DNA of 52,066 bases from a virus (lineage: Duplodnaviria > Caudoviricetes). The position numbers were made by a program, and so were the translations under genes. Under the pieces are notes generated by a model. It saw only the letters and a program-made list of their open reading frames with translations, searched no databases and was not told where the DNA came from. Where the stretch lies: positions 1 through 52,066 of the IMG/VR virus record IMGVR_UViG_3300047408_000188; one strand, 5' to 3'. Numbering within the stretch: position 1 is the first letter of the stretch; each line of letters starts with the position of its first letter. Of the stretch, positions 1 to 52,066 are shown piece by piece.

Positions 1-127
1 AAGATCAGCGAGGAGAACGGCCGGACCAAGAGCTTCGACTTCCTCCAGTTGGCCGGTGTCCGTCGCGGGCTCACGGCCATCGGTCTCATGCCCATCCTCG
101 ACTCGGCCAGGCGCGGCGAGTCGGTCG
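1..127. repeat. Terminal direct repeat copy 1 (circularisation overlap)
   Basis: 1-127 is identical to 51940-52066. 127 nt is a common assembler k, and the reading frame continues across the join. Confidence 0.95.
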
Positions 128-705
128 GCAAGGCTGAGGATGCCTCTGTCATGGCCGTGGTGCGTGCTTTGACGCATCCGGCGCACGGACCCGGCGTGTC
201 GTTCCTTGAGACGGCTGCTACGGGAGAGAACTACTTCGGCAAGAAGATTGCCGCAACGGCCGGGGAGGGGGAGTCTCAAAGGCTGGAGAACGTCAAGGCC
301 GCGCTCAAGACGGCCAACCCGGCCATCTCAGCCTACCTCGGCGCTGATGCTCCAGACCGGGAAGTGCCAGCCAATGAGAAGTGGGCGAAGGCAGCCGGCG
401 GGTTCGGCTTCAAGTACAGCGGCCCCTCGAAGCCCCCGGAAGTCAACCGGCTCTACGAGGCCCTTCATGCCGTGGACGCTAAGTATCAAGAGGAGCGGAA
501 GGCCAAGGCCCGTGTCGGCGAGAAGCTCAAGGAGCCGTGGGAACTGCGAGCGCTGCATGATCGGGCCACTCGGATCGGCAAGTTGGAGCGGCGCTTCAAT
601 CACCCGGAGACGACGGCTTCGGAGCGGGACGAGATTCGTCAGCGTCAAGCGGAGTTGGCGCGGTCGTTCTTTGCGGCTCGTCGGGAAAGGGCGGCGGCAC
701 AATAG
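1..705 (+). CDS. C-terminal part of the ~1905-aa polyvalent/internal virion protein (continues from 46927)
   Basis: Frame 1 is open from base 1 (KISEENGRTKSFDFLQLAG...) and in register with 46927..52066 across the overlap. Confidence 0.9.
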   Translation, partial: KISEENGRTKSFDFLQLAGVRRGLTAIGLMPILDSARRGESVGKAEDASVMAVVRALTHPAHGPGVSFLETAATGENYFGKKIAATAGEGESQRLENVKAALKTANPAISAYLGADAPDREVPANEKWAKAAGGFGFKYSGPSKPPEVNRLYEALHAVDAKYQEERKAKARVGEKLKEPWELRALHDRATRIGKLERRFNHPETTASERDEIRQRQAELARSFFAARRERAAAQ

Positions 706-880
706 GCCCCCACCACCAGCGGCCCTCGAAGATGTTCAAGTCCACGACCTGGTCCATGTACAAGGCCAAGAGCTTGTCTGGCTGTCCATAGCGGAATGGG
801 GCTACGGGAATCGGCCAGAACTCCCCTTGGAGCCAGTACCAGCCACGTTCTTTCGGCAGTCCTTTCGTCCAGGTCGGCAT
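596..880 (-). CDS. Small Trp-rich phage protein (WTKxxPxxxGWYW...WxGPIxPP family)
   Basis: GAGGAG SD then ATG at 880. Paralogous to 891-1097 and 42088-42303. Confidence 0.7.
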   Translation of the reverse strand: MPTWTKGLPKERGWYWLQGEFWPIPVAPFRYGQPDKLLALYMDQVVDLNIFEGRWWWGPIVPPPFPDEPQRTTAPTPLDADESRPAPKPSSPGD

Positions 881-890
881 GACTTGCTCC

Positions 891-1097
891 TCACTGAGGC
901 GGCTCAATAGGTCCGCACCACTCGCCGCCCCGCATCCTCGGTGGGCAAACAAAATCACTCTTCGTTGAGAAGGACAGCAAGGCGCGGCCTTCTTCCGCCA
1001 GACGCAGAACGCCTGCTGGTCCGACATGACCATCTCGCCACCAGTAGTAGCCCGGCACGGTCGGCGGCTCCTTGGTCCACTTCAACGGCTCGCTCAT
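891..1097 (-). CDS. Small Trp-rich phage protein (WTKEPPTxPGYYW...WCGPIEPP)
   Basis: GGAGG SD; motif shared with two paralogues. Confidence 0.75.
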   Translation of the reverse strand: MSEPLKWTKEPPTVPGYYWWRDGHVGPAGVLRLAEEGRALLSFSTKSDFVCPPRMRGGEWCGPIEPPQ

Positions 1098-1126
1098 CGG
1101 TTCCCCTCCCAAGGTTCTTTCCTGAG

Positions 1127-1315
1127 TCACTGCCGCTCTTTCAGTTCTAACGCCCGGTGGCAGGCGTCGTCACATGCCTCGTCGCTCCACGGCATCTTGG
1201 CGAGCTTGTTCATGTCGTAGGGGCCGGCGTCCAAGAGGAACCGGACGATGGCGTTGGCCTTGAACCGTGGCGTCCCGTTGTCCAACTCGACCGGCTGCAT
1301 CGGATGTCGGCTCAC
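1127..1315 (-). CDS. Hypothetical phage protein (HPMQP...RFKANAIVRFLLD), possibly C-terminally truncated
   Basis: GTG start with GGAG SD; motif resembles a common small phage protein. Confidence 0.6.
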   Translation of the reverse strand: MSRHPMQPVELDNGTPRFKANAIVRFLLDAGPYDMNKLAKMPWSDEACDDACHRALELKERQ

Positions 1316-1344
1316 AGTGTTCTCCTTCCAAAGTGCATTGGAGT

Positions 1345-1599
1345 CTACGCCGGTCCACGCATCCACTGCATCGCCTTCACCCCGTTGGCGAACGTCCACT
1401 CGTAACTGTTCGAGTAGTAGTCAGAGCCGTCCAGGGCCATCTTGAGGCTCTTGTTGCCCTTGAGCGGCTTCGCCAGTCCGTGAACCGTGGTCAGATGCTC
1501 AACCATCGCGGCATTGCTGTCGAACTCCGGTTTAGCCTCGCACGTATTGCACTGCCAGGCGATTTGGTGTTCCAGCTTCTCTTTGGCTTTCTTGGTCAT
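1345..1599 (-). CDS. C2H2-like zinc-finger protein
   Basis: CNTC-x14-H-x4-H pattern; GAGGAG SD. Confidence 0.65.
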   Translation of the reverse strand: MTKKAKEKLEHQIAWQCNTCEAKPEFDSNAAMVEHLTTVHGLAKPLKGNKSLKMALDGSDYYSNSYEWTFANGVKAMQWMRGPA

Positions 1600-1619
1600 T
1601 GGAGTCTCCTCGGGCTGTC

Positions 1620-1853
1620 TCACGGGAGCCGTTCCAGATGCCGCATGGTCAATTCAAAGTCAATGGCCTGCCGAAGTCCATCCTCCAAGTAGGAGGCTCT
1701 GAGGACCCATCGAAGGTAGTCCTCGGGAATATCGGCGAAGCGCTTGCCCTTGTACTTTCCAAAGGGCATGGCAAGCGGAAACTTCTTCACCGCTGGCTTG
1801 CCCTTGTGCGAGTCAAGCCGTCGCTTCTCGCGCTGCCATTCATCTAGCGGCAT
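1620..1853 (-). CDS. DUF3820-like protein
   Basis: MPFGKYKGKRFADIPEDYLRW motif; GAGGAG SD before ATG 1853. Confidence 0.8.
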   Translation of the reverse strand: MPLDEWQREKRRLDSHKGKPAVKKFPLAMPFGKYKGKRFADIPEDYLRWVLRASYLEDGLRQAIDFELTMRHLERLP

Positions 1854-2092
1854 ACCTATCTCCTCGCTGGTTCGTTGTCCCGTTCCCGCTGCGCTCCACG
1901 GGCACTGCGCGCACCCCCTCTTACTCCCCCATGAAGCCATACCGGACAGGTTGACGGCCTCGGTTGTCTCGGCCGCCACATTCTTCTCACTATCGGCCGC
2001 TGGTCGAGCCGGCCTGTCCAGTCGTTGCCCGTTGTACGCCACGGGCCTCTTGCCTCGGCGGTGCCCAATCTGGGGCTATGTCACAGGAAGGC

Positions 2093-2120
2093 TTGAGTTT
2101 CGGCGAATTGCCGCTACAAT
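2093..2120 (+). promoter_or_regulatory. Sigma70-type promoter, antisense to the early operon
   Basis: TTGAGT-16 nt-TACAAT. Confidence 0.65.
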
Positions 2121-2125
2121 GTGTT

Positions 2126-2188
2126 TACCTCAGCCTTGCCTGTGGACCTTGAGCCGCGTGTTCCTCGCCGGATACACGCGGCTCTTTT
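2126..2188 (+). ncRNA. Putative ~60-nt antisense small RNA ending in an intrinsic terminator
   Basis: Lies between the promoter and the 11-bp stem GAGCCGCGTGT/ACACGCGGCTC followed by TTTT; no ORF. Confidence 0.5.
2151..2188 (+). terminator. Intrinsic terminator
   Basis: 11-bp perfect stem followed by a T-run. Confidence 0.7.
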
Positions 2189-2200
2189 CATTGCTCTGTT

Positions 2201-2392
2201 CTAACCCAGCCTCTTCCGCCTTACAAGCCTCCTTGCCGCTAAAAGCGTCTCATACTCCTCTTCCGCCGTCAGCTCCAGCCGGGCCGCTCGATCCGCGTCC
2301 GAGCGGCTCTTGGCCATTGCAATGACTTCTTCGGGCGTTCGCCAGCCGCCGCCAGGGGGCGGGATTCGTTGGTTCGGGTCGGGAAAGTACAT
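2201..2392 (-). CDS. Hypothetical protein
   Basis: ORF in operon orientation with an AAAGG SD. Confidence 0.55.
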   Translation of the reverse strand: MYFPDPNQRIPPPGGGWRTPEEVIAMAKSRSDADRAARLELTAEEEYETLLAARRLVRRKRLG

Positions 2393-2508
2393 CGGGTGAA
2401 CCTTTCCGGTTGAGGCTCGTCTATTCTGTAGGCCGTGCGTGCCCCACAGGAGCCGAGCTTACAAACTTGCCATGTTTCAAAAAGCTTCTCCGACTTGCAT
2501 GCCGGCCT

Positions 2509-2754
2509 TCACTTTTTCGACAGTCCTACCTCTCCGTGCCACGCCTCGGCCCGAATCCCTTCTTTCCCCTCACGGACGGGGCGTGGCCCGCATAAATCGC
2601 TCGACTCGTCATGGCCAAGCTCCCGGATGTGGATTCCCTTCGCGGCGTTGGGGAAGTGATGGGCTAAGACTTCTGCGGCCAGGCCAGCGCCGAGTTGTGT
2701 GCAGAAGTCGCATTGATGCTGCTGGCCGAGCTGAGTCCAGGTAAGGCGGTACAT
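2509..2754 (-). CDS. Hypothetical protein
   Basis: Starts 3 nt after the upstream stop; GGAG SD. Confidence 0.5.
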   Translation of the reverse strand: MYRLTWTQLGQQHQCDFCTQLGAGLAAEVLAHHFPNAAKGIHIRELGHDESSDLCGPRPVREGKEGIRAEAWHGEVGLSKK

Positions 2755-2757
2755 CGG

Positions 2758-3177
2758 TCACTCCTCCGCGTTCAAAGCCCGCTTGATGACGGCGAACGCC
2801 TCGCCGCTCTCGAACTGCTCCGGCGTGAACTCCAAGACGACGTAGCCCATAAGCTGCGCTTCGTTCCTGCGCTGCATGTCGTCAATCTGCGTCTGCCCAC
2901 GGCTGTGGTGTCCGTTGGTCCAGACGCCGCCGATCTGCTCGACGCCGACGTGTGCCTCGAATAAGTAGTCAAACCGCCACTTGCGGCCGATGTGCTCGGC
3001 GAACGGGTACTCGTAGACCGGCGGCGGCAGTCCGTGGGCCGCACAGAGAGCCTCGAAGGCGTCGTGCTTGGCATCTTTCTTGGCAGCCTGCCGTCGCTTG
3101 ATGGCCCTGATCGTCTTCCGTTCCTTGGGAATCTCGATGCCCCAGACGTCGAAGTCGCGTTTGGTGAATCGCATCAA
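2758..3177 (-). CDS. PD-(D/E)XK endonuclease (Vsr/DUF559-like; possible Holliday junction resolvase)
   Basis: EYPF...RKWRFDY...GVEQIGGVWTNGHHSRG...NEAQLMGYVVLEFT motif. Confidence 0.8.
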   Translation of the reverse strand: MMRFTKRDFDVWGIEIPKERKTIRAIKRRQAAKKDAKHDAFEALCAAHGLPPPVYEYPFAEHIGRKWRFDYLFEAHVGVEQIGGVWTNGHHSRGQTQIDDMQRRNEAQLMGYVVLEFTPEQFESGEAFAVIKRALNAEE

Positions 3178-3192
3178 TGCACTCCTTCACAA

Positions 3193-3408
3193 TTACCCGA
3201 CCGATTCCGCCTTCACATACGGACGCCGCTGCACTTCCCGCAGCGTCATGCCGTGGTGCGAGAGGGCTGACCGGAACCGCTCGAATTCCTCGTGCGTGAA
3301 GTCCATTTCCAGCCTCCGAATGGCTAGCCCGCGGAACAAGTCGAACATGGCTGGGGAGAAATCCCAGGTTTCGTCCGGCCACGGGACGAATGTGTAGGTG
3401 TACTTCAC
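3193..3408 (-). CDS. Hypothetical protein
   Basis: Tightly packed in the operon. Confidence 0.55.
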   Translation of the reverse strand: MKYTYTFVPWPDETWDFSPAMFDLFRGLAIRRLEMDFTHEEFERFRSALSHHGMTLREVQRRPYVKAESVG

Positions 3409-3411
3409 GGC

Positions 3412-3645
3412 TCAATGCACTCCTCGCATGGGCCTGCCGGCGGGCTTCTCCGGCGGGGGTTCCTCCTTGGGCAGCAGTTCGCGGCAGAGGGTGTTGATGA
3501 CATCGGTTACAGTGCGAATGCCAACGCCTCGCGCCCCAGTGGCAGTTCGCTCAGTAACGATAACGAGACCGACACCGGCCTCGCCGTTGTCGCCTGTGAA
3601 CAGGGCCATCGCCGCCCGCTCGATGTCTGCCTTGGTGAGTGTCAC
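3412..3645 (-). CDS. Hypothetical protein
   Basis: GTGA overlap with the upstream stop; AAGGAG SD. Confidence 0.6.
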   Translation of the reverse strand: MTLTKADIERAAMALFTGDNGEAGVGLVIVTERTATGARGVGIRTVTDVINTLCRELLPKEEPPPEKPAGRPMRGVH

Positions 3646-3782
3646 GGCTTCTCCTTTCCCGGCTTCCAGTCCTTCTTCTTCCCCAGGAGCGTGTCGTACA
3701 CCACCACGGCGACGATCAGGAAGGCTCCGAGGATGAATTCGGCGAAGAGGATCAGGGCGAGGCATTCCTTGGCGGCTTGCAT
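3642..3782 (-). CDS. 46-aa single-pass membrane protein (not in the ORF track)
   Basis: MQAAKECLALILFAEFILGAFLIVAVVVYDTLLGKKKDWKPGKEKP; GGAGG SD; stop overlaps the next start. Confidence 0.65.
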   Translation of the reverse strand: MQAAKECLALILFAEFILGAFLIVAVVVYDTLLGKKKDWKPGKEKP

Positions 3783-4291
3783 AGAACAGCCTCCTGTTCA
3801 CAGGCGATTGCCAGGGCCAGCGATAGCGGATAGGGCACCATAGCCCGATGCTGTTTCTGCCAGCCGCTCAGATGTTCTTTCCGCTTGGAAACCACAGCCT
3901 TGAACGCTGGGAACACGCCCCAGAGGTAGTAAGGGCCGAACCTCCTGGCAGGCTCTCCAAGCCATCGCGTGGCGCCGCGGACGTTCTCCAGTATCCACCA
4001 GCGAGGCTTGCACTCCTCAACGATTCGCAGGGCAGCAATCACCAGTGACAGATCGGGCCGCCTTGGCGTCCGCTTGCGAGTCCACGGCATTGACCACCTT
4101 GAGAACTCTTGGCAGGGCGGCGAGGCCCAGAGCAGATCAGGGCTTGGCCCGGCATACGACCACTGCCGCAGGTCGGCAACGTGAGTCGGGTTCATGGACC
4201 GGACGTTATCCACCGTCACGACCTCCCAGCCACGCTGGCTCATTGCAGCGGAGGCGCCCTTGTAGCCGCAGAAAAGATCAAGCATGAGCAA
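3752..4291 (-). CDS. Short DNA cytosine-C5 methyltransferase-like protein
   Basis: Motif I LDLFCG and motif IV ASPPCQEFS, then ILENV. Confidence 0.8.
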   Translation of the reverse strand: MLMLDLFCGYKGASAAMSQRGWEVVTVDNVRSMNPTHVADLRQWSYAGPSPDLLWASPPCQEFSRWSMPWTRKRTPRRPDLSLVIAALRIVEECKPRWWILENVRGATRWLGEPARRFGPYYLWGVFPAFKAVVSKRKEHLSGWQKQHRAMVPYPLSLALAIACEQEAVLCKPPRNASP

Positions 4292-4598
4292 CGGGCTCTC
4301 TCCTCAGCAGGCCCACAGCCCGCAGACTGGCGACGTGTTTACAGCCCTTCTCGTCGTGCCCGTCCCGCGCGTAGAGGAAGTCGGGGCACGAACACACGGG
4401 CCCATGCTCAGTGAGGGCCACGTCGTAGCTAGAATCGTCCGTCTTCGTTAGGCGCCAGGCGGGCGTGGCTTCCGGGTAGGGGTTGAGGTAGGTCAGCGCG
4501 TAGGCGTGGCTGGTCTCCTGCCCCTTGTCGTTGACGACGGTGATGGCGATCCAGAGCTTGGCCCGGCCCATAACTGGCGGTCTCGTTTTTGTCGGCAC
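4278..4598 (-). CDS. SWIM-type zinc-finger protein
   Basis: CSCPDF...GCKH; GGAGG SD before GTG 4598. Confidence 0.75.
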   Translation of the reverse strand: MPTKTRPPVMGRAKLWIAITVVNDKGQETSHAYALTYLNPYPEATPAWRLTKTDDSSYDVALTEHGPVCSCPDFLYARDGHDEKGCKHVASLRAVGLLRREPVAHA

Positions 4599-4881
4599 GT
4601 CGGAGCCTCCAGAGTTCGTTGAGGATGTCGCACTGCAAGAGTCCTTCCCTGGCGGCGACAATAGCCAGGCAGTCCTCACGGGTAGGCGGGTTGCCGTCGT
4701 GGTGCTTGGTATGGCACAGGCGGCACAGGGCGAGCAGGTTGATCCGCACGTCGAGCCGCCCGCCGCCGCCCATGTTTTTGTGCAGAATGTGGTGCGGGTC
4801 GCACTGGCGGAACCACTCGCACCACTCGCAACGCCGCAAGCCTCGGAAGTCGTTCAGGACCAGTTCGTCCTTGATCTGCAT
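4429..4881 (-). CDS. HNH-family nuclease
   Basis: CEWC...DPHHI...NLLALCRLCHTKHH. The C-terminal tail overlapping the SWIM gene is probably non-functional. Confidence 0.75.
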   Translation of the reverse strand: MQIKDELVLNDFRGLRRCEWCEWFRQCDPHHILHKNMGGGGRLDVRINLLALCRLCHTKHHDGNPPTREDCLAIVAAREGLLQCDILNELWRLRRADKNETASYGPGQALDRHHRRQRQGAGDQPRLRADLPQPLPGSHARLAPNEDGRF

Positions 4882-4890
4882 GGCGTCTCC

Positions 4891-5154
4891 TTAGTCGCGG
4901 GGGTCGATGGCGGAATGCGGCAGTTCCTTCACCGCTGAACCGCCGTACTTCTGGACGTACTTTGACAGGAACCACTGAATAACCAGTGCCTCAGTCTCGC
5001 CGTTGTCCAACTCGGCCATGATGCGGTCAATCTTGGCCATCGCCTGCAATTCCGGGTCCAGGCCCCGCGGCGTCTTGCGTGGCGCCGGTTCGGGCGGTTG
5101 GTTCCTGTCGTCGTTGTGAATCGCGTCTCGGTTAGCTTCTGCGTTCGCCTTCAC
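4891..5154 (-). CDS. Hypothetical protein
   Basis: AAGGAG SD; GTGA coupling. Confidence 0.6.
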   Translation of the reverse strand: MKANAEANRDAIHNDDRNQPPEPAPRKTPRGLDPELQAMAKIDRIMAELDNGETEALVIQWFLSKYVQKYGGSAVKELPHSAIDPRD

Positions 5155-5369
5155 TTTCTTGCTCCTTGGGATGGTTGTGCCGGCTTGCCATTGGCCGGCT
5201 GGGGTTGCGAGGCGTCGTACATAACGCCCAGCTTGGTTTCGATCTTCTGCCGCATCTGCCGGAGCCACACGGACAGCTCGGCCCCGTGCTTGCCACTCAT
5301 GGCGGCATCGAGGAGCCAGCCTTCGATCTCGTGCCGGAACTCCTGAATGAACTGCTCGCGGGTACGCAT
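5151..5369 (-). CDS. Hypothetical protein
   Basis: AAGGA SD; natural codon usage. Confidence 0.65.
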   Translation of the reverse strand: MRTREQFIQEFRHEIEGWLLDAAMSGKHGAELSVWLRQMRQKIETKLGVMYDASQPQPANGKPAQPSQGARK

Positions 5370-5399
5370 CGCGGCGTCCTTGCGGGCGAAGGACTCGGC

Positions 5400-5642
5400 T
5401 CACTTCTTCTTCCGGTGCTGTTCGACCGTTGGACAAGTTGCGTGATGATCGAGGTAACGCAGGAAGGATGACACTTCCTCGAACAAGTCATCCTTGCGGT
5501 GAACATGGGCCTTGCCGTCCACGATCGAGATATTGCCCTTCGGATCGGGCTGGGCGTTGAGGATCAGGTAGTTGCCCGTCGTGGCGCTCTGAACGAAGAT
5601 GACAGCGGCACCACAGGATTTGCAGTTGGTCGGTTCAGGCAT
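5400..5642 (-). CDS. Small zinc-binding phage protein
   Basis: CKSCGAAVIF...HHATCP. Confidence 0.7.
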   Translation of the reverse strand: MPEPTNCKSCGAAVIFVQSATTGNYLILNAQPDPKGNISIVDGKAHVHRKDDLFEEVSSFLRYLDHHATCPTVEQHRKKK

Positions 5643-7296
5643 TGGCGGGAACCTCCTTGGGTACGAGTCGATCCGCTGGTACGTCGCGGACCAGATTGAA
5701 CGTGTCAACGTCGGAGAGGGGCATCAGCGGCCAGTTCCGGTCGGGCCAGAACCCGCGGTTTTCCTGAGCGAACATGCCGAAGGCTTGGCGGAACGTGGCG
5801 CTCCACTTCTTGGACCTGGCCCGGTAGTACATCCGTTCCCAAACGGCCGGACTTGGCAGCACGATCTTTCCTGAACCGCCGCATTTCTCACAGGGAGCGT
5901 CTTTAACTTGCCCTGAACCCTTGCAGGGATAGCACGGAACCGGCAAAGACTTCGGTGCCGTGCGGCGAGGCTCGAACACGTCGCCGGTCATCTCGCGGAG
6001 GCTGCCGTCCGTGCTCACCACCGGCCGCGACCGCTTCTGGCCCGCTGGCAGTTCCCAGCCGCAGCCGCCGAACTTCTCCAGGCAGCGGGGCCCGAAAATC
6101 ACCGCTTTGCATCGCGGACACAGGCCGGGCTGCTTCGATGGGTCTTTGCGAAGGGCATCGGCCCGAAGGCCGTAGATCATGGTGTCGGTGGCGTCGAGTC
6201 GCCAGTGGCGGTCGGCGTTGAGGCTTCCGTGGCGCCACCAGTTGCCGCCGTGGTCTTGGACCGTAACGGATTGTAGACCAGGATAACTTCTGAGCAGTCG
6301 TCCGCCTGACTGTAGAAAAGTTCCGACGGAACCAAAGATTGTGGCAAAGATGCAATGAGCCAACCAAGGGCAATCAATGCCCTCTCGGAGCACGAATCTA
6401 TTCGTGAGAACGGGTATACTGCCATCTTTCGATCCCTCCAAAACGTCCTTCCGGGCTTCCCGGTCACTCTTGTAGAACTTACCGTCGATCCAGATGTCCT
6501 GCCCGTCAATGTGGGCCGAGCGAACGCCGCGCTTCGTGAACTGCTCCGCGAACCAGATGCTTTCCCCAACCCCCGGCGCGAACAGGATCGTCGGATTGTG
6601 CTCGGGGTTCAAGCGCTCGAACCACTCCCAGACGCGGCCCCAGATCGAGGGCGTCATGATCGCTTTGCGGGCTTGGTTCTCGCTCAGGTCTTTTCCTTCT
6701 TGGACTTTGAGGGCTCGAAGGGTGCGAACGGCCGGTTCATCAGGTCCAAAGTGTCTTGCAGCAACGAGAGCGCCGCAGTCTCGAAGACTTGTTGTTGTTC
6801 CCGCGACCACCAGTGCGGCATATAGACCCGCAAGACCAATAGGGGTTGCAGTGTAGCCAACGATCGCAGCCTCTCGGCTGTGATGGGCTTCGAGGATTGC
6901 GGCGGCTGTGTCTCCGATTTGGACATGAGCTTCATCCACCAAAACAAGGTCTGCGTTGTGTAGGTCCCACGTCTTCTTCTTCATCGACCGCGAGTGCTCG
7001 GTCTGGATCGAGCTGACCTGAAACGGATGGTCCCGCTCGTCCTCGTAGCCGGCCGCCCGAACGCCGTGGTACAGACCAGCGTCGAGAAAGACGTTGCTGG
7101 TCTGATCGAGGAGCATCCGGCGGTTGGTGTAGAGCACGACGCGCAACCGTCGGTCCAAGTAGTCCTTGGCCAGCATGGTCATCATTCGCGTCTTGCCGCC
7201 CCCGGTGGGCGAAGTGACACACAGACGGCGCTCGCCGCGGGCGATGGCGGCGAGCGTCTCGTTGTGTCCGCTCAGTTGGTGCGGCCAGGGGTCCAT
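5635..7296 (-). CDS. SF2 DEAH-box helicase with C-terminal Zn ribbons
   Basis: SPTGGGKT, DEAH, TATP, EGIDCP and QSGGRLLR motifs; CPRC and two CxxCxGxG repeats. Confidence 0.92.
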   Translation of the reverse strand: MDPWPHQLSGHNETLAAIARGERRLCVTSPTGGGKTRMMTMLAKDYLDRRLRVVLYTNRRMLLDQTSNVFLDAGLYHGVRAAGYEDERDHPFQVSSIQTEHSRSMKKKTWDLHNADLVLVDEAHVQIGDTAAAILEAHHSREAAIVGYTATPIGLAGLYAALVVAGTTTSLRDCGALVAARHFGPDEPAVRTLRALKVQEGKDLSENQARKAIMTPSIWGRVWEWFERLNPEHNPTILFAPGVGESIWFAEQFTKRGVRSAHIDGQDIWIDGKFYKSDREARKDVLEGSKDGSIPVLTNRFVLREGIDCPWLAHCIFATIFGSVGTFLQSGGRLLRSYPGLQSVTVQDHGGNWWRHGSLNADRHWRLDATDTMIYGLRADALRKDPSKQPGLCPRCKAVIFGPRCLEKFGGCGWELPAGQKRSRPVVSTDGSLREMTGDVFEPRRTAPKSLPVPCYPCKGSGQVKDAPCEKCGGSGKIVLPSPAVWERMYYRARSKKWSATFRQAFGMFAQENRGFWPDRNWPLMPLSDVDTFNLVRDVPADRLVPKEVPANA

Positions 7297-7298
7297 CC

Positions 7299-7610
7299 CT
7301 ACTCCTCGGATTCGCCGTTCGTCTCGGGTTCGGGCTTCTTCTTGCACTTCACATTCGACTTCGAGAGCACAACGACGATCAGCCCGTCCGGCGTCTCGTA
7401 GCGGTCAAGTCCTTGCTCCTTCATCTTCTCCAGCAGGTTGATCTTCGCGTCGTCCTCTTCCTTGGTGAGCCGCTGGCGCTCCAGCATGGCCGAGTAATAG
7501 GTGTCGGCGGCGTCATCAATGGCTTTGATGCGCGGCGGCTCCATACCGTCAAGGAACTGCTGCTTGGGGCGCTTCTCGCGAGTCTTCCGGGCTTTCTTGG
7601 TCGCGGTCAT
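7299..7610 (-). CDS. Hypothetical protein (short coiled coil)
   Basis: Coupled ORF; AGGAG SD. Confidence 0.65.
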   Translation of the reverse strand: MTATKKARKTREKRPKQQFLDGMEPPRIKAIDDAADTYYSAMLERQRLTKEEDDAKINLLEKMKEQGLDRYETPDGLIVVVLSKSNVKCKKKPEPETNGESEE

Positions 7611-8473
7611 ACGGTCTCCTTGTTACGGGCGTTTTTGGAAAGTTCCTTTTGCCACTGCTCTGCTTCCTTTTCGCACTCCTTGATCTTTCGAGTGATTCCC
7701 AGGTATTGGGGGCTCGGGATGATGATGTCGCCCTCCGAGGATCGGTGGGAGTCTCGCGTCATGCCGTACTGACGCGCCAAGTTGCCCAGTTCGTGTTCCG
7801 CCCTTCCAAGATGCTCGTTGAAGGCGCTGCGGTTGAAGACGGGGATAGGCGAGCCGTTCTTCGGGCCTGTCTGTCTTGGCCGGACGTTTCCCGTGTCGTC
7901 GCCTGCCTCACGGCTCGGTATGCCAGCAAAGTCTTCCTCGGTTCTGGTGATGGCGGCTAAGACGTGCATTCCTTCGATCAGTTTGGCGTTGAGGGCATGT
8001 TGCATGGCTTCATCCATCGCCTCAATGCGCGGGATTAGTCGCGGCGTGAAGTCCTGCACTCGGCAGCGAAGCTCGGGGATGAGCTTGTCGTGATAGCCGT
8101 TCTGGACTGGCACCGGAGCGGGCGTTTCGGTCGGCTCCCAGCGTGTTTCTTCCTCTTCCGGATCGTTGTCGCGGTTGCCGTTGATGACTTGCCACTGTTG
8201 TTCCAAATCGGTCGTAACGACCGTTTTGGCTAGTCGCATGTAACGGCGAGCCTGCTCGGCACTGAATTTGATGTTGTCCTTCATCCAAGCGGTCCAGTTT
8301 CCGTGGCCGACTTCCGCCTTGGCCAAGAGCAGCTGCTTGCCAGAGTGGCGGTAGTGCTCGGCCCCCTTTCTCTTGCAATCATCGCCGGCTTTGGTGGCCG
8401 CGTTGATTTCGGCCGCGAGGGCTTTCAGATCGACGGCTGAGCGGACAATGGCGGGCGGATTGGCTGGCTTCAT
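7607..8473 (-). CDS. DUF3102-domain protein
   Basis: GKQLLLAKAEVGHGNWTAWM...QARRYMRLA; GGAGG SD. Confidence 0.75.
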   Translation of the reverse strand: MKPANPPAIVRSAVDLKALAAEINAATKAGDDCKRKGAEHYRHSGKQLLLAKAEVGHGNWTAWMKDNIKFSAEQARRYMRLAKTVVTTDLEQQWQVINGNRDNDPEEEETRWEPTETPAPVPVQNGYHDKLIPELRCRVQDFTPRLIPRIEAMDEAMQHALNAKLIEGMHVLAAITRTEEDFAGIPSREAGDDTGNVRPRQTGPKNGSPIPVFNRSAFNEHLGRAEHELGNLARQYGMTRDSHRSSEGDIIIPSPQYLGITRKIKECEKEAEQWQKELSKNARNKETV

Positions 8474-8485
8474 GGTCCCTCCATG

Positions 8486-8594
8486 AAAAGACGCGCCGCC
8501 GCCCGGTTGGTCCCACTGCTCGGACAGGAATTGCCCGGTGCGGCGGCGTGTTTCGGTTGTTCTCTTCTCTGGTAGTCCCGAGCAGTGGGACTGC
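8486..8594 (-). promoter_or_regulatory. Terminator/antiterminator-like leader
   Basis: Minus-strand stem followed by CTTTT. A 14-nt segment in its loop (8510-8523) is perfectly complementary to 8578-8591 upstream. Confidence 0.55.
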
Positions 8595-8626
8595 AAGGGA
8601 GAGACTAGCTGAGATGGGAGCGGCCG

Positions 8627-8857
8627 TCAAGCAGAAGGCGGTTCCTTGGCCTGGACGAGCATGGCATCGGCGTACTTAAACGCCCATCGCGAAGCCTTCT
8701 TTTCGTCGGCGAGGTTCGTGTCGTCGCCGGCGCATGAGGCGAGGATGCCTTGCAGTGCCATCCCCGCGTACCACTCACGCATCGACATGCCTTCGTCGCG
8801 CATGTCCTCATTCAGCGTCCACGGAAAAGCCGGATCGTTGCCGTTCTGGTGTCTCAT
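8627..8857 (-). CDS. Conserved small phage protein (PAFP...GMSMREWYAGMALQG...ADAML)
   Basis: Recognisable widespread phage motif. Confidence 0.8.
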   Translation of the reverse strand: MRHQNGNDPAFPWTLNEDMRDEGMSMREWYAGMALQGILASCAGDDTNLADEKKASRWAFKYADAMLVQAKEPPSA

Positions 8858-9501
8858 GCTGCTTCTCCTTTAGGGCGAATCTTCTGCAAAAGGGTCTGGT
8901 AACGCTCCCAGAACGCATCGAGGGCCTCGGCGAGCCGCTTGGTGTAGTCGTCGGGAATGACGTTCACCGCGAAGTGCGGAAGGCCGGGGCAATAGCTAAC
9001 GAAGTCCCACCACTCAAACGGCAGGGTCGGGTCGATGATGGCGAGGGCCAGTGGGCCGTGAACTTGGGTCTTGTACTCGGCGGGCAGAACGCCGTCGAGC
9101 TTGTAGCGAACCTGGGTCTTTCCCTGCGGGCATTTCAGTTCCAAGCCGCCATTCGTGCCGATCAGCCCATCAGGAGAGAACCCAAAGCGCCCATCGTCTG
9201 TGGTGCAGAACCCCACCTGCTGCACGTCGCAATCCGTCTCCAGTTCGTACCAGCGTCGGGCCTCGGCCTCGGTGTTCTTCCCATGCTCCATCGCGCGGTT
9301 GGTGGGCTTGCCGCCGAAGAGTTCGGCCATCGAGCCGGGGTAGTGCAGCTCCGCGATCAGGTCGCAGATTAGGTCGTCGGCTTGGGCGCTGAGTTTCATC
9401 GTCTTGGCGGTCAAGATGCGGTCGAAGCGACTGGCGGTGGGGACGCCTCGGTGCAGTTCGCACCACTGCTCGCCGCCCTGTTCGCAATTGAAGGTCTTCA
9501 T
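8854..9501 (-). CDS. YqaJ/lambda-exonuclease-family recombination nuclease
   Basis: TASRF, HGKNTEAEAR, SPDGL, ELKCP and YKTQVHG motifs. Confidence 0.92.
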   Translation of the reverse strand: MKTFNCEQGGEQWCELHRGVPTASRFDRILTAKTMKLSAQADDLICDLIAELHYPGSMAELFGGKPTNRAMEHGKNTEAEARRWYELETDCDVQQVGFCTTDDGRFGFSPDGLIGTNGGLELKCPQGKTQVRYKLDGVLPAEYKTQVHGPLALAIIDPTLPFEWWDFVSYCPGLPHFAVNVIPDDYTKRLAEALDAFWERYQTLLQKIRPKGEAA

Positions 9502-9938
9502 GATGGCGTCTCCTTATTCAACCGTATCGCTATCTCACCACTGCCAGGGCAAGGTCCGCTCCCGCAGTCATGCTGCGGAGTCTCTGTTACGCCGTGGCCG
9601 AAGACGAATTTCTTGTCGCAATATGGACAGGCGAAAGTCGGCATCTTTGCCAACTCAGACAAAGATCGTTGACGTTGCTCTTCCAACTTGGCGCTGGCAT
9701 CCCCTGGCCGGTCTCCTAGGAGGTTGATGGATTCGGCGATGCCGAGACGGTGCCAGACGCCAAGTTTCGGAAGATGCACGTCCGGGTTTTTCTCGAACTG
9801 TCGGCAGCGCTCCACGAGCTTCGGGACGTGGGTTTGTCCCCAGTGCCGGATGGTTCCACACCGCGGACACAGGAAAAGCTTTTCGTCTTCCATGACTCCC
9901 AGGCATTCCATCGTGTGATCGCACGTTGGACAACTCAT
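9498..9938 (-). CDS. Zinc-finger protein
   Basis: CPTC, CPRC and CPYC...CPGSG. Confidence 0.7.
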   Translation of the reverse strand: MSCPTCDHTMECLGVMEDEKLFLCPRCGTIRHWGQTHVPKLVERCRQFEKNPDVHLPKLGVWHRLGIAESINLLGDRPGDASAKLEEQRQRSLSELAKMPTFACPYCDKKFVFGHGVTETPQHDCGSGPCPGSGEIAIRLNKETPS

Positions 9939-10702
9939 GCTGCCCCTCCCTTCGCCGGCTCCCGGCGCTTCCTGGCGAGGTAGGAGACGGCCTCAACGAA
10001 TTGCTTCTGAGACAACTGATCGAGCGTTTCGACTTGGCACCAGGCGTAGAACTTCTTGAGGTTAACCGGGCGGCCAAGGCGTTCCAGTTCATCAAAGGCT
10101 TCGTTGAGGACCTGGATTTGCTCGGGCGTGATCGAAGACTGGCCGTTGCCGTCCTTGTCTGCCCCCTGGATCGGGATGTTGAAGTACAGGCGGAGCATAT
10201 CCCTCTGGCAGTACGAGCCGCTGCTGACGGTGCCCTGGAGCGGGTTCATGCTGGAGCCGCCCTTGGCCCCAACGCCATCCCGGGCGTACTCGCCGTGCCG
10301 CGTGTCAACATGGCCGTCCCGGTGACGGACGGTCATGACGAAATGCACGTTGCCCTCGGTCCAAGGCTTGTCCTGGCTGAAACTGACCGAGAACCCGTGC
10401 TTCGTGTACACGGGCTTGGCGACGGAGACCACGGCGGCCAGTTCCGCGTACATCTTCTTGGTGTGGTCGTTCTCCAGGTTCTTGATGACGGCCGGCATCT
10501 CAGCCTGGGCGTCGTTGAGCGCGATGTTGAAGGCTTCAAGGGCTCGCCGGTCGGCGAGGTGTTCGGCCAGCTCGATGAGCTTGCCCAGCTTGTCGGGGTC
10601 GTAGCCCTTATCCAAAGCCTTGTCGATCATCACGATCTCCGGCTTGGACGGCGGGGCGAACATGGTGGGCGGTTGCGGCTGTTCTTCAAAGGTGGCGGTC
10701 AA
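9935..10702 (-). CDS. erf: ERF-family single-strand annealing protein
   Basis: AQAEMPAVIKN...YAELAAVV...KHGFS...GSYCQR...DKDGN; TTG start with AAGGAG SD; adjacent to YqaJ. Confidence 0.85.
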   Translation of the reverse strand: MTATFEEQPQPPTMFAPPSKPEIVMIDKALDKGYDPDKLGKLIELAEHLADRRALEAFNIALNDAQAEMPAVIKNLENDHTKKMYAELAAVVSVAKPVYTKHGFSVSFSQDKPWTEGNVHFVMTVRHRDGHVDTRHGEYARDGVGAKGGSSMNPLQGTVSSGSYCQRDMLRLYFNIPIQGADKDGNGQSSITPEQIQVLNEAFDELERLGRPVNLKKFYAWCQVETLDQLSQKQFVEAVSYLARKRREPAKGGAA

Positions 10703-10835
10703 AGCTGTCTCCTTGAAAGTTGCCGCTGACGTTGCCGGCTCGTCAGCAGCGGTATAACTCCTGCCGGGGAGTCCCGAACCCGTCGGGCCGGTTGCCTTGA
10801 GCCGGCAAACTGCCTGCCTGTTAGGGTCGGTAGGC

Positions 10836-11207
10836 TTAGACACCGGATTTGGCCAGAAGCGGTTCGTCACAGCTCCAGGTCTGCTCCTCGACCTCAACCG
10901 TCTCCTCGCCGTCTTGAATCATCTTGGGCCGGGTGACGGTCTTCTTGGTGATCTCCAGCTTGCAGACCTGCTCGCGCCGAATGTTGAACTCCAGATCGAC
11001 GCCCCCGCCGAATTGCTTGCGGAGCCAGAAGTAATCACCGCTCCAGTGTTTCGTGACAGGGCCATGCTCCCTGGCGATTGCGGCAAGCTCCTCTTTGTCC
11101 GAAACAAAGAGGTTGAAGTTGGGATTCGGAAGGTAGAACTTTGGGTTCTGTTCCAAGAAGTCAGCCAAAGCCCGAAGGCCAGCAACAACTTCGGCTGTGT
11201 TCACCAT
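10836..11207 (-). CDS. Hypothetical phage protein (GLRALADFLEQNP)
   Basis: GGGAG SD; natural codon usage. Confidence 0.7.
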   Translation of the reverse strand: MVNTAEVVAGLRALADFLEQNPKFYLPNPNFNLFVSDKEELAAIAREHGPVTKHWSGDYFWLRKQFGGGVDLEFNIRREQVCKLEITKKTVTRPKMIQDGEETVEVEEQTWSCDEPLLAKSGV

Positions 11208-11232
11208 TGCTGCGTCTCCCTGTGAAAAGAAT

Positions 11233-11260
11233 TTGACACTTCGTAACTCGGAGTTAGACT
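11233..11260 (+). promoter_or_regulatory. Integrase promoter with an overlapping operator-like palindrome
   Basis: TTGACA-16 nt-TAGACT; palindrome TAACTC-G-GAGTTA at 11244-11256. Confidence 0.7.
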
Positions 11261-11264
11261 GTAT

Positions 11265-11301
11265 CTCGCTGGGCGCCGGCAACGAGCCGGCGCCCAGCGA
11301 G
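11265..11301. repeat. Perfect 16-bp inverted repeat with a 5-nt spacer (hairpin or lox/att-like site)
   Basis: CTCGCTGGGCGCCGGC-AACGA-GCCGGCGCCCAGCGAG. Confidence 0.85.
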
Positions 11302-11337
11302 TGAAGCCTCCATGCGGGTAGCACCACTGGAGGCACA

Positions 11338-12279
11338 ATGCCCAGCAACCCATCTCACGTCCCAATCGCTGCCATGAAAGTCAACGAAGTCTGCGCGCTT
11401 TACCTGCGCCACTGCGAGGTAGAGGGCACCCATTGTCCCGCGGCCCGTGAAGATCGGCTCCGCACCCTTGCGATGTTCGTCAAAGTCCACGGAGAGCGCA
11501 CCATCGCCGAGTGCCGACCGTTCCACCTGGCCGACTTCATCGAGAACAACCCGCGTTGGAAAAGCACCGCCACAAGGCGGGCGAAATGTAACGAAGTCCG
11601 GGCCTGCTTCGAGTGGGCCCACCGTGGCGAGAGAATCGAACGCAACCCCTTCAAGAGCGTGCGCTACGCCGAGGCAGAACGCCGGCCCGACATGCCGGAC
11701 GACACCCTCGACCGCATCGCCCAGCTCAGCAACAAGCCCTTTGAGCGGGTCGTGCGGTTCCTGCGCCTGACCGGGGCCCGTCTGGGCGAACTGTGTGAGG
11801 CGGTCTGGAAGGACGTTGACCTGGAGCGCGGCATCTGGATCATCCCGAAGCACAAGACGCGGAAATACACCGGCAAGGCCAAGGTGATTGCACTGGTGCC
11901 TGAGGCGGTTGCTCTGCTTCGGGTTATGACACCAACAGGTGCAGGTGGCGTCTGCGCAGGTGTCGTGCTCGCCCCAACTGCAAGCAAAGCTGAAACGCTG
12001 TTCCTGAACACCCGCGGCCGTCCCTGGAACCGACGCACCCTGGGCCAGCAGCTCCGCAGGATGAAGCAGCGGCACGGCATCGACACCAAGGCGAGCCTGC
12101 ACGGCATCCGGCACAGGTTCGGGACGTGTGCCGTGGCGAACAAGGCCCCGATTAAGCTCATCTCGATGCAGTTGGGGCACTCGACAGTTCAAGTCACCGA
12201 GCGGTACTACTGCGACCTGACGAACGAATTGGACGCCATCAGGGATGCGGCTCGGCTGGCGTTGCCGAAGGTGGGATAA
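11338..12279 (+). CDS. int: Tyrosine recombinase/integrase with no obvious arm-binding domain
   Basis: TGARLGE (R), KHKT (K), LHGIRH (HxxR), LGH and ERYY (Y); GGAGG SD. Confidence 0.93.
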   Translation: MPSNPSHVPIAAMKVNEVCALYLRHCEVEGTHCPAAREDRLRTLAMFVKVHGERTIAECRPFHLADFIENNPRWKSTATRRAKCNEVRACFEWAHRGERIERNPFKSVRYAEAERRPDMPDDTLDRIAQLSNKPFERVVRFLRLTGARLGELCEAVWKDVDLERGIWIIPKHKTRKYTGKAKVIALVPEAVALLRVMTPTGAGGVCAGVVLAPTASKAETLFLNTRGRPWNRRTLGQQLRRMKQRHGIDTKASLHGIRHRFGTCAVANKAPIKLISMQLGHSTVQVTERYYCDLTNELDAIRDAARLALPKVG

Positions 12280-12281
12280 GC

Positions 12282-12379
12282 AAAAGGGCGAGCCGGCCGG
12301 TGTTTCATGGCTAAGCACACGTTTTGGGATGTGAACAGCGTTGCAGGTTCTCCCTGCACACCATGCCGACCGGCTCGCC
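12282..12379 (-). terminator. Large multi-branch terminator-like structure facing int
   Basis: GGCGAGCCGG/CCGGCTCGCC stem followed by CTTTT on the minus strand, with internal hairpins. Confidence 0.5.
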
Positions 12380-12409
12380 GCGTTGCTTTCCACCCGCGAA
12401 GGGTGGGGT

Positions 12410-12595
12410 TCACTGCTTCGCGATCGCTTCTGCAACCGCGATTGCTTGCAGTATTTCGTCTGGTGCAAGTTGCATGTCGTACTCTTGGGTTCGTAGATCG
12501 TCAGCCAGTTGAGCCGCCGCTGGCTTCCTTGGCACGCCATGACATTTCCACTGAACCGAAAGCTCGCTCTCAACCCAGGCAATTGCATCGAACAT
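12410..12595 (-). CDS. Hypothetical protein
   Basis: ATG with AGGATGGA upstream; helical C-terminus. Confidence 0.5.
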   Translation of the reverse strand: MFDAIAWVESELSVQWKCHGVPRKPAAAQLADDLRTQEYDMQLAPDEILQAIAVAEAIAKQ

Positions 12596-12881
12596 AAGAC
12601 TTCCATCCTGAGTGTTTGGGAATCAAATGCCGGTCTCTCCCGGCTGTCACCCCTGCTTGCTACCCCGCGGCACCTGCCGCCGCTTGGCGTATCGGCTTGT
12701 GACTGAGCTGGACTCAGGGCCGAGTTAGCCTTGCTGGTGGTCTTACGGTGGAGGTCGTCGGGATACCCTGCCGCGACTATGGACCCATCGAAGGCCCCGG
12801 CAGGGCTGCTCTCGTTGTGTTCTTTGCTGCTTGTGAGGTTTGCAGCGGAATGAGTGTCGCGCTCACACGGTGGAACGCAGG

Positions 12882-12954
12882 GGTCCGTTAGCGCAGTTGG
12901 TAGCGCACCTGGATCACACCCAGGGGGTCGCAGGTTCGAGCCCTGCACGGACCA
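12882..12954 (+). tRNA. tRNA-Val(CAC), no encoded CCA; candidate attP
   Basis: Acceptor GGTCCGT/ACGGACC, D-arm GCGC-AGTTGGTA-GCGC, anticodon stem CCTGG/CCAGG with loop AT-CAC-AC, T-arm GCAGG-TTCGAGC-CCTGC, discriminator A. Confidence 0.9.
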
Positions 12955-12981
12955 GTCGGCTTGTTGATCGTTCTTCATGGA

Positions 12982-13632
12982 TCACTCGGCAATGAGCTTG
13001 GCCAAAATCTTCTTGTCGCGGAACGGGTTGCCGAACATCTTGCGGAGGTGTTTGGCTTGGGCGTCCCTGGCTGCGGCCCAGGCTGCGGCCCTGGCTGCGG
13101 CCCAGGCTGCGTCCCTGGCTGCGTCCCAGGCTGCGTCCCAGGCTGCGTCCCTGGCTGCGTCCCAGGCTGCGTCCCTGGCTGCGTCCCTGGCTGCGTCCCT
13201 GGCTGCGTCCCTGGCTGCGGCCCTGGCTGCGGCCCAGGCTGCGGCCCTGGCTGCGGCCCAGGCTGCGTCCCTGGCTGCGGCCCTGGCTGCGGCCCAGGCT
13301 GCGTCAAGTTCGTCCTGCGTGGCGTTCCCCTCCGCGAAGCGCTCCGCCACCTCGACGGCTTTGCGGCTTCGCTCGTCCGTGAGCAGGTCCCAGACTTTGC
13401 GACCATCTTGTAGCGGCGTTTCGCGGACACACCAGCAGGCGAAGCGTCGAGCTTGCTGGTCGGTCCAGAGTCCGGCTTCGTCCAATGCCCAGATCATCCA
13501 TTCTGGATTCTCGCAGGCGAGCCATGCGGCCGAGGGCGTCTTGAATTGGCTCGCCCACTCGCGGCCTTCCTCGCAGGCGTCGAGCTTTTCGAGCAGTCGG
13601 CTAATCAGAGGCTTCGGTTTCGTCGTCGGCAT
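12982..13632 (-). CDS. Ala-rich repeat phage protein (Imm5-like N-terminus, AA[W/R][D/A] repeats)
   Basis: ACEEGREW...WMIWAL...RRFACWCVR...DERSRKAVEVAERFAEG...; 20 tetrapeptide repeats. Confidence 0.85.
   Translation of the reverse strand: MPTTKPKPLISRLLEKLDACEEGREWASQFKTPSAAWLACENPEWMIWALDEAGLWTDQQARRFACWCVRETPLQDGRKVWDLLTDERSRKAVEVAERFAEGNATQDELDAAWAAARAAARDAAWAAARAAAWAAARAAARDAARDAARDAARDAAWDAARDAAWDAAWDAARDAAWAAARAAAWAAARDAQAKHLRKMFGNPFRDKKILAKLIAE
13061..13305. repeat. Tandem 12-bp repeat, ~20 units: GCAGCC(A/T)GGG(A/C)C on the minus strand
   Basis: Read directly; only two positions vary. Confidence 0.95.
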
Positions 13633-13662
13633 GAATGCAACCCTCATTAGGTGACGCGAGCA

Positions 13663-13692
13663 AGTGTAGGCTGGCGTCATGCGTTTTGTCAA
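13663..13692 (-). promoter_or_regulatory. Leftward early promoter
   Basis: TTGACA-18 nt-TACACT on the minus strand. Confidence 0.7.
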
Positions 13693-13711
13693 TCTTGGTG
13701 CCACACGTTTC

Positions 13712-13740
13712 TTGACGGCGTTCCGCAAGGCGGTTATTCT
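13712..13740 (+). promoter_or_regulatory. Rightward promoter for the RHH regulator, back-to-back with the early promoter
   Basis: TTGACG-17 nt-TATTCT. Confidence 0.7.
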
Positions 13741-13743
13741 CCT

Positions 13744-13977
13744 ATGGGTACGTCATTCAACGAGAACGGGAGAAAACCCTTGACGGTGCGAATTGTGGTC
13801 CGGGCTGCTGCCGAATTGAAAGACCTCGCCGGCCTGGAGGCTGACAAGGCGAACATTCCGCTTTCCGAGTGGATCGTGCGGGTTGTGGCCAAGCAGATCG
13901 GCCGCCGCGACCTGGCCGAAGTGCCCCGCAAGAAACTCGGCCGTCCCCGCAAATCCACGCATAACGGCACTTCCTGA
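13744..13977 (+). CDS. Ribbon-helix-helix (Arc/HicB-like) DNA-binding protein with AT-hook; candidate repressor. Alternative TTG start at 13780
   Basis: Beta strand VRIVVRA, helix ELKDLAGLEADK, NIPLSEWIVRVV and the GRPRK hook. Confidence 0.7.
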   Translation: MGTSFNENGRKPLTVRIVVRAAAELKDLAGLEADKANIPLSEWIVRVVAKQIGRRDLAEVPRKKLGRPRKSTHNGTS

Positions 13978-14012
13978 CCTACACTTCCTCCGGCCCACTA
14001 ACCGGAGGCAAC

Positions 14013-14138
14013 ATGCACCGCTCACCCTATGAAGCTCTGGCTCGCGGCGTCACGATAGGCGGCACCGCTCTTGTGTTGGCGTTTCTCCGCTGGCTGACGG
14101 CCCGAGGGGCGCCGGAGAACCGGGGCGAAGGGGAATAG
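14013..14138 (+). CDS. 41-aa single-TM peptide (not in the ORF track)
   Basis: MHRSPYEALARGVTIGGTALVLAFLRWLTARGAPENRGEGE; GGAGG SD; followed by an 11-bp hairpin at 14143-14171. Confidence 0.55.
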   Translation: MHRSPYEALARGVTIGGTALVLAFLRWLTARGAPENRGEGE

Positions 14139-14186
14139 GGGTGCCCGCGTGTGCTGGGCACACACGCGGGCCGGCTGGGGAGCCGT

Positions 14187-14489
14187 TTAGTAAGGGATCT
14201 CAACGAAGCGGTCGCCGCGCTTGAGGGTCGGCCCCAGCCCCGTGTACACGATCTCGGTAAACCCGTAGGGCTTCACCAGATCGGCAATCTGCTTGGTCAA
14301 GTCGTCCACGATGGCACCCCAGCGCTGAGCGTTGAAGTTCTTGTCCGAGGCATTCGGATAGGACGGATGCGGGTCGCCGTTGCAGTAATGCGTGTTGGCG
14401 TCGCCGGCCCGCTTGGCGAAGCTCACCAGTTGGCGAACCTTGGCTAACGGCATCTTCCAATCTTCCGCGAATCGCTCCTGAGCTGTCAT
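14187..14489 (-). CDS. Hypothetical early protein
   Basis: GGGGAG SD; natural codon usage. Confidence 0.7.
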   Translation of the reverse strand: MTAQERFAEDWKMPLAKVRQLVSFAKRAGDANTHYCNGDPHPSYPNASDKNFNAQRWGAIVDDLTKQIADLVKPYGFTEIVYTGLGPTLKRGDRFVEIPY

Positions 14490-14656
14490 TGCTGTGCTCC
14501 CCTGGGCGAAAACCCCCGTCCGCTCTTTATCCCGGCTGTGACGACGGGCAAATGAACCGCGCGGCTCATTTGGCGAGGTTAAGGGCGGGGCGGGACTCGC
14601 GACGGTCCCGCCCCTGGGAGGGAGCCGCTTGGGGAATGGCGGTGCCCTCGACCTAA

Positions 14657-14854
14657 TCACCGATGATGCTCCTGAATCGAGTTGTAGCGCTCCTTGGCGG
14701 CCTCCCGATCCGCGTCGGCTCGAATCACGGCGGTTAACGCTTCTGTGTCGTAATCGAGCACGTCGCCGCCCTCGTTGCGGTAATACAGTTCATTGTCGGT
14801 TGTCGTGAGGTACGGAGCCGTGAACCGCCTCACATGGACCTTGCGACCTTCCAT
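14657..14854 (-). CDS. Hypothetical early protein
   Basis: GGGAGG SD. Confidence 0.65.
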   Translation of the reverse strand: MEGRKVHVRRFTAPYLTTTDNELYYRNEGGDVLDYDTEALTAVIRADADREAAKERYNSIQEHHR

Positions 14855-14882
14855 AACAGCCTCCCTTTCCCCTGGGCGAAAG

Positions 14883-15071
14883 TTACTCGAACATGCTGGG
14901 CGTCTGGGTGTCGATCCGCAGCTTACGCGGCTGCGCCTTCTCCGAGCTGCCCACGTCGGCCCAGAGCAAGCCCTGCTCCGGCGTCGGCATCTCTTCACAG
15001 CCCGGAAGCGGCCTGGGCGAATAGGCCGCCTCCGAGCTGTCACCGGGCGAATCGTCGTAGGTTGCTTTCAT
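14883..15071 (-). CDS. Hypothetical early protein
   Basis: GGAGGG SD. Confidence 0.5.
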   Translation of the reverse strand: MKATYDDSPGDSSEAAYSPRPLPGCEEMPTPEQGLLWADVGSSEKAQPRKLRIDTQTPSMFE

Positions 15072-15123
15072 GTTGCCCTCCATGTCATAGGGCGCGGCGT
15101 CAAATGGCCTCGCCGTCGCGGCT

Positions 15124-15333
15124 TTACTCCCGCGCTCTGAGTGAGCCCTTGCGGGCCGGCGAGGTTGTGCCAGGGGGCGGACATTCCATTGTCTGCGAGT
15201 CGTGCGCGCTGTGGTGCCAGTGACACCATCGGCAGTATTCGCGCTGAAATCCGCTCGGATCGGGCTCAAAGTGCCAGGTCTGCGGCGTGCAACACGCAAG
15301 CCAGTCTTCATGGGCGGCTTCGGCGTCACTCAT
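15124..15333 (-). CDS. Hypothetical Cys/His-rich early protein
   Basis: GGGGAG SD; CRWCHWHH. Confidence 0.5.
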   Translation of the reverse strand: MSDAEAAHEDWLACCTPQTWHFEPDPSGFQREYCRWCHWHHSAHDSQTMECPPPGTTSPARKGSLRARE

Positions 15334-15434
15334 CGGCTTCTCCCCTCGGGCGATACTCTCCCCAACCGCGTCAAATGCGAGCGGTCCAAGCCGCCCCCAC
15401 CGTCCGGGCTCGACGGGAGGGGCAGCGCGGGCCG

Positions 15435-15626
15435 CTAGCGGCTGCGTGCTCTCTCTGCACAGAGCATGAGAAAGCAATCGTGGCAGTACATCCAACCGGC
15501 CTCGGGCTCGGTCTCCAGTTCATCGGGCAGCGACCACAGGCCAACGGGGTCTTTGTGGCATCGGTCGCAATCGCCGTGCGCGTCCGGCCGTTGGTTCAGC
15601 CAATCCAGGCATTCCCTAAGCTTCAT
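15435..15626 (-). CDS. Small zinc-finger protein
   Basis: CDRC...CHDC; GGAGG SD. Confidence 0.65.
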   Translation of the reverse strand: MKLRECLDWLNQRPDAHGDCDRCHKDPVGLWSLPDELETEPEAGWMYCHDCFLMLCAERARSR

Positions 15627-15640
15627 CGGTCTTGCCTCCC

Positions 15641-15856
15641 CTAAGCCGCGTTTGCCGCGCCCGGAAGCACACGCTCCCAGAAGGGCGCCGGCACACGCAG
15701 TTTGATCTTGATTCGGTAGTCCGGCGCCGGGAACTCAGCCCGGAGAATCGCCGCCATGTCCGCCGCCTGCCTGGGCGTGTGAGCCTCGAACGGGGCGCCT
15801 CGATAGGCGCCCGTGCGAGTCAGGATGATGCAGACTTCGTAGGTGGGTGCGATCAC
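15641..15856 (-). CDS. Hypothetical early protein
   Basis: GTGA coupling; GGAGG SD. Confidence 0.6.
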   Translation of the reverse strand: MIAPTYEVCIILTRTGAYRGAPFEAHTPRQAADMAAILRAEFPAPDYRIKIKLRVPAPFWERVLPGAANAA

Positions 15857-16068
15857 TTGTGATCCTCCAGCGTCATCAAGTGGGCGTTGCCGTGGTCACT
15901 GATGAACCAGACGTTCGGCCAATAGCCGGTCTGTTCCATGTGTCCGCGCAGCCGCTTGGCGATGCTGCGGCCCTCGGGAACCGTGACCGCGAGCTTGCCG
16001 GACTGGTAGAAGTGAACGTGGTCCGTGGTCGTGTAGTCGTCTTCCTCGGGTTCGTCGAAACTGTCCAT
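15853..16068 (-). CDS. Hypothetical early protein (YWPNVWFISDHGN)
   Basis: GGGGAGGGG SD. Confidence 0.7.
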   Translation of the reverse strand: MDSFDEPEEDDYTTTDHVHFYQSGKLAVTVPEGRSIAKRLRGHMEQTGYWPNVWFISDHGNAHLMTLEDHK

Positions 16069-16169
16069 AATCCCCTCCCCTGTTGATCGGGCGATACCTA
16101 ACCGCTCTCCGTCAAGCGGCTCTTTCCGCCCCATCTGCCCAGGACAGGCAGACAGGGCAGGGAGGGCCG

Positions 16170-16388
16170 CTAGTCCAGATTCGCAACCTGCTTCAATGCC
16201 CGGAAATGGCTCAAGAGCTGGCCATCCGTCAGTGAGCCGCGCCAATCGGCACCGTGCGGACCAACAGGCCGGAAACCGCCATTCGACAGCCAGTGCACGA
16301 GCGCATCCGCATACTCGGCAACGGCTTCGCGGTCCATCTCTTCGTACATAGCGCTGTCCAGCGCTTCCAATGCTGCAACCGGGTCCAT
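16170..16388 (-). CDS. Hypothetical early protein (MDPxAAL...WLSNGGFRP)
   Basis: Strong SD; motif seen in small phage proteins. Confidence 0.7.
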   Translation of the reverse strand: MDPVAALEALDSAMYEEMDREAVAEYADALVHWLSNGGFRPVGPHGADWRGSLTDGQLLSHFRALKQVANLD

Positions 16389-16477
16389 GACTCCCCCTCC
16401 CCTACGGTGACAGGCCAGACTATCCGGCCCTTGCCGGCGCCCTCGTGCTTGGCACACGAGACCGCCAGGAAGGGCCG

Positions 16478-16720
16478 TTAGGCTTGCACGATGGTCCAAG
16501 TGGCATCGTCCGCCCCTAAGTCGATACCGGACTCGTCGTCCTCACTGCCGTCATCCGTAGCATCAAGCTCCACGAATGCCGTAGAGCCATCCACCGACCG
16601 ATGCACCATCACCCCGCCGAACACGACATACTCAGTCCCCGTGCCAATCACCACGTCGGCATCGCAGCCCAGCTCGTGCTCGGCTTGCTCCAGGCGCTGT
16701 ATCAGGTCGCGGATACGCAT
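16478..16720 (-). CDS. Hypothetical acidic early protein
   Basis: GGGAGG SD; first gene of the leftward arm. Confidence 0.65.
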   Translation of the reverse strand: MRIRDLIQRLEQAEHELGCDADVVIGTGTEYVVFGGVMVHRSVDGSTAFVELDATDDGSEDDESGIDLGADDATWTIVQA

Positions 16721-16847
16721 GGCCAACCCTCCCAACACGTTACGTCACTATGCCCCGACGCCATGTCGAAGCTCTCACCCTAGCCGATGGCGTCAAACGC
16801 CCCAGTTTCTCTCCGCGGGCGGGCGTGTGCGCGCGATCCGCCAGGAC

Positions 16848-17006
16848 TGAGCCAGACCCCCGGGGGTGTCGGGCGGGTCCCATGGGGACTTAACCCCATT
16901 CCGAAAGCAAGCCTGGTTCCATATTGCCTTTACGTCGATCTTAAAATGTAAAGTCGCTTTCCATTTGAACGTCAAATCGGACACCGTGTCCGATTTGAGC
17001 CAGACC
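16848..17006. promoter_or_regulatory. Divergence/packaging control region
   Basis: Direct repeat TGAGCCAGACC (16848, 16996), palindrome ACCCCCGGGGGT (16856-16867), AT-rich core and a 27-bp palindrome at 16972-16998. Confidence 0.55.
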
Positions 17007-17056
17007 GTCCCGTGCTGCCCTTGGCGGAACCATGCTGGGGGGCGTAGGATGCGATC

Positions 17057-17491
17057 ATGATCGAGCCGGCAGTGATACCGCCAGATACGCCGCCAATCGA
17101 ACCACCAGATGAGCCGCGAGCCTTATTTGGGGGGAAACGTCATTCTGGTCTGCATCCGCACCAGGAGAGGGGTCCGGACGGCAAGATACGGGTTAAACCA
17201 TTGTCATACGCGGTGCCGGACGGCGATCCTTGGGAGCCGCCGGTGCTGAGGGCGATGAAGCTGGTCATGAGCCGGTCGGCGGCCGAGGACGAGACGGAGT
17301 ATGAGCGTTCCTGCCGGCGGTGGAAGGGGGAGGACGAGGCCGAGTTTATGATGAAGCTGGGCGAACTCGAGAAGGCGGCGCTGGTGGTGAAGCAGAAGGC
17401 GGACGAGACGGATCAGCAGACGCAGCCGGGGACGGAGGCGGCGGTGGGGTGTGCGAAGGAATGGCTGGCGAGGCACGGGGAGAAGTCATGA
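17057..17491 (+). CDS. Putative terminase small subunit
   Basis: First late gene upstream of TerL; helical, charged. Confidence 0.5.
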   Translation: MIEPAVIPPDTPPIEPPDEPRALFGGKRHSGLHPHQERGPDGKIRVKPLSYAVPDGDPWEPPVLRAMKLVMSRSAAEDETEYERSCRRWKGEDEAEFMMKLGELEKAALVVKQKADETDQQTQPGTEAAVGCAKEWLARHGEKS

Positions 17492-17673
17492 AGGAGAAGG
17501 CGTTACTGGTGCCGCTCAAAGGCAGGCGAGATGCTTTTGAGTACGTGCCGCTGGAGCGGATGACGCAGGAGCGGCTGGAGCGGGCAATACGGGAGGCGGT
17601 CGAAGCGGAACGCAAGAGGCACGCATGTTCGGACACGCCGACTGGCACAAGCAAGTCCCCCGCGACCCGGTGA
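17488..17673 (+). CDS. Hypothetical protein
   Basis: ATGA coupling; GGGGAG SD. Confidence 0.5.
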   Translation: MKEKALLVPLKGRRDAFEYVPLERMTQERLERAIREAVEAERKRHACSDTPTGTSKSPATR

Positions 17674-19454
17674 AGAACGTCCGCTTCCGGCTCCAGCTTT
17701 ACGAGGACGCCCGCGACAATCGGGAGTTACAGTGCGGCATCCGCGAGTTCTGCCGGCAGGACATTCTCTTCTACACGAACGCTTTCATCTGGCAGATCAA
17801 CCCCCGGAAGGTGGAACAGGAGCTTGGGCCCTTTATCACGTGGGGCTTTCAGGAAGACGCCATTCTGCGGACCTTGCACCGGCTTTACGACGAGCGCCGG
17901 GACGCCTTGTGGGAGAAGTCGCGGGAGATGGGCGCGACGTGGATGGCGCTCATCATCAAGGACTGGCTGTGTCGGTTTCACGACTGGAAGAAGGCTCTGG
18001 CGATCAGTCACACGGCGGACGCGGTGGATCGGCCGGGCGATCCTGACAGTCTTTTCTGGAAAGTGAGCTTCATCAATGAGCGATTACCCGACTGGCTTAG
18101 CAAGGGCTTTCGGCATCGCAAGCTTAGCTTCTCTTATGATGCTACGCGCAGCGCTTTCCAGGGAGCCGCTACTACTGAGCGTGCTGGAGTTGGTGGCCGC
18201 GCTACTTCTCTTCTTCTTGATGAGTTCTCTAAACAGGGAGCTGATCGAGAAATCTACGGTCAGACCAAGGACACCGGCCCCCGGCTCATCATCGGCACGC
18301 ACTACGGCATCGAGGGGCAGTTCTACGACCTGACCCGCCGGGAGGATATGTTCAAGATCCAGCTGCACTGGACGCAGCATCCCGACAAGAAGATAGGCTT
18401 ATACCGCTCAGGAGTGGGCAAGCATGGCTACGAGATCATCGACACCGCCTATCAGTTTCCAGATGATTACCAATTTGTCCGAGACGGAAGCCCACTTGGC
18501 GGACCTTATCCGGGCTTACGATCCCCCTGGTACGACCTGGAGTGTATCGACCGTGCTGACTCCCGACAGGTGGCAATGCACCTGGACATCAATCCCCAAG
18601 GGAGCAAGTCTCAGGCTTTCGATCCAGCTTACATCCGAATGCTCATTGAACGAGACGGCCGCGAGCCCTACTGGCAAGGCGACATAATCTACGACCAGGA
18701 CACCGCCCAGCCAATCGCGCTCTTGCCGAGACCCAAGGGCTTTCTGCTCCTCTGGATGATCTTTGATCGGAACGAACGCCCGCCGCAGACGCAGTACGTG
18801 GCGGGTGCGGACATCGCCAAGGGCACGGGGGCCACGCCTTCCTGTTTTACCATCGTGGACGTAAGCACCGGCGAGAAGGTCTTGGAATACGCCAACCCCT
18901 TCATCAAACCCGAGGAGTTCGCACATCTTGCCGTGGCGCTCTGCCGACTCTTCAAGAACGAGTACGGCGAGGGGGCCTTGTTTGCATGGGAGATGCAGGG
19001 GCCTGGGCTGGAGTTCGGCCAGAAGGTGGTCGAACTGGGCTACCGGAACATCCACTGCCGGACCAACGAGTTCCAGATGGGCGCCGTGCAGTCGGACACG
19101 CCGGGCTGGTATCCTTCGCCCAAGAATATGACGCTCCTGATTGACGAGTACCGGACGGCGCTGCACAAGGGCCAGTTCACCAACCACTCGATCCCGGCGC
19201 TGGAGCAGACGCTGGAGTTCATCGTGTTGCCTTCTGGTGCCACAGAGCACGGCGGCGTGCGGTCCACAAACGATCCCACGGGCGCCCGCGAGAATCACGG
19301 CGATAGGGTGATTGCCGATGGGCTGGCTTGGAAGATGGCCAAGACGTTTGGTACAGTGTCAGCGAAGAAGAAAGAGGCGGAGGAGTTGTCGGTGAACAGT
19401 CTCGGCTGGCGGCGCAAGATGGCCGAGATGACGGAGAAGCGGAGGGAGTGGTAG
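17625..19454 (+). CDS. terL: Terminase large subunit
   Basis: Walker A-like EKSREMGATW, GGRATSLLLDEF Walker B, RNase H-like AGADIAKG and HGDRVIADGLA. Confidence 0.92.
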   Translation: MFGHADWHKQVPRDPVKNVRFRLQLYEDARDNRELQCGIREFCRQDILFYTNAFIWQINPRKVEQELGPFITWGFQEDAILRTLHRLYDERRDALWEKSREMGATWMALIIKDWLCRFHDWKKALAISHTADAVDRPGDPDSLFWKVSFINERLPDWLSKGFRHRKLSFSYDATRSAFQGAATTERAGVGGRATSLLLDEFSKQGADREIYGQTKDTGPRLIIGTHYGIEGQFYDLTRREDMFKIQLHWTQHPDKKIGLYRSGVGKHGYEIIDTAYQFPDDYQFVRDGSPLGGPYPGLRSPWYDLECIDRADSRQVAMHLDINPQGSKSQAFDPAYIRMLIERDGREPYWQGDIIYDQDTAQPIALLPRPKGFLLLWMIFDRNERPPQTQYVAGADIAKGTGATPSCFTIVDVSTGEKVLEYANPFIKPEEFAHLAVALCRLFKNEYGEGALFAWEMQGPGLEFGQKVVELGYRNIHCRTNEFQMGAVQSDTPGWYPSPKNMTLLIDEYRTALHKGQFTNHSIPALEQTLEFIVLPSGATEHGGVRSTNDPTGARENHGDRVIADGLAWKMAKTFGTVSAKKKEAEELSVNSLGWRRKMAEMTEKRREW

Positions 19455-19712
19455 ATGTCAGCGGAACCGATCAAGGACCAGCGCATCCGCGTCTTGGTGG
19501 ACCTGAACACTGACGGCAGTGTTTCCGTTCACAATTACGATTGGGTTCAGCAGTGGTGCTTGTTGCACCACAAGGGCCTTGACATCACCTTGACGGACTT
19601 CTCCGAGCAGGCTGCCTTCCCGTACTGGAAGACCGAGACTTTGAATTACTCGGCGGATGAGCCGGTGACTGTTGAGCAACCCCCGCGGGAACCCGAGTCC
19701 AAAGGAGCGTGA
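19455..19712 (+). CDS. Hypothetical protein
   Basis: Abuts the terL stop; GGAGGGAG SD. Confidence 0.65.
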   Translation: MSAEPIKDQRIRVLVDLNTDGSVSVHNYDWVQQWCLLHHKGLDITLTDFSEQAAFPYWKTETLNYSADEPVTVEQPPREPESKGA

Positions 19713-19718
19713 CAAGGC

Positions 19719-19906
19719 CGCTCACGGGCCGCGGATGCGAAGCCGCAAGGCTGTAAGTAACCGACTCGCCCGAGGCACCGGGAAACCGGAGATGGCGGTA
19801 CGGCAGAGCGGTTATTGAGCGACACCTGCCAAGGGCAAAGTGGTGTGACCATTGCGGGCTACTGGGAGAGGCCAGGCCCGCTCCTTGATTCCCGTGGAGC
19901 CGGGAA
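19719..19906 (+). ncRNA. Highly structured intergenic RNA upstream of portal
   Basis: Multibranch fold closed by CGCTCA/TGAGCG, with GCAA and GAAA tetraloop stems, followed by three more hairpins. Confidence 0.55.
19889..19906 (+). promoter_or_regulatory. TTCCCG-TGGAGC-CGGGAA hairpin, copy 1 (portal leader)
   Basis: Identical 18-mer at 28578-28595. Confidence 0.8.
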
Positions 19907-19913
19907 GGGCCGT

Positions 19914-21746
19914 TTGGCCAAGAAACATGCCTATGACGACTGGCCCCGGCTGTGCCAGGCCATCAAGCGCTCTCGGCTGATGATGCGGCGTTTCCGCGAG
20001 GAGCGCCGGGAGATGGTCCGTCAGTACGTGGGCAATCACTGGTCGGAAGAGGGCACGCCCGAACGAGTGCCCCTGAACCTCCTCAGCCTGTACGTCTCCG
20101 TGGTCGGTCGGAACCTGATCGCCAAGAACCCGCGGGTGATGCTCAGTACCTTCGAGCGCAAGCAGAAGGCGACCGTCGCCGCCATGATGGACTGGTGCAA
20201 CCGTGAAATCGAGCGAATGCGACTGGCTGAAACACTGCAACGTATTGTTCTCGATGGCCTTTTTTCTATCGGTATCGCCAAAGTTGCACTGGCTTCCCCT
20301 TCGGATAGCGCAGCATTCGCTTGGAATCTCCGTGCGGGTGAGCCCTTTATCAAGCGCGTGGACCTGGACGATTTCGTGTATGACGTTCACTCCCGCGCCT
20401 TTGAAGAATGGGGTTACGTCGGCCATCGTTACCGCGTTCCCCTGGCCGTCGTGAAGGAAGACAAGCACTTCTCCCGCGGTCGCAAGGACCTCACCGCCTC
20501 CAACGACCAGCTCTACAACGCCGAGGGCGACGAGCGCATCTCCGTGCTGGGCCGGGGCGTCTATGCTTCGTACACCGAGGAATACGAAGACTATGTAGAC
20601 CTGTGGGAAATCTACCTTCCCCGTCACCGTCTGGTGGTCACGCTGGCCGACTCCGATCTTGGCGGGCCGGCGGAAGTCATGCACAACGGCTCCCAGCCTG
20701 AACCCTTGCGGGTGCAAGGCTGGCTCGGGCCCGACTCCGGCCCGTACAAGACGCTGGGCTACGGCGTCGTCCCTGGCAATGCCATGCCCAAGGGACCGAT
20801 TCAAGACTTGATGGACAATCACGAAGCTTGCAACAACATCATGCGCAAACTGGTGGCTGCCAGCATGCGCATCAAGGAATTGCTCCTGGTAGCCGGCGGG
20901 GCGATGGAAGACGGCTCACGGGTGCAGACGGCCAACGACGGGGAAATCCTCCGGGTGGACAATCCAGAGCGGATGGCTCAGGTTGTCATGGGCGGCAACG
21001 CGGTGCAGCAACTCGAACAAGTGACGACGTTCCTGCGCGACCTGTTCTCTTGGCAGGCCGGCAACCTCGACATCATGGGCGGCCTCTCTCCGCAGTCGAA
21101 GACAGCCCATCAGGACGCGATGCTCAACGAGAACTCCAGCCGGCAGATGGCGGACATGCAGGACCGCACCGTGACGTTCACTTCGGATGTCATCAAGAGC
21201 TGGCTCTGGTACGAATGGAACCATCCGCACAAGGTTCACACGGGCGAGTATTCGCCGCAGGGCAGCCCCGATGTGGCCGTGAAGCGGGAGATTCATCCTG
21301 CGGGTGCCAGAGCGCCCTTGAGGCGGGAGGGGCGCTTCGAGGACCTCGGCATCCGCGTTGACCCCTACTCGCTCCAGCACAACACGCCGCAGACGCGCCT
21401 GGCCTCCATGATGCAGCTTCTGACCCAGCTTTACTTGCCGATGGCTCCGATTGCCCAGCAGCAGGGCGTGGGCCTGGACCTCAATGCGTGCTTCAAGAAG
21501 TTCGGCGAGTACATGGACCAGCCGGACCTGGACGAAATCCTCACGGTGCAGGAGCCGCCGCAAGACCCCGGCGGCGGCGCGACGGAGCAACCGGGGATGC
21601 CGCAGAACACCACGCGGAACTATGTGCGGGAGAACCGGCCGGGTAGAACGAGACAGGGCAACGACCTTAACATGATGAGTGCCCTGGCGGGCGTGAATCC
21701 GGGTGGGGCACCGAAGAACGGCAAACCCCAAGGGCTGGCACAATGA
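19914..21746 (+). CDS. Portal protein (podovirus/P22-like size); TTG start uncertain
   Basis: ~610 aa after TerL; NLLSLYVSV...NPRVML, QSKTAHQDAML and Q/P-rich C-terminus. Confidence 0.85.
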   Translation: MAKKHAYDDWPRLCQAIKRSRLMMRRFREERREMVRQYVGNHWSEEGTPERVPLNLLSLYVSVVGRNLIAKNPRVMLSTFERKQKATVAAMMDWCNREIERMRLAETLQRIVLDGLFSIGIAKVALASPSDSAAFAWNLRAGEPFIKRVDLDDFVYDVHSRAFEEWGYVGHRYRVPLAVVKEDKHFSRGRKDLTASNDQLYNAEGDERISVLGRGVYASYTEEYEDYVDLWEIYLPRHRLVVTLADSDLGGPAEVMHNGSQPEPLRVQGWLGPDSGPYKTLGYGVVPGNAMPKGPIQDLMDNHEACNNIMRKLVAASMRIKELLLVAGGAMEDGSRVQTANDGEILRVDNPERMAQVVMGGNAVQQLEQVTTFLRDLFSWQAGNLDIMGGLSPQSKTAHQDAMLNENSSRQMADMQDRTVTFTSDVIKSWLWYEWNHPHKVHTGEYSPQGSPDVAVKREIHPAGARAPLRREGRFEDLGIRVDPYSLQHNTPQTRLASMMQLLTQLYLPMAPIAQQQGVGLDLNACFKKFGEYMDQPDLDEILTVQEPPQDPGGGATEQPGMPQNTTRNYVRENRPGRTRQGNDLNMMSALAGVNPGGAPKNGKPQGLAQ

Positions 21747-21955
21747 ACTCCTCTCGCAAGCACCAGCAATTCGACGCGGCCGGTATGTGTTTGTGCGGCT
21801 GCGGCCTGACGCGGCTTGAGGACACGATGCGCCGTTACAGGCTCACAGCGTTCATCAACAATCATGTCCCCGACGACGGCACCAAGGTAGACACAACCGG
21901 CAACGACGGGGACATGATTAGCTTGGACAACCAGCCTTACGAGAACAACCGATGA
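21743..21955 (+). CDS. Hypothetical protein (CLCGCG)
   Basis: ATGA coupling on both sides. Confidence 0.55.
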   Translation: MNSSRKHQQFDAAGMCLCGCGLTRLEDTMRRYRLTAFINNHVPDDGTKVDTTGNDGDMISLDNQPYENNR

Positions 21956-22299
21956 AGCGCTGCAAGACCTGTCACTTCCTTCCGTGCCGCTGTGAGGACC
22001 TCGCCGCCGCGTACACCCTGCCCTCCTGCCTGCCCTCCTGCTGGCCGATGAAGTCGGAGGCTCTGGCCGTCCATCCCAAGCAGATCGGCGCCGCCGTCGA
22101 GGACGCCCGGAAGAAGGGCGTGTCGGTGGACTTCACCAAGGACGGCCGCGTGATCTTCCGCGACAGGAACCACCGGGCCGAGTATCTCAGGGCTTACGGC
22201 TACTTCGACCGGGACGCGGGCTATGGCGATCCGTCGCCGGGCAGTTTCCGAGGGGACCGGCCTGACGAGCGGAAGCCGGACTATTACGACGGGGAGTGA
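21952..22299 (+). CDS. Hypothetical post-portal protein
   Basis: Cys-rich N-terminus; natural codon usage. Confidence 0.7.
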   Translation: MKRCKTCHFLPCRCEDLAAAYTLPSCLPSCWPMKSEALAVHPKQIGAAVEDARKKGVSVDFTKDGRVIFRDRNHRAEYLRAYGYFDRDAGYGDPSPGSFRGDRPDERKPDYYDGE

Positions 22300-22303
22300 G
22301 TGA

Positions 22304-22753
22304 ATGAATCCATTGTCGCAGTGGCTCGTGTTGTGTTTGATGCTGGTTCTGGTCATCTCGAACATCGCCAATCAGGCCGCGAACTCGACCCTGACGGCGA
22401 TTGCGGCTGCCGTGACCGCCGTGGCGATTACCGGCGGCATGGTCTGCCAGATCATCTTGCAAGTCATGGCACGGGTTGAGGCCAAGAAGGTCTCCGACAA
22501 GCAGGCCAAGGAAGTGAAGGAAGTGAAGAACGCTCTGGCCGAGTCGGATTCGGTGGTCGGGTTGAAACTGGACACGATCCACAAGTTGGTCAACAAGGAC
22601 ATGCACGTTGCGCTGGCCACGATTGCCCGGCTGGAACGGCGTGAGGCTGACCGGACGGGAAAGAACGAGGACATTGCCAAGGCTGTCAATGCCGAGGCGA
22701 TGTTGGCAAGGCACGACGCCAACCAAGTAGAAGCTGACAAGGGGAAACCATGA
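22304..22753 (+). CDS. Membrane protein (2 TM + coiled coil), holin/spanin-like
   Basis: Two hydrophobic N-terminal segments. Confidence 0.6.
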   Translation: MNPLSQWLVLCLMLVLVISNIANQAANSTLTAIAAAVTAVAITGGMVCQIILQVMARVEAKKVSDKQAKEVKEVKNALAESDSVVGLKLDTIHKLVNKDMHVALATIARLERREADRTGKNEDIAKAVNAEAMLARHDANQVEADKGKP

Positions 22754-22917
22754 GCGCTGGCAACTGGTTCTGGATCATCTATATCATCATCGGCCTCCTC
22801 GGAGCCGGCTGGGGATTCACCAATGCCCCGGATCGGCGTTACATCGGCGGCGGTTTTGTTGTCTATGTGCTCATCGGTCTGTTAGGTTGGGGAGTGTTCG
22901 GCCCGCCGCTCAAGTGA
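22750..22917 (+). CDS. 55-aa 2-TM holin-like protein (not in the ORF track)
   Basis: MSAGNWFWIIYIIIGLLGAGWGFTNAPDRRYIGGGFVVYVLIGLLGWGVFGPPLK. Confidence 0.7.
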   Translation: MSAGNWFWIIYIIIGLLGAGWGFTNAPDRRYIGGGFVVYVLIGLLGWGVFGPPLK

Positions 22918-22923
22918 GGCCCC

Positions 22924-23586
22924 ATGCACCGTTTCCTCTCCGCGGTCCTGCTCCTTGTCGCTTCTCTGCCCGCCCTAGCCGATGTCGTTGCCAAGCCCGG
23001 CGAGTTAGTTGTCATCGAAGCCCCGGTCAAGGGCGACGTGGCCTGGCTGTACGACGCTCGCGACTTCGACGCCAAGCACTCCTTCACCGTCAACGGCAAA
23101 CTGATCCTCACGACCGCCAAGCCGGGCGTGTACTCAGTCTCCTACGTGGCCTGGGACGAGAAGAAGATTGGCCAGATTCTGGTCACGTTCAGCGGGACGC
23201 CGGTTCCGCCCGTTCCGCCTGATCCGCCGCCTGATCCACCACCGCCCGTCGATGCGCTGACCGCCTCGCTCCAAGCCGCCTGGAAGACCGAGACTCAACG
23301 TGACCCCCAAGCCTCAGCGTTCATCGCTGCTGCTTGTCGGCAGGCCGCTCAGGTCACGGTTCCGGCGGTGACGACCTGGGACCAATTACTGGCGACGTTG
23401 AGCAAGGTGATTACCGACAAGATCGGGCCCGCAACCACAACCCTGCCCAATGTTCGGCAGGCGATCCGCGTGTACTTGAACTCCGTGTTCCCCAAAGCGC
23501 CGGGAACGCCAATGGACGCTGCCGGCCGCGTACTCGCCGTGGAACACCTGAACAAACTTGCCGCCGCCCTGGAGACGCTCAAGTGA
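22924..23586 (+). CDS. Exported protein: signal peptide, beta domain, Pro linker, helical domain
   Basis: MHRFLSAVLLLVASLPALA signal peptide; PPDPPPDPPPP linker. Confidence 0.75.
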   Translation: MHRFLSAVLLLVASLPALADVVAKPGELVVIEAPVKGDVAWLYDARDFDAKHSFTVNGKLILTTAKPGVYSVSYVAWDEKKIGQILVTFSGTPVPPVPPDPPPDPPPPVDALTASLQAAWKTETQRDPQASAFIAAACRQAAQVTVPAVTTWDQLLATLSKVITDKIGPATTTLPNVRQAIRVYLNSVFPKAPGTPMDAAGRVLAVEHLNKLAAALETLK

Positions 23587-24551
23587 AGAAGAAAACACCG
23601 CTCCTGGGATTCATCGAACTGGAGAAGCGGACCCCCCGACAACTCGACGCCCACATGCGGGCGCTGGCCACGATGCGACCGCTCGCACAACAGGCCCTGC
23701 CGGTCCCCGAGCTGGCCAAAGGGGAGCGGGTCTGCCTCTACGATAGCTGGAGCAACCCGGCCGTGGCTTCCGACGTGGGCTTTGTCTTCCCGAGGTTCCA
23801 CCAACTTACAGGTTCGTGCGTCGGCGCGGGTGGAGGGCAAGCGCTATTCACACTGATTGCCGTCCAGCGACTGCTCGCCGTTAATCCAACGAAAGCGTTC
23901 ATTCCCTTCTGGCCATTCGATTACGGACGTTGCCGGTACAATGAAGGAGACCGAGGCCAGGGCGAGGGAGCGATGGGCAGTTCCTTCGCGGAAACCATCG
24001 TCAGAGAAGGCGTCATCAGTGCGAGCGAGCCAGGTCTTCCGGTCTTCAAGAACCAAGACGGGTTGGTGCTGACGAATGCCCTGGAGATGGCCTGGAGCGA
24101 CGGGGCGTCCTCGACAGTAACGAAGTACATGGACGCGGCCCGCATCCATCTAGTCGGCGCGGCGGCAACGTGCAAGACTCCTCAGGACATCAAGGCGGGA
24201 ATCCTCAATGGCTACCCATCAAGCTTCGCGTGCAACAACTACATCGGCAAGGCTTCCATCGTGGGCAGCGGAAGCGATGCTTGCCTCGTGGGCCGCTGGG
24301 ATGGTAGTGGCGGGCATCAGCAATCAATACACGCTTTCTGGGAGCATCCAAACCTTGGACCGCTCTACTTTGCGCTAAACAACTGGGCCGGCAACACGTA
24401 CACCAAAGACCCGGCGGGCGGGCCGATCTGCGGCTGCTGGGTCAAGGAAGCCGACGTGACGGCGGCGATGCGGCTCAGCAGTGAAGTCTTTGCGTACTCT
24501 AACCTGAACTGGTTCCCAGCCCAGCCTGCCGTGCTGGACTGGATTCTTTAA
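23583..24551 (+). CDS. Papain-like (clan CA/C1-type) cysteine peptidase
   Basis: QLTGSCVG (oxyanion Gln and catalytic Cys), GGHQQ (His), LNNW (Asn); GTGA coupling. Confidence 0.8.
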   Translation: MKKKTPLLGFIELEKRTPRQLDAHMRALATMRPLAQQALPVPELAKGERVCLYDSWSNPAVASDVGFVFPRFHQLTGSCVGAGGGQALFTLIAVQRLLAVNPTKAFIPFWPFDYGRCRYNEGDRGQGEGAMGSSFAETIVREGVISASEPGLPVFKNQDGLVLTNALEMAWSDGASSTVTKYMDAARIHLVGAAATCKTPQDIKAGILNGYPSSFACNNYIGKASIVGSGSDACLVGRWDGSGGHQQSIHAFWEHPNLGPLYFALNNWAGNTYTKDPAGGPICGCWVKEADVTAAMRLSSEVFAYSNLNWFPAQPAVLDWIL

Positions 24552-24560
24552 GGAGCAACG

Positions 24561-24881
24561 ATGTCGCGCACGTCCATTCTCAACGAAAAGGCTGCACAGG
24601 TGGGCGAGCATCTGACGAGCGCCCAGTACAGTTTCGATCCCGCCTCGATCATCGCCATCATCACGGCGATCATGCAACTGTTCGCCGGCTGCAAGCAATC
24701 GCCGGCACAGGTGGCCAGGCGCGCCAAGAGTCCTCGCTTCCTCGATCGGGTTCGGCTGCGGGGCCTGCTCCGCAAGGAAGCCGCGTCCGCCGATCACGAA
24801 GCGCTGGAGGCGGCACTGCTCGACGCCGGGCAGGACTTGAAGCCGGCCGAAGTCAAAGCCATGTACGAAGAAATCGCCTAA
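24561..24881 (+). CDS. Hypothetical membrane-associated protein
   Basis: FDPASIIAIITAIMQLFAGC amphipathic/hydrophobic segment. Confidence 0.7.
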   Translation: MSRTSILNEKAAQVGEHLTSAQYSFDPASIIAIITAIMQLFAGCKQSPAQVARRAKSPRFLDRVRLRGLLRKEAASADHEALEAALLDAGQDLKPAEVKAMYEEIA

Positions 24882-24894
24882 CGGGAGGTTTGCC

Positions 24895-25233
24895 ATGTCG
24901 CATCTTGCAGGTCTCTACGCCTATCCGCCCGATGCCGTGAAGGCGTCCAAAGTCGTGCTGTCCTACCTGACGGGCGGGCTAGTCGATGGAACGCCCGTGG
25001 ACAACCTGGACGCGCTCAAGGCTGCCTGGGCAGTCCAGGGTTATGCCATGTCGTTCATCCCCGACCCAGCCGGGGCGAACCTTCAACTGGCGGCGGCGCC
25101 GATGACTCAGGACAGGATGGTCGAGTATCTCCGCGAACTGTCCACCCACCACGCCAAGGCGGGCTTTAGCCTGCCCTGGAACCAGCTGCTGGCCCTGGCG
25201 CTCCAGATCATCACGAACATCCTGAACAAGTAA
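24895..25233 (+). CDS. Hypothetical protein with C-terminal amphipathic helix
   Basis: LPWNQLLALALQIITNILNK; GGGAGG SD. Confidence 0.7.
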   Translation: MSHLAGLYAYPPDAVKASKVVLSYLTGGLVDGTPVDNLDALKAAWAVQGYAMSFIPDPAGANLQLAAAPMTQDRMVEYLRELSTHHAKAGFSLPWNQLLALALQIITNILNK

Positions 25234-25243
25234 GGAGTCCACC

Positions 25244-25777
25244 ATGCGATCTCTTCTGTGCCTCGCCCTCTTGCTTCTACCCGGCCTGGCCCGAGCCGGC
25301 GATTACGACGAGGAAGCACGCCAGGCCCTGCTCGCCGCCATGAAGCAGACCGAGCGTCCTTTGTGCGAACGAGCGGCTGTGACGGAGACGCCGGGCACTA
25401 CCGGCGTTCCCTTTCCGGCAGAGTCCAAGCCCTCCTATCGTGCTCCGGTACGTGACCCCTTTGCCGACGACAATCGTATGGTTGCCCGGCCCCGCTTGGA
25501 CGACGTTAACAGTCCGCTCGTACAGCTCAAGCCAGCCCGTGGCGCGACGGTCCTTCATCCGGCGAGTTCGTCAGCGATGGCGGCTACTGCTTGGTCTGTC
25601 CCCGCTAACATGAGCCATCAGGCGCCGGCCATGATGATGCGCTCGGCACCGATGAGCGCTGGGGCGTGTGGCTCCTCGGGAGCGGGCGCCGGCGGTTGTG
25701 GCTCCGCGTCGGGCGGCGGCAAAGCGATGGGGCGGATGAGGGGCGGCATGGCTCGCACGGCTGGCCGAGGCGGCTGA
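25244..25777 (+). CDS. Exported protein with Gly/Cys/Arg-rich tail
   Basis: Signal peptide MRSLLCLALLLLPGLARA; AAGGAG SD. Confidence 0.65.
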   Translation: MRSLLCLALLLLPGLARAGDYDEEARQALLAAMKQTERPLCERAAVTETPGTTGVPFPAESKPSYRAPVRDPFADDNRMVARPRLDDVNSPLVQLKPARGATVLHPASSSAMAATAWSVPANMSHQAPAMMMRSAPMSAGACGSSGAGAGGCGSASGGGKAMGRMRGGMARTAGRGG

Positions 25778-25812
25778 TAAGGCTCCTCACCAGTCTCCAG
25801 TTGGGGACGATC

Positions 25813-26862
25813 ATGTTTCTGGCACTGCTTCTCTTCGTTGCCGCTGATCTGCGACTTATGGTGTCCGCCAGTGAGGAACAGGCGGCGGCAACGATGCTCC
25901 CCTCGACCAACGACGCAAAGCTCAAGTCGATCCTCGCTCTGCCGTTGACGTTCTACACCGACAAGGAAATTCCCAAGTGCTACCAGCACGCCGGGGGCGT
26001 TCACGACCCGCGCTATAACATCAGCGGGGGCAAGGTCAACGGGAGCGAAACGCTGGGCAACGCCAACCTGGAGTTCCCTTGGTCGAGTCCGGCCGGGATG
26101 CACCGCTGCGACAACGCCCGCAAGTTGCGATTCGTTCACTTCCCCGATCAAATCCAGTGGTGGGTGACGGACGTTAAGAATCTGCCCGTACCGCCGACCA
26201 ATGAGAAGTTCATCGAGTGGTCCTATCCCGAGGGCACCGTCTTCGGAGAGATTCTGGCGATCAAGGACGGCGACACGTCCATCACGTTTGAACTCCGCAC
26301 GTGGTCGAAGGTCAGTGGCAGATGGTCTGCTGCGGCCTACCGTCCATTCCTGACACGTGCGGAGTTCTCTGACTGGCTCAAAGGGGAAGGCTACGACCTC
26401 GGCTCGCCAACGCTCAGCTACCGAGCCTTGCGGAACGAGCATCCCTTCACGATCTTCGACCGGCAGGCGTGGTACGACGAGCTTCCGGCCCTGCCGCGCG
26501 ACGTGGCCCTCAAGGCCCTCCGGCAACCATTCAAGCGGGCCAACGATAAAGCGTGGATCGAGTCGCAGGGCTTCAAGGGCCACGCCCCGACCACCACCGA
26601 GGCCCTGTCCATCGTGCCGCGCTTCTACGACGCAGCCTTGATCCCGGTCAACACGACAAGCTGCATCGCCTGCCACAAGGGCGTCGGGCATCATGCCAGC
26701 GAGTTTCAGGAGCGGCGGCAGTGGTACGGCCGGGTGAGGGGCTCGGACAACATCTTCTCGTTCCACATCTTCGAGCCAAGCTGTATCAGCGGGGACGGGT
26801 TCAACAAGCCGATCGTCTTCCGCCGTGAACTGGCCGGTCTGCTCAAGCGCTGGAGGCAGTAG
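25813..26862 (+). CDS. Putative exported c-type cytochrome (single CxxCH)
   Basis: Hydrophobic N-terminus MFLALLLFVAA; YPEGTVFGEIL; CIACH at ~26662-26676. Confidence 0.6.
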   Translation: MFLALLLFVAADLRLMVSASEEQAAATMLPSTNDAKLKSILALPLTFYTDKEIPKCYQHAGGVHDPRYNISGGKVNGSETLGNANLEFPWSSPAGMHRCDNARKLRFVHFPDQIQWWVTDVKNLPVPPTNEKFIEWSYPEGTVFGEILAIKDGDTSITFELRTWSKVSGRWSAAAYRPFLTRAEFSDWLKGEGYDLGSPTLSYRALRNEHPFTIFDRQAWYDELPALPRDVALKALRQPFKRANDKAWIESQGFKGHAPTTTEALSIVPRFYDAALIPVNTTSCIACHKGVGHHASEFQERRQWYGRVRGSDNIFSFHIFEPSCISGDGFNKPIVFRRELAGLLKRWRQ

Positions 26863-26864
26863 CG

Positions 26865-27131
26865 ATGACGGACAAAGATTTCAACGGGCTGATGCGTCAA
26901 CTGGGGATGCACCAACGCCGCAAGGTGGTTCGGTCCCTGATGACCGGCAACGACGCCCAGTGCTTCACGACTCAGCAGTACGCCGAGGCTTATCACCGAA
27001 TCTGCCATCGGAACCGACCGGAAGGCCGCGAGTGGTGGATTAAGTACCTCACCGAACTCACCCCGATGCACTTGAAGTCGGTCGGCATGGTCGAAGTAAG
27101 TCCGAACGTATGGGGGCCAGATGCGCCTTGA
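26865..27131 (+). CDS. Hypothetical protein
   Basis: GGAGG SD. Confidence 0.6.
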   Translation: MTDKDFNGLMRQLGMHQRRKVVRSLMTGNDAQCFTTQQYAEAYHRICHRNRPEGREWWIKYLTELTPMHLKSVGMVEVSPNVWGPDAP

Positions 27132-27513
27132 TGTGTTCCATAGCATCAGTGCGGGCGGCTGGTCCACCATCGCGCTCTGCATGGCTTTCTGGTTCGCCGG
27201 ATGGATCGTGAACGAAATGAGCAAGCGCACCCCGAAGAAGAAAACTGGTACAATGCCCTGCACAGGAGTCGTCGTTGTGGACAAACTAACGCTATCGAGT
27301 CAATCGCCCACTTTGCTGCTCGATGTCCTTGAACTCTTGCAAGGGCTTGGCTTTCAACTTCTGAGCGTCACCTACAAGCACGGCCCGCCTCTGGTGTTCT
27401 CGGCCGAAGTAAGCGGCAAGGTGGGCATGACGGAAGACGACGTGAAGGCTGTGGTTGAAAAGCTGAACAAGCAAGCCGCTCGCCTGGCGGGAATCAGTAA
27501 ACAACCTGAGTAG
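27121..27513 (+). CDS. Single-TM membrane protein
   Basis: WSTIALCMAFWFAGWIV followed by a basic stop-transfer. Confidence 0.6.
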   Translation: MRLDVFHSISAGGWSTIALCMAFWFAGWIVNEMSKRTPKKKTGTMPCTGVVVVDKLTLSSQSPTLLLDVLELLQGLGFQLLSVTYKHGPPLVFSAEVSGKVGMTEDDVKAVVEKLNKQAARLAGISKQPE

Positions 27514-27542
27514 ACCGTTTCTCTCTTGAAAGGATGTGACGC

Positions 27543-27788
27543 ATGGCAGTTCCTCAAGCTTTGACTGACGCCTTGGCCAAGGTGGACACGGAGACGAACA
27601 ACCTCGCCGCCGTGGTGACGGACCTACGCAGCAAGATCGGCGTGGGCATGACGCAGACCGACGTGGACGCCGTGGACGCAACGCTCGATGCGATTTCGAC
27701 GCGGCTTAGCGGCATCGCCGCCGATCCGACCAACCCGATCCCCGCTGGACCGGGACCGCAAATGTCGAAGGCCAAGAAGAAGCCATAG
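27543..27788 (+). CDS. Small coiled-coil protein
   Basis: Heptad pattern; AAAGGA SD. Confidence 0.7.
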   Translation: MAVPQALTDALAKVDTETNNLAAVVTDLRSKIGVGMTQTDVDAVDATLDAISTRLSGIAADPTNPIPAGPGPQMSKAKKKP

Positions 27789-27828
27789 TGCAGCGTCGTG
27801 CGACCTCCGTATCCGCATGACGAGGGGC

Positions 27829-27872
27829 ACCCAAGCGTTGTCGAGTAACGCCGGCAGCGCTTGGGTTTTTTT
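27829..27872 (+). terminator. Intrinsic terminator
   Basis: ACCCAAGCGTTGTCG/CGGCAGCGCTTGGGT stem followed by a T-run. Confidence 0.85.
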
Positions 27873-27885
27873 CAGGGAGTGAGCC

Positions 27886-28275
27886 GTGGCCAACGAAGTG
27901 ACGATCAGTGCAACGCTGGACTACGAAGACGCAGAAGGAACTGAGGATTCTCTACAAGTTCTGCTGCGGACGCTCACTTCGACCGGCAAGCAGATCATGC
28001 ACCACAAGCAAGTCATCGGCATCACCGAGGAAGCCATCGTCCTCGGGGAAGTCACGTCGATAGGCATGGCGCTCTTCGTCAACCGCGACGTGACAAACTT
28101 CGTGGAATTACGGGTCTCAACCGGCGGGGCCAAGTTCGCCAAACTCCATCCCGACACCAACGGGGACGGCAAGGGCGGCATCGCTTTGCTGTACATGGGC
28201 AGTGGTGCTCAGGTGCCGTTTGCGATCTCGGACACCGCAGCTTGCAAGATCGAATACTTCCTCGTCATGCAGTAG
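27886..28275 (+). CDS. Putative virion structural protein (beta-rich)
   Basis: GTG start with GGGAG SD; composition. Confidence 0.6.
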   Translation: MANEVTISATLDYEDAEGTEDSLQVLLRTLTSTGKQIMHHKQVIGITEEAIVLGEVTSIGMALFVNRDVTNFVELRVSTGGAKFAKLHPDTNGDGKGGIALLYMGSGAQVPFAISDTAACKIEYFLVMQ

Positions 28276-28281
28276 AAGACA

Positions 28282-28506
28282 ATGGACCTGTGCGACGTTG
28301 GCCGAAACATTCCTGCACGTCGGCCTGGCTGCGGAACAGGCGAGACTTGTCCGTCACCGGCCATCCATTTAATCGTCTCGCCGATCAGCACAATCAAACT
28401 CTGCGACGATCATTTTCAGGTGGCATTGTCCTTGGGGCTGGTCAAGGAGCCGAACATCGGCCAAGAAGAATACGACCGGCGCGAACGAATGCAGTTCAAA
28501 GGCTAG
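28282..28506 (+). CDS. Hypothetical Cys-containing protein
   Basis: Packed ORF. Confidence 0.45.
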   Translation: MDLCDVGRNIPARRPGCGTGETCPSPAIHLIVSPISTIKLCDDHFQVALSLGLVKEPNIGQEEYDRRERMQFKG

Positions 28507-28539
28507 AGCCTAATCGCCACTTAACTTCGCAATAGCCCC

Positions 28540-28569
28540 TTGCAATATGTCTACCGCTCTCCGTAAGAT
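28540..28569 (+). promoter_or_regulatory. Promoter for the scaffold/capsid unit
   Basis: TTGCAA-18 nt-TAAGAT. Confidence 0.55.
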
Positions 28570-28577
28570 AGGCGCGC

Positions 28578-28595
28578 TTCCCGTGGAGCCGGGAA
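28578..28595 (+). promoter_or_regulatory. TTCCCG-TGGAGC-CGGGAA hairpin, copy 2 (scaffold leader)
   Basis: Identical to 19889-19906; extended by GGCGC/GCGCC up to the GTG start. Confidence 0.8.
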
Positions 28596-28607
28596 AGTTT
28601 AAGCGCC

Positions 28608-29549
28608 GTGGCCGAACAACCCGATCCTGCACAAAGTCTACTCGAAGCCTACGATATTGAGCCGGAAGGTCCGTCCGTGGCGGGCGCTCCCGAGGGCGAG
28701 GCGGAAAGTGGCACCCCGCCTCGCCCTACCCCGCCGAAAGACCCGGAGACCGGCCGCTTCGTCAAAGCCGTCGAAAGCGGCGAAGAATTTCCCGAGCGAC
28801 CCGCCCCCAAGAAGGGCATCGTCCGCTTGGCCAAGCGCCTCGGCCTCAGCGAAGAAGACATCTCGACCGCCGACAATCTTGAAGAACTGGTCGCACACCT
28901 GACGGAACAGCGGCTGGCGACCGATCACCTGAGCGACCTGGGACGCCAGCCGGCGAGTCAAAGCGGAGAGCCTGGGACATCCGCTGAGACAATCACCTCG
29001 CCGGCTGACGACCTGGGCCTCGGTGAAGATCAATTCGATGAAGCACTTGTCGGTGCCTTCAAGAAACTTCAGACGCGGATTCAACAGCTCGAAGCCCGGC
29101 AGACCCGCGCCGAAGGCTTCATGGCGCAGACACAGGCCATCAAGGCGCACCAGCAAATCGACATCGCCTTCGAGAAGCATGAGGGCCTCTTCGGCAAGGG
29201 CGCCGGTTCCGAGATGGACAAGGACTCTCCCGAGTTCAAGCGGCGTGTGGCCGTCCTGCGTGAAGCCGAGAGTTACGACAAGCGCCTCCCCATCGCCCAG
29301 CGCATCAACAAGGCCGTGAAGACTCTGTATCCCTCCCAGCCGGCCGAAGCCGAGCCCGCCGAACCCAAGCAGCAGCGCAATGGCATCCCCTGGCAAGAGG
29401 CGGGCCTGGCCGTCCCCACCAGTCGCGCGGCGTCTCCCGAGAAGCCCAGCGTGCGCAAAGCTGAGCGGAGCGTAGCAGCGTGGAAGCAAGCCAACTCGCA
29501 GCAGCACGGCGCGACGCAAGATGAGGCGGACGAAGACTTCCTTCCGTGA
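28608..29549 (+). CDS. Capsid scaffolding protein
   Basis: Acidic, disordered and coiled-coil; KDPETGRFVK motif; directly before the capsid gene. Confidence 0.75.
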   Translation: MAEQPDPAQSLLEAYDIEPEGPSVAGAPEGEAESGTPPRPTPPKDPETGRFVKAVESGEEFPERPAPKKGIVRLAKRLGLSEEDISTADNLEELVAHLTEQRLATDHLSDLGRQPASQSGEPGTSAETITSPADDLGLGEDQFDEALVGAFKKLQTRIQQLEARQTRAEGFMAQTQAIKAHQQIDIAFEKHEGLFGKGAGSEMDKDSPEFKRRVAVLREAESYDKRLPIAQRINKAVKTLYPSQPAEAEPAEPKQQRNGIPWQEAGLAVPTSRAASPEKPSVRKAERSVAAWKQANSQQHGATQDEADEDFLP

Positions 29550-29574
29550 TCCCTGGAGCTTGAAGGATTAAGCG

Positions 29575-30627
29575 ATGGCAACTCCGAACGTCCTGACCGC
29601 CCCACAACTGGGCGATCTGGTGCAGACGACGCTCAAGGACTTGGGCCGTCCCAAGTTCACGGAGATCGCCTCGTCGCTCCAGCGACACACGGCGATGTCG
29701 AACCTGCTGCGGAAGAACCGCGTGCAGCTCGACTCCGGTACTGCGGTCCAGTGGGACGTGAAGGTGCTGCTGTCCCACAGTGCCGCCAACGTCGGCCTGG
29801 GCGCCAGTGACAACGTGTCCATCGAAGACACGATGACGCAAGCCTCGGCCGACTGGCGGAACTCGACGGCCAGCTACGCGATCATCGGCCAAGAGATCGA
29901 CATGAACGACAACCCCTCGCGGATTGTCGATCTCATCAAGTCCAGGCGCATCGACGCCCTGATTGCGATGGCCGAACTGATGGAGGCCAACTGGTGGGGG
30001 CCCCCGGTCGCGCTGACCGACAACCTCACCCCTTGGGGCGTGAATACCTGGGTTGTGAAGTCCACCACACAGGGCTTCAACGGCACGGTGCCCTCGGGCT
30101 ACACGACAATAGGCTTAAATCCCACGACGTACCCGAATTGGGCCAATTGGACCGATGGCTACACAGCGGTCGCGCGGGACGATCTGGTGCGGAAGTTGAG
30201 GAAGGCGGCGACGTTCACCGACTTCCAGCCGCCGGTCGATGGCATCCCAACCTTCAACACGGGAGACGACTACCAGTTTTACTCGAACTATCAGGTGATC
30301 GGCCCGCTCGAAGAGATTCTGGAAAGCCAGAACGACAACCTCGGCAACGACATCGCCAAGTACGACGGGAACGTGCATTTCCGCCGGGCACCGATCATGT
30401 GGGTTCCCAAGCTGGAGGCGGACACGACCGGGCCGGTCTATGGGCTCAACATGGGTTGGTTCAAGACTTACATCCTCAAGAACTGGTGGCTGCGTGAGAC
30501 GCATGTGCCGATCTATCCGGGGTCGCACACAATGTCGGCGCACTTCGTTGACTGCACATACCAGCCGATAACCAAGAACAGGCGCTGCCATTTTGTCCTC
30601 TGTACGGCTGCAACATACCCGAGTTAG
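29575..30627 (+). CDS. Major capsid protein (HK97-fold, inferred)
   Basis: 350 aa, position, strongly biased codons and capsid-like sequence. Confidence 0.85.
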   Translation: MATPNVLTAPQLGDLVQTTLKDLGRPKFTEIASSLQRHTAMSNLLRKNRVQLDSGTAVQWDVKVLLSHSAANVGLGASDNVSIEDTMTQASADWRNSTASYAIIGQEIDMNDNPSRIVDLIKSRRIDALIAMAELMEANWWGPPVALTDNLTPWGVNTWVVKSTTQGFNGTVPSGYTTIGLNPTTYPNWANWTDGYTAVARDDLVRKLRKAATFTDFQPPVDGIPTFNTGDDYQFYSNYQVIGPLEEILESQNDNLGNDIAKYDGNVHFRRAPIMWVPKLEADTTGPVYGLNMGWFKTYILKNWWLRETHVPIYPGSHTMSAHFVDCTYQPITKNRRCHFVLCTAATYPS

Positions 30628-30638
30628 TTGGAGCAAGC

Positions 30639-31049
30639 ATGGACCCGCGTACCTTCGGCAACCCGACTGGCGACTACCTCCAGAAGCAGGAGAAGTTGTC
30701 TCCGCTCATGAAGGCGAAGCAGAAGTCGGCAGTAGGGATCAAGGTGAACGCCTGCCCGTTCGGTTGTGAGAACGACGACCTGGACGACAACGGCTACTGC
30801 CGGCATCTGGTCGGCTTCACGGTGCCGGGCGACAAGAACACCATGTACCCGCGCAAGCCGATCATGGTCCAGACGAGCATCGCAGTCATCAACGGCAAGC
30901 GCGTATCCAAGAGTGCCGAGGACAGCGAATACATCGGCGTCCGCAACAAGCCGGAGCCGGTCCTGAAAACCGACCGATTGGTGCTCATCACGGTCTGTCA
31001 CCGGGTTTACCGGGACGTGGACGCCGTAAAGACCGCCAAGGCGGGTTAA
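30639..31049 (+). CDS. Hypothetical protein
   Basis: GGAG SD; CPFGC...CRH. Confidence 0.65.
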   Translation: MDPRTFGNPTGDYLQKQEKLSPLMKAKQKSAVGIKVNACPFGCENDDLDDNGYCRHLVGFTVPGDKNTMYPRKPIMVQTSIAVINGKRVSKSAEDSEYIGVRNKPEPVLKTDRLVLITVCHRVYRDVDAVKTAKAG

Positions 31050-31059
31050 GGAGTGAGAC

Positions 31060-32013
31060 ATGGCCGTCAATCAGATTGACTATTCTCCGAACATCGCTGG
31101 CGAAGGCACGACTCCCTTCCGCGGACCTTCCAAGGTCATCTGGAAGGACTGCCCCGTGCTGGAGATTCTGGAAGACCCGTCGAAGGGCATGTACTTCTTC
31201 GATGACTTCATCATGGTCGGCTCGGCGATCACAACGTCGGCCTACAAGAACTCGATCGGCCAGTGGGCCACGTACACGGACGCCACGGCCGGCGGTTCGC
31301 AATCGGACGGCGCCAAGGAAGGCGGCGTGCTCGTCATCGGGGCGGACGGGGACAACGAAGAAGTCACGATGTTTTCCCAGACGGGCGCTTTCCGGCTGGT
31401 GACGACTACGACCCTGGCGCTCAACCGTAAGCTGTGGTTTGAATGCCGCATTGCCCGCTCCACCGTGACAGCGACCAAGGGCGACATCTTCGTGGGCCTG
31501 GCGCTGCCGGCCCTGACCTCGAACATCCCCGCGTCGGCCCAGATCATCAGCGCGACCGACAACACGCTCAACACGACATCACTGCTCGGCTTCCACTTGA
31601 AGGGCAACGGCCCCACGGAAGCCAACTTTGCCTTCTGCCTGTCGGGCGGCACGGTGAACTACCCCACCGGCATGACAACGCTGATGAACTCCTGCACGGC
31701 CGCCGTGAACACTGCGGCGGCGTTCCACAAGTTCGGCTTCCTCTTCGACCCGGACGGGCTGCCCTCGATTATCAGTTCAGCGACCGCCCGGCAGACGGCG
31801 GGCAACGTGCGCAAGAAGCTCATCCGCGTGTTCGTGGACGGGCTGGAGTGTGCGACGTTCCTGTCGAGCGATGACGTGGCCAACGCGACGGCGACCCAGG
31901 CGTTCCCGACGAGCTTCATGTCGCCGACGATCTCGATCATGAACCAGACCGGCTCGACGCCGGACACGTTGTCGATCGACTGGATTCGTGTGTGTCAGCT
32001 CGCGAACACGTAG
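31060..32013 (+). CDS. Minor capsid/decoration protein (beta-sandwich)
   Basis: YFFDDF...LSIDWIRVCQ pattern; Thr/Ala/Gly-rich. Confidence 0.65.
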   Translation: MAVNQIDYSPNIAGEGTTPFRGPSKVIWKDCPVLEILEDPSKGMYFFDDFIMVGSAITTSAYKNSIGQWATYTDATAGGSQSDGAKEGGVLVIGADGDNEEVTMFSQTGAFRLVTTTTLALNRKLWFECRIARSTVTATKGDIFVGLALPALTSNIPASAQIISATDNTLNTTSLLGFHLKGNGPTEANFAFCLSGGTVNYPTGMTTLMNSCTAAVNTAAAFHKFGFLFDPDGLPSIISSATARQTAGNVRKKLIRVFVDGLECATFLSSDDVANATATQAFPTSFMSPTISIMNQTGSTPDTLSIDWIRVCQLANT

Positions 32014-32022
32014 GAGTGAGTC

Positions 32023-32454
32023 ATGTCGTACAAGACCGTGCTGGGACCGACGCTCTATCAGGCGCAGCCGACGAAGGACGTGCCGTCGCCGGTGTTGCAG
32101 GCGGCCCTCGTGGTGAAGGTCGATCCGATCACGCTGCTGGTCTTCGATGACAAGGGCGCCTTGGAACTGCGCGAAGGCTGCGTGCTGAACGCTACCGATC
32201 CAGTGCGCTACACCTGGACCGAACCGGAGAAGCCGGCGAAGGCCGAGAAGACCGAACCGACCGACAAGCCGAAGAAGGTCGGGAAGCCGGACCAGGATGA
32301 GCCGGACGAGGAGAAGGAGCCGGAGGGAGACTTGCATGAGTACACCGTCGCCGAGCTTCATGATCTGGCAAACGCAGAGGAGATCAACCTGCACGGTGCG
32401 TCCACCAAGGATGAGATCGTGAAGGCGATCAAGAAGGCACGCAAGGCCAAGTGA
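32023..32454 (+). CDS. Protein with C-terminal Rho-N/HeH-LEM-like helix-extended-helix
   Basis: YTVAELHDLA...INLHGASTKDEIVKAI. Confidence 0.7.
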   Translation: MSYKTVLGPTLYQAQPTKDVPSPVLQAALVVKVDPITLLVFDDKGALELREGCVLNATDPVRYTWTEPEKPAKAEKTEPTDKPKKVGKPDQDEPDEEKEPEGDLHEYTVAELHDLANAEEINLHGASTKDEIVKAIKKARKAK

Positions 32455-32514
32455 AGACCCCGGCAATAAGCCGCTGTACGGGCCACGGACGGCCCCCTGT
32501 TAGGGGGCTGCCTC

Positions 32515-32670
32515 ATGCCAGCCAAGATGGAAAAGGCCCTGAAACGAGAAGCCAGGAAGCGCGGCTACTCGGGTAAGCGAGCCGGAGCCTTTGTGTACGG
32601 CACCATGCGGAAGACCGGCTGGGTGCCCTCAACTCAGAAGCGAAAGAAGAAAGGAAGGACCAAGCGATGA
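32515..32670 (+). CDS. 51-aa very basic protein (not in the ORF track)
   Basis: MPAKMEKALKREARKRGYSGKRAGAFVYGTMRKTGWVPSTQKRKKKGRTKR. Confidence 0.7.
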   Translation: MPAKMEKALKREARKRGYSGKRAGAFVYGTMRKTGWVPSTQKRKKKGRTKR

Positions 32671-32846
32671 AGAAGGGTATCCGCCGCCACGCCAAGAACG
32701 TCACCAAGGGCGGCAAAGACAAGATGAAGAAGTCCAAGGTCATCAACCAGAGCTACTCGGTCGGCATGGGCTTGGGCTCGGGGTACGGCGCGCCTTCGAC
32801 TTACAAGGGCGGCATCCCCAAGGGCAACACCTGCAAGAGTGACTGA
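32667..32846 (+). CDS. 59-aa Lys/Gly-rich basic protein (not in the ORF track)
   Basis: ATGA and TGATG coupling on both sides. Confidence 0.65.
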   Translation: MKKGIRRHAKNVTKGGKDKMKKSKVINQSYSVGMGLGSGYGAPSTYKGGIPKGNTCKSD

Positions 32847-33637
32847 TGGAATCGACGCTGGGCGTACAACTTGAAGACCTCCAGAAAGCCGTGGGCTTCT
32901 TCCTCGGCTATGGGACAAACTCTGCCAAGTGGAACGCCAAGCAGACCGAGGGCATCGCCGAGTCGGTCAAGAGTGGTGTGCGGCAGTTCTACTACCCACC
33001 GAAGCTCGAAGGGGACCAGACCGCTTACGATTGGTCGTTCCTCAAGCCCGTCTCCGTCATGACGCTGGCCGTGGGCGAGAAACTCCAGAGACTGCCCGAC
33101 GATTACGGCGGGCTGGAGGGCCAGGTCACGCTCTCCTCCGATGCCGAAATTAACTGGTGGCCGCTCAACGTCTGCGGCGTGGCCTCGGTCTATGCCAAGG
33201 AATCGGTCTCGCCTACGACGACGGGGCGTCCCTGCATGGTCTGCGTGGAGCCGCTCAAGGACACGACTTCTCGGCGGGGCCAGAGGTTCCAGTTGCACTT
33301 CTGGCCGACGACGGACACCGAGTACACGGTGAAGTTTCAGTATTACTTGAACCCCGACGCCCTCGACGGCACACGGCCCTTCTGCTACGGCGGCGCCCAG
33401 CACGCGGAGACCATACAAGCAAGCTGCATCGCTGCGGCCGAGTTGTACCGCGATGACGCCAGGCGGGAACGCTGGCAATACTTCATGGAGCGGCTGGCGG
33501 CCTCGGTGCATATCGACCGCCGCAACAAGCCGCAGAACCTCGGCTACAACCGGGATCAGTCCGACATGCGGAACCGGTGGGACGGCCGGCGCTGGATCGA
33601 CGGGCAATCCATCACCGTGAACGGAGTCACGTACTGA
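32846..33637 (+). CDS. Head-tail adaptor protein
   Basis: LPDDY...TGRP...FWPTTDTEYTVKFQY pattern typical of podophage adaptors. Confidence 0.75.
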   Translation: MESTLGVQLEDLQKAVGFFLGYGTNSAKWNAKQTEGIAESVKSGVRQFYYPPKLEGDQTAYDWSFLKPVSVMTLAVGEKLQRLPDDYGGLEGQVTLSSDAEINWWPLNVCGVASVYAKESVSPTTTGRPCMVCVEPLKDTTSRRGQRFQLHFWPTTDTEYTVKFQYYLNPDALDGTRPFCYGGAQHAETIQASCIAAAELYRDDARRERWQYFMERLAASVHIDRRNKPQNLGYNRDQSDMRNRWDGRRWIDGQSITVNGVTY

Positions 33638-34230
33638 TGAGCCAGCAAGTCAGCTTGGTCGCTGAAAGCCATCCGCTCAAGAAGGCTCTGCTCCAGAACG
33701 CGCAGGACGAGGTTCCCTTCCGCTACAAGCGGGTGCAGCAGCGGACCCCTGATAGTGCCATCGACCCGATTACGCTGGCTCCGGCAACGACGGGAGTCCA
33801 CACGGGCGGGCAGGGCGGGCTGGTGGCCCCTTACCGCGTGTTCCTCATGCCCTACTGCGAGGGACCGCCGGGCTCGCTGTTCTGGACGCGGCTTTGGGGC
33901 TGGCGGCCGACCGTGGACACCAACCCGTCCAACGCCCTTTGGATTCCGGTACTACTCTGCCAGCTCGCCTGTGTGAGCGGCATGTTTCCGGGGCCGAGGG
34001 GCGATGACGTCGGCCCGCCTGGAAACCTGTACCTGACGGACATGGAGAACCTGTGCAGCCAGCTCTGGGTAGTCACAGGGAGCCTCGGCAGCGGTGAGAT
34101 GCTGGGCGGTGGTTACAGCGCGGCGGCGGCCCTGTGCGACCTGCGCGGCTGCCGGTTGTTTGAACTGGAATTCCAGCGGCGGACTGGGGACACGATCACG
34201 ATGAACTGCTTGTACGCAAGAGCATCGTAA
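33637..34230 (+). CDS. Putative virion protein
   Basis: TGATG coupling. Confidence 0.6.
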   Translation: MSQQVSLVAESHPLKKALLQNAQDEVPFRYKRVQQRTPDSAIDPITLAPATTGVHTGGQGGLVAPYRVFLMPYCEGPPGSLFWTRLWGWRPTVDTNPSNALWIPVLLCQLACVSGMFPGPRGDDVGPPGNLYLTDMENLCSQLWVVTGSLGSGEMLGGGYSAAAALCDLRGCRLFELEFQRRTGDTITMNCLYARAS

Positions 34231-34240
34231 GGAGACGGAC

Positions 34241-34834
34241 ATGGCTTTCGGCTTGCACTTCACGGATACCTGGGCGGGCAGGGTGTTCAGTCAGGCGAAC
34301 ACACCTTTGGGCCTGGCCATCCCCATCTACACGGCCACGACCGTCACGGGTGGTCTGCCGATCCTGAACCCCGCCGGTTCGGGCGTCAACCTGGAACTTA
34401 TCAATTACGACATCCAGTGGGCCTCGGGCACGGCCGCGATTGCCGCGGTGGGATTGATGGTCGGCTTCTGCTCAGGCATCGGCACGGCCACGGGCTGCTC
34501 AGCCCTTGCCGCCACGATTCCGCAGAATTGCAACTTCGCTCTGCAAGGCGGGTCGAAGGTAATGTCGTCCAACGGCGGCGTCACCACGGTCACGGCGGGC
34601 ACGGCCACGGCGCCGGTCAACGGCGTGGCGGGCGCTGGCTGGGTGCGAAACCTTGCGTCGATCAATCTGGAGAACTCGACCACGACTCCGCTGGGCACGG
34701 GCTCTACGAGCTACTGGTTCAACGGGACGGCGCTGGTGCCGCCGGGGATGATCTGCTACATCGCCGCCACGCTCGCCTCGGTGGCCCTGTACGCGACGGG
34801 TGTTTGCTGGAAAGAGATTCCGATCACGAGGTAA
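34241..34834 (+). CDS. Putative virion protein (Gly/Thr/Ala-rich beta)
   Basis: AAGGAG SD. Confidence 0.65.
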   Translation: MAFGLHFTDTWAGRVFSQANTPLGLAIPIYTATTVTGGLPILNPAGSGVNLELINYDIQWASGTAAIAAVGLMVGFCSGIGTATGCSALAATIPQNCNFALQGGSKVMSSNGGVTTVTAGTATAPVNGVAGAGWVRNLASINLENSTTTPLGTGSTSYWFNGTALVPPGMICYIAATLASVALYATGVCWKEIPITR

Positions 34835-34837
34835 GTC

Positions 34838-35086
34838 ATGGCCGACACACGACTGGATATTTCTCCGGCAGTAGACCGCCTGATGTTCGTGGCCGGTTAC
34901 GGGCACCTGATGGGCATTCCCACGCGGCCGGGCGAAACCTCGACGGCGACGACGGGCGTTCCGACCAACGCCGTTGCAGGCTTTGCCAAGGGTGCGATCT
35001 TCCACAACTTCAAGGGTTCGTTGGGAACGCTCCTGTACGTCAACACGGGCACCAACACGTCGGCGACGTGGATCAACATTATCTGA
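34838..35086 (+). CDS. Small virion protein (GVPT...GAIF...LYVNTG...W module)
   Basis: Motif typical of fibre/decoration attachment modules. Confidence 0.7.
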   Translation: MADTRLDISPAVDRLMFVAGYGHLMGIPTRPGETSTATTGVPTNAVAGFAKGAIFHNFKGSLGTLLYVNTGTNTSATWINII

Positions 35087-35098
35087 TCGGAGTCGAGC

Positions 35099-35644
35099 AT
35101 GGCTCTCGGTATGTACCAGACGCTGGTGTCCGCACAGGGCTTCTTGCCGCTCCGTTTGCCGGACTGGCTGCTGGTGGCCTCCAACGACGTGCCGGCCATC
35201 GCCATCGCCTCGGGCAACGGCGGCAAGCTGGGCGTGGACACCTCGCCGAAGCTCAAGCGTGTCTCCACGTCCACCGACAAGGCCCTGAGAATCGAGTGGG
35301 CGTCGTCAACGTCCATCGAAATCTTCCAGCAGGTTTTCTACCCGCCGGACATGGACGTGACGGCGGCGTACACGATCAACTTCCGCATCGCCAAGGACAC
35401 GAACACCGATGCGACCTGCACGTTCACCGTGGGCTGCTTCGAGGGCATCGGCGACACCGACCGCGGCGGGGCGACGGCCGTGCTTGGAGCCTCGGCGGTG
35501 ACGAGCTACAGCCGCTCGATCACGCCAACGACGGCGCATCCGATGTTCGCCGTGTTCACCCTGACGCCGGGCACGCACACGACGGACACGATCTACATGT
35601 ATGAGGCGTACATCCTCTACCAGAAGAAGCTTCTCTCCAGTTGA
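35099..35644 (+). CDS. Putative virion protein
   Basis: GGAG SD; beta-rich. Confidence 0.65.
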   Translation: MALGMYQTLVSAQGFLPLRLPDWLLVASNDVPAIAIASGNGGKLGVDTSPKLKRVSTSTDKALRIEWASSTSIEIFQQVFYPPDMDVTAAYTINFRIAKDTNTDATCTFTVGCFEGIGDTDRGGATAVLGASAVTSYSRSITPTTAHPMFAVFTLTPGTHTTDTIYMYEAYILYQKKLLSS

Positions 35645-35660
35645 TCCCCAAGGAGCCATC

Positions 35661-35969
35661 ATGAGCGACGAACCCGTGCGAGCCCAGATTGGCGGCCGGC
35701 CCGATCAGGACGCCAAGAAACTACCCACCATCCTCGTCGGCTGGGATGAAGCGAACCAGAAGGTGGTCTTGCAGTTCGTGTCGAGCCAGTTCAAGGAGTT
35801 CCCGTTCCTCAAGGCCGTCTTGCAGATGGCGGTGGGGGAAGTCGATCAAGCCTGGGAGCAAATGAAGATCATGGCCACGATGGAAGGGATGCGGGCGGTA
35901 CAGCACCAGGCTGTGGCGGCACAGGCGAACGAACAGAACATTCGGCGGCAACTTCAAAAGGGATCGTGA
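35661..35969 (+). CDS. Hypothetical protein
   Basis: AAGGAG SD. Confidence 0.65.
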   Translation: MSDEPVRAQIGGRPDQDAKKLPTILVGWDEANQKVVLQFVSSQFKEFPFLKAVLQMAVGEVDQAWEQMKIMATMEGMRAVQHQAVAAQANEQNIRRQLQKGS

Positions 35970-35974
35970 GGGAG

Positions 35975-36067
35975 TCCTGAGGCGTCCGTTTTATTCGGCT
36001 CCACCGGGATCGCGGACGCTTATCGGGAGTGAGCCGCCGGGATGCGCCCCGGCGGCTCTTGTTGTTT
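35975..36067 (+). terminator. CUCCA-loop hairpin followed by an intrinsic terminator
   Basis: Long stem at 35975-36028, then GAGCCGCCGGG/CCCGGCGGCTC followed by TTGTTGTTT. Confidence 0.65.
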
Positions 36068-36083
36068 GAGGAGGACAGACCTG

Positions 36084-36254
36084 ATGACGAACGAGCCAGA
36101 TGATTCCTTGGGGCATTTCCCGCAGGCCGTACTCAACTACGGAGAGTATCTGGTGGCTTATTCCGGCTGGGTCGAATCCGACGTTGCCCGGCTGCACGGC
36201 CAGGCCGAGGCCACGCCTGCGGCCGAACAGACCAAGACGTTGCCAGACCTGTGA
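36084..36254 (+). CDS. Hypothetical protein
   Basis: GAGGAGG SD. Confidence 0.5.
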   Translation: MTNEPDDSLGHFPQAVLNYGEYLVAYSGWVESDVARLHGQAEATPAAEQTKTLPDL

Positions 36255-36263
36255 GAGGGGACC

Positions 36264-37481
36264 ATGCCGGACAAGGAAACCTTCACCGATATGAGCTTCC
36301 CCGAGCAGGGGCTGGACCTCAGCCACGGCTTTGGGATGCAGATGCCAGGCACGACGCCCGTTGGTAACAACGTGCGGACCTACGATCCGGGGCAGGACCG
36401 GGCCCGAGGCGGGTCACGAGCCGGGCTGGTGAAGTTCACGGGGCGGCTCCCGACGAACGGGCTGGTGCAACACCTGAACATCGTGGTGGACGTGAGCCCC
36501 GAGGCCCTCTTGGACGACTTCGACAGTACGGCCGATTTTGGCGAAGGGGGCTCGTCGTCGGGCGAGGAGTTTGACGGCTCGCTCGATGAAAGCTCGCCCG
36601 GCCCCGAGGACATCTGGGGCAACGACATTGAGTACGAGACCGACCAGAACGGGCATCGCACGCGCCGTATCATCCGCATCACTCGTCGGCAGTCCCGCGT
36701 CCCCAGGCGATACATTCGCCACGGCGGCACGGGACGCCAGCCGAACAAGAACACGCGGAACCATACGCCGCCCAAGCAGACCAAACAGCATCCGCCGCTG
36801 GTCATTCACTTCGTGCAGGTCACGACCCAGACGGACGATGACAACAGCAACACCCTTCCAGCGCCCATGCCGCAGAACGTGACGGCTGGCAATCTGTTGG
36901 TAGCGGTGATTAGCTCGGGGGCGCGTGGCGAAGTCGGCCCGATCAGTTTCTCGCTCTCCGACTCCCAGGGAAACGCCTGGCACCAGATTGGTAGTTACGT
37001 CCGTCATGCCGCGTCGGACCCGATCCTTGACCGGGCAACGGGTCTCTCGATCTGGTACACGATTGCCGGTTCCTCCGATCAATGCACTCTTACCTGGACG
37101 CCAAGCCCCGCCTTGGGGCCTGCGCCCAACTCGGGGGACAAAGGTTCGGCCGCACTGGAGTTCATGGAATTCGACACCGTGAAGCCGACGCCACTTGATG
37201 GCACCCAGAGCAACACGGGGAACATACAAATCGGCGGCACCACGATTAGCACCGGATCGGTTCCTGTGTCGGGGGCAGGGCGGTTGGTAGTAGCGGCCTT
37301 CGCATCCGAGGGGCAAGCCGTTCTGGGCTTGGATTACACCGCTCCCGCGGACTTCACGGCACTGACCTACTCGATGTACAAGATCGGCTTGTCGGCCGCG
37401 AGGGCGGTGGTAGCCGACGTGCAGGTGGGCATCGACAACTGGTGCGGCATGGGGGCTTCCTTCAAACCGAAGACGAAGTAA
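36264..37481 (+). CDS. Tail protein: nozzle-type N-terminal module, linker and beta-sandwich adhesin-like domain
   Basis: N-terminus paralogous to 37481-37762; C-terminal VTAGNLLVAVI...SDSQGNAW...LSIWY. Confidence 0.7.
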   Translation: MPDKETFTDMSFPEQGLDLSHGFGMQMPGTTPVGNNVRTYDPGQDRARGGSRAGLVKFTGRLPTNGLVQHLNIVVDVSPEALLDDFDSTADFGEGGSSSGEEFDGSLDESSPGPEDIWGNDIEYETDQNGHRTRRIIRITRRQSRVPRRYIRHGGTGRQPNKNTRNHTPPKQTKQHPPLVIHFVQVTTQTDDDNSNTLPAPMPQNVTAGNLLVAVISSGARGEVGPISFSLSDSQGNAWHQIGSYVRHAASDPILDRATGLSIWYTIAGSSDQCTLTWTPSPALGPAPNSGDKGSAALEFMEFDTVKPTPLDGTQSNTGNIQIGGTTISTGSVPVSGAGRLVVAAFASEGQAVLGLDYTAPADFTALTYSMYKIGLSAARAVVADVQVGIDNWCGMGASFKPKTK

Positions 37482-37762
37482 TGCCTGACAAAGAAGGCTT
37501 CTCTGATCTCCACTTCCCAGCGGCCGGGCTGGACCTGTCCGACGCCTTCTCGACCCAGAAGCCTCGTCAGTTGCCGGACGGGCAGTATTACCGCTCGACG
37601 CCGATTGCCCAGAACGTGCGGGCCTATGACCCAGTGACGGATCGGCTGCGCGGGGCCAGTCGGCCGGGATTGGCGAAGTACCTGCCGGCAGCGGTTGTGG
37701 AGGCGTGGATCGTGCAGGAGTTGGCCGTCATTGTCACCGTGGCCCCGGAGGCTCAGGCATGA
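37481..37762 (+). CDS. Stand-alone nozzle N-terminal module
   Basis: TAATG coupling; FPAAGLDLS...QNVRAYDP...RGASRPGLAKY. Confidence 0.7.
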   Translation: MPDKEGFSDLHFPAAGLDLSDAFSTQKPRQLPDGQYYRSTPIAQNVRAYDPVTDRLRGASRPGLAKYLPAAVVEAWIVQELAVIVTVAPEAQA

Positions 37763-39120
37763 CGTTCCAACTGAGCCAGGCCGGGCGCGTCGTAACCCTT
37801 GTGGCTGTATCGCAGGGAAATGTGTACTACTGCTACCCCGGCGACACCACCTGGACCCTGGCCATCAACAACACCGGCAACATGCCGCCGCTGAACTTCA
37901 CCGGCATCATGTTCTCGGCCGCGAACAGTCAGAAGCTCTGGTTTGCCGATGGCGTGAACTGGATTTACTTCAACCCGTTGACCACCAGCGTAGAAACGTG
38001 GTCGGCATCGGCCGGTTCCCTGCCCGTGGACTCGCTCAACAACACGCCACGGTTGATCTGTACCTGGCGGGGCCGGACGGTACTCTCGGGCCTGATCTAC
38101 GACCCCTCGAACATATTCTTCTCGAAGACCAACGACCCGACCAACTTTGACTACTTCCCCACCGAGGTAGTGGATGGCGTCACCATCAACGCGACTTCGC
38201 CCACGCAGGCGCTGGCCTTGAACGTGGGACCGCAGGGGCTCGTGGGCGATGACATCGTGACCAGCCTCGTTCCCTACAGTGACGACATCCTGGTGATCGG
38301 CGGGGACCATTCCATTCGGATGCTGGCCGGCGATCCGATGGAGAACGGGCACATTGACCTGGTATCCGACGTGATCGGCATGGCCTGGGGGCAGGCGTGG
38401 TGCAAAGACCCCTACGGCACGCTGTACTTCGTCTCGAACAAGATGGGCATGTACACCTTGGTCCCCGGCCAGAAGCCCGTGCGGATCAGTCAGCCAGTGG
38501 AGCAAGTCCTTCAACTGGTGGACACGGGCAACACGACCATCCGTCTGATCTGGAACGACAAGTTTCAGGGCCTGCACGTCTTCCTCAGTCCTACCGATGA
38601 GCCTGCCGAATCGACACATCTGTTCTGGGAGCAGCGCAGCGGATCGTGGTTCACGGACCAGTTGGCCTCGCCCAACTTCGATCCGCTCTGCTGCTGTATC
38701 TTCGACGGCAACCTGCCGGATGATCGGACGGTACTCATTGGCTCGTGGGACGGCTTCATTCGCACGTTCAAGGCCAGTGCAGTAAACGATGACGGCTTGC
38801 CGTTTGAGAGCGACGTGGTGATTGGGCCGCTCCTGACGCAGAACCTGGACGAAATCTTGTTGAAAGACATTCAGGGCATCCTCGCGGAAACGTCGGGGGA
38901 CGTGACCTACTCGGTTTACACCGGCACGACGGCCGAATTGGCTCTGTCGAGCGAGCCTGTGGACTCGGGGACGTGGGAGGCGGGTCGGAACTCGTTGAGT
39001 ACGATCCGGGTCGCTGGCTATGCTGTGTATGTGCGGCTGACGAGTACCAATCAGTGGGCGATGGAAGCGGTTCGGGCACGCATCGCGACCGAGGGCAAGG
39101 TGAGGAGGCGCGGCACATGA
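37759..39120 (+). CDS. Tail nozzle/stabilisation protein (P22 gp10/T7 gp12-like beta-propeller), lacking its N-terminus
   Basis: LICTWRGRTVL...IFFSKTNDPTNFD...LYFVSNKMGMY blades; GGAGG SD. Confidence 0.7.
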   Translation: MTFQLSQAGRVVTLVAVSQGNVYYCYPGDTTWTLAINNTGNMPPLNFTGIMFSAANSQKLWFADGVNWIYFNPLTTSVETWSASAGSLPVDSLNNTPRLICTWRGRTVLSGLIYDPSNIFFSKTNDPTNFDYFPTEVVDGVTINATSPTQALALNVGPQGLVGDDIVTSLVPYSDDILVIGGDHSIRMLAGDPMENGHIDLVSDVIGMAWGQAWCKDPYGTLYFVSNKMGMYTLVPGQKPVRISQPVEQVLQLVDTGNTTIRLIWNDKFQGLHVFLSPTDEPAESTHLFWEQRSGSWFTDQLASPNFDPLCCCIFDGNLPDDRTVLIGSWDGFIRTFKASAVNDDGLPFESDVVIGPLLTQNLDEILLKDIQGILAETSGDVTYSVYTGTTAELALSSEPVDSGTWEAGRNSLSTIRVAGYAVYVRLTSTNQWAMEAVRARIATEGKVRRRGT

Positions 39121-39341
39121 CAGCACGGGAAAGGGCTGAGAAGGTTGCCAGGGCCTACGAAAACTGTGAATGGATTGCCGGTACTGCTTTGCCGGACGCT
39201 GTGCGCAATTTGGTAGAAGATGCCATTCTGCAAGCCGAACGCGACATGAAGGAGCGGTGTGCGAAGGTGGTTGAGCAAGAATACTTCCTTGACGGTTTTC
39301 ACCGCCAGCGATTAGCTGCGGCCATCCGCGACCTGGAGTAA
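39117..39341 (+). CDS. Small helical protein (MTARERAEK...AAAIR)
   Basis: ATGA coupling; GAGGAGG SD. Confidence 0.65.
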   Translation: MTARERAEKVARAYENCEWIAGTALPDAVRNLVEDAILQAERDMKERCAKVVEQEYFLDGFHRQRLAAAIRDLE

Positions 39342-39344
39342 ACT

Positions 39345-40985
39345 ATGCCGCAGAAGGGGCTTCCCCAAGGGCCGGGACTCCAGCAGACCGGGCAAGCCGG
39401 CACGCAGCCGTTCTTGCCGCTCGGCTTCGCCCCACGCGCCGCCCAAGGGCCAAGTTCAGGAGGACCACAGATGCCGTCTTTTGGTGGAGGACTCGGAGCG
39501 CCGCAGGGCGGCGGCAACCTGGTAGGCCAAAGCGATGCCGGCATGGGCTCGTCAAGCAATGTCGGGCAGTCCCAAAGCCAGAGCCAGACGCAAATCGTGC
39601 CGGGCATGTTGGACGTTTACAACCAACTGCTCGGACTCAACAGCCAGAACTACGGCAACATCCTCGGCGCTTACGGGCAGGGCCAGTCCAACCTGACGGC
39701 GACCTTGCCTTCGATCTATCAGGGTTACGGGGACATAAAAAATGAGGTCATGGGTACGCTCGGAGTCGGGGCTGGCGCTCCTGGGGGCGAGGGACATTGG
39801 GGCGTTGCGGCGCCGGCAGCACAAGCCATTGCCCAGTCCTACGCCACCCAGCGCGGCAATACCGACCAGCAGCTCATCAACTCAGGACTCGGTAACTCTA
39901 CCATTCGTGCTGGAGCCCAGAATGCTAACGCTCTCGGGGCTGCTCAAGCTTATGGAGGGCTTGGAGCGCAGTTAGCCCAGACGGCAGCCGGCTATCAGGC
40001 TCAGCTTGGCCTTGCCGGTCAAGCCGCCCAGATGCAGGGCCTGGGGATGCAGACCGGGCTCACCCAAGCCTATCTGGGCGATCTGGCGGGCTATGGCGGC
40101 TTCGCGAACAAGGCCGGCTCGCTCACCGGCCAGTTTTCCACGGGAACGAGCCAGCAGCAGGGTTCCAGTTCTCAGCGGGGCGGCTCGGGCGGCGGCAATG
40201 GTGCGGGTCGCGGACAGAGCGGCGGCGCCCCGGCTGGACACATCCCGTTCGGCGGTGCTGCGGACAATCAGGGCCAGTCGGGACGGATCAATCAAGTGGG
40301 CCAGCCAACGGGACTCGGGGCCTCTGGGGGCACGGGCGGGATGCAGTTCGGCGGCGCGCCGGGGCAGAGCCTCACCTACGGCGGGGCGCTCCAGGCTCCC
40401 CGGCCGGGCGGGGCCGTTCAGTGGGGCGGCAACGCTCCCGCGGGCAATCCCTACGGGGGCACCACGGGCTCGGGCGGCGGCATGGGCACCACGCCCAGCG
40501 CAACCAACCCCTACGGCCTGCAAAGCGGCTGGGGGCAGGGCGGCGGCAATCCCACGGGGCTGAGCGGTTCGGCGGGCGGCGTGGCGGGAGCAAACACGGC
40601 GGGCTTTGCACCGGGTTATTTTGGCCAAGGGCAAGGCGGCGAGCAGACGACCTTTGTTGACGAGAACGGGACGACTTGGGACGCCAGCGGCACCAGCATG
40701 TGGCCGGACGGCAGCGTGTACGACTCCTCCGGCAATTACCTCGGCACGCTGGGCGACAACAGCCTCACGGGCCAAGCAGGCGGCTTGCAGGGCGGTTTCT
40801 GGCAAGACCCGAACCAGTACGTCGGGGAGGAAGTTATCAGTCAAGGCGGCTACGGCGACAGCCAGGACTACGCCAACGACTACAGCGACCTCTTCGGCTA
40901 CGGCGACACTTCCACGACCGACACGTCCGGCTATGGCTGGGACTACGGCGGCGATTACACGGACTACAGCGACATCTTCGAGTAA
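39345..40985 (+). CDS. Gly/Gln-rich ejection (pilot) protein with an acidic Tyr-rich tail
   Basis: Position after the nozzle; LINSGLGNSTI segment; low complexity. Confidence 0.65.
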   Translation: MPQKGLPQGPGLQQTGQAGTQPFLPLGFAPRAAQGPSSGGPQMPSFGGGLGAPQGGGNLVGQSDAGMGSSSNVGQSQSQSQTQIVPGMLDVYNQLLGLNSQNYGNILGAYGQGQSNLTATLPSIYQGYGDIKNEVMGTLGVGAGAPGGEGHWGVAAPAAQAIAQSYATQRGNTDQQLINSGLGNSTIRAGAQNANALGAAQAYGGLGAQLAQTAAGYQAQLGLAGQAAQMQGLGMQTGLTQAYLGDLAGYGGFANKAGSLTGQFSTGTSQQQGSSSQRGGSGGGNGAGRGQSGGAPAGHIPFGGAADNQGQSGRINQVGQPTGLGASGGTGGMQFGGAPGQSLTYGGALQAPRPGGAVQWGGNAPAGNPYGGTTGSGGGMGTTPSATNPYGLQSGWGQGGGNPTGLSGSAGGVAGANTAGFAPGYFGQGQGGEQTTFVDENGTTWDASGTSMWPDGSVYDSSGNYLGTLGDNSLTGQAGGLQGGFWQDPNQYVGEEVISQGGYGDSQDYANDYSDLFGYGDTSTTDTSGYGWDYGGDYTDYSDIFE

Positions 40986-40996
40986 AGGGGACAGGA

Positions 40997-41602
40997 ATGT
41001 CGAGCCAGACTGGAACCTATTGCGAAGCGACGTTCACGAACATCGCCGACTACACGGCGCTCGCATCCTCGAATGTGGAGGCCACGCTGCTCACGCCGGT
41101 CTCGCCGGACGTGACCCGGCAGCCGACCTTTTTCCCATCTTTCTGGGCCGGCAATCAGGGCATCGGCCGCATGTTCACGATTCGAGGCGGCGGCGTGTTT
41201 TCGACCACAGCCACGCCGACGATGATCTTCCAGTTCCGCCTGAGTCCAACGGTGGGGGTGACGACACTCTCCGGTGCTTCCGTCGGCATCACGGCGGGGA
41301 TCGTCACGGCGAGCGGCATCACCAACAAGTGGTTCTGGTTTGAACTCGACATGGTGTGCCGGATCTCGGGGCAGGGTGCCAGCAAGACGACGCTCTCGGG
41401 TACGGGATTCATCCAGAGCCCCGGCGGGTTCGCCACGCCGTTCCTTTACCCGATCGAGCCGACGACGCCCGACACGGCGACCTGGACCCAGACCGTCGAT
41501 TCGTCCGTTGCCAACTACCTGAACGTGAGTCTTACGTGGTCGGCGTCCTCATCGAGCAACACTTGCCAGTTGAAGCATCTCGCGGTCATTGGTTGGAACT
41601 GA
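40997..41602 (+). CDS. Virion beta-sandwich protein resembling the fibre C-terminal domain
   Basis: Pattern similar to the last ~150 aa of 43439-45073. Confidence 0.65.
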   Translation: MSSQTGTYCEATFTNIADYTALASSNVEATLLTPVSPDVTRQPTFFPSFWAGNQGIGRMFTIRGGGVFSTTATPTMIFQFRLSPTVGVTTLSGASVGITAGIVTASGITNKWFWFELDMVCRISGQGASKTTLSGTGFIQSPGGFATPFLYPIEPTTPDTATWTQTVDSSVANYLNVSLTWSASSSSNTCQLKHLAVIGWN

Positions 41603-41603
41603 G

Positions 41604-42047
41604 ATGGACCCACGCAAGCTCTTTGGCGGCTGGCCGGTCCCCCTCGGGCCGCTCTCGGTGCCGCAGATCGACGTGGCGGTGCCGCCGTCGCCCACGTTCA
41701 CGATGTATGCCGAGGCCCGCGCCGGCGCGCCGCTCTTTCTGCCGCCCTTCGTCCGGGGCGGGCCGCCGCACACGGCCGAGAACTTTCGCGGCCAGGCTCC
41801 TCCGGCGCCGGTGCCGACTGGCCGGACCATCCGGTCCAAGGGCTACCTGCCGCGGTGCCCGCAGCCGGGCGAGAAGGACTTCGAGCGCCGCATGGCCTCG
41901 TTCACCGAGAAACTCAGCATGATCGTCAACAGCCTGATCGGGCAGGGCATCCTGGTGCAGACGGGGCCGAGTGAGTGGACGATCGACGCCGGCGCGGCGT
42001 TGGTGATTACGACGGGCGGGGGCGGTTTGACGGGGACGTTTCCGTAG
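41604..42047 (+). CDS. Putative tail-associated protein
   Basis: Packed ORF; Pro-rich N-terminus and helical C-terminus. Confidence 0.6.
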   Translation: MDPRKLFGGWPVPLGPLSVPQIDVAVPPSPTFTMYAEARAGAPLFLPPFVRGGPPHTAENFRGQAPPAPVPTGRTIRSKGYLPRCPQPGEKDFERRMASFTEKLSMIVNSLIGQGILVQTGPSEWTIDAGAALVITTGGGGLTGTFP

Positions 42048-42087
42048 GGGATGATATCAGCACCCTTTGCCCTTACGGAGACGCATT

Positions 42088-42303
42088 ATGGACCTTGAAA
42101 AGCTTGAATGGACGAAAGAGCCGCCGTCAAACAAAGGCATGTACTGGTGGCGGCATATTAGCACCGGCGAACCGACGCTCTTGGCTGTCACTGGTCCAGG
42201 GCTATGTGTTCCAGTGCTGGATGATCCGTCCTTGACGAGATGCGGTGAGGAAAGCTTCCCCAAAGGCGGAGAGTGGGCCAAGGCAGAGAGGCTGCCGGAC
42301 TAG
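42088..42303 (+). CDS. Small Trp-rich protein (WTKEPP...GMYWW), paralogue of the early genes at 596-1097
   Basis: Shared motif; GGAG SD. Confidence 0.7.
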   Translation: MDLEKLEWTKEPPSNKGMYWWRHISTGEPTLLAVTGPGLCVPVLDDPSLTRCGEESFPKGGEWAKAERLPD

Positions 42304-42330
42304 CTTTAGGAATCGTTCAGGGTTGCGACT

Positions 42331-43428
42331 ATGCCGAACGCGATGAATCCGCCGCAACCACCGGGCAACAACCCTACGCCGCCGACGCTCGGAATTAGCG
42401 CAGGCGGCCAGACTCCCGGCAACCTCACGCCGCCTACCGTTGGTGTGCAGACCGGAGGAGGGATAGGTGCCGGCGTGCCCCTGCCGGTTCCTGGTCCGCT
42501 CACTCAACATCCGAGTGTCAATATCGGCTCCGGCGGCCTGCCGATGATTATGGAGCCCGAGCAGCCTCCAGTGCCGGCAATCAATCAGGGAACTGGAGTT
42601 GCCAAACCGCCTATTCTGGCAAACCCAAATTACAATCCGTACCGGCCGATCTCGGTAGCGAACTTGCCCTACATTATCGAGCCTGGCACAGAGATTACTT
42701 TGTCGCCAGGAAACGCGAATGCTGTTCTTGGTCCACCACCGGCGGGCGCAGGCAATATGGGGGTGGAAGCAAGTGGTGGCTTCGAGGGCGGCCCTCTCTC
42801 CGTCCGGCCTGGTCCGCTTTTGCCGCGACCCGCTCAAGACCCAATCCCAGTGACCACGCCCCCGCCGAGTTCTAAGCCGACCACAGTAGCCACGAGACCC
42901 GTACCCACAGAGCCAATCAGACCCGTTTCCGTGCCCACAATACGCCCCAGCATCCCAGCAAACATAGCCGCGCTCATCACCCAATATCTTGATCCACTGC
43001 TTCTCCTGGGACTTGCCCCAGAAATTGCGCTTCAAATCGCTATCGGTCTGGCTCTCGGGACGGCGCTGGAGATTATTTACGACCCGGAGGCTATTGAAGC
43101 GTCAAGGCCTGGCATGATTCCGCTGCATCCGACTTCGACGCCCCAGACACCCTATGATCCTGTCTGGCTGCAACAACTCGCCGCGCTTGCGGCTGGCGAG
43201 CCGTATCCATACTTGCCAGACAGGCCGACAGGACAGCCCTGGTGGGAAGACCCTTTATGGGACACGCCAGAGCCGGACGATCCGAACGACCCGAACGGCA
43301 TGAATCAGGACGACCCGTACTCGCAGTTCAGCAGCGGATTAGACCTGGGCGCCGACCCCTACAGCTACGCCGGGGGCAACGTCACCGTCACCGCCTCGCC
43401 CCCTGGGGCCAGCGGAGTGCCAAAGTGA
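42331..43428 (+). CDS. Pro-rich disordered protein with an internal hydrophobic segment
   Basis: 365-aa ORF; LDPLLLLGLAPEIALQIAIGLALGTAL. Confidence 0.6.
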   Translation: MPNAMNPPQPPGNNPTPPTLGISAGGQTPGNLTPPTVGVQTGGGIGAGVPLPVPGPLTQHPSVNIGSGGLPMIMEPEQPPVPAINQGTGVAKPPILANPNYNPYRPISVANLPYIIEPGTEITLSPGNANAVLGPPPAGAGNMGVEASGGFEGGPLSVRPGPLLPRPAQDPIPVTTPPPSSKPTTVATRPVPTEPIRPVSVPTIRPSIPANIAALITQYLDPLLLLGLAPEIALQIAIGLALGTALEIIYDPEAIEASRPGMIPLHPTSTPQTPYDPVWLQQLAALAAGEPYPYLPDRPTGQPWWEDPLWDTPEPDDPNDPNGMNQDDPYSQFSSGLDLGADPYSYAGGNVTVTASPPGASGVPK

Positions 43429-43438
43429 GGAGGCCGGG

Positions 43439-45073
43439 ATGGCTCGCGAGTTCCTGTACACGATCACGCTCCATAACGGGCTGACGACGGCGGTGGGGTT
43501 TGCCAACATCGCCGCCTCGGACTTGCCGGCGAACATTGCCTACACGAACGTTGCCAACGTCTTCACCGCCAATCAGACATTCTCTGGCGGGATAAGTGGG
43601 ATTACCGCGGGCGACTTGCCGGCGACGGTGGCGTATACGAACGTGGTCAACACGTTCACCGCCAGCAATGTGTTCGCGGACATTACAACGGGAGCCATCA
43701 CAGCATTAAGCATCGACTGTAGCGGCGGTGTTGCAATTAGCGGCGAAGTGACCATCGACCAGTTGGTAAGCCTCGGCGCCAACCTGCAAGTGGCCGGCAA
43801 TATCACGTCAACAGGCGGCATCTTTGTCGGCGACGCCTCCGGTCTGACCGGCATCCCAACCTCCGTCTCCAACAGCGACGGCAGCCTGACCATCTCCCCG
43901 ACCACCGGGGCCGTGGTGGCGTCGATTGCCCTGGCGCACGCCAACGTCTGGACCGGCCAGCAGACCTTCACGGCGACCAGTTCCTCAACGGTCGGTGTGA
44001 TCGTTAAAGGGGCCGCTTTCCAGAGCGTTGACCTGGTTCAGTGGAAAGACTCGACGCCGACGATCATGGCGGCGATCAACAAAGACGGCCGCGTGCTGGC
44101 GGGCGGCATCGCGGGCGAGCAGCCGCCGACCGTGCCGGGACTGGGCTTCTACAACGATCAGGACAACGGCTTCTTTCTGCGGACCACCAACACGTTCGGC
44201 TTCATGACCGCAGGAACCATCCGGGGCTACTTCAAAGCCGATGGCTCTCTGTACCTGACGAACGACCCCAACGCTGCGACGGTCACGCCGCCGGCTTCCC
44301 AGACGCTCAAGTTCTACATCCTCGACGGCATCATTTACATCAACAACACGACGGGCAGCGACGTAGACGCCGTGTCGATGCGTGGAGGAGACAATGCTGG
44401 TGATAAAAGCGGCTTCCGCTTCGTCGGCAACAGCGCCCATTCTCTGGCGCGGGTCGTCTGCGAGCAGATCACCAGCGGAGAATCGGGCACGCTGGATGTG
44501 TACACGGCTCCGTCTAATGCGACTGGTCTCGTGCTCCGCACGCGCGTTTCCGAGACGGGGCGGATGAAGTTGACCCAGGGCGGCTCGACGGGGTTCTGCA
44601 ACCTTGGTGGTGTGATCTTTAACCACTTCGCCGACGCCGGCAACGGCACCACGGTAGAAACCGATCTCGTCAGCGACACCACAGCAGCGTCCTGTTTGAA
44701 TGTCAATGGCGACAAGCTCGAAGGCGAGTACGGCGGCACCTTCGTATCCAGCGCCACGGCTACCCGTCAGATCAAGCTTTACTTCGGTGGCACGGCGATA
44801 TTCGATACCGGCACGCTGACTCTGAGCCTGTCGAGCGCCTGGACGATGTACGCCACCATCATTCGGGTAAGCGCGACCGTGGTTCGCTACATGGTATCGC
44901 TGGCCACGGAAGGGGCAGCCCTGAGTGCGTACACAGCGGTCGGGGAATTGACGGGTCTGACGCTCTCCGCGACAAATATCATGAAAGTAACCGGGCAAGC
45001 CGCTGGTGTTGGAGCGGCGAGTAATGACATCGTTCTGAAACTCAGCAGCCTGTCGTGGCATCCCGCAGCATAA
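43439..45073 (+). CDS. Tail fibre/receptor-binding protein
   Basis: Repeated DLPAxxAYTNVxNxFTA units, SVSNSDGSLTISPTTGAV and a C-terminal beta-sandwich. Confidence 0.8.
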   Translation: MAREFLYTITLHNGLTTAVGFANIAASDLPANIAYTNVANVFTANQTFSGGISGITAGDLPATVAYTNVVNTFTASNVFADITTGAITALSIDCSGGVAISGEVTIDQLVSLGANLQVAGNITSTGGIFVGDASGLTGIPTSVSNSDGSLTISPTTGAVVASIALAHANVWTGQQTFTATSSSTVGVIVKGAAFQSVDLVQWKDSTPTIMAAINKDGRVLAGGIAGEQPPTVPGLGFYNDQDNGFFLRTTNTFGFMTAGTIRGYFKADGSLYLTNDPNAATVTPPASQTLKFYILDGIIYINNTTGSDVDAVSMRGGDNAGDKSGFRFVGNSAHSLARVVCEQITSGESGTLDVYTAPSNATGLVLRTRVSETGRMKLTQGGSTGFCNLGGVIFNHFADAGNGTTVETDLVSDTTAASCLNVNGDKLEGEYGGTFVSSATATRQIKLYFGGTAIFDTGTLTLSLSSAWTMYATIIRVSATVVRYMVSLATEGAALSAYTAVGELTGLTLSATNIMKVTGQAAGVGAASNDIVLKLSSLSWHPAA

Positions 45074-45083
45074 GGAGCGTTCC

Positions 45084-45332
45084 GTGGCGACGATCTCCAT
45101 TACCGTGCCCAACGCCGTGCTTACCCGCGTTGTGGACGGGGTATGCGGCTCGATGGGCTATCAGGACACGATTGGCGGGGTGGCCAACCCGGAGACGCGG
45201 GCACAGTTCGCCCAACGGATGCTCAGGGAGTGGGTGAAGGCCCGCGTCAGAGCCTGGGAGACCAGCCAAGCCGAGACCTCGGCCGGCGCGACGGCGGGAG
45301 CCAACGTGGACAGTCAAATCGTCCTGACATGA
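45084..45332 (+). CDS. Putative tail-fibre chaperone
   Basis: Small gene directly after the fibre; AAGGAG SD. Confidence 0.55.
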   Translation: MATISITVPNAVLTRVVDGVCGSMGYQDTIGGVANPETRAQFAQRMLREWVKARVRAWETSQAETSAGATAGANVDSQIVLT

Positions 45333-45339
45333 GGCAGTC

Positions 45340-46917
45340 ATGATCGACCCGCTCGAAATGGACCCGTCCGGCTTGGGCGATCTCCAGCAGCAGGAGCAGC
45401 AGTTCCAGCCGCCGGAGAATCCCGACCTGTTCGCGCCGGTCCAGCCGGTATCGAAGCCGTGGACGCCGCCTCTGCCCGAGCCCTTTACGCAGAGTGAGTC
45501 ACTCAGGCTTCAGCGGCTCCAGGCGGGACTCTCGCAGATCGACGCCGACGTGGCCAGCGGAGAGATTCATCCGATGCACGCGGCCGAGGCCAAGCAGCAG
45601 ATTCTGCCCGAACTCCAGCGGCTGGCCCAGAAGCAGCAATCCCAGCAACAGCAGCAGAAGCAGCAAGCTCAGCATGAAGTCATGCAGCAGAACGCTCAGG
45701 CTCTGGGGATGCAGCTCCACGACGGCAAGACGATGGCCGACACGTTTCAGGACCGGACGGCGAGTTTCACGGACCCGATCAGCGGGGAGACGGCCCACTT
45801 CTATCAGGGGCGGCATGGCGAGTGGGAACCGATTGAGTTCCCCGAGCCTGCGCAGCCAGAGGGTAAGGGCACGGCCGAGTATTACCCGCCCGGCCTCTCA
45901 ACGCCCTTGGGCGAGGCTGGCCCCGAGGCTCAGGCCGAGTCGCCGCCTCCCACACTGGAGACCAACGCCAACGGCGAACACGTCCTCACGATCACGAATG
46001 GGGCCAATCAGAGCCGGATCACCTTCGACAAGGACGGCAAGATCATCAAGCAGGAAGGGTCTGAACAGGGCATGGCCAAGGGATCGCCGGGACATCCCGA
46101 CTATGAGGACAGGAATGCCAACCTCAGCGGCGGGGCCAAGCAGTTAGTGCCTCCGCACGTCATCGGGGAGTTCCAGCGTCTGGCGGACAGGACCTACAAG
46201 GCTGACAAGCCCGATCCGAGGCAGTTCCAGAACGTACCACACGGCCAGGCACTCTTTCAGGCGGCAACGGCCAAGTGGAACCGCGACAAAAGCCAGGCTG
46301 TGGCTCACTGGACGAATGAATGGCTGCGTGACCAGAGTAAGGATAAGCACGAAACCGCGGTTACGGAGCGACTCCAGACGCGGGAAGAGCATCGCATCGC
46401 GGCTGAAGAACGAAGGCGGACGGCCGAGGCCAGCACTGAACGACAGCAGAAGACGTATCACCGCATCCTCGACTCCTTGGAAGGCGAGAAAAAGCATCTG
46501 GAAGACAAGGCCGACAAAGCCGAGACCAAGACGGAGAAGGACGCCATCTTGGGACGTATGCCGGACTGGATGAGGGATCGAGAAAAGATGGAGACTGAGG
46601 CTCACAACCGGGCCAAGCGGGAACATGAACGCTTCTGGCCCTCGACGCCCCAAACTACTCAGGCGCCCGCCCAGCCCGCGCCGGCAGCCCAACAAGGGCC
46701 GGCGCCGGCAGCGCCATCTGCTGGCCAAGCCGGCACTCCTGACGACCAGTTACGAAAGCTTGCCGGATATGTGGCCGAAGCTCAGAAGGCCCCACCGCCA
46801 AAGCCTGCTGCGCCCGGCAAGCAGCCTCGAAGCCCAATCGAGAACGTTGAAGCGGCTGTACCGTTCGGATTTCTCAAGCCGCCTGAGAACGAATTGAAAT
46901 ACTTCCCCATCGAATAG
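45340..46917 (+). CDS. Gln/Pro-rich coiled-coil internal virion (ejection) protein
   Basis: 525 aa, before the giant gene. Confidence 0.6.
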   Translation: MIDPLEMDPSGLGDLQQQEQQFQPPENPDLFAPVQPVSKPWTPPLPEPFTQSESLRLQRLQAGLSQIDADVASGEIHPMHAAEAKQQILPELQRLAQKQQSQQQQQKQQAQHEVMQQNAQALGMQLHDGKTMADTFQDRTASFTDPISGETAHFYQGRHGEWEPIEFPEPAQPEGKGTAEYYPPGLSTPLGEAGPEAQAESPPPTLETNANGEHVLTITNGANQSRITFDKDGKIIKQEGSEQGMAKGSPGHPDYEDRNANLSGGAKQLVPPHVIGEFQRLADRTYKADKPDPRQFQNVPHGQALFQAATAKWNRDKSQAVAHWTNEWLRDQSKDKHETAVTERLQTREEHRIAAEERRRTAEASTERQQKTYHRILDSLEGEKKHLEDKADKAETKTEKDAILGRMPDWMRDREKMETEAHNRAKREHERFWPSTPQTTQAPAQPAPAAQQGPAPAAPSAGQAGTPDDQLRKLAGYVAEAQKAPPPKPAAPGKQPRSPIENVEAAVPFGFLKPPENELKYFPIE

Positions 46918-46926
46918 GACGCTCCG

Positions 46927-49900
46927 ATGGAAACCGAAGAACTCCAGCAAGAAGCTCCGGCACAACCGGAAGCGGCTCCGCAACAGGTCCAGCCACAGGG
47001 TTTGCCACCACTCGAAGAGTTTCAGAAGCAGTTCCCCGACCTCGACCCAGGACTGGTTCAGTCGCGCTACGAGCACATCACCAAACTCCAAGAGGCACGG
47101 CAGAAGTTCTCCGATATGGAGGAAACCCCCGGTGCCTTCCTTGGTCGGCGGATGATTCCCTTTGGTAGTGGGGCTGTGGCGATGGCCCGGCAGTCGGCTT
47201 ACGACCGAGCCCAGGCCAGACTGGCGAAGGGCGAACCCGACGAAGGCGACTATGAACTCATCGCCTCGCATGAACGCATCAAAGAGCAAGACTGGCAGCG
47301 CCAGCAAACCTTGACCGGGCCAGCGGAAGAATCCATCGCCTCGATCCCCGCGATGCTGGGCGAGAACTACGTCCTTGGCGGCGGTGGCTTGGCGTTTCAG
47401 GGCGTCAAACCCTTCCTGGCTTCCGTGGGCAAGCAGTTCCTTAAAGGCATGGCCATGCCCAGCCTCTGGGGGCAGCAGGCAGCCAACCGGGCCTACGAGC
47501 AAGGCGGCGGTGTTGCTGCTCCCGAGAACATTATGCCCGCCTTGGGTCAGGCTGGACTCCAGAACGTCATCCTTGGCTCATTGCATAACGTCGCCAGCGG
47601 CATCAAGAATCCAGTGACGCGGTTCGTGGGTAAGGTGGCAGCCGGGGCGCTGGAAATGCAGGGGGCCGACATCGCCTTGGGCACGCTGGACGAGTTTCTT
47701 CCCGAAGCTCTCCAGACGAAGACAGGCTACGGCCAGATCGGACACATTCTCCGTAGCGAGGGCGACGAATCGCTCAAGAAAGCTCTGACCGACGTTGTGG
47801 TACTGTCAGCCTTTGCTGCCATAAGTGGCAACCGACACGAAGCTAAGCCCCTGATGGAGCGGGTCAAGGCCACACTCGATCAGGCCAAGGAAGCCGGCTT
47901 ACCTGCCAATGAGGCAGCCGTCGTGCTCAACACCTTCCTCGAAGGCGAGAAGAAGGGCGGCCTGTGGCAAGATAGGCAACGTGCTGCGCGGGCAACGCCC
48001 ACCCCAGGCGAGCCGCCGGACGCCACACAGGCCCTTGTCCAGCAACTGGTCGGCAAGCCTGCTCAGGAACCACCTAAAACGGCCCCGCCAAGCCCCGAGG
48101 CCCAGCCTGCGGCTCAAGAGTCTGCCCTGCCGGAAGGTGTCGTCCAGGGGCCACAGGGACCGCTTCCCAAGGACGTTGCCGAGAAGATGGGGATTGGGCC
48201 GGAAAAGGGGCCGACGCCTGCCCCGGAGGGCGAGAATCCACGCGAGGCAGCCAATCGGCTCGAAAGCGACTTCCGCGAGTCCCAGAAGCGGCTGGCCAAG
48301 CAGGGTCTGTCCGCCCCGGAGATCAACAAGCGGCTCAAGGATCAGGCCAAAGAGCTTGGGCTGGCACGGGATGAGGCGTTCAAGTGGGAGGCTGCGCAGC
48401 CCAAGCCGGAACCGTCGAGCCGCGAGCAGGCCGTTCAGCCGATCCGCGAGGCTTTCGAGGCCGCGTTCGGCGAGGGCGGCACCAACAAGGCGCGGCTCAA
48501 GACCACGGTAGGGGACCGGGAACTGTCGGCCGTCATGCTCCCCGCCGAGAATGGGCCGATTGCCCATCTGGAGTTCGGGTACAAGGGCACGGCGGGGGAG
48601 AAACCGGCAGACCTGGCCAAAGCTGGCCCTAAAGCGGGTTCCCTGGAGTTCGCCCGCAAACTGGACGCCTTTGTCCGCGATCTGGGCGAGCGGGGCGTGC
48701 GGGTCTCCTACGACACCGACCCCAAGCGCGCGGCGACCTACGAGCGCGTCTTGAAGCGGGCGGGCTTCGAGCCAGACACGGCAGCAACGGAATCGGGCGA
48801 GAACCCCTACCCGACCTGGAAGAAAGCGGCCGAGAAGTCCCCCGATGCTCCCGTCGAGAAGCCGGCGGAAGCACCCCCAATCAAGTCAGAACCAACCCCT
48901 GCCGAGGCCCAGCCGAAGCCCGCCCGCCTCGATGAACTGGAGCTCGCCCATCGCACGGGCAAGCGGATCGACCCCAAGGAAGTCTTCGATGCCGCGGGCT
49001 TGGACGAGCGCGAGCGGCGCATCCTCGCCGAGATGGCGACCGGGTCCACGCAAGAGGAAGTGGCCCAGCGCGTCGGTCTGAACAGCAAGCAGCGCGTCGG
49101 CCAGATTGCCGGCGACATCGCCGAGAAGCTTGGCATGGACCGCTCCGTCTCTGACGCCATGCTGGAAGCGGTGCGCCAGGAAGCAGGCCCGGAGTTTCCC
49201 GAGGGGCGTGGTCAACGTCGCGGCCGAACCGGCAGGGCCATGTCGCCCGAGATGCAGGCCCAGCGTGGGCCAATTAGCCCTGATGAGTTAGCTGCGTCAA
49301 AACGGGGGCTGGCGCCGAAGACGCCTGCCGAGATCGGCCAGCGGAAGATCAACAAACTCACGAAGCAGTACCTCAAAGAATCTAAAGCTGGTACACTGAC
49401 GCCCCAACGAGAGGAGTGGTACAAGAATGAGCTTTCTGCAATCAGCGAAGGCGTTGCACGCCGAACTGGGCAAGGTGAACGAGAGCCCGTCGAGCCGGCA
49501 CCCATTCGACGTGAGCCCGCCCCTGGCGTACCGAGTGGCAACGAAGCTCCTGGCGTTCCGGCGCCGGAACAAGTCGTTCAAGGGCCTGCCGGCGCACGCG
49601 GGGAAGGTGAGCCTTCCCCAAGCGGCGTCAGTGAAGCCCCCGGTGACGAGTTAGCGCCCGTCCGCGAACTGGCCAGCAGTGTCCTCAAGGAAGGCAACGT
49701 CTGGCACCGCGACCGCCTGCGTGGCGTCCTCGGCGAGTTCTTCAATGAGGATCAGATCGCGGAGATGACCTCTCAGAAGCCCGGCAAGCCGGGGAAGGCA
49801 GCGCCAAAAGAAAGCGGCCGGTCGCTGGTGGGCGAGCCGGCCCAGCATCGGGCCGATCAGTGGGACCACGACCTCCGAACCGAGATCATTCGCCTCATCG

Positions 49901-52066
49901 CCCCCAAGGAGTTCAGCGATGTTCTCCAGGCAGCCAAGGCGACCGGGCTTTCACGGGACGCGGCTGAGGCTCTCCTTGCACGCGCTAACGCAGAAGCTGA
50001 AACAGCATCACGTCGCGAAGTTGAAGGCGGCCAGGCGATCCCCGAAGGAGTCGGCGGACCAGCAGGGGCTGATGTCCCCGTTGCCGGCGTCCCCTTCCGA
50101 GCCGCAGGGGCCGGGGGAGCCGGAGTCAGCCAGCCCCTCCCTGGATTCGAGCGCGGACCCGCTGGACTCGATCCAGCATCCGGCCGATTCTTTCAAGACT
50201 TCCTCCGAGGAGAGTCTGGAGCCCTGAACCCGCAAGAGGTTTGGGACAAGTTCCAGGGCTACGTCCGCTACACGGTGGACGCGCTCAACCGTATCGGCTC
50301 GGAATCCTTCCCCACCATTCACCGCTTCTCCCGCGTCGCTGGCGAGAAGGTCATGAACATGGCCGTCTCGCACGACTACGCGCGGCGAGGAGGGGAATAC
50401 TTCGCAGATCGCGTGCTGGGACCCGACGCCTCGCCGGCCTTCGAGAAGATCGCGGGCGGGACGTTGATGGAGATGCGGTTCCGCTTTGCCAAGGACGCCC
50501 ATCTCAGGCGCTCCCAGGAAGCCTCTCAAGATGCGGCCAAGGCAAGGGCGGCCGGCGACATGGCCTCAGCGGCTCGCTTCGCTCAGGAAGCCACGGACCA
50601 TCTCAAGGCCAGAAACGACATCACAGGCATTGTCGGCAAGCCCGAGAGCCCCTTCGCGACCGAGGCGGACTATCAGGCCGCTCTCAAGGACCCGAAAGTC
50701 GTGGAAGCGCTCCAGCGCTACAAGACCGAGTACGCAATCGAGAAGGAGAACATCTTCCGCGACTCCCAGGGCCTCGACGCCACCGACCCCATCAACGCCT
50801 TCACCCAGATTCAGGGGCTGCCCGTGCGGGCAATCCCTCTGGAGCGAGCCTCGACCGACATCAAGGGCGAGGGGCAGGGCAACTTGAAGAACGTCAAGCT
50901 GCGCAAGAACCCGACCAGCTACGCCGCGGGACTGGACGGCGAGAACTACGTGACCAACCTGCGCGACATCATCATGCAGGACATGGCCGACTCTTATCCG
51001 CTCGCGGCGAAGGCCGTGGCATACCGAACGCTGGAAGCCGAGGGGCACGGGCAATGGGCCCGTCCCGGCCAGCAGATCGAGGGCATGAAGGAAGTGCCGT
51101 TCACCACGCCGCCCAAGGGCACCCAGAAGGCCGAGAAGGGCGATGTGTTCTACATCTCGGAACCGCTGTACAAGGAGTTCCGCCGGGCGCTCAAGGTGGA
51201 CCAGACGGCCGATTGGGTGAAAGCCCTGGCGGCCGTGAACTACGTCCCCACCGTGGCCAGTCTGGCGAGTTCCGTGGAAGCCGTCTCCCACGGCATCAAT
51301 CTCGGCGGTTCGCTCCTGGCGCCGGGGATGCGGCTGGGGGAAGTGATTCACAACACCACCGAGCGGCTCTGGAACACGCCCGCGATGCAGAAGAAGCTTC
51401 TCGACCTGGCCAAGATGGGCGCTGTGAAGCCGGAAGGGCCAGAATCGGGACTGCTCACGCCCAAATGGCTTCAAGAAGCAGTTGGAGAGAAGGTCGGCAA
51501 GACATTGCTCAAGTATGACCCGACCCGCATTCTGGGAACGTGGCTCGATGGGTTCAGCGATGTCATGCGGGCCAGCCTGGGAGACGCTTTCGACCGGCTA
51601 GCGACCAAGCTCCACGTCCCCGACACCGAGGCGGCCAAGCGCGACTTCATCAATAGCTGGACCGGCCAGTACGAGAAGAGCGCCCAGAACGGGCTTGTCG
51701 CCTTCCTTCGAGAGTCGAAGATCGGCCCCTTCGCCACGGCGGCCAGTCAGATGACAGCCCGAGGCGTCCGCAACCTCTTCGGCGACCCCGGCGTGCACAC
51801 AACGAGCGCTGCTTCGGAAGTGCAGTTGCGGGCCGGGCAACTCGCCAAGTTCGCGGCTGTGGCGGCGATCCCCTTCGTGGCCAACTATCTGATGTGGGGC
51901 AACCCCCTGGGCGACGAGAACACGCGGATCGGAGCGCTCAAGATCAGCGAGGAGAACGGCCGGACCAAGAGCTTCGACTTCCTCCAGTTGGCCGGTGTCC
52001 GTCGCGGGCTCACGGCCATCGGTCTCATGCCCATCCTCGACTCGGCCAGGCGCGGCGAGTCGGTCG
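46927..52066 (+). CDS. Giant polyvalent/internal virion protein (~1905 aa including the wrap to 705), with an internal LuxR/sigma-region-4-like HTH
   Basis: Frame 1 is open from ATG 46927 to the end, so it is absent from the ORF track. HTH at ~49000-49140. Confidence 0.85.
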   Translation, partial: METEELQQEAPAQPEAAPQQVQPQGLPPLEEFQKQFPDLDPGLVQSRYEHITKLQEARQKFSDMEETPGAFLGRRMIPFGSGAVAMARQSAYDRAQARLAKGEPDEGDYELIASHERIKEQDWQRQQTLTGPAEESIASIPAMLGENYVLGGGGLAFQGVKPFLASVGKQFLKGMAMPSLWGQQAANRAYEQGGGVAAPENIMPALGQAGLQNVILGSLHNVASGIKNPVTRFVGKVAAGALEMQGADIALGTLDEFLPEALQTKTGYGQIGHILRSEGDESLKKALTDVVVLSAFAAISGNRHEAKPLMERVKATLDQAKEAGLPANEAAVVLNTFLEGEKKGGLWQDRQRAARATPTPGEPPDATQALVQQLVGKPAQEPPKTAPPSPEAQPAAQESALPEGVVQGPQGPLPKDVAEKMGIGPEKGPTPAPEGENPREAANRLESDFRESQKRLAKQGLSAPEINKRLKDQAKELGLARDEAFKWEAAQPKPEPSSREQAVQPIREAFEAAFGEGGTNKARLKTTVGDRELSAVMLPAENGPIAHLEFGYKGTAGEKPADLAKAGPKAGSLEFARKLDAFVRDLGERGVRVSYDTDPKRAATYERVLKRAGFEPDTAATESGENPYPTWKKAAEKSPDAPVEKPAEAPPIKSEPTPAEAQPKPARLDELELAHRTGKRIDPKEVFDAAGLDERERRILAEMATGSTQEEVAQRVGLNSKQRVGQIAGDIAEKLGMDRSVSDAMLEAVRQEAGPEFPEGRGQRRGRTGRAMSPEMQAQRGPISPDELAASKRGLAPKTPAEIGQRKINKLTKQYLKESKAGTLTPQREEWYKNELSAISEGVARRTGQGEREPVEPAPIRREPAPGVPSGNEAPGVPAPEQVVQGPAGARGEGEPSPSGVSEAPGDELAPVRELASSVLKEGNVWHRDRLRGVLGEFFNEDQIAEMTSQKPGKPGKAAPKESGRSLVGEPAQHRADQWDHDLRTEIIRLIAPKEFSDVLQAAKATGLSRDAAEALLARANAEAETASRREVEGGQAIPEGVGGPAGADVPVAGVPFRAAGAGGAGVSQPLPGFERGPAGLDPASGRFFQDFLRGESGALNPQEVWDKFQGYVRYTVDALNRIGSESFPTIHRFSRVAGEKVMNMAVSHDYARRGGEYFADRVLGPDASPAFEKIAGGTLMEMRFRFAKDAHLRRSQEASQDAAKARAAGDMASAARFAQEATDHLKARNDITGIVGKPESPFATEADYQAALKDPKVVEALQRYKTEYAIEKENIFRDSQGLDATDPINAFTQIQGLPVRAIPLERASTDIKGEGQGNLKNVKLRKNPTSYAAGLDGENYVTNLRDIIMQDMADSYPLAAKAVAYRTLEAEGHGQWARPGQQIEGMKEVPFTTPPKGTQKAEKGDVFYISEPLYKEFRRALKVDQTADWVKALAAVNYVPTVASLASSVEAVSHGINLGGSLLAPGMRLGEVIHNTTERLWNTPAMQKKLLDLAKMGAVKPEGPESGLLTPKWLQEAVGEKVGKTLLKYDPTRILGTWLDGFSDVMRASLGDAFDRLATKLHVPDTEAAKRDFINSWTGQYEKSAQNGLVAFLRESKIGPFATAASQMTARGVRNLFGDPGVHTTSAASEVQLRAGQLAKFAAVAAIPFVANYLMWGNPLGDENTRIGALKISEENGRTKSFDFLQLAGVRRGLTAIGLMPILDSARRGESV
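51940..52066. repeat. Terminal direct repeat copy 2 (circularisation overlap)
   Basis: Exact match to 1-127. Confidence 0.95.

Follow-up and report, generated by a model that had tools for sequence, protein, structure and literature searches.

ORF574, a frame of 574 codons that lies antisense to the tyrosine integrase gene int of a phage, is probably an untranslated shadow ORF and not a gene. The window (the whole stretch of DNA that was analysed, 52,066 nt) is a complete 52-kb soil phage genome, probably with a host among the Gemmataceae. The 3' 60% of ORF574 would be the shadow of int, with codons complementary to int codons, and the 5' 40% would be the same frame, open by continuation through a non-coding spacer that is probably the attP region and then through the antisense of tRNA-Val, and ending upstream at the stop of the neighbouring minus-strand gene. 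A Cys/His cluster in the frame would be a by-product of coding for a variable Ala/Thr/Gly/Val loop of the integrase, since in antisense GCA and ACA become TGC and TGT (Cys), GTG and ATG become CAC and CAT (His), and CCA becomes TGG (Trp). Function at the locus would reside in int, the tRNA and att region, a strong hairpin and the promoter-like sites, which together would make up a lysogeny cassette inverted in leftward early genes (Table 1). If this reading is correct, the locus is a worked example of a 574-codon shadow ORF mimicking a metal-binding motif, and a warning to annotators who meet such frames in phages rich in G+C.

Table 1. Features of the int region, with positions in the window
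Feature	Position	Strand	Description
Next leftward gene	10836..11207	-	123 aa, orphan; codon log-odds 0.382; ERF comes next
Promoter-like TTGACA-16-TAGACT	11233..11260	+	Upstream of int; 10/12 positions, consensus match only
ORF574	11254..12978	-	574 aa, ATG start; in the exact-complement register of int, prolonged through spacer and tRNA antisense
Perfect 16-bp inverted repeat, 5-nt loop	11265..11301		Between int and leftward gene, in last ORF574 codons
Tyrosine integrase gene int	11338..12279	+	PF00589, E 6.9e-25, 88.2 bits against a cut-off of 27.1; codon log-odds 0.234
Loop-coding segment TPTGAGGVCAGVVLAPTASK	11929..11988	+	A/T-ending codons; antisense gives Cys/His string
int-tRNA spacer, ~600 nt	12280..12881		Codon log-odds < 0 in all six frames
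61-aa ORF	12410..12595	-	Frame differs from that of ORF574; called by source gene caller; codon log-odds 0.095
Weak terminator-like hairpin	12644..12629	-	5-bp stem, tail ATTTGATT
tRNA-Val, anticodon CAC	12882..12954	+	ARAGORN; Rfam RF00005, 66.4 bits
Upstream gene, phrog_18326 (function unknown)	12982..~13647-13728	-	PHROG E 7.1e-22; 12-nt tandem repeat
Promoter-like TTGACA-18-TACACT	13692..13663	-	Consensus match only; sole leftward sigma-70-like site in 10700..14200

ORF574 ranks fifth by length among the stop-to-stop frames of the window. Its outline in a preliminary description of the locus (574 codons, a TGA-TCC-ATG start, a stop at 11254 and a 47-nt gap to the next gene) was confirmed from the ORF list and the sequence. 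The start triplets occupy 12984..12976 on the minus strand, where TGA ends the upstream gene, in the frame of ORF574 and 3 nt before its ATG. At the other end the stop is TAA (11254-11256), and the next minus-strand ATG follows at 11207. Codons 9-32 are the antisense of tRNA-Val, and the non-int part amounts to 234 codons, in agreement with the ~230 described earlier. Read-through of the TGA, joining the upstream gene to ORF574, was considered and set aside; the in-frame placing is a one-in-three chance.

The cassette of int, spacer and tRNA is inverted within minus-strand early genes, with the phrog_18326 gene upstream and the orphan, ERF (PF04404, E 9.2e-14), YqaJ and helicase genes downstream. 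At E <= 0.001 Int has 141 homologues, and its best match other than itself is 64% identical. Among 30 homologues, residues R148, H172/K173, H255, R258, H259 and Y291 do not vary and H281 hardly does; we take the invariant residues to fill the catalytic Arg, Lys, His-x-x-Arg, His and Tyr roles of the family. The source gene call for int begins at a later Met (11374), giving 301 aa. The spacer matched relatives' loci by blastn and tblastn in the tRNA only, contains in its region an inverted repeat (12278-12300 / 12366-12388), and is a candidate attP arm region. The 61-aa ORF within it is an orphan that matches only itself in the database, with no Pfam or PHROG family, and besides the tRNA an Rfam scan returned one sub-threshold hairpin match. 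The 16-bp inverted repeat downstream of int is unique in the window and has no T-run after it, and the fold of the hairpin region (11200-11345) has a z-score of -5.68. The stretch is covered by contigs from two soil DNA runs, with no joints seen. One of the runs may be its source; the other differs at 11603 in a single low-depth base, which is non-synonymous in both frames and thus uninformative. A ribbon-helix-helix identity for the product of 13744..13977 (+) is unsupported, as Pfam searches of the flanking genes of the window and of loci L002 and L003 were empty.

Two regulatory claims of the preliminary description fared differently. A minus-strand terminator had been placed inside the cassette; four such sites occur in the region against 3.3 +/- 2.0 in shuffles, so the hairpin is no better than chance. 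The reported lack of a good leftward promoter for the ERF genes holds for sigma-70-type sites in 10700..14200, where none lies nearer than 13692..13663. As this sole leftward site lies upstream, a leftward transcript would have to cross the cassette, and integration at or near the tRNA would part the promoter from the downstream genes.

PMC3454372 describes shadow ORFs, which are long antisense frames without stops that overlie genes of G+C-rich genomes. Going by that description, ORF574 is like them in lying in exact-complement register with a real gene and in lacking a coding signature, and unlike them in running 234 codons past the gene, across a tRNA and DNA that is non-coding. Its third codon positions fall on first positions of int, and its G+C by codon position has a profile typical of shadows (GC1 0.69, GC2 0.53, GC3 0.63). 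The codon log-odds score is 0.018 in the int part (shadows -0.017 +/- 0.060) and -0.093 in the non-int part, both below the 17 real genes (0.294 +/- 0.089, minimum 0.088). The non-int part is also unusual in composition, with 4.7% Cys, 13.3% Ser and 1.3% Ile, compared with 1.2%, 6.1% and 4.2% in the phage proteins.

No Pfam family (whole ORF, E <= 0.01) or PHROG family was found for ORF574, and no DNA-binding or repressor family; none of 7999 candidates of 315-1005 aa reached E <= 0.01 against it. A HMMER scan of 1.84 billion representatives gave nine matches, all on the int-antisense part (query residues 224-541), five of which start with the antisense-tRNA peptide. The database look-alikes of ORF574 are other antisense-of-integrase calls only. 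The non-int parts of five loci have no common similarity except a tRNA-derived pentapeptide. Among the window, L002, L003 and L004, conservation is confined to the sense frame in 79 columns out of 299 and to the antisense frame in 5, identity is 0.52-0.61 in sense and 0.29-0.44 in antisense, and pairwise differences per ~300 codons are most numerous at sense position 3 (145-184), with 98-130 at position 1 and 76-118 at position 2. AlphaFold2, run on an alignment of 11 antisense sequences, gave a mean pLDDT of 30.0 and a pTM of 0.16, with zero residues at or above 50. Codons, families, sense-frame variation and predicted fold are all without signs of a selected protein. Long antisense overlapping ORFs of Pseudomonas aeruginosa have been reported as translated and under purifying selection (PMC8850804). 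ORF574 is like the cases reported there in being very long and antisense over an annotated gene of a G+C-rich genome; unlike them, it is known from sequence alone, and its variation follows the sense frame only.

An antisense frame is open where TTA, CTA and TCA are rare. The int shadow is open because int has none of these codons, which is usual at the third-position G+C of the genome (~0.8). The probability of zero is 0.135 at the rate of 15 other genes (41 in 6456 codons), and amino-acid-aware resampling gives 0.21 for zero shadow stops in int. Elsewhere in the window, the shadows of real genes reach 420, 437 and 529 codons. These values bear out a caveat of the preliminary description, that an open antisense frame over int is to be expected in GC-rich DNA. 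It had regarded openness outside int as unusual, and the shuffles agree. The 234 non-int codons have no stops in the frame of ORF574 and four to nine in each of the other five frames; after dinucleotide shuffling this frame was open in 0.0012-0.0013 of cases and any of the six in 0.0125, probabilities to be read with caution since ORF574 was selected for its length. Shadow extensions of 162 and 220 codons in 2 of the 23 other window genes call for caution on rarity.

Stops in close relatives had been proposed as evidence against a functional frame. The frame is open across int in five of the six close loci (and in three of nine distant ones), while one close relative, L005, has stops in it, one of them inside the loop (CTA, an antisense stop). 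Four of the five relatives found by Int similarity alone have zero shadow stops, and the five together have 3 against 8.9-11.3 expected (Poisson 0.022-0.004, by reference codon table). When the A-ending share among four-fold codons was used as a control, the expectation for the five relatives came to 20.1 shadow stops, with 2 observed; this control was rejected as too naive, since CTA, TTA and TCA are scarcer in the reference genes than the remaining A-ending codons. Open frames of close relatives overshoot the int 3' end by 63-310 codons, in all five that have DNA past the int stop, whereas the three distant Int homologues with open shadows overshoot by 8-32 codons only.

Further relatives were sparse. 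Virus collections gave none with the single Int query or with P0030, one locus (L002) with alignment A1, and only a 27-residue, chance-level piece (L015) with P0103. A degenerate DNA pattern for RFLRLTGCR returned the contig of L002 again and an unrelated structural-gene contig (L039). Cultured phage records matched by blastn in the tRNA only and were empty for tblastn with Int at 1e-20. One close Int (the L006 locus) and eight distant loci were found in 252 Gemmataceae genomes, and nothing further at 1e-75 in a phylum sample of 401 genomes.

Within int, the preliminary description had singled out an odd Gly/Ala segment with atypical codons, and this is borne out by a GC3 of 0.40 in the loop and 0.83 in the remaining int. 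The segment TPTGAGGVCAGVVLAPTASK and its antisense CSWGEHDTCADATCTCWCH are both present in the window. When it was checked as a possible insertion, it proved to be a loop of variable length (9-43 residues in 30 homologues, at least 24 in 22 of them, and 26 in the window). A sense pattern [VMI]-A-x-[AT]-x-A, read by eye, recurs in many protein homologues. CAGGTG stands at 11936, 11942 and 11957, three copies in 27 nt as compared with 24 in the whole window, and these three supply three of the Cys codons. GCA accounts for 18 of the 30 Ala codons in loops and for 11 of the 138 elsewhere (Fisher 1.8e-9); for the relatives by themselves the figures are 15 of 25 and 9 of 111 (5.8e-8). Only codons that end in A are enriched in this way (NCA:NCT is 29:4 in loops and 19:17 outside), and CCA is equally enriched (6 of 11 loop Pro codons), reading in antisense as Trp, which is not a metal ligand. 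As to the Cys/His motif described earlier, the string itself is there, and the cluster occurs in 5 of the 11 antisense sequences (window, L002, L003, L004 and P0121), L003 alone having the exact antisense spacing of the window, H-C-x-C-x-C-x4-C-x2-H-x4-C. Its likeness to small phage Zn-binding proteins was not reproduced, with no zinc-binding Pfam family found at E <= 0.01. Against the shadow reading stand the openness of the 234 codons, the depletion of shadow stops, the long overshoot of the close relatives' frames, the bridging frames of L002 and L003 described below, the GCA enrichment and the L003 spacing. It leaves two things unexplained: the frame open in five of six close loci, with its bridging in L002 and L003, and the loop's GCA usage, with the L003 spacing.

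The position of ORF574 invites comparison with known integration systems. Mycobacteriophages BPs, Brujita and Charlie have integration-dependent immunity (PMC3694055, PMC4557955), in which the repressor ORF is on the int strand with attP inside, and integration removes a degradation tag (PMC3694055). As these reports describe them, ORF574 is similar in being adjacent to int and spanning a candidate attachment region by a tRNA-type site, so that integration would alter viral versus prophage expression. It is dissimilar in being antisense to int and without a repressor family, and its attP position is only a candidate. In tRNA-dependent lysogeny, a short common core destroys the host tRNA, and a phage tRNA of the same isotype is needed (PMC10865867). 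The complete tRNA gene beside a tyrosine integrase cassette is like the phages of that report; unlike them, as they are presented there, no near-identical tRNA-Val was found as a host attB in 252 Gemmataceae genomes, where the best matches are only 78-86% identical.

A rival reading, which we regard as unlikely, is that ORF574 is a bridge, selected for its openness and not for its product, with junk sequence tolerated, and that this applies to a clade of Gemmataceae phages. Background for it comes from lambda sib retroregulation, where circular and integrated topologies change the RNA elements linked to int, and from Rho polarity, in which untranslated RNA is open to Rho termination; the bridge idea would likewise rest on topology-dependent linkage and Rho exposure of untranslated RNA. 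Termination-reinitiation at the upstream stop would bring ribosomes onto the frame; these would cover the leftward transcript over the 1.77-kb antisense stretch and shield it from Rho until 47 nt before the next gene; and integration at the tRNA/attP would break the link in the prophage, tying early-gene expression to the excised state. Since no conserved protein is needed, the bridge fits the absent coding, homology and fold signals. It is favoured by an ATG 3 nt past the upstream stop and the close spacing at the far end, by the lack of a sigma-70-like leftward promoter from 13663 to the ERF operon, by the open frame in five of six close loci and by a Rho RNA-binding domain in all three Gemmataceae genomes searched. 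In L002 and L003, where the flanking genes bear no relation to those of the window, int is also inverted among minus-strand genes, and the frame begins at the upstream minus-strand stop and ends 14 and 66 nt short of the ATG of the following minus-strand gene, covering at least 95% of the gap (flank dinucleotide-shuffle probabilities 0.136 and 0.24 for L002, 0.025 and 0.34 for L003). However, the criteria for a bridge were set post hoc, and no more than two unbiased relatives are informative about them; the first in-frame start of L002 is a TTG 130 nt past the upstream stop; int of L004 and L006 is outside any minus-strand array, and L005 has stops. Each locus has a divergent intergenic region of 130-290 nt that could house its own leftward promoter, the promoter scan being limited to sigma-70-type sites, and high GC3 alone gives open shadows in three of five distant homologues with GC3 >= 0.82. 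Of the switch suggested in the preliminary description, the map fits (inverted cassette, upstream promoter, frame open in five of six), whereas the protein, the insertion, the terminator and the motif receive no support. If the bridge did exist, polarity would be suppressed by translating a meaningless frame, in a recombination-dependent switch unlike the repressor-truncation systems of mycobacteriophages.

The Cys/His string has two further explanations besides the by-product of loop coding preferred here. That it belongs to a real antisense protein, or to a shorter product of the same frame, with zinc-binding residues overprinted on the Int loop, seems highly improbable. The cluster recurs, with identical spacing in L003; sense M/V and T/A differences (ATG/GTG, ACA/GCA) leave the antisense amino acid unchanged; the rare GCA is strongly enriched; and the top pLDDT blocks of the antisense model, 44 and 43, sit on the cluster. 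However, the cluster is absent from 6 of the 11 antisense sequences, has no Pfam family and stays below pLDDT 50 throughout; from codon 148 to the motif ORF574 has no ATG in frame, and its remaining frame is without antisense constraint. The equal enrichment of CCA gives Trp and no ligand, the three CAGGTG copies explain three Cys codons, and the loop of L005, though also poor in GC3 (0.38), carries an antisense stop. It is quite possible, if a little short of an even chance, that the codon anomaly is a feature of the sense strand or the DNA, unrelated to ORF574: a degenerate (GCA-NNN)n repeat made by slippage, or a conserved cluster of rare codons. The CAGGTG copies, the recurrence of GCA followed by G in all four loops, the wide range of loop lengths and the low GC3 of even the short L005 loop point this way, and the tandem repeat of the neighbouring gene, which lifts GCA to 23 of 67 Ala codons, shows that repeats can spread a rare codon. 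Slippage would, however, leave unexplained why the wobble A is kept amid fully diverged intervening codons, a rare-codon cluster would admit T-ending codons, contrary to the NCA:NCT ratio, and the L006 loop has a GC3 of 0.85. Whichever reading applies, the clustering of A-ending codons in the loop is a solid anomaly that can be reproduced, in a family of integrases with 141 or more members, and it deserves an explanation.

The 574-codon minus-strand frame ORF574 (11254..12978) is present in the sequence, and its reported course was borne out at each point. Its ATG is in frame with the upstream minus-strand gene, three bases past that gene's TGA stop, and it passes through the tRNA, the spacer and all of int, the tyrosine integrase gene, in that order. 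Its stop at 11254 falls 47 nt before the next minus-strand ATG (11207), which opens a gene followed on the same strand by ERF, YqaJ and helicase genes. Together, int, a complete tRNA-Val, a perfect 16-bp hairpin and promoter-like sites make up a cassette that is inverted relative to the leftward early genes around it. The minus-strand terminator also proposed there is a 5-bp-stem consensus match, of which the region holds 4 against 3.3 from shuffles.

Features of the inverted int/tRNA cassette and its surroundings in the window
Feature	Position	Strand	Remarks
Perfect 16-bp palindrome, 5-nt loop	11265-11301		between int promoter-like site and int start
int	11338..12279	+	PF00589, E 6.9e-25
Inverted repeat, 23 nt, 83% complementary, arms 65 nt apart	12278-12300 and 12366-12388		from int stop codon
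Spacer, 600 nt			between int and tRNA-Val
tRNA-Val(CAC)	12882..12954	+	crossed by ORF574 in antisense
Promoter-like site	13692..13663	-	
Promoter-like site	13712..13740	+	

The palindrome has a fold z of -5.68, occurs once in the genome and is without a T-run; it may serve as an operator or form a hairpin of the int 5' UTR. The back-to-back promoter-like sites (13663-13740), which judged by eye look like a divergent switch, adjoin a small plus-strand ORF (13744..13977) with no match to any Pfam or PHROG family. The minus-strand gene at 12982..13647 encodes a phrog_18326 protein with GCA as 23/67 of its Ala codons, and carries a 12-nt tandem repeat (13050-13330) encoding (A-A-R/W-D/A)n, in which none of the six frames is interrupted by a stop. 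The 52,066-bp record has direct terminal repeats and is rated complete. Two soil metagenome runs, each from a different study, have contigs of a near-identical phage, and the record itself may stem from one of the two runs. Int has 141 database homologues (E <= 0.001; best non-self match 64% identity), of which one has Gemmataceae as its named source and another is encoded on a MAG contig from that family.

ORF574 is the exact complement of int in register, so over int it can be stopped by TTA, CTA or TCA codons alone. In 15 other phage genes these account for 41 of the 6456 codons, in int for none, and the probability of such an absence is 0.135, or 0.21 with the Int sequence fixed and codons resampled. 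Other window genes also carry shadow frames, that is, open antisense frames in codon-for-codon complement (420, 437 and 529 codons). The openness over int is ordinary, as the preliminary description had allowed. That of the non-int part (12280 to 12981; 234 codons, 0 stops, against 4-9 in the other five frames) had been called unexpected, and it is indeed rare in dinucleotide shuffles (0.0012-0.0013 for this frame, 0.0125 for any of six). However, of the shadows of 23 other window genes, two overshoot the 3' end by 162 and 220 codons and the others by 1-82, and the ORF574 overshoot is the longest seen yet not unique in kind. No coding signal was detected in 12280-12981, codon log-odds being below 0 in all six frames, and no conservation of this stretch was found in relatives apart from the tRNA. 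A 61-aa ORF in a different frame was called there by the source's gene caller, its sole database match being itself.

Close Int relatives with DNA comprise six loci: the window and L002-L006 (L007, L014 and L016 duplicate L006). The shadow is uninterrupted across int in five of the six, window included, but L005 has an antisense stop in its loop. In the five loci found independently of ORF574, 3 shadow stops are observed against 8.9-11.3 expected (p = 0.022-0.004). Among distant homologues, 3/9 shadows are open, from high third-position G+C alone, and these overshoot int by 8-32 codons, versus 63-310 in the close set. The L006 overshoot covers two plus-strand genes in int's frame; at 3845-5677 of that locus, int and the next two plus-strand ORFs share one frame with single stop codons between them.

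ORF574 is probably an untranslated shadow frame. Its codon log-odds, 0.018 in the int overlap and -0.093 in the rest, compare with 0.294 +/- 0.089 for real genes and -0.017 +/- 0.060 for shadows, and its composition is rich in Cys, Ser and Arg and poor in Ile. It matched no Pfam or PHROG family, and no homologues of 315-1005 aa were found. Scanning all 1.84 billion representatives gave nine proteins, aligned to the int-antisense part only, five of which (P0121, P0122, P0123, P0125 and P0127) start with an antisense-tRNA-encoded peptide; the nine are shadow calls by other gene callers. Of 299 columns in four Int genes, 79 are conserved in sense only versus 5 in antisense only, and variability is highest at sense third codon positions. 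AlphaFold2 modelling with 11 antisense sequences gave a mean pLDDT of 30, with 0 residues at or above 50.

A true zinc-binding antisense product is highly improbable. Int does contain the Gly/Ala-rich segment, opposite which CSWGEHDTCADATCTCWCH is read in antisense, and the Cys/His spacing recurs exactly in L003, with similar clusters in L004, L002 and P0121, but six other antisense sequences are without the cluster. The segment, bounded by LLR and FLNTRG, is a variable loop of 9-43 residues in 30 aligned homologues, with 26 in the window and at least 24 in 22/30, rather than an insertion that this phage alone has. The antisense Cys and His derive from loop codons GCA/ACA and GTG/ATG, part being supplied by a CAGGTG hexamer present three times within 27 nt. 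The loop codons are atypical as described, a trait shared with L002, L003 and L004: with the window, GCA makes up 18/30 loop Ala codons versus 11/138 elsewhere (Fisher 1.8e-9), and without it 15/25 versus 9/111, while NCA to NCT is 29:4 in loops and 19:17 outside. Against a zinc product, however, CCA is as enriched in the loops as GCA, and the antisense stop of L005 lies in a short loop that is also poor in third-position G+C.

Selection for openness alone, with ORF574 carrying the leftward early transcript across the cassette, is unlikely, though less so than a zinc product. In L002 and L003, int is likewise inverted among minus-strand genes, the flanking genes being unrelated to those of the window, and the open frame starts at the stop of the upstream gene and ends 14 and 66 nt short of the next ATG. 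Shuffling the flanks gives probabilities of 0.136 and 0.24 in L002 and of 0.025 and 0.34 in L003, which multiplied by the int term reach ~1e-3 per locus, for criteria chosen post hoc and two loci only. However, start codons are placed inconsistently, the first in-frame start of L002 being a TTG 130 nt past the upstream stop. Rho was found in 3/3 Gemmataceae genomes checked. Beside int in L002 (3143-3584) is a gene with a long (Cys-Ser-x)n repeat, whose other frames give LLG or PSS repeats.

We infer attP at or near the tRNA, because L004, too, has tRNA-Val(CAC) after int and antisense-tRNA peptides head five of the nine database shadow calls. The tRNA is downstream of int on the same strand in both, by 600 nt in the window (12882-12954) and 171 nt in L004 (5080-5153), and the two differ in sequence. 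On the other side of int, L004 has a putative acetyltransferase-like ORF, read from translation, with tRNA-Pro. The tRNA downstream of int and the antisense-tRNA peptides suggest that the Int clade integrates at tRNA-Val, carrying or abutting a full tRNA copy. With attP so placed, integration would leave the recombination genes cut off from the leftward promoter-like site at 13692.

Among known systems, ORF574 comes closest to the shadow ORFs of G+C-rich genomes (PMC3454372). Long antisense genes of Pseudomonas are reported as translated and under purifying selection (PMC8850804), which is absent in ORF574. Integration-dependent immunity (PMC3694055) shares the idea of an ORF spanning attP that is altered by integration, but there the ORF encodes a repressor and lies on the int strand. 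By analogy with tRNA-dependent lysogeny (PMC10865867), the phage tRNA may possibly have such a role.
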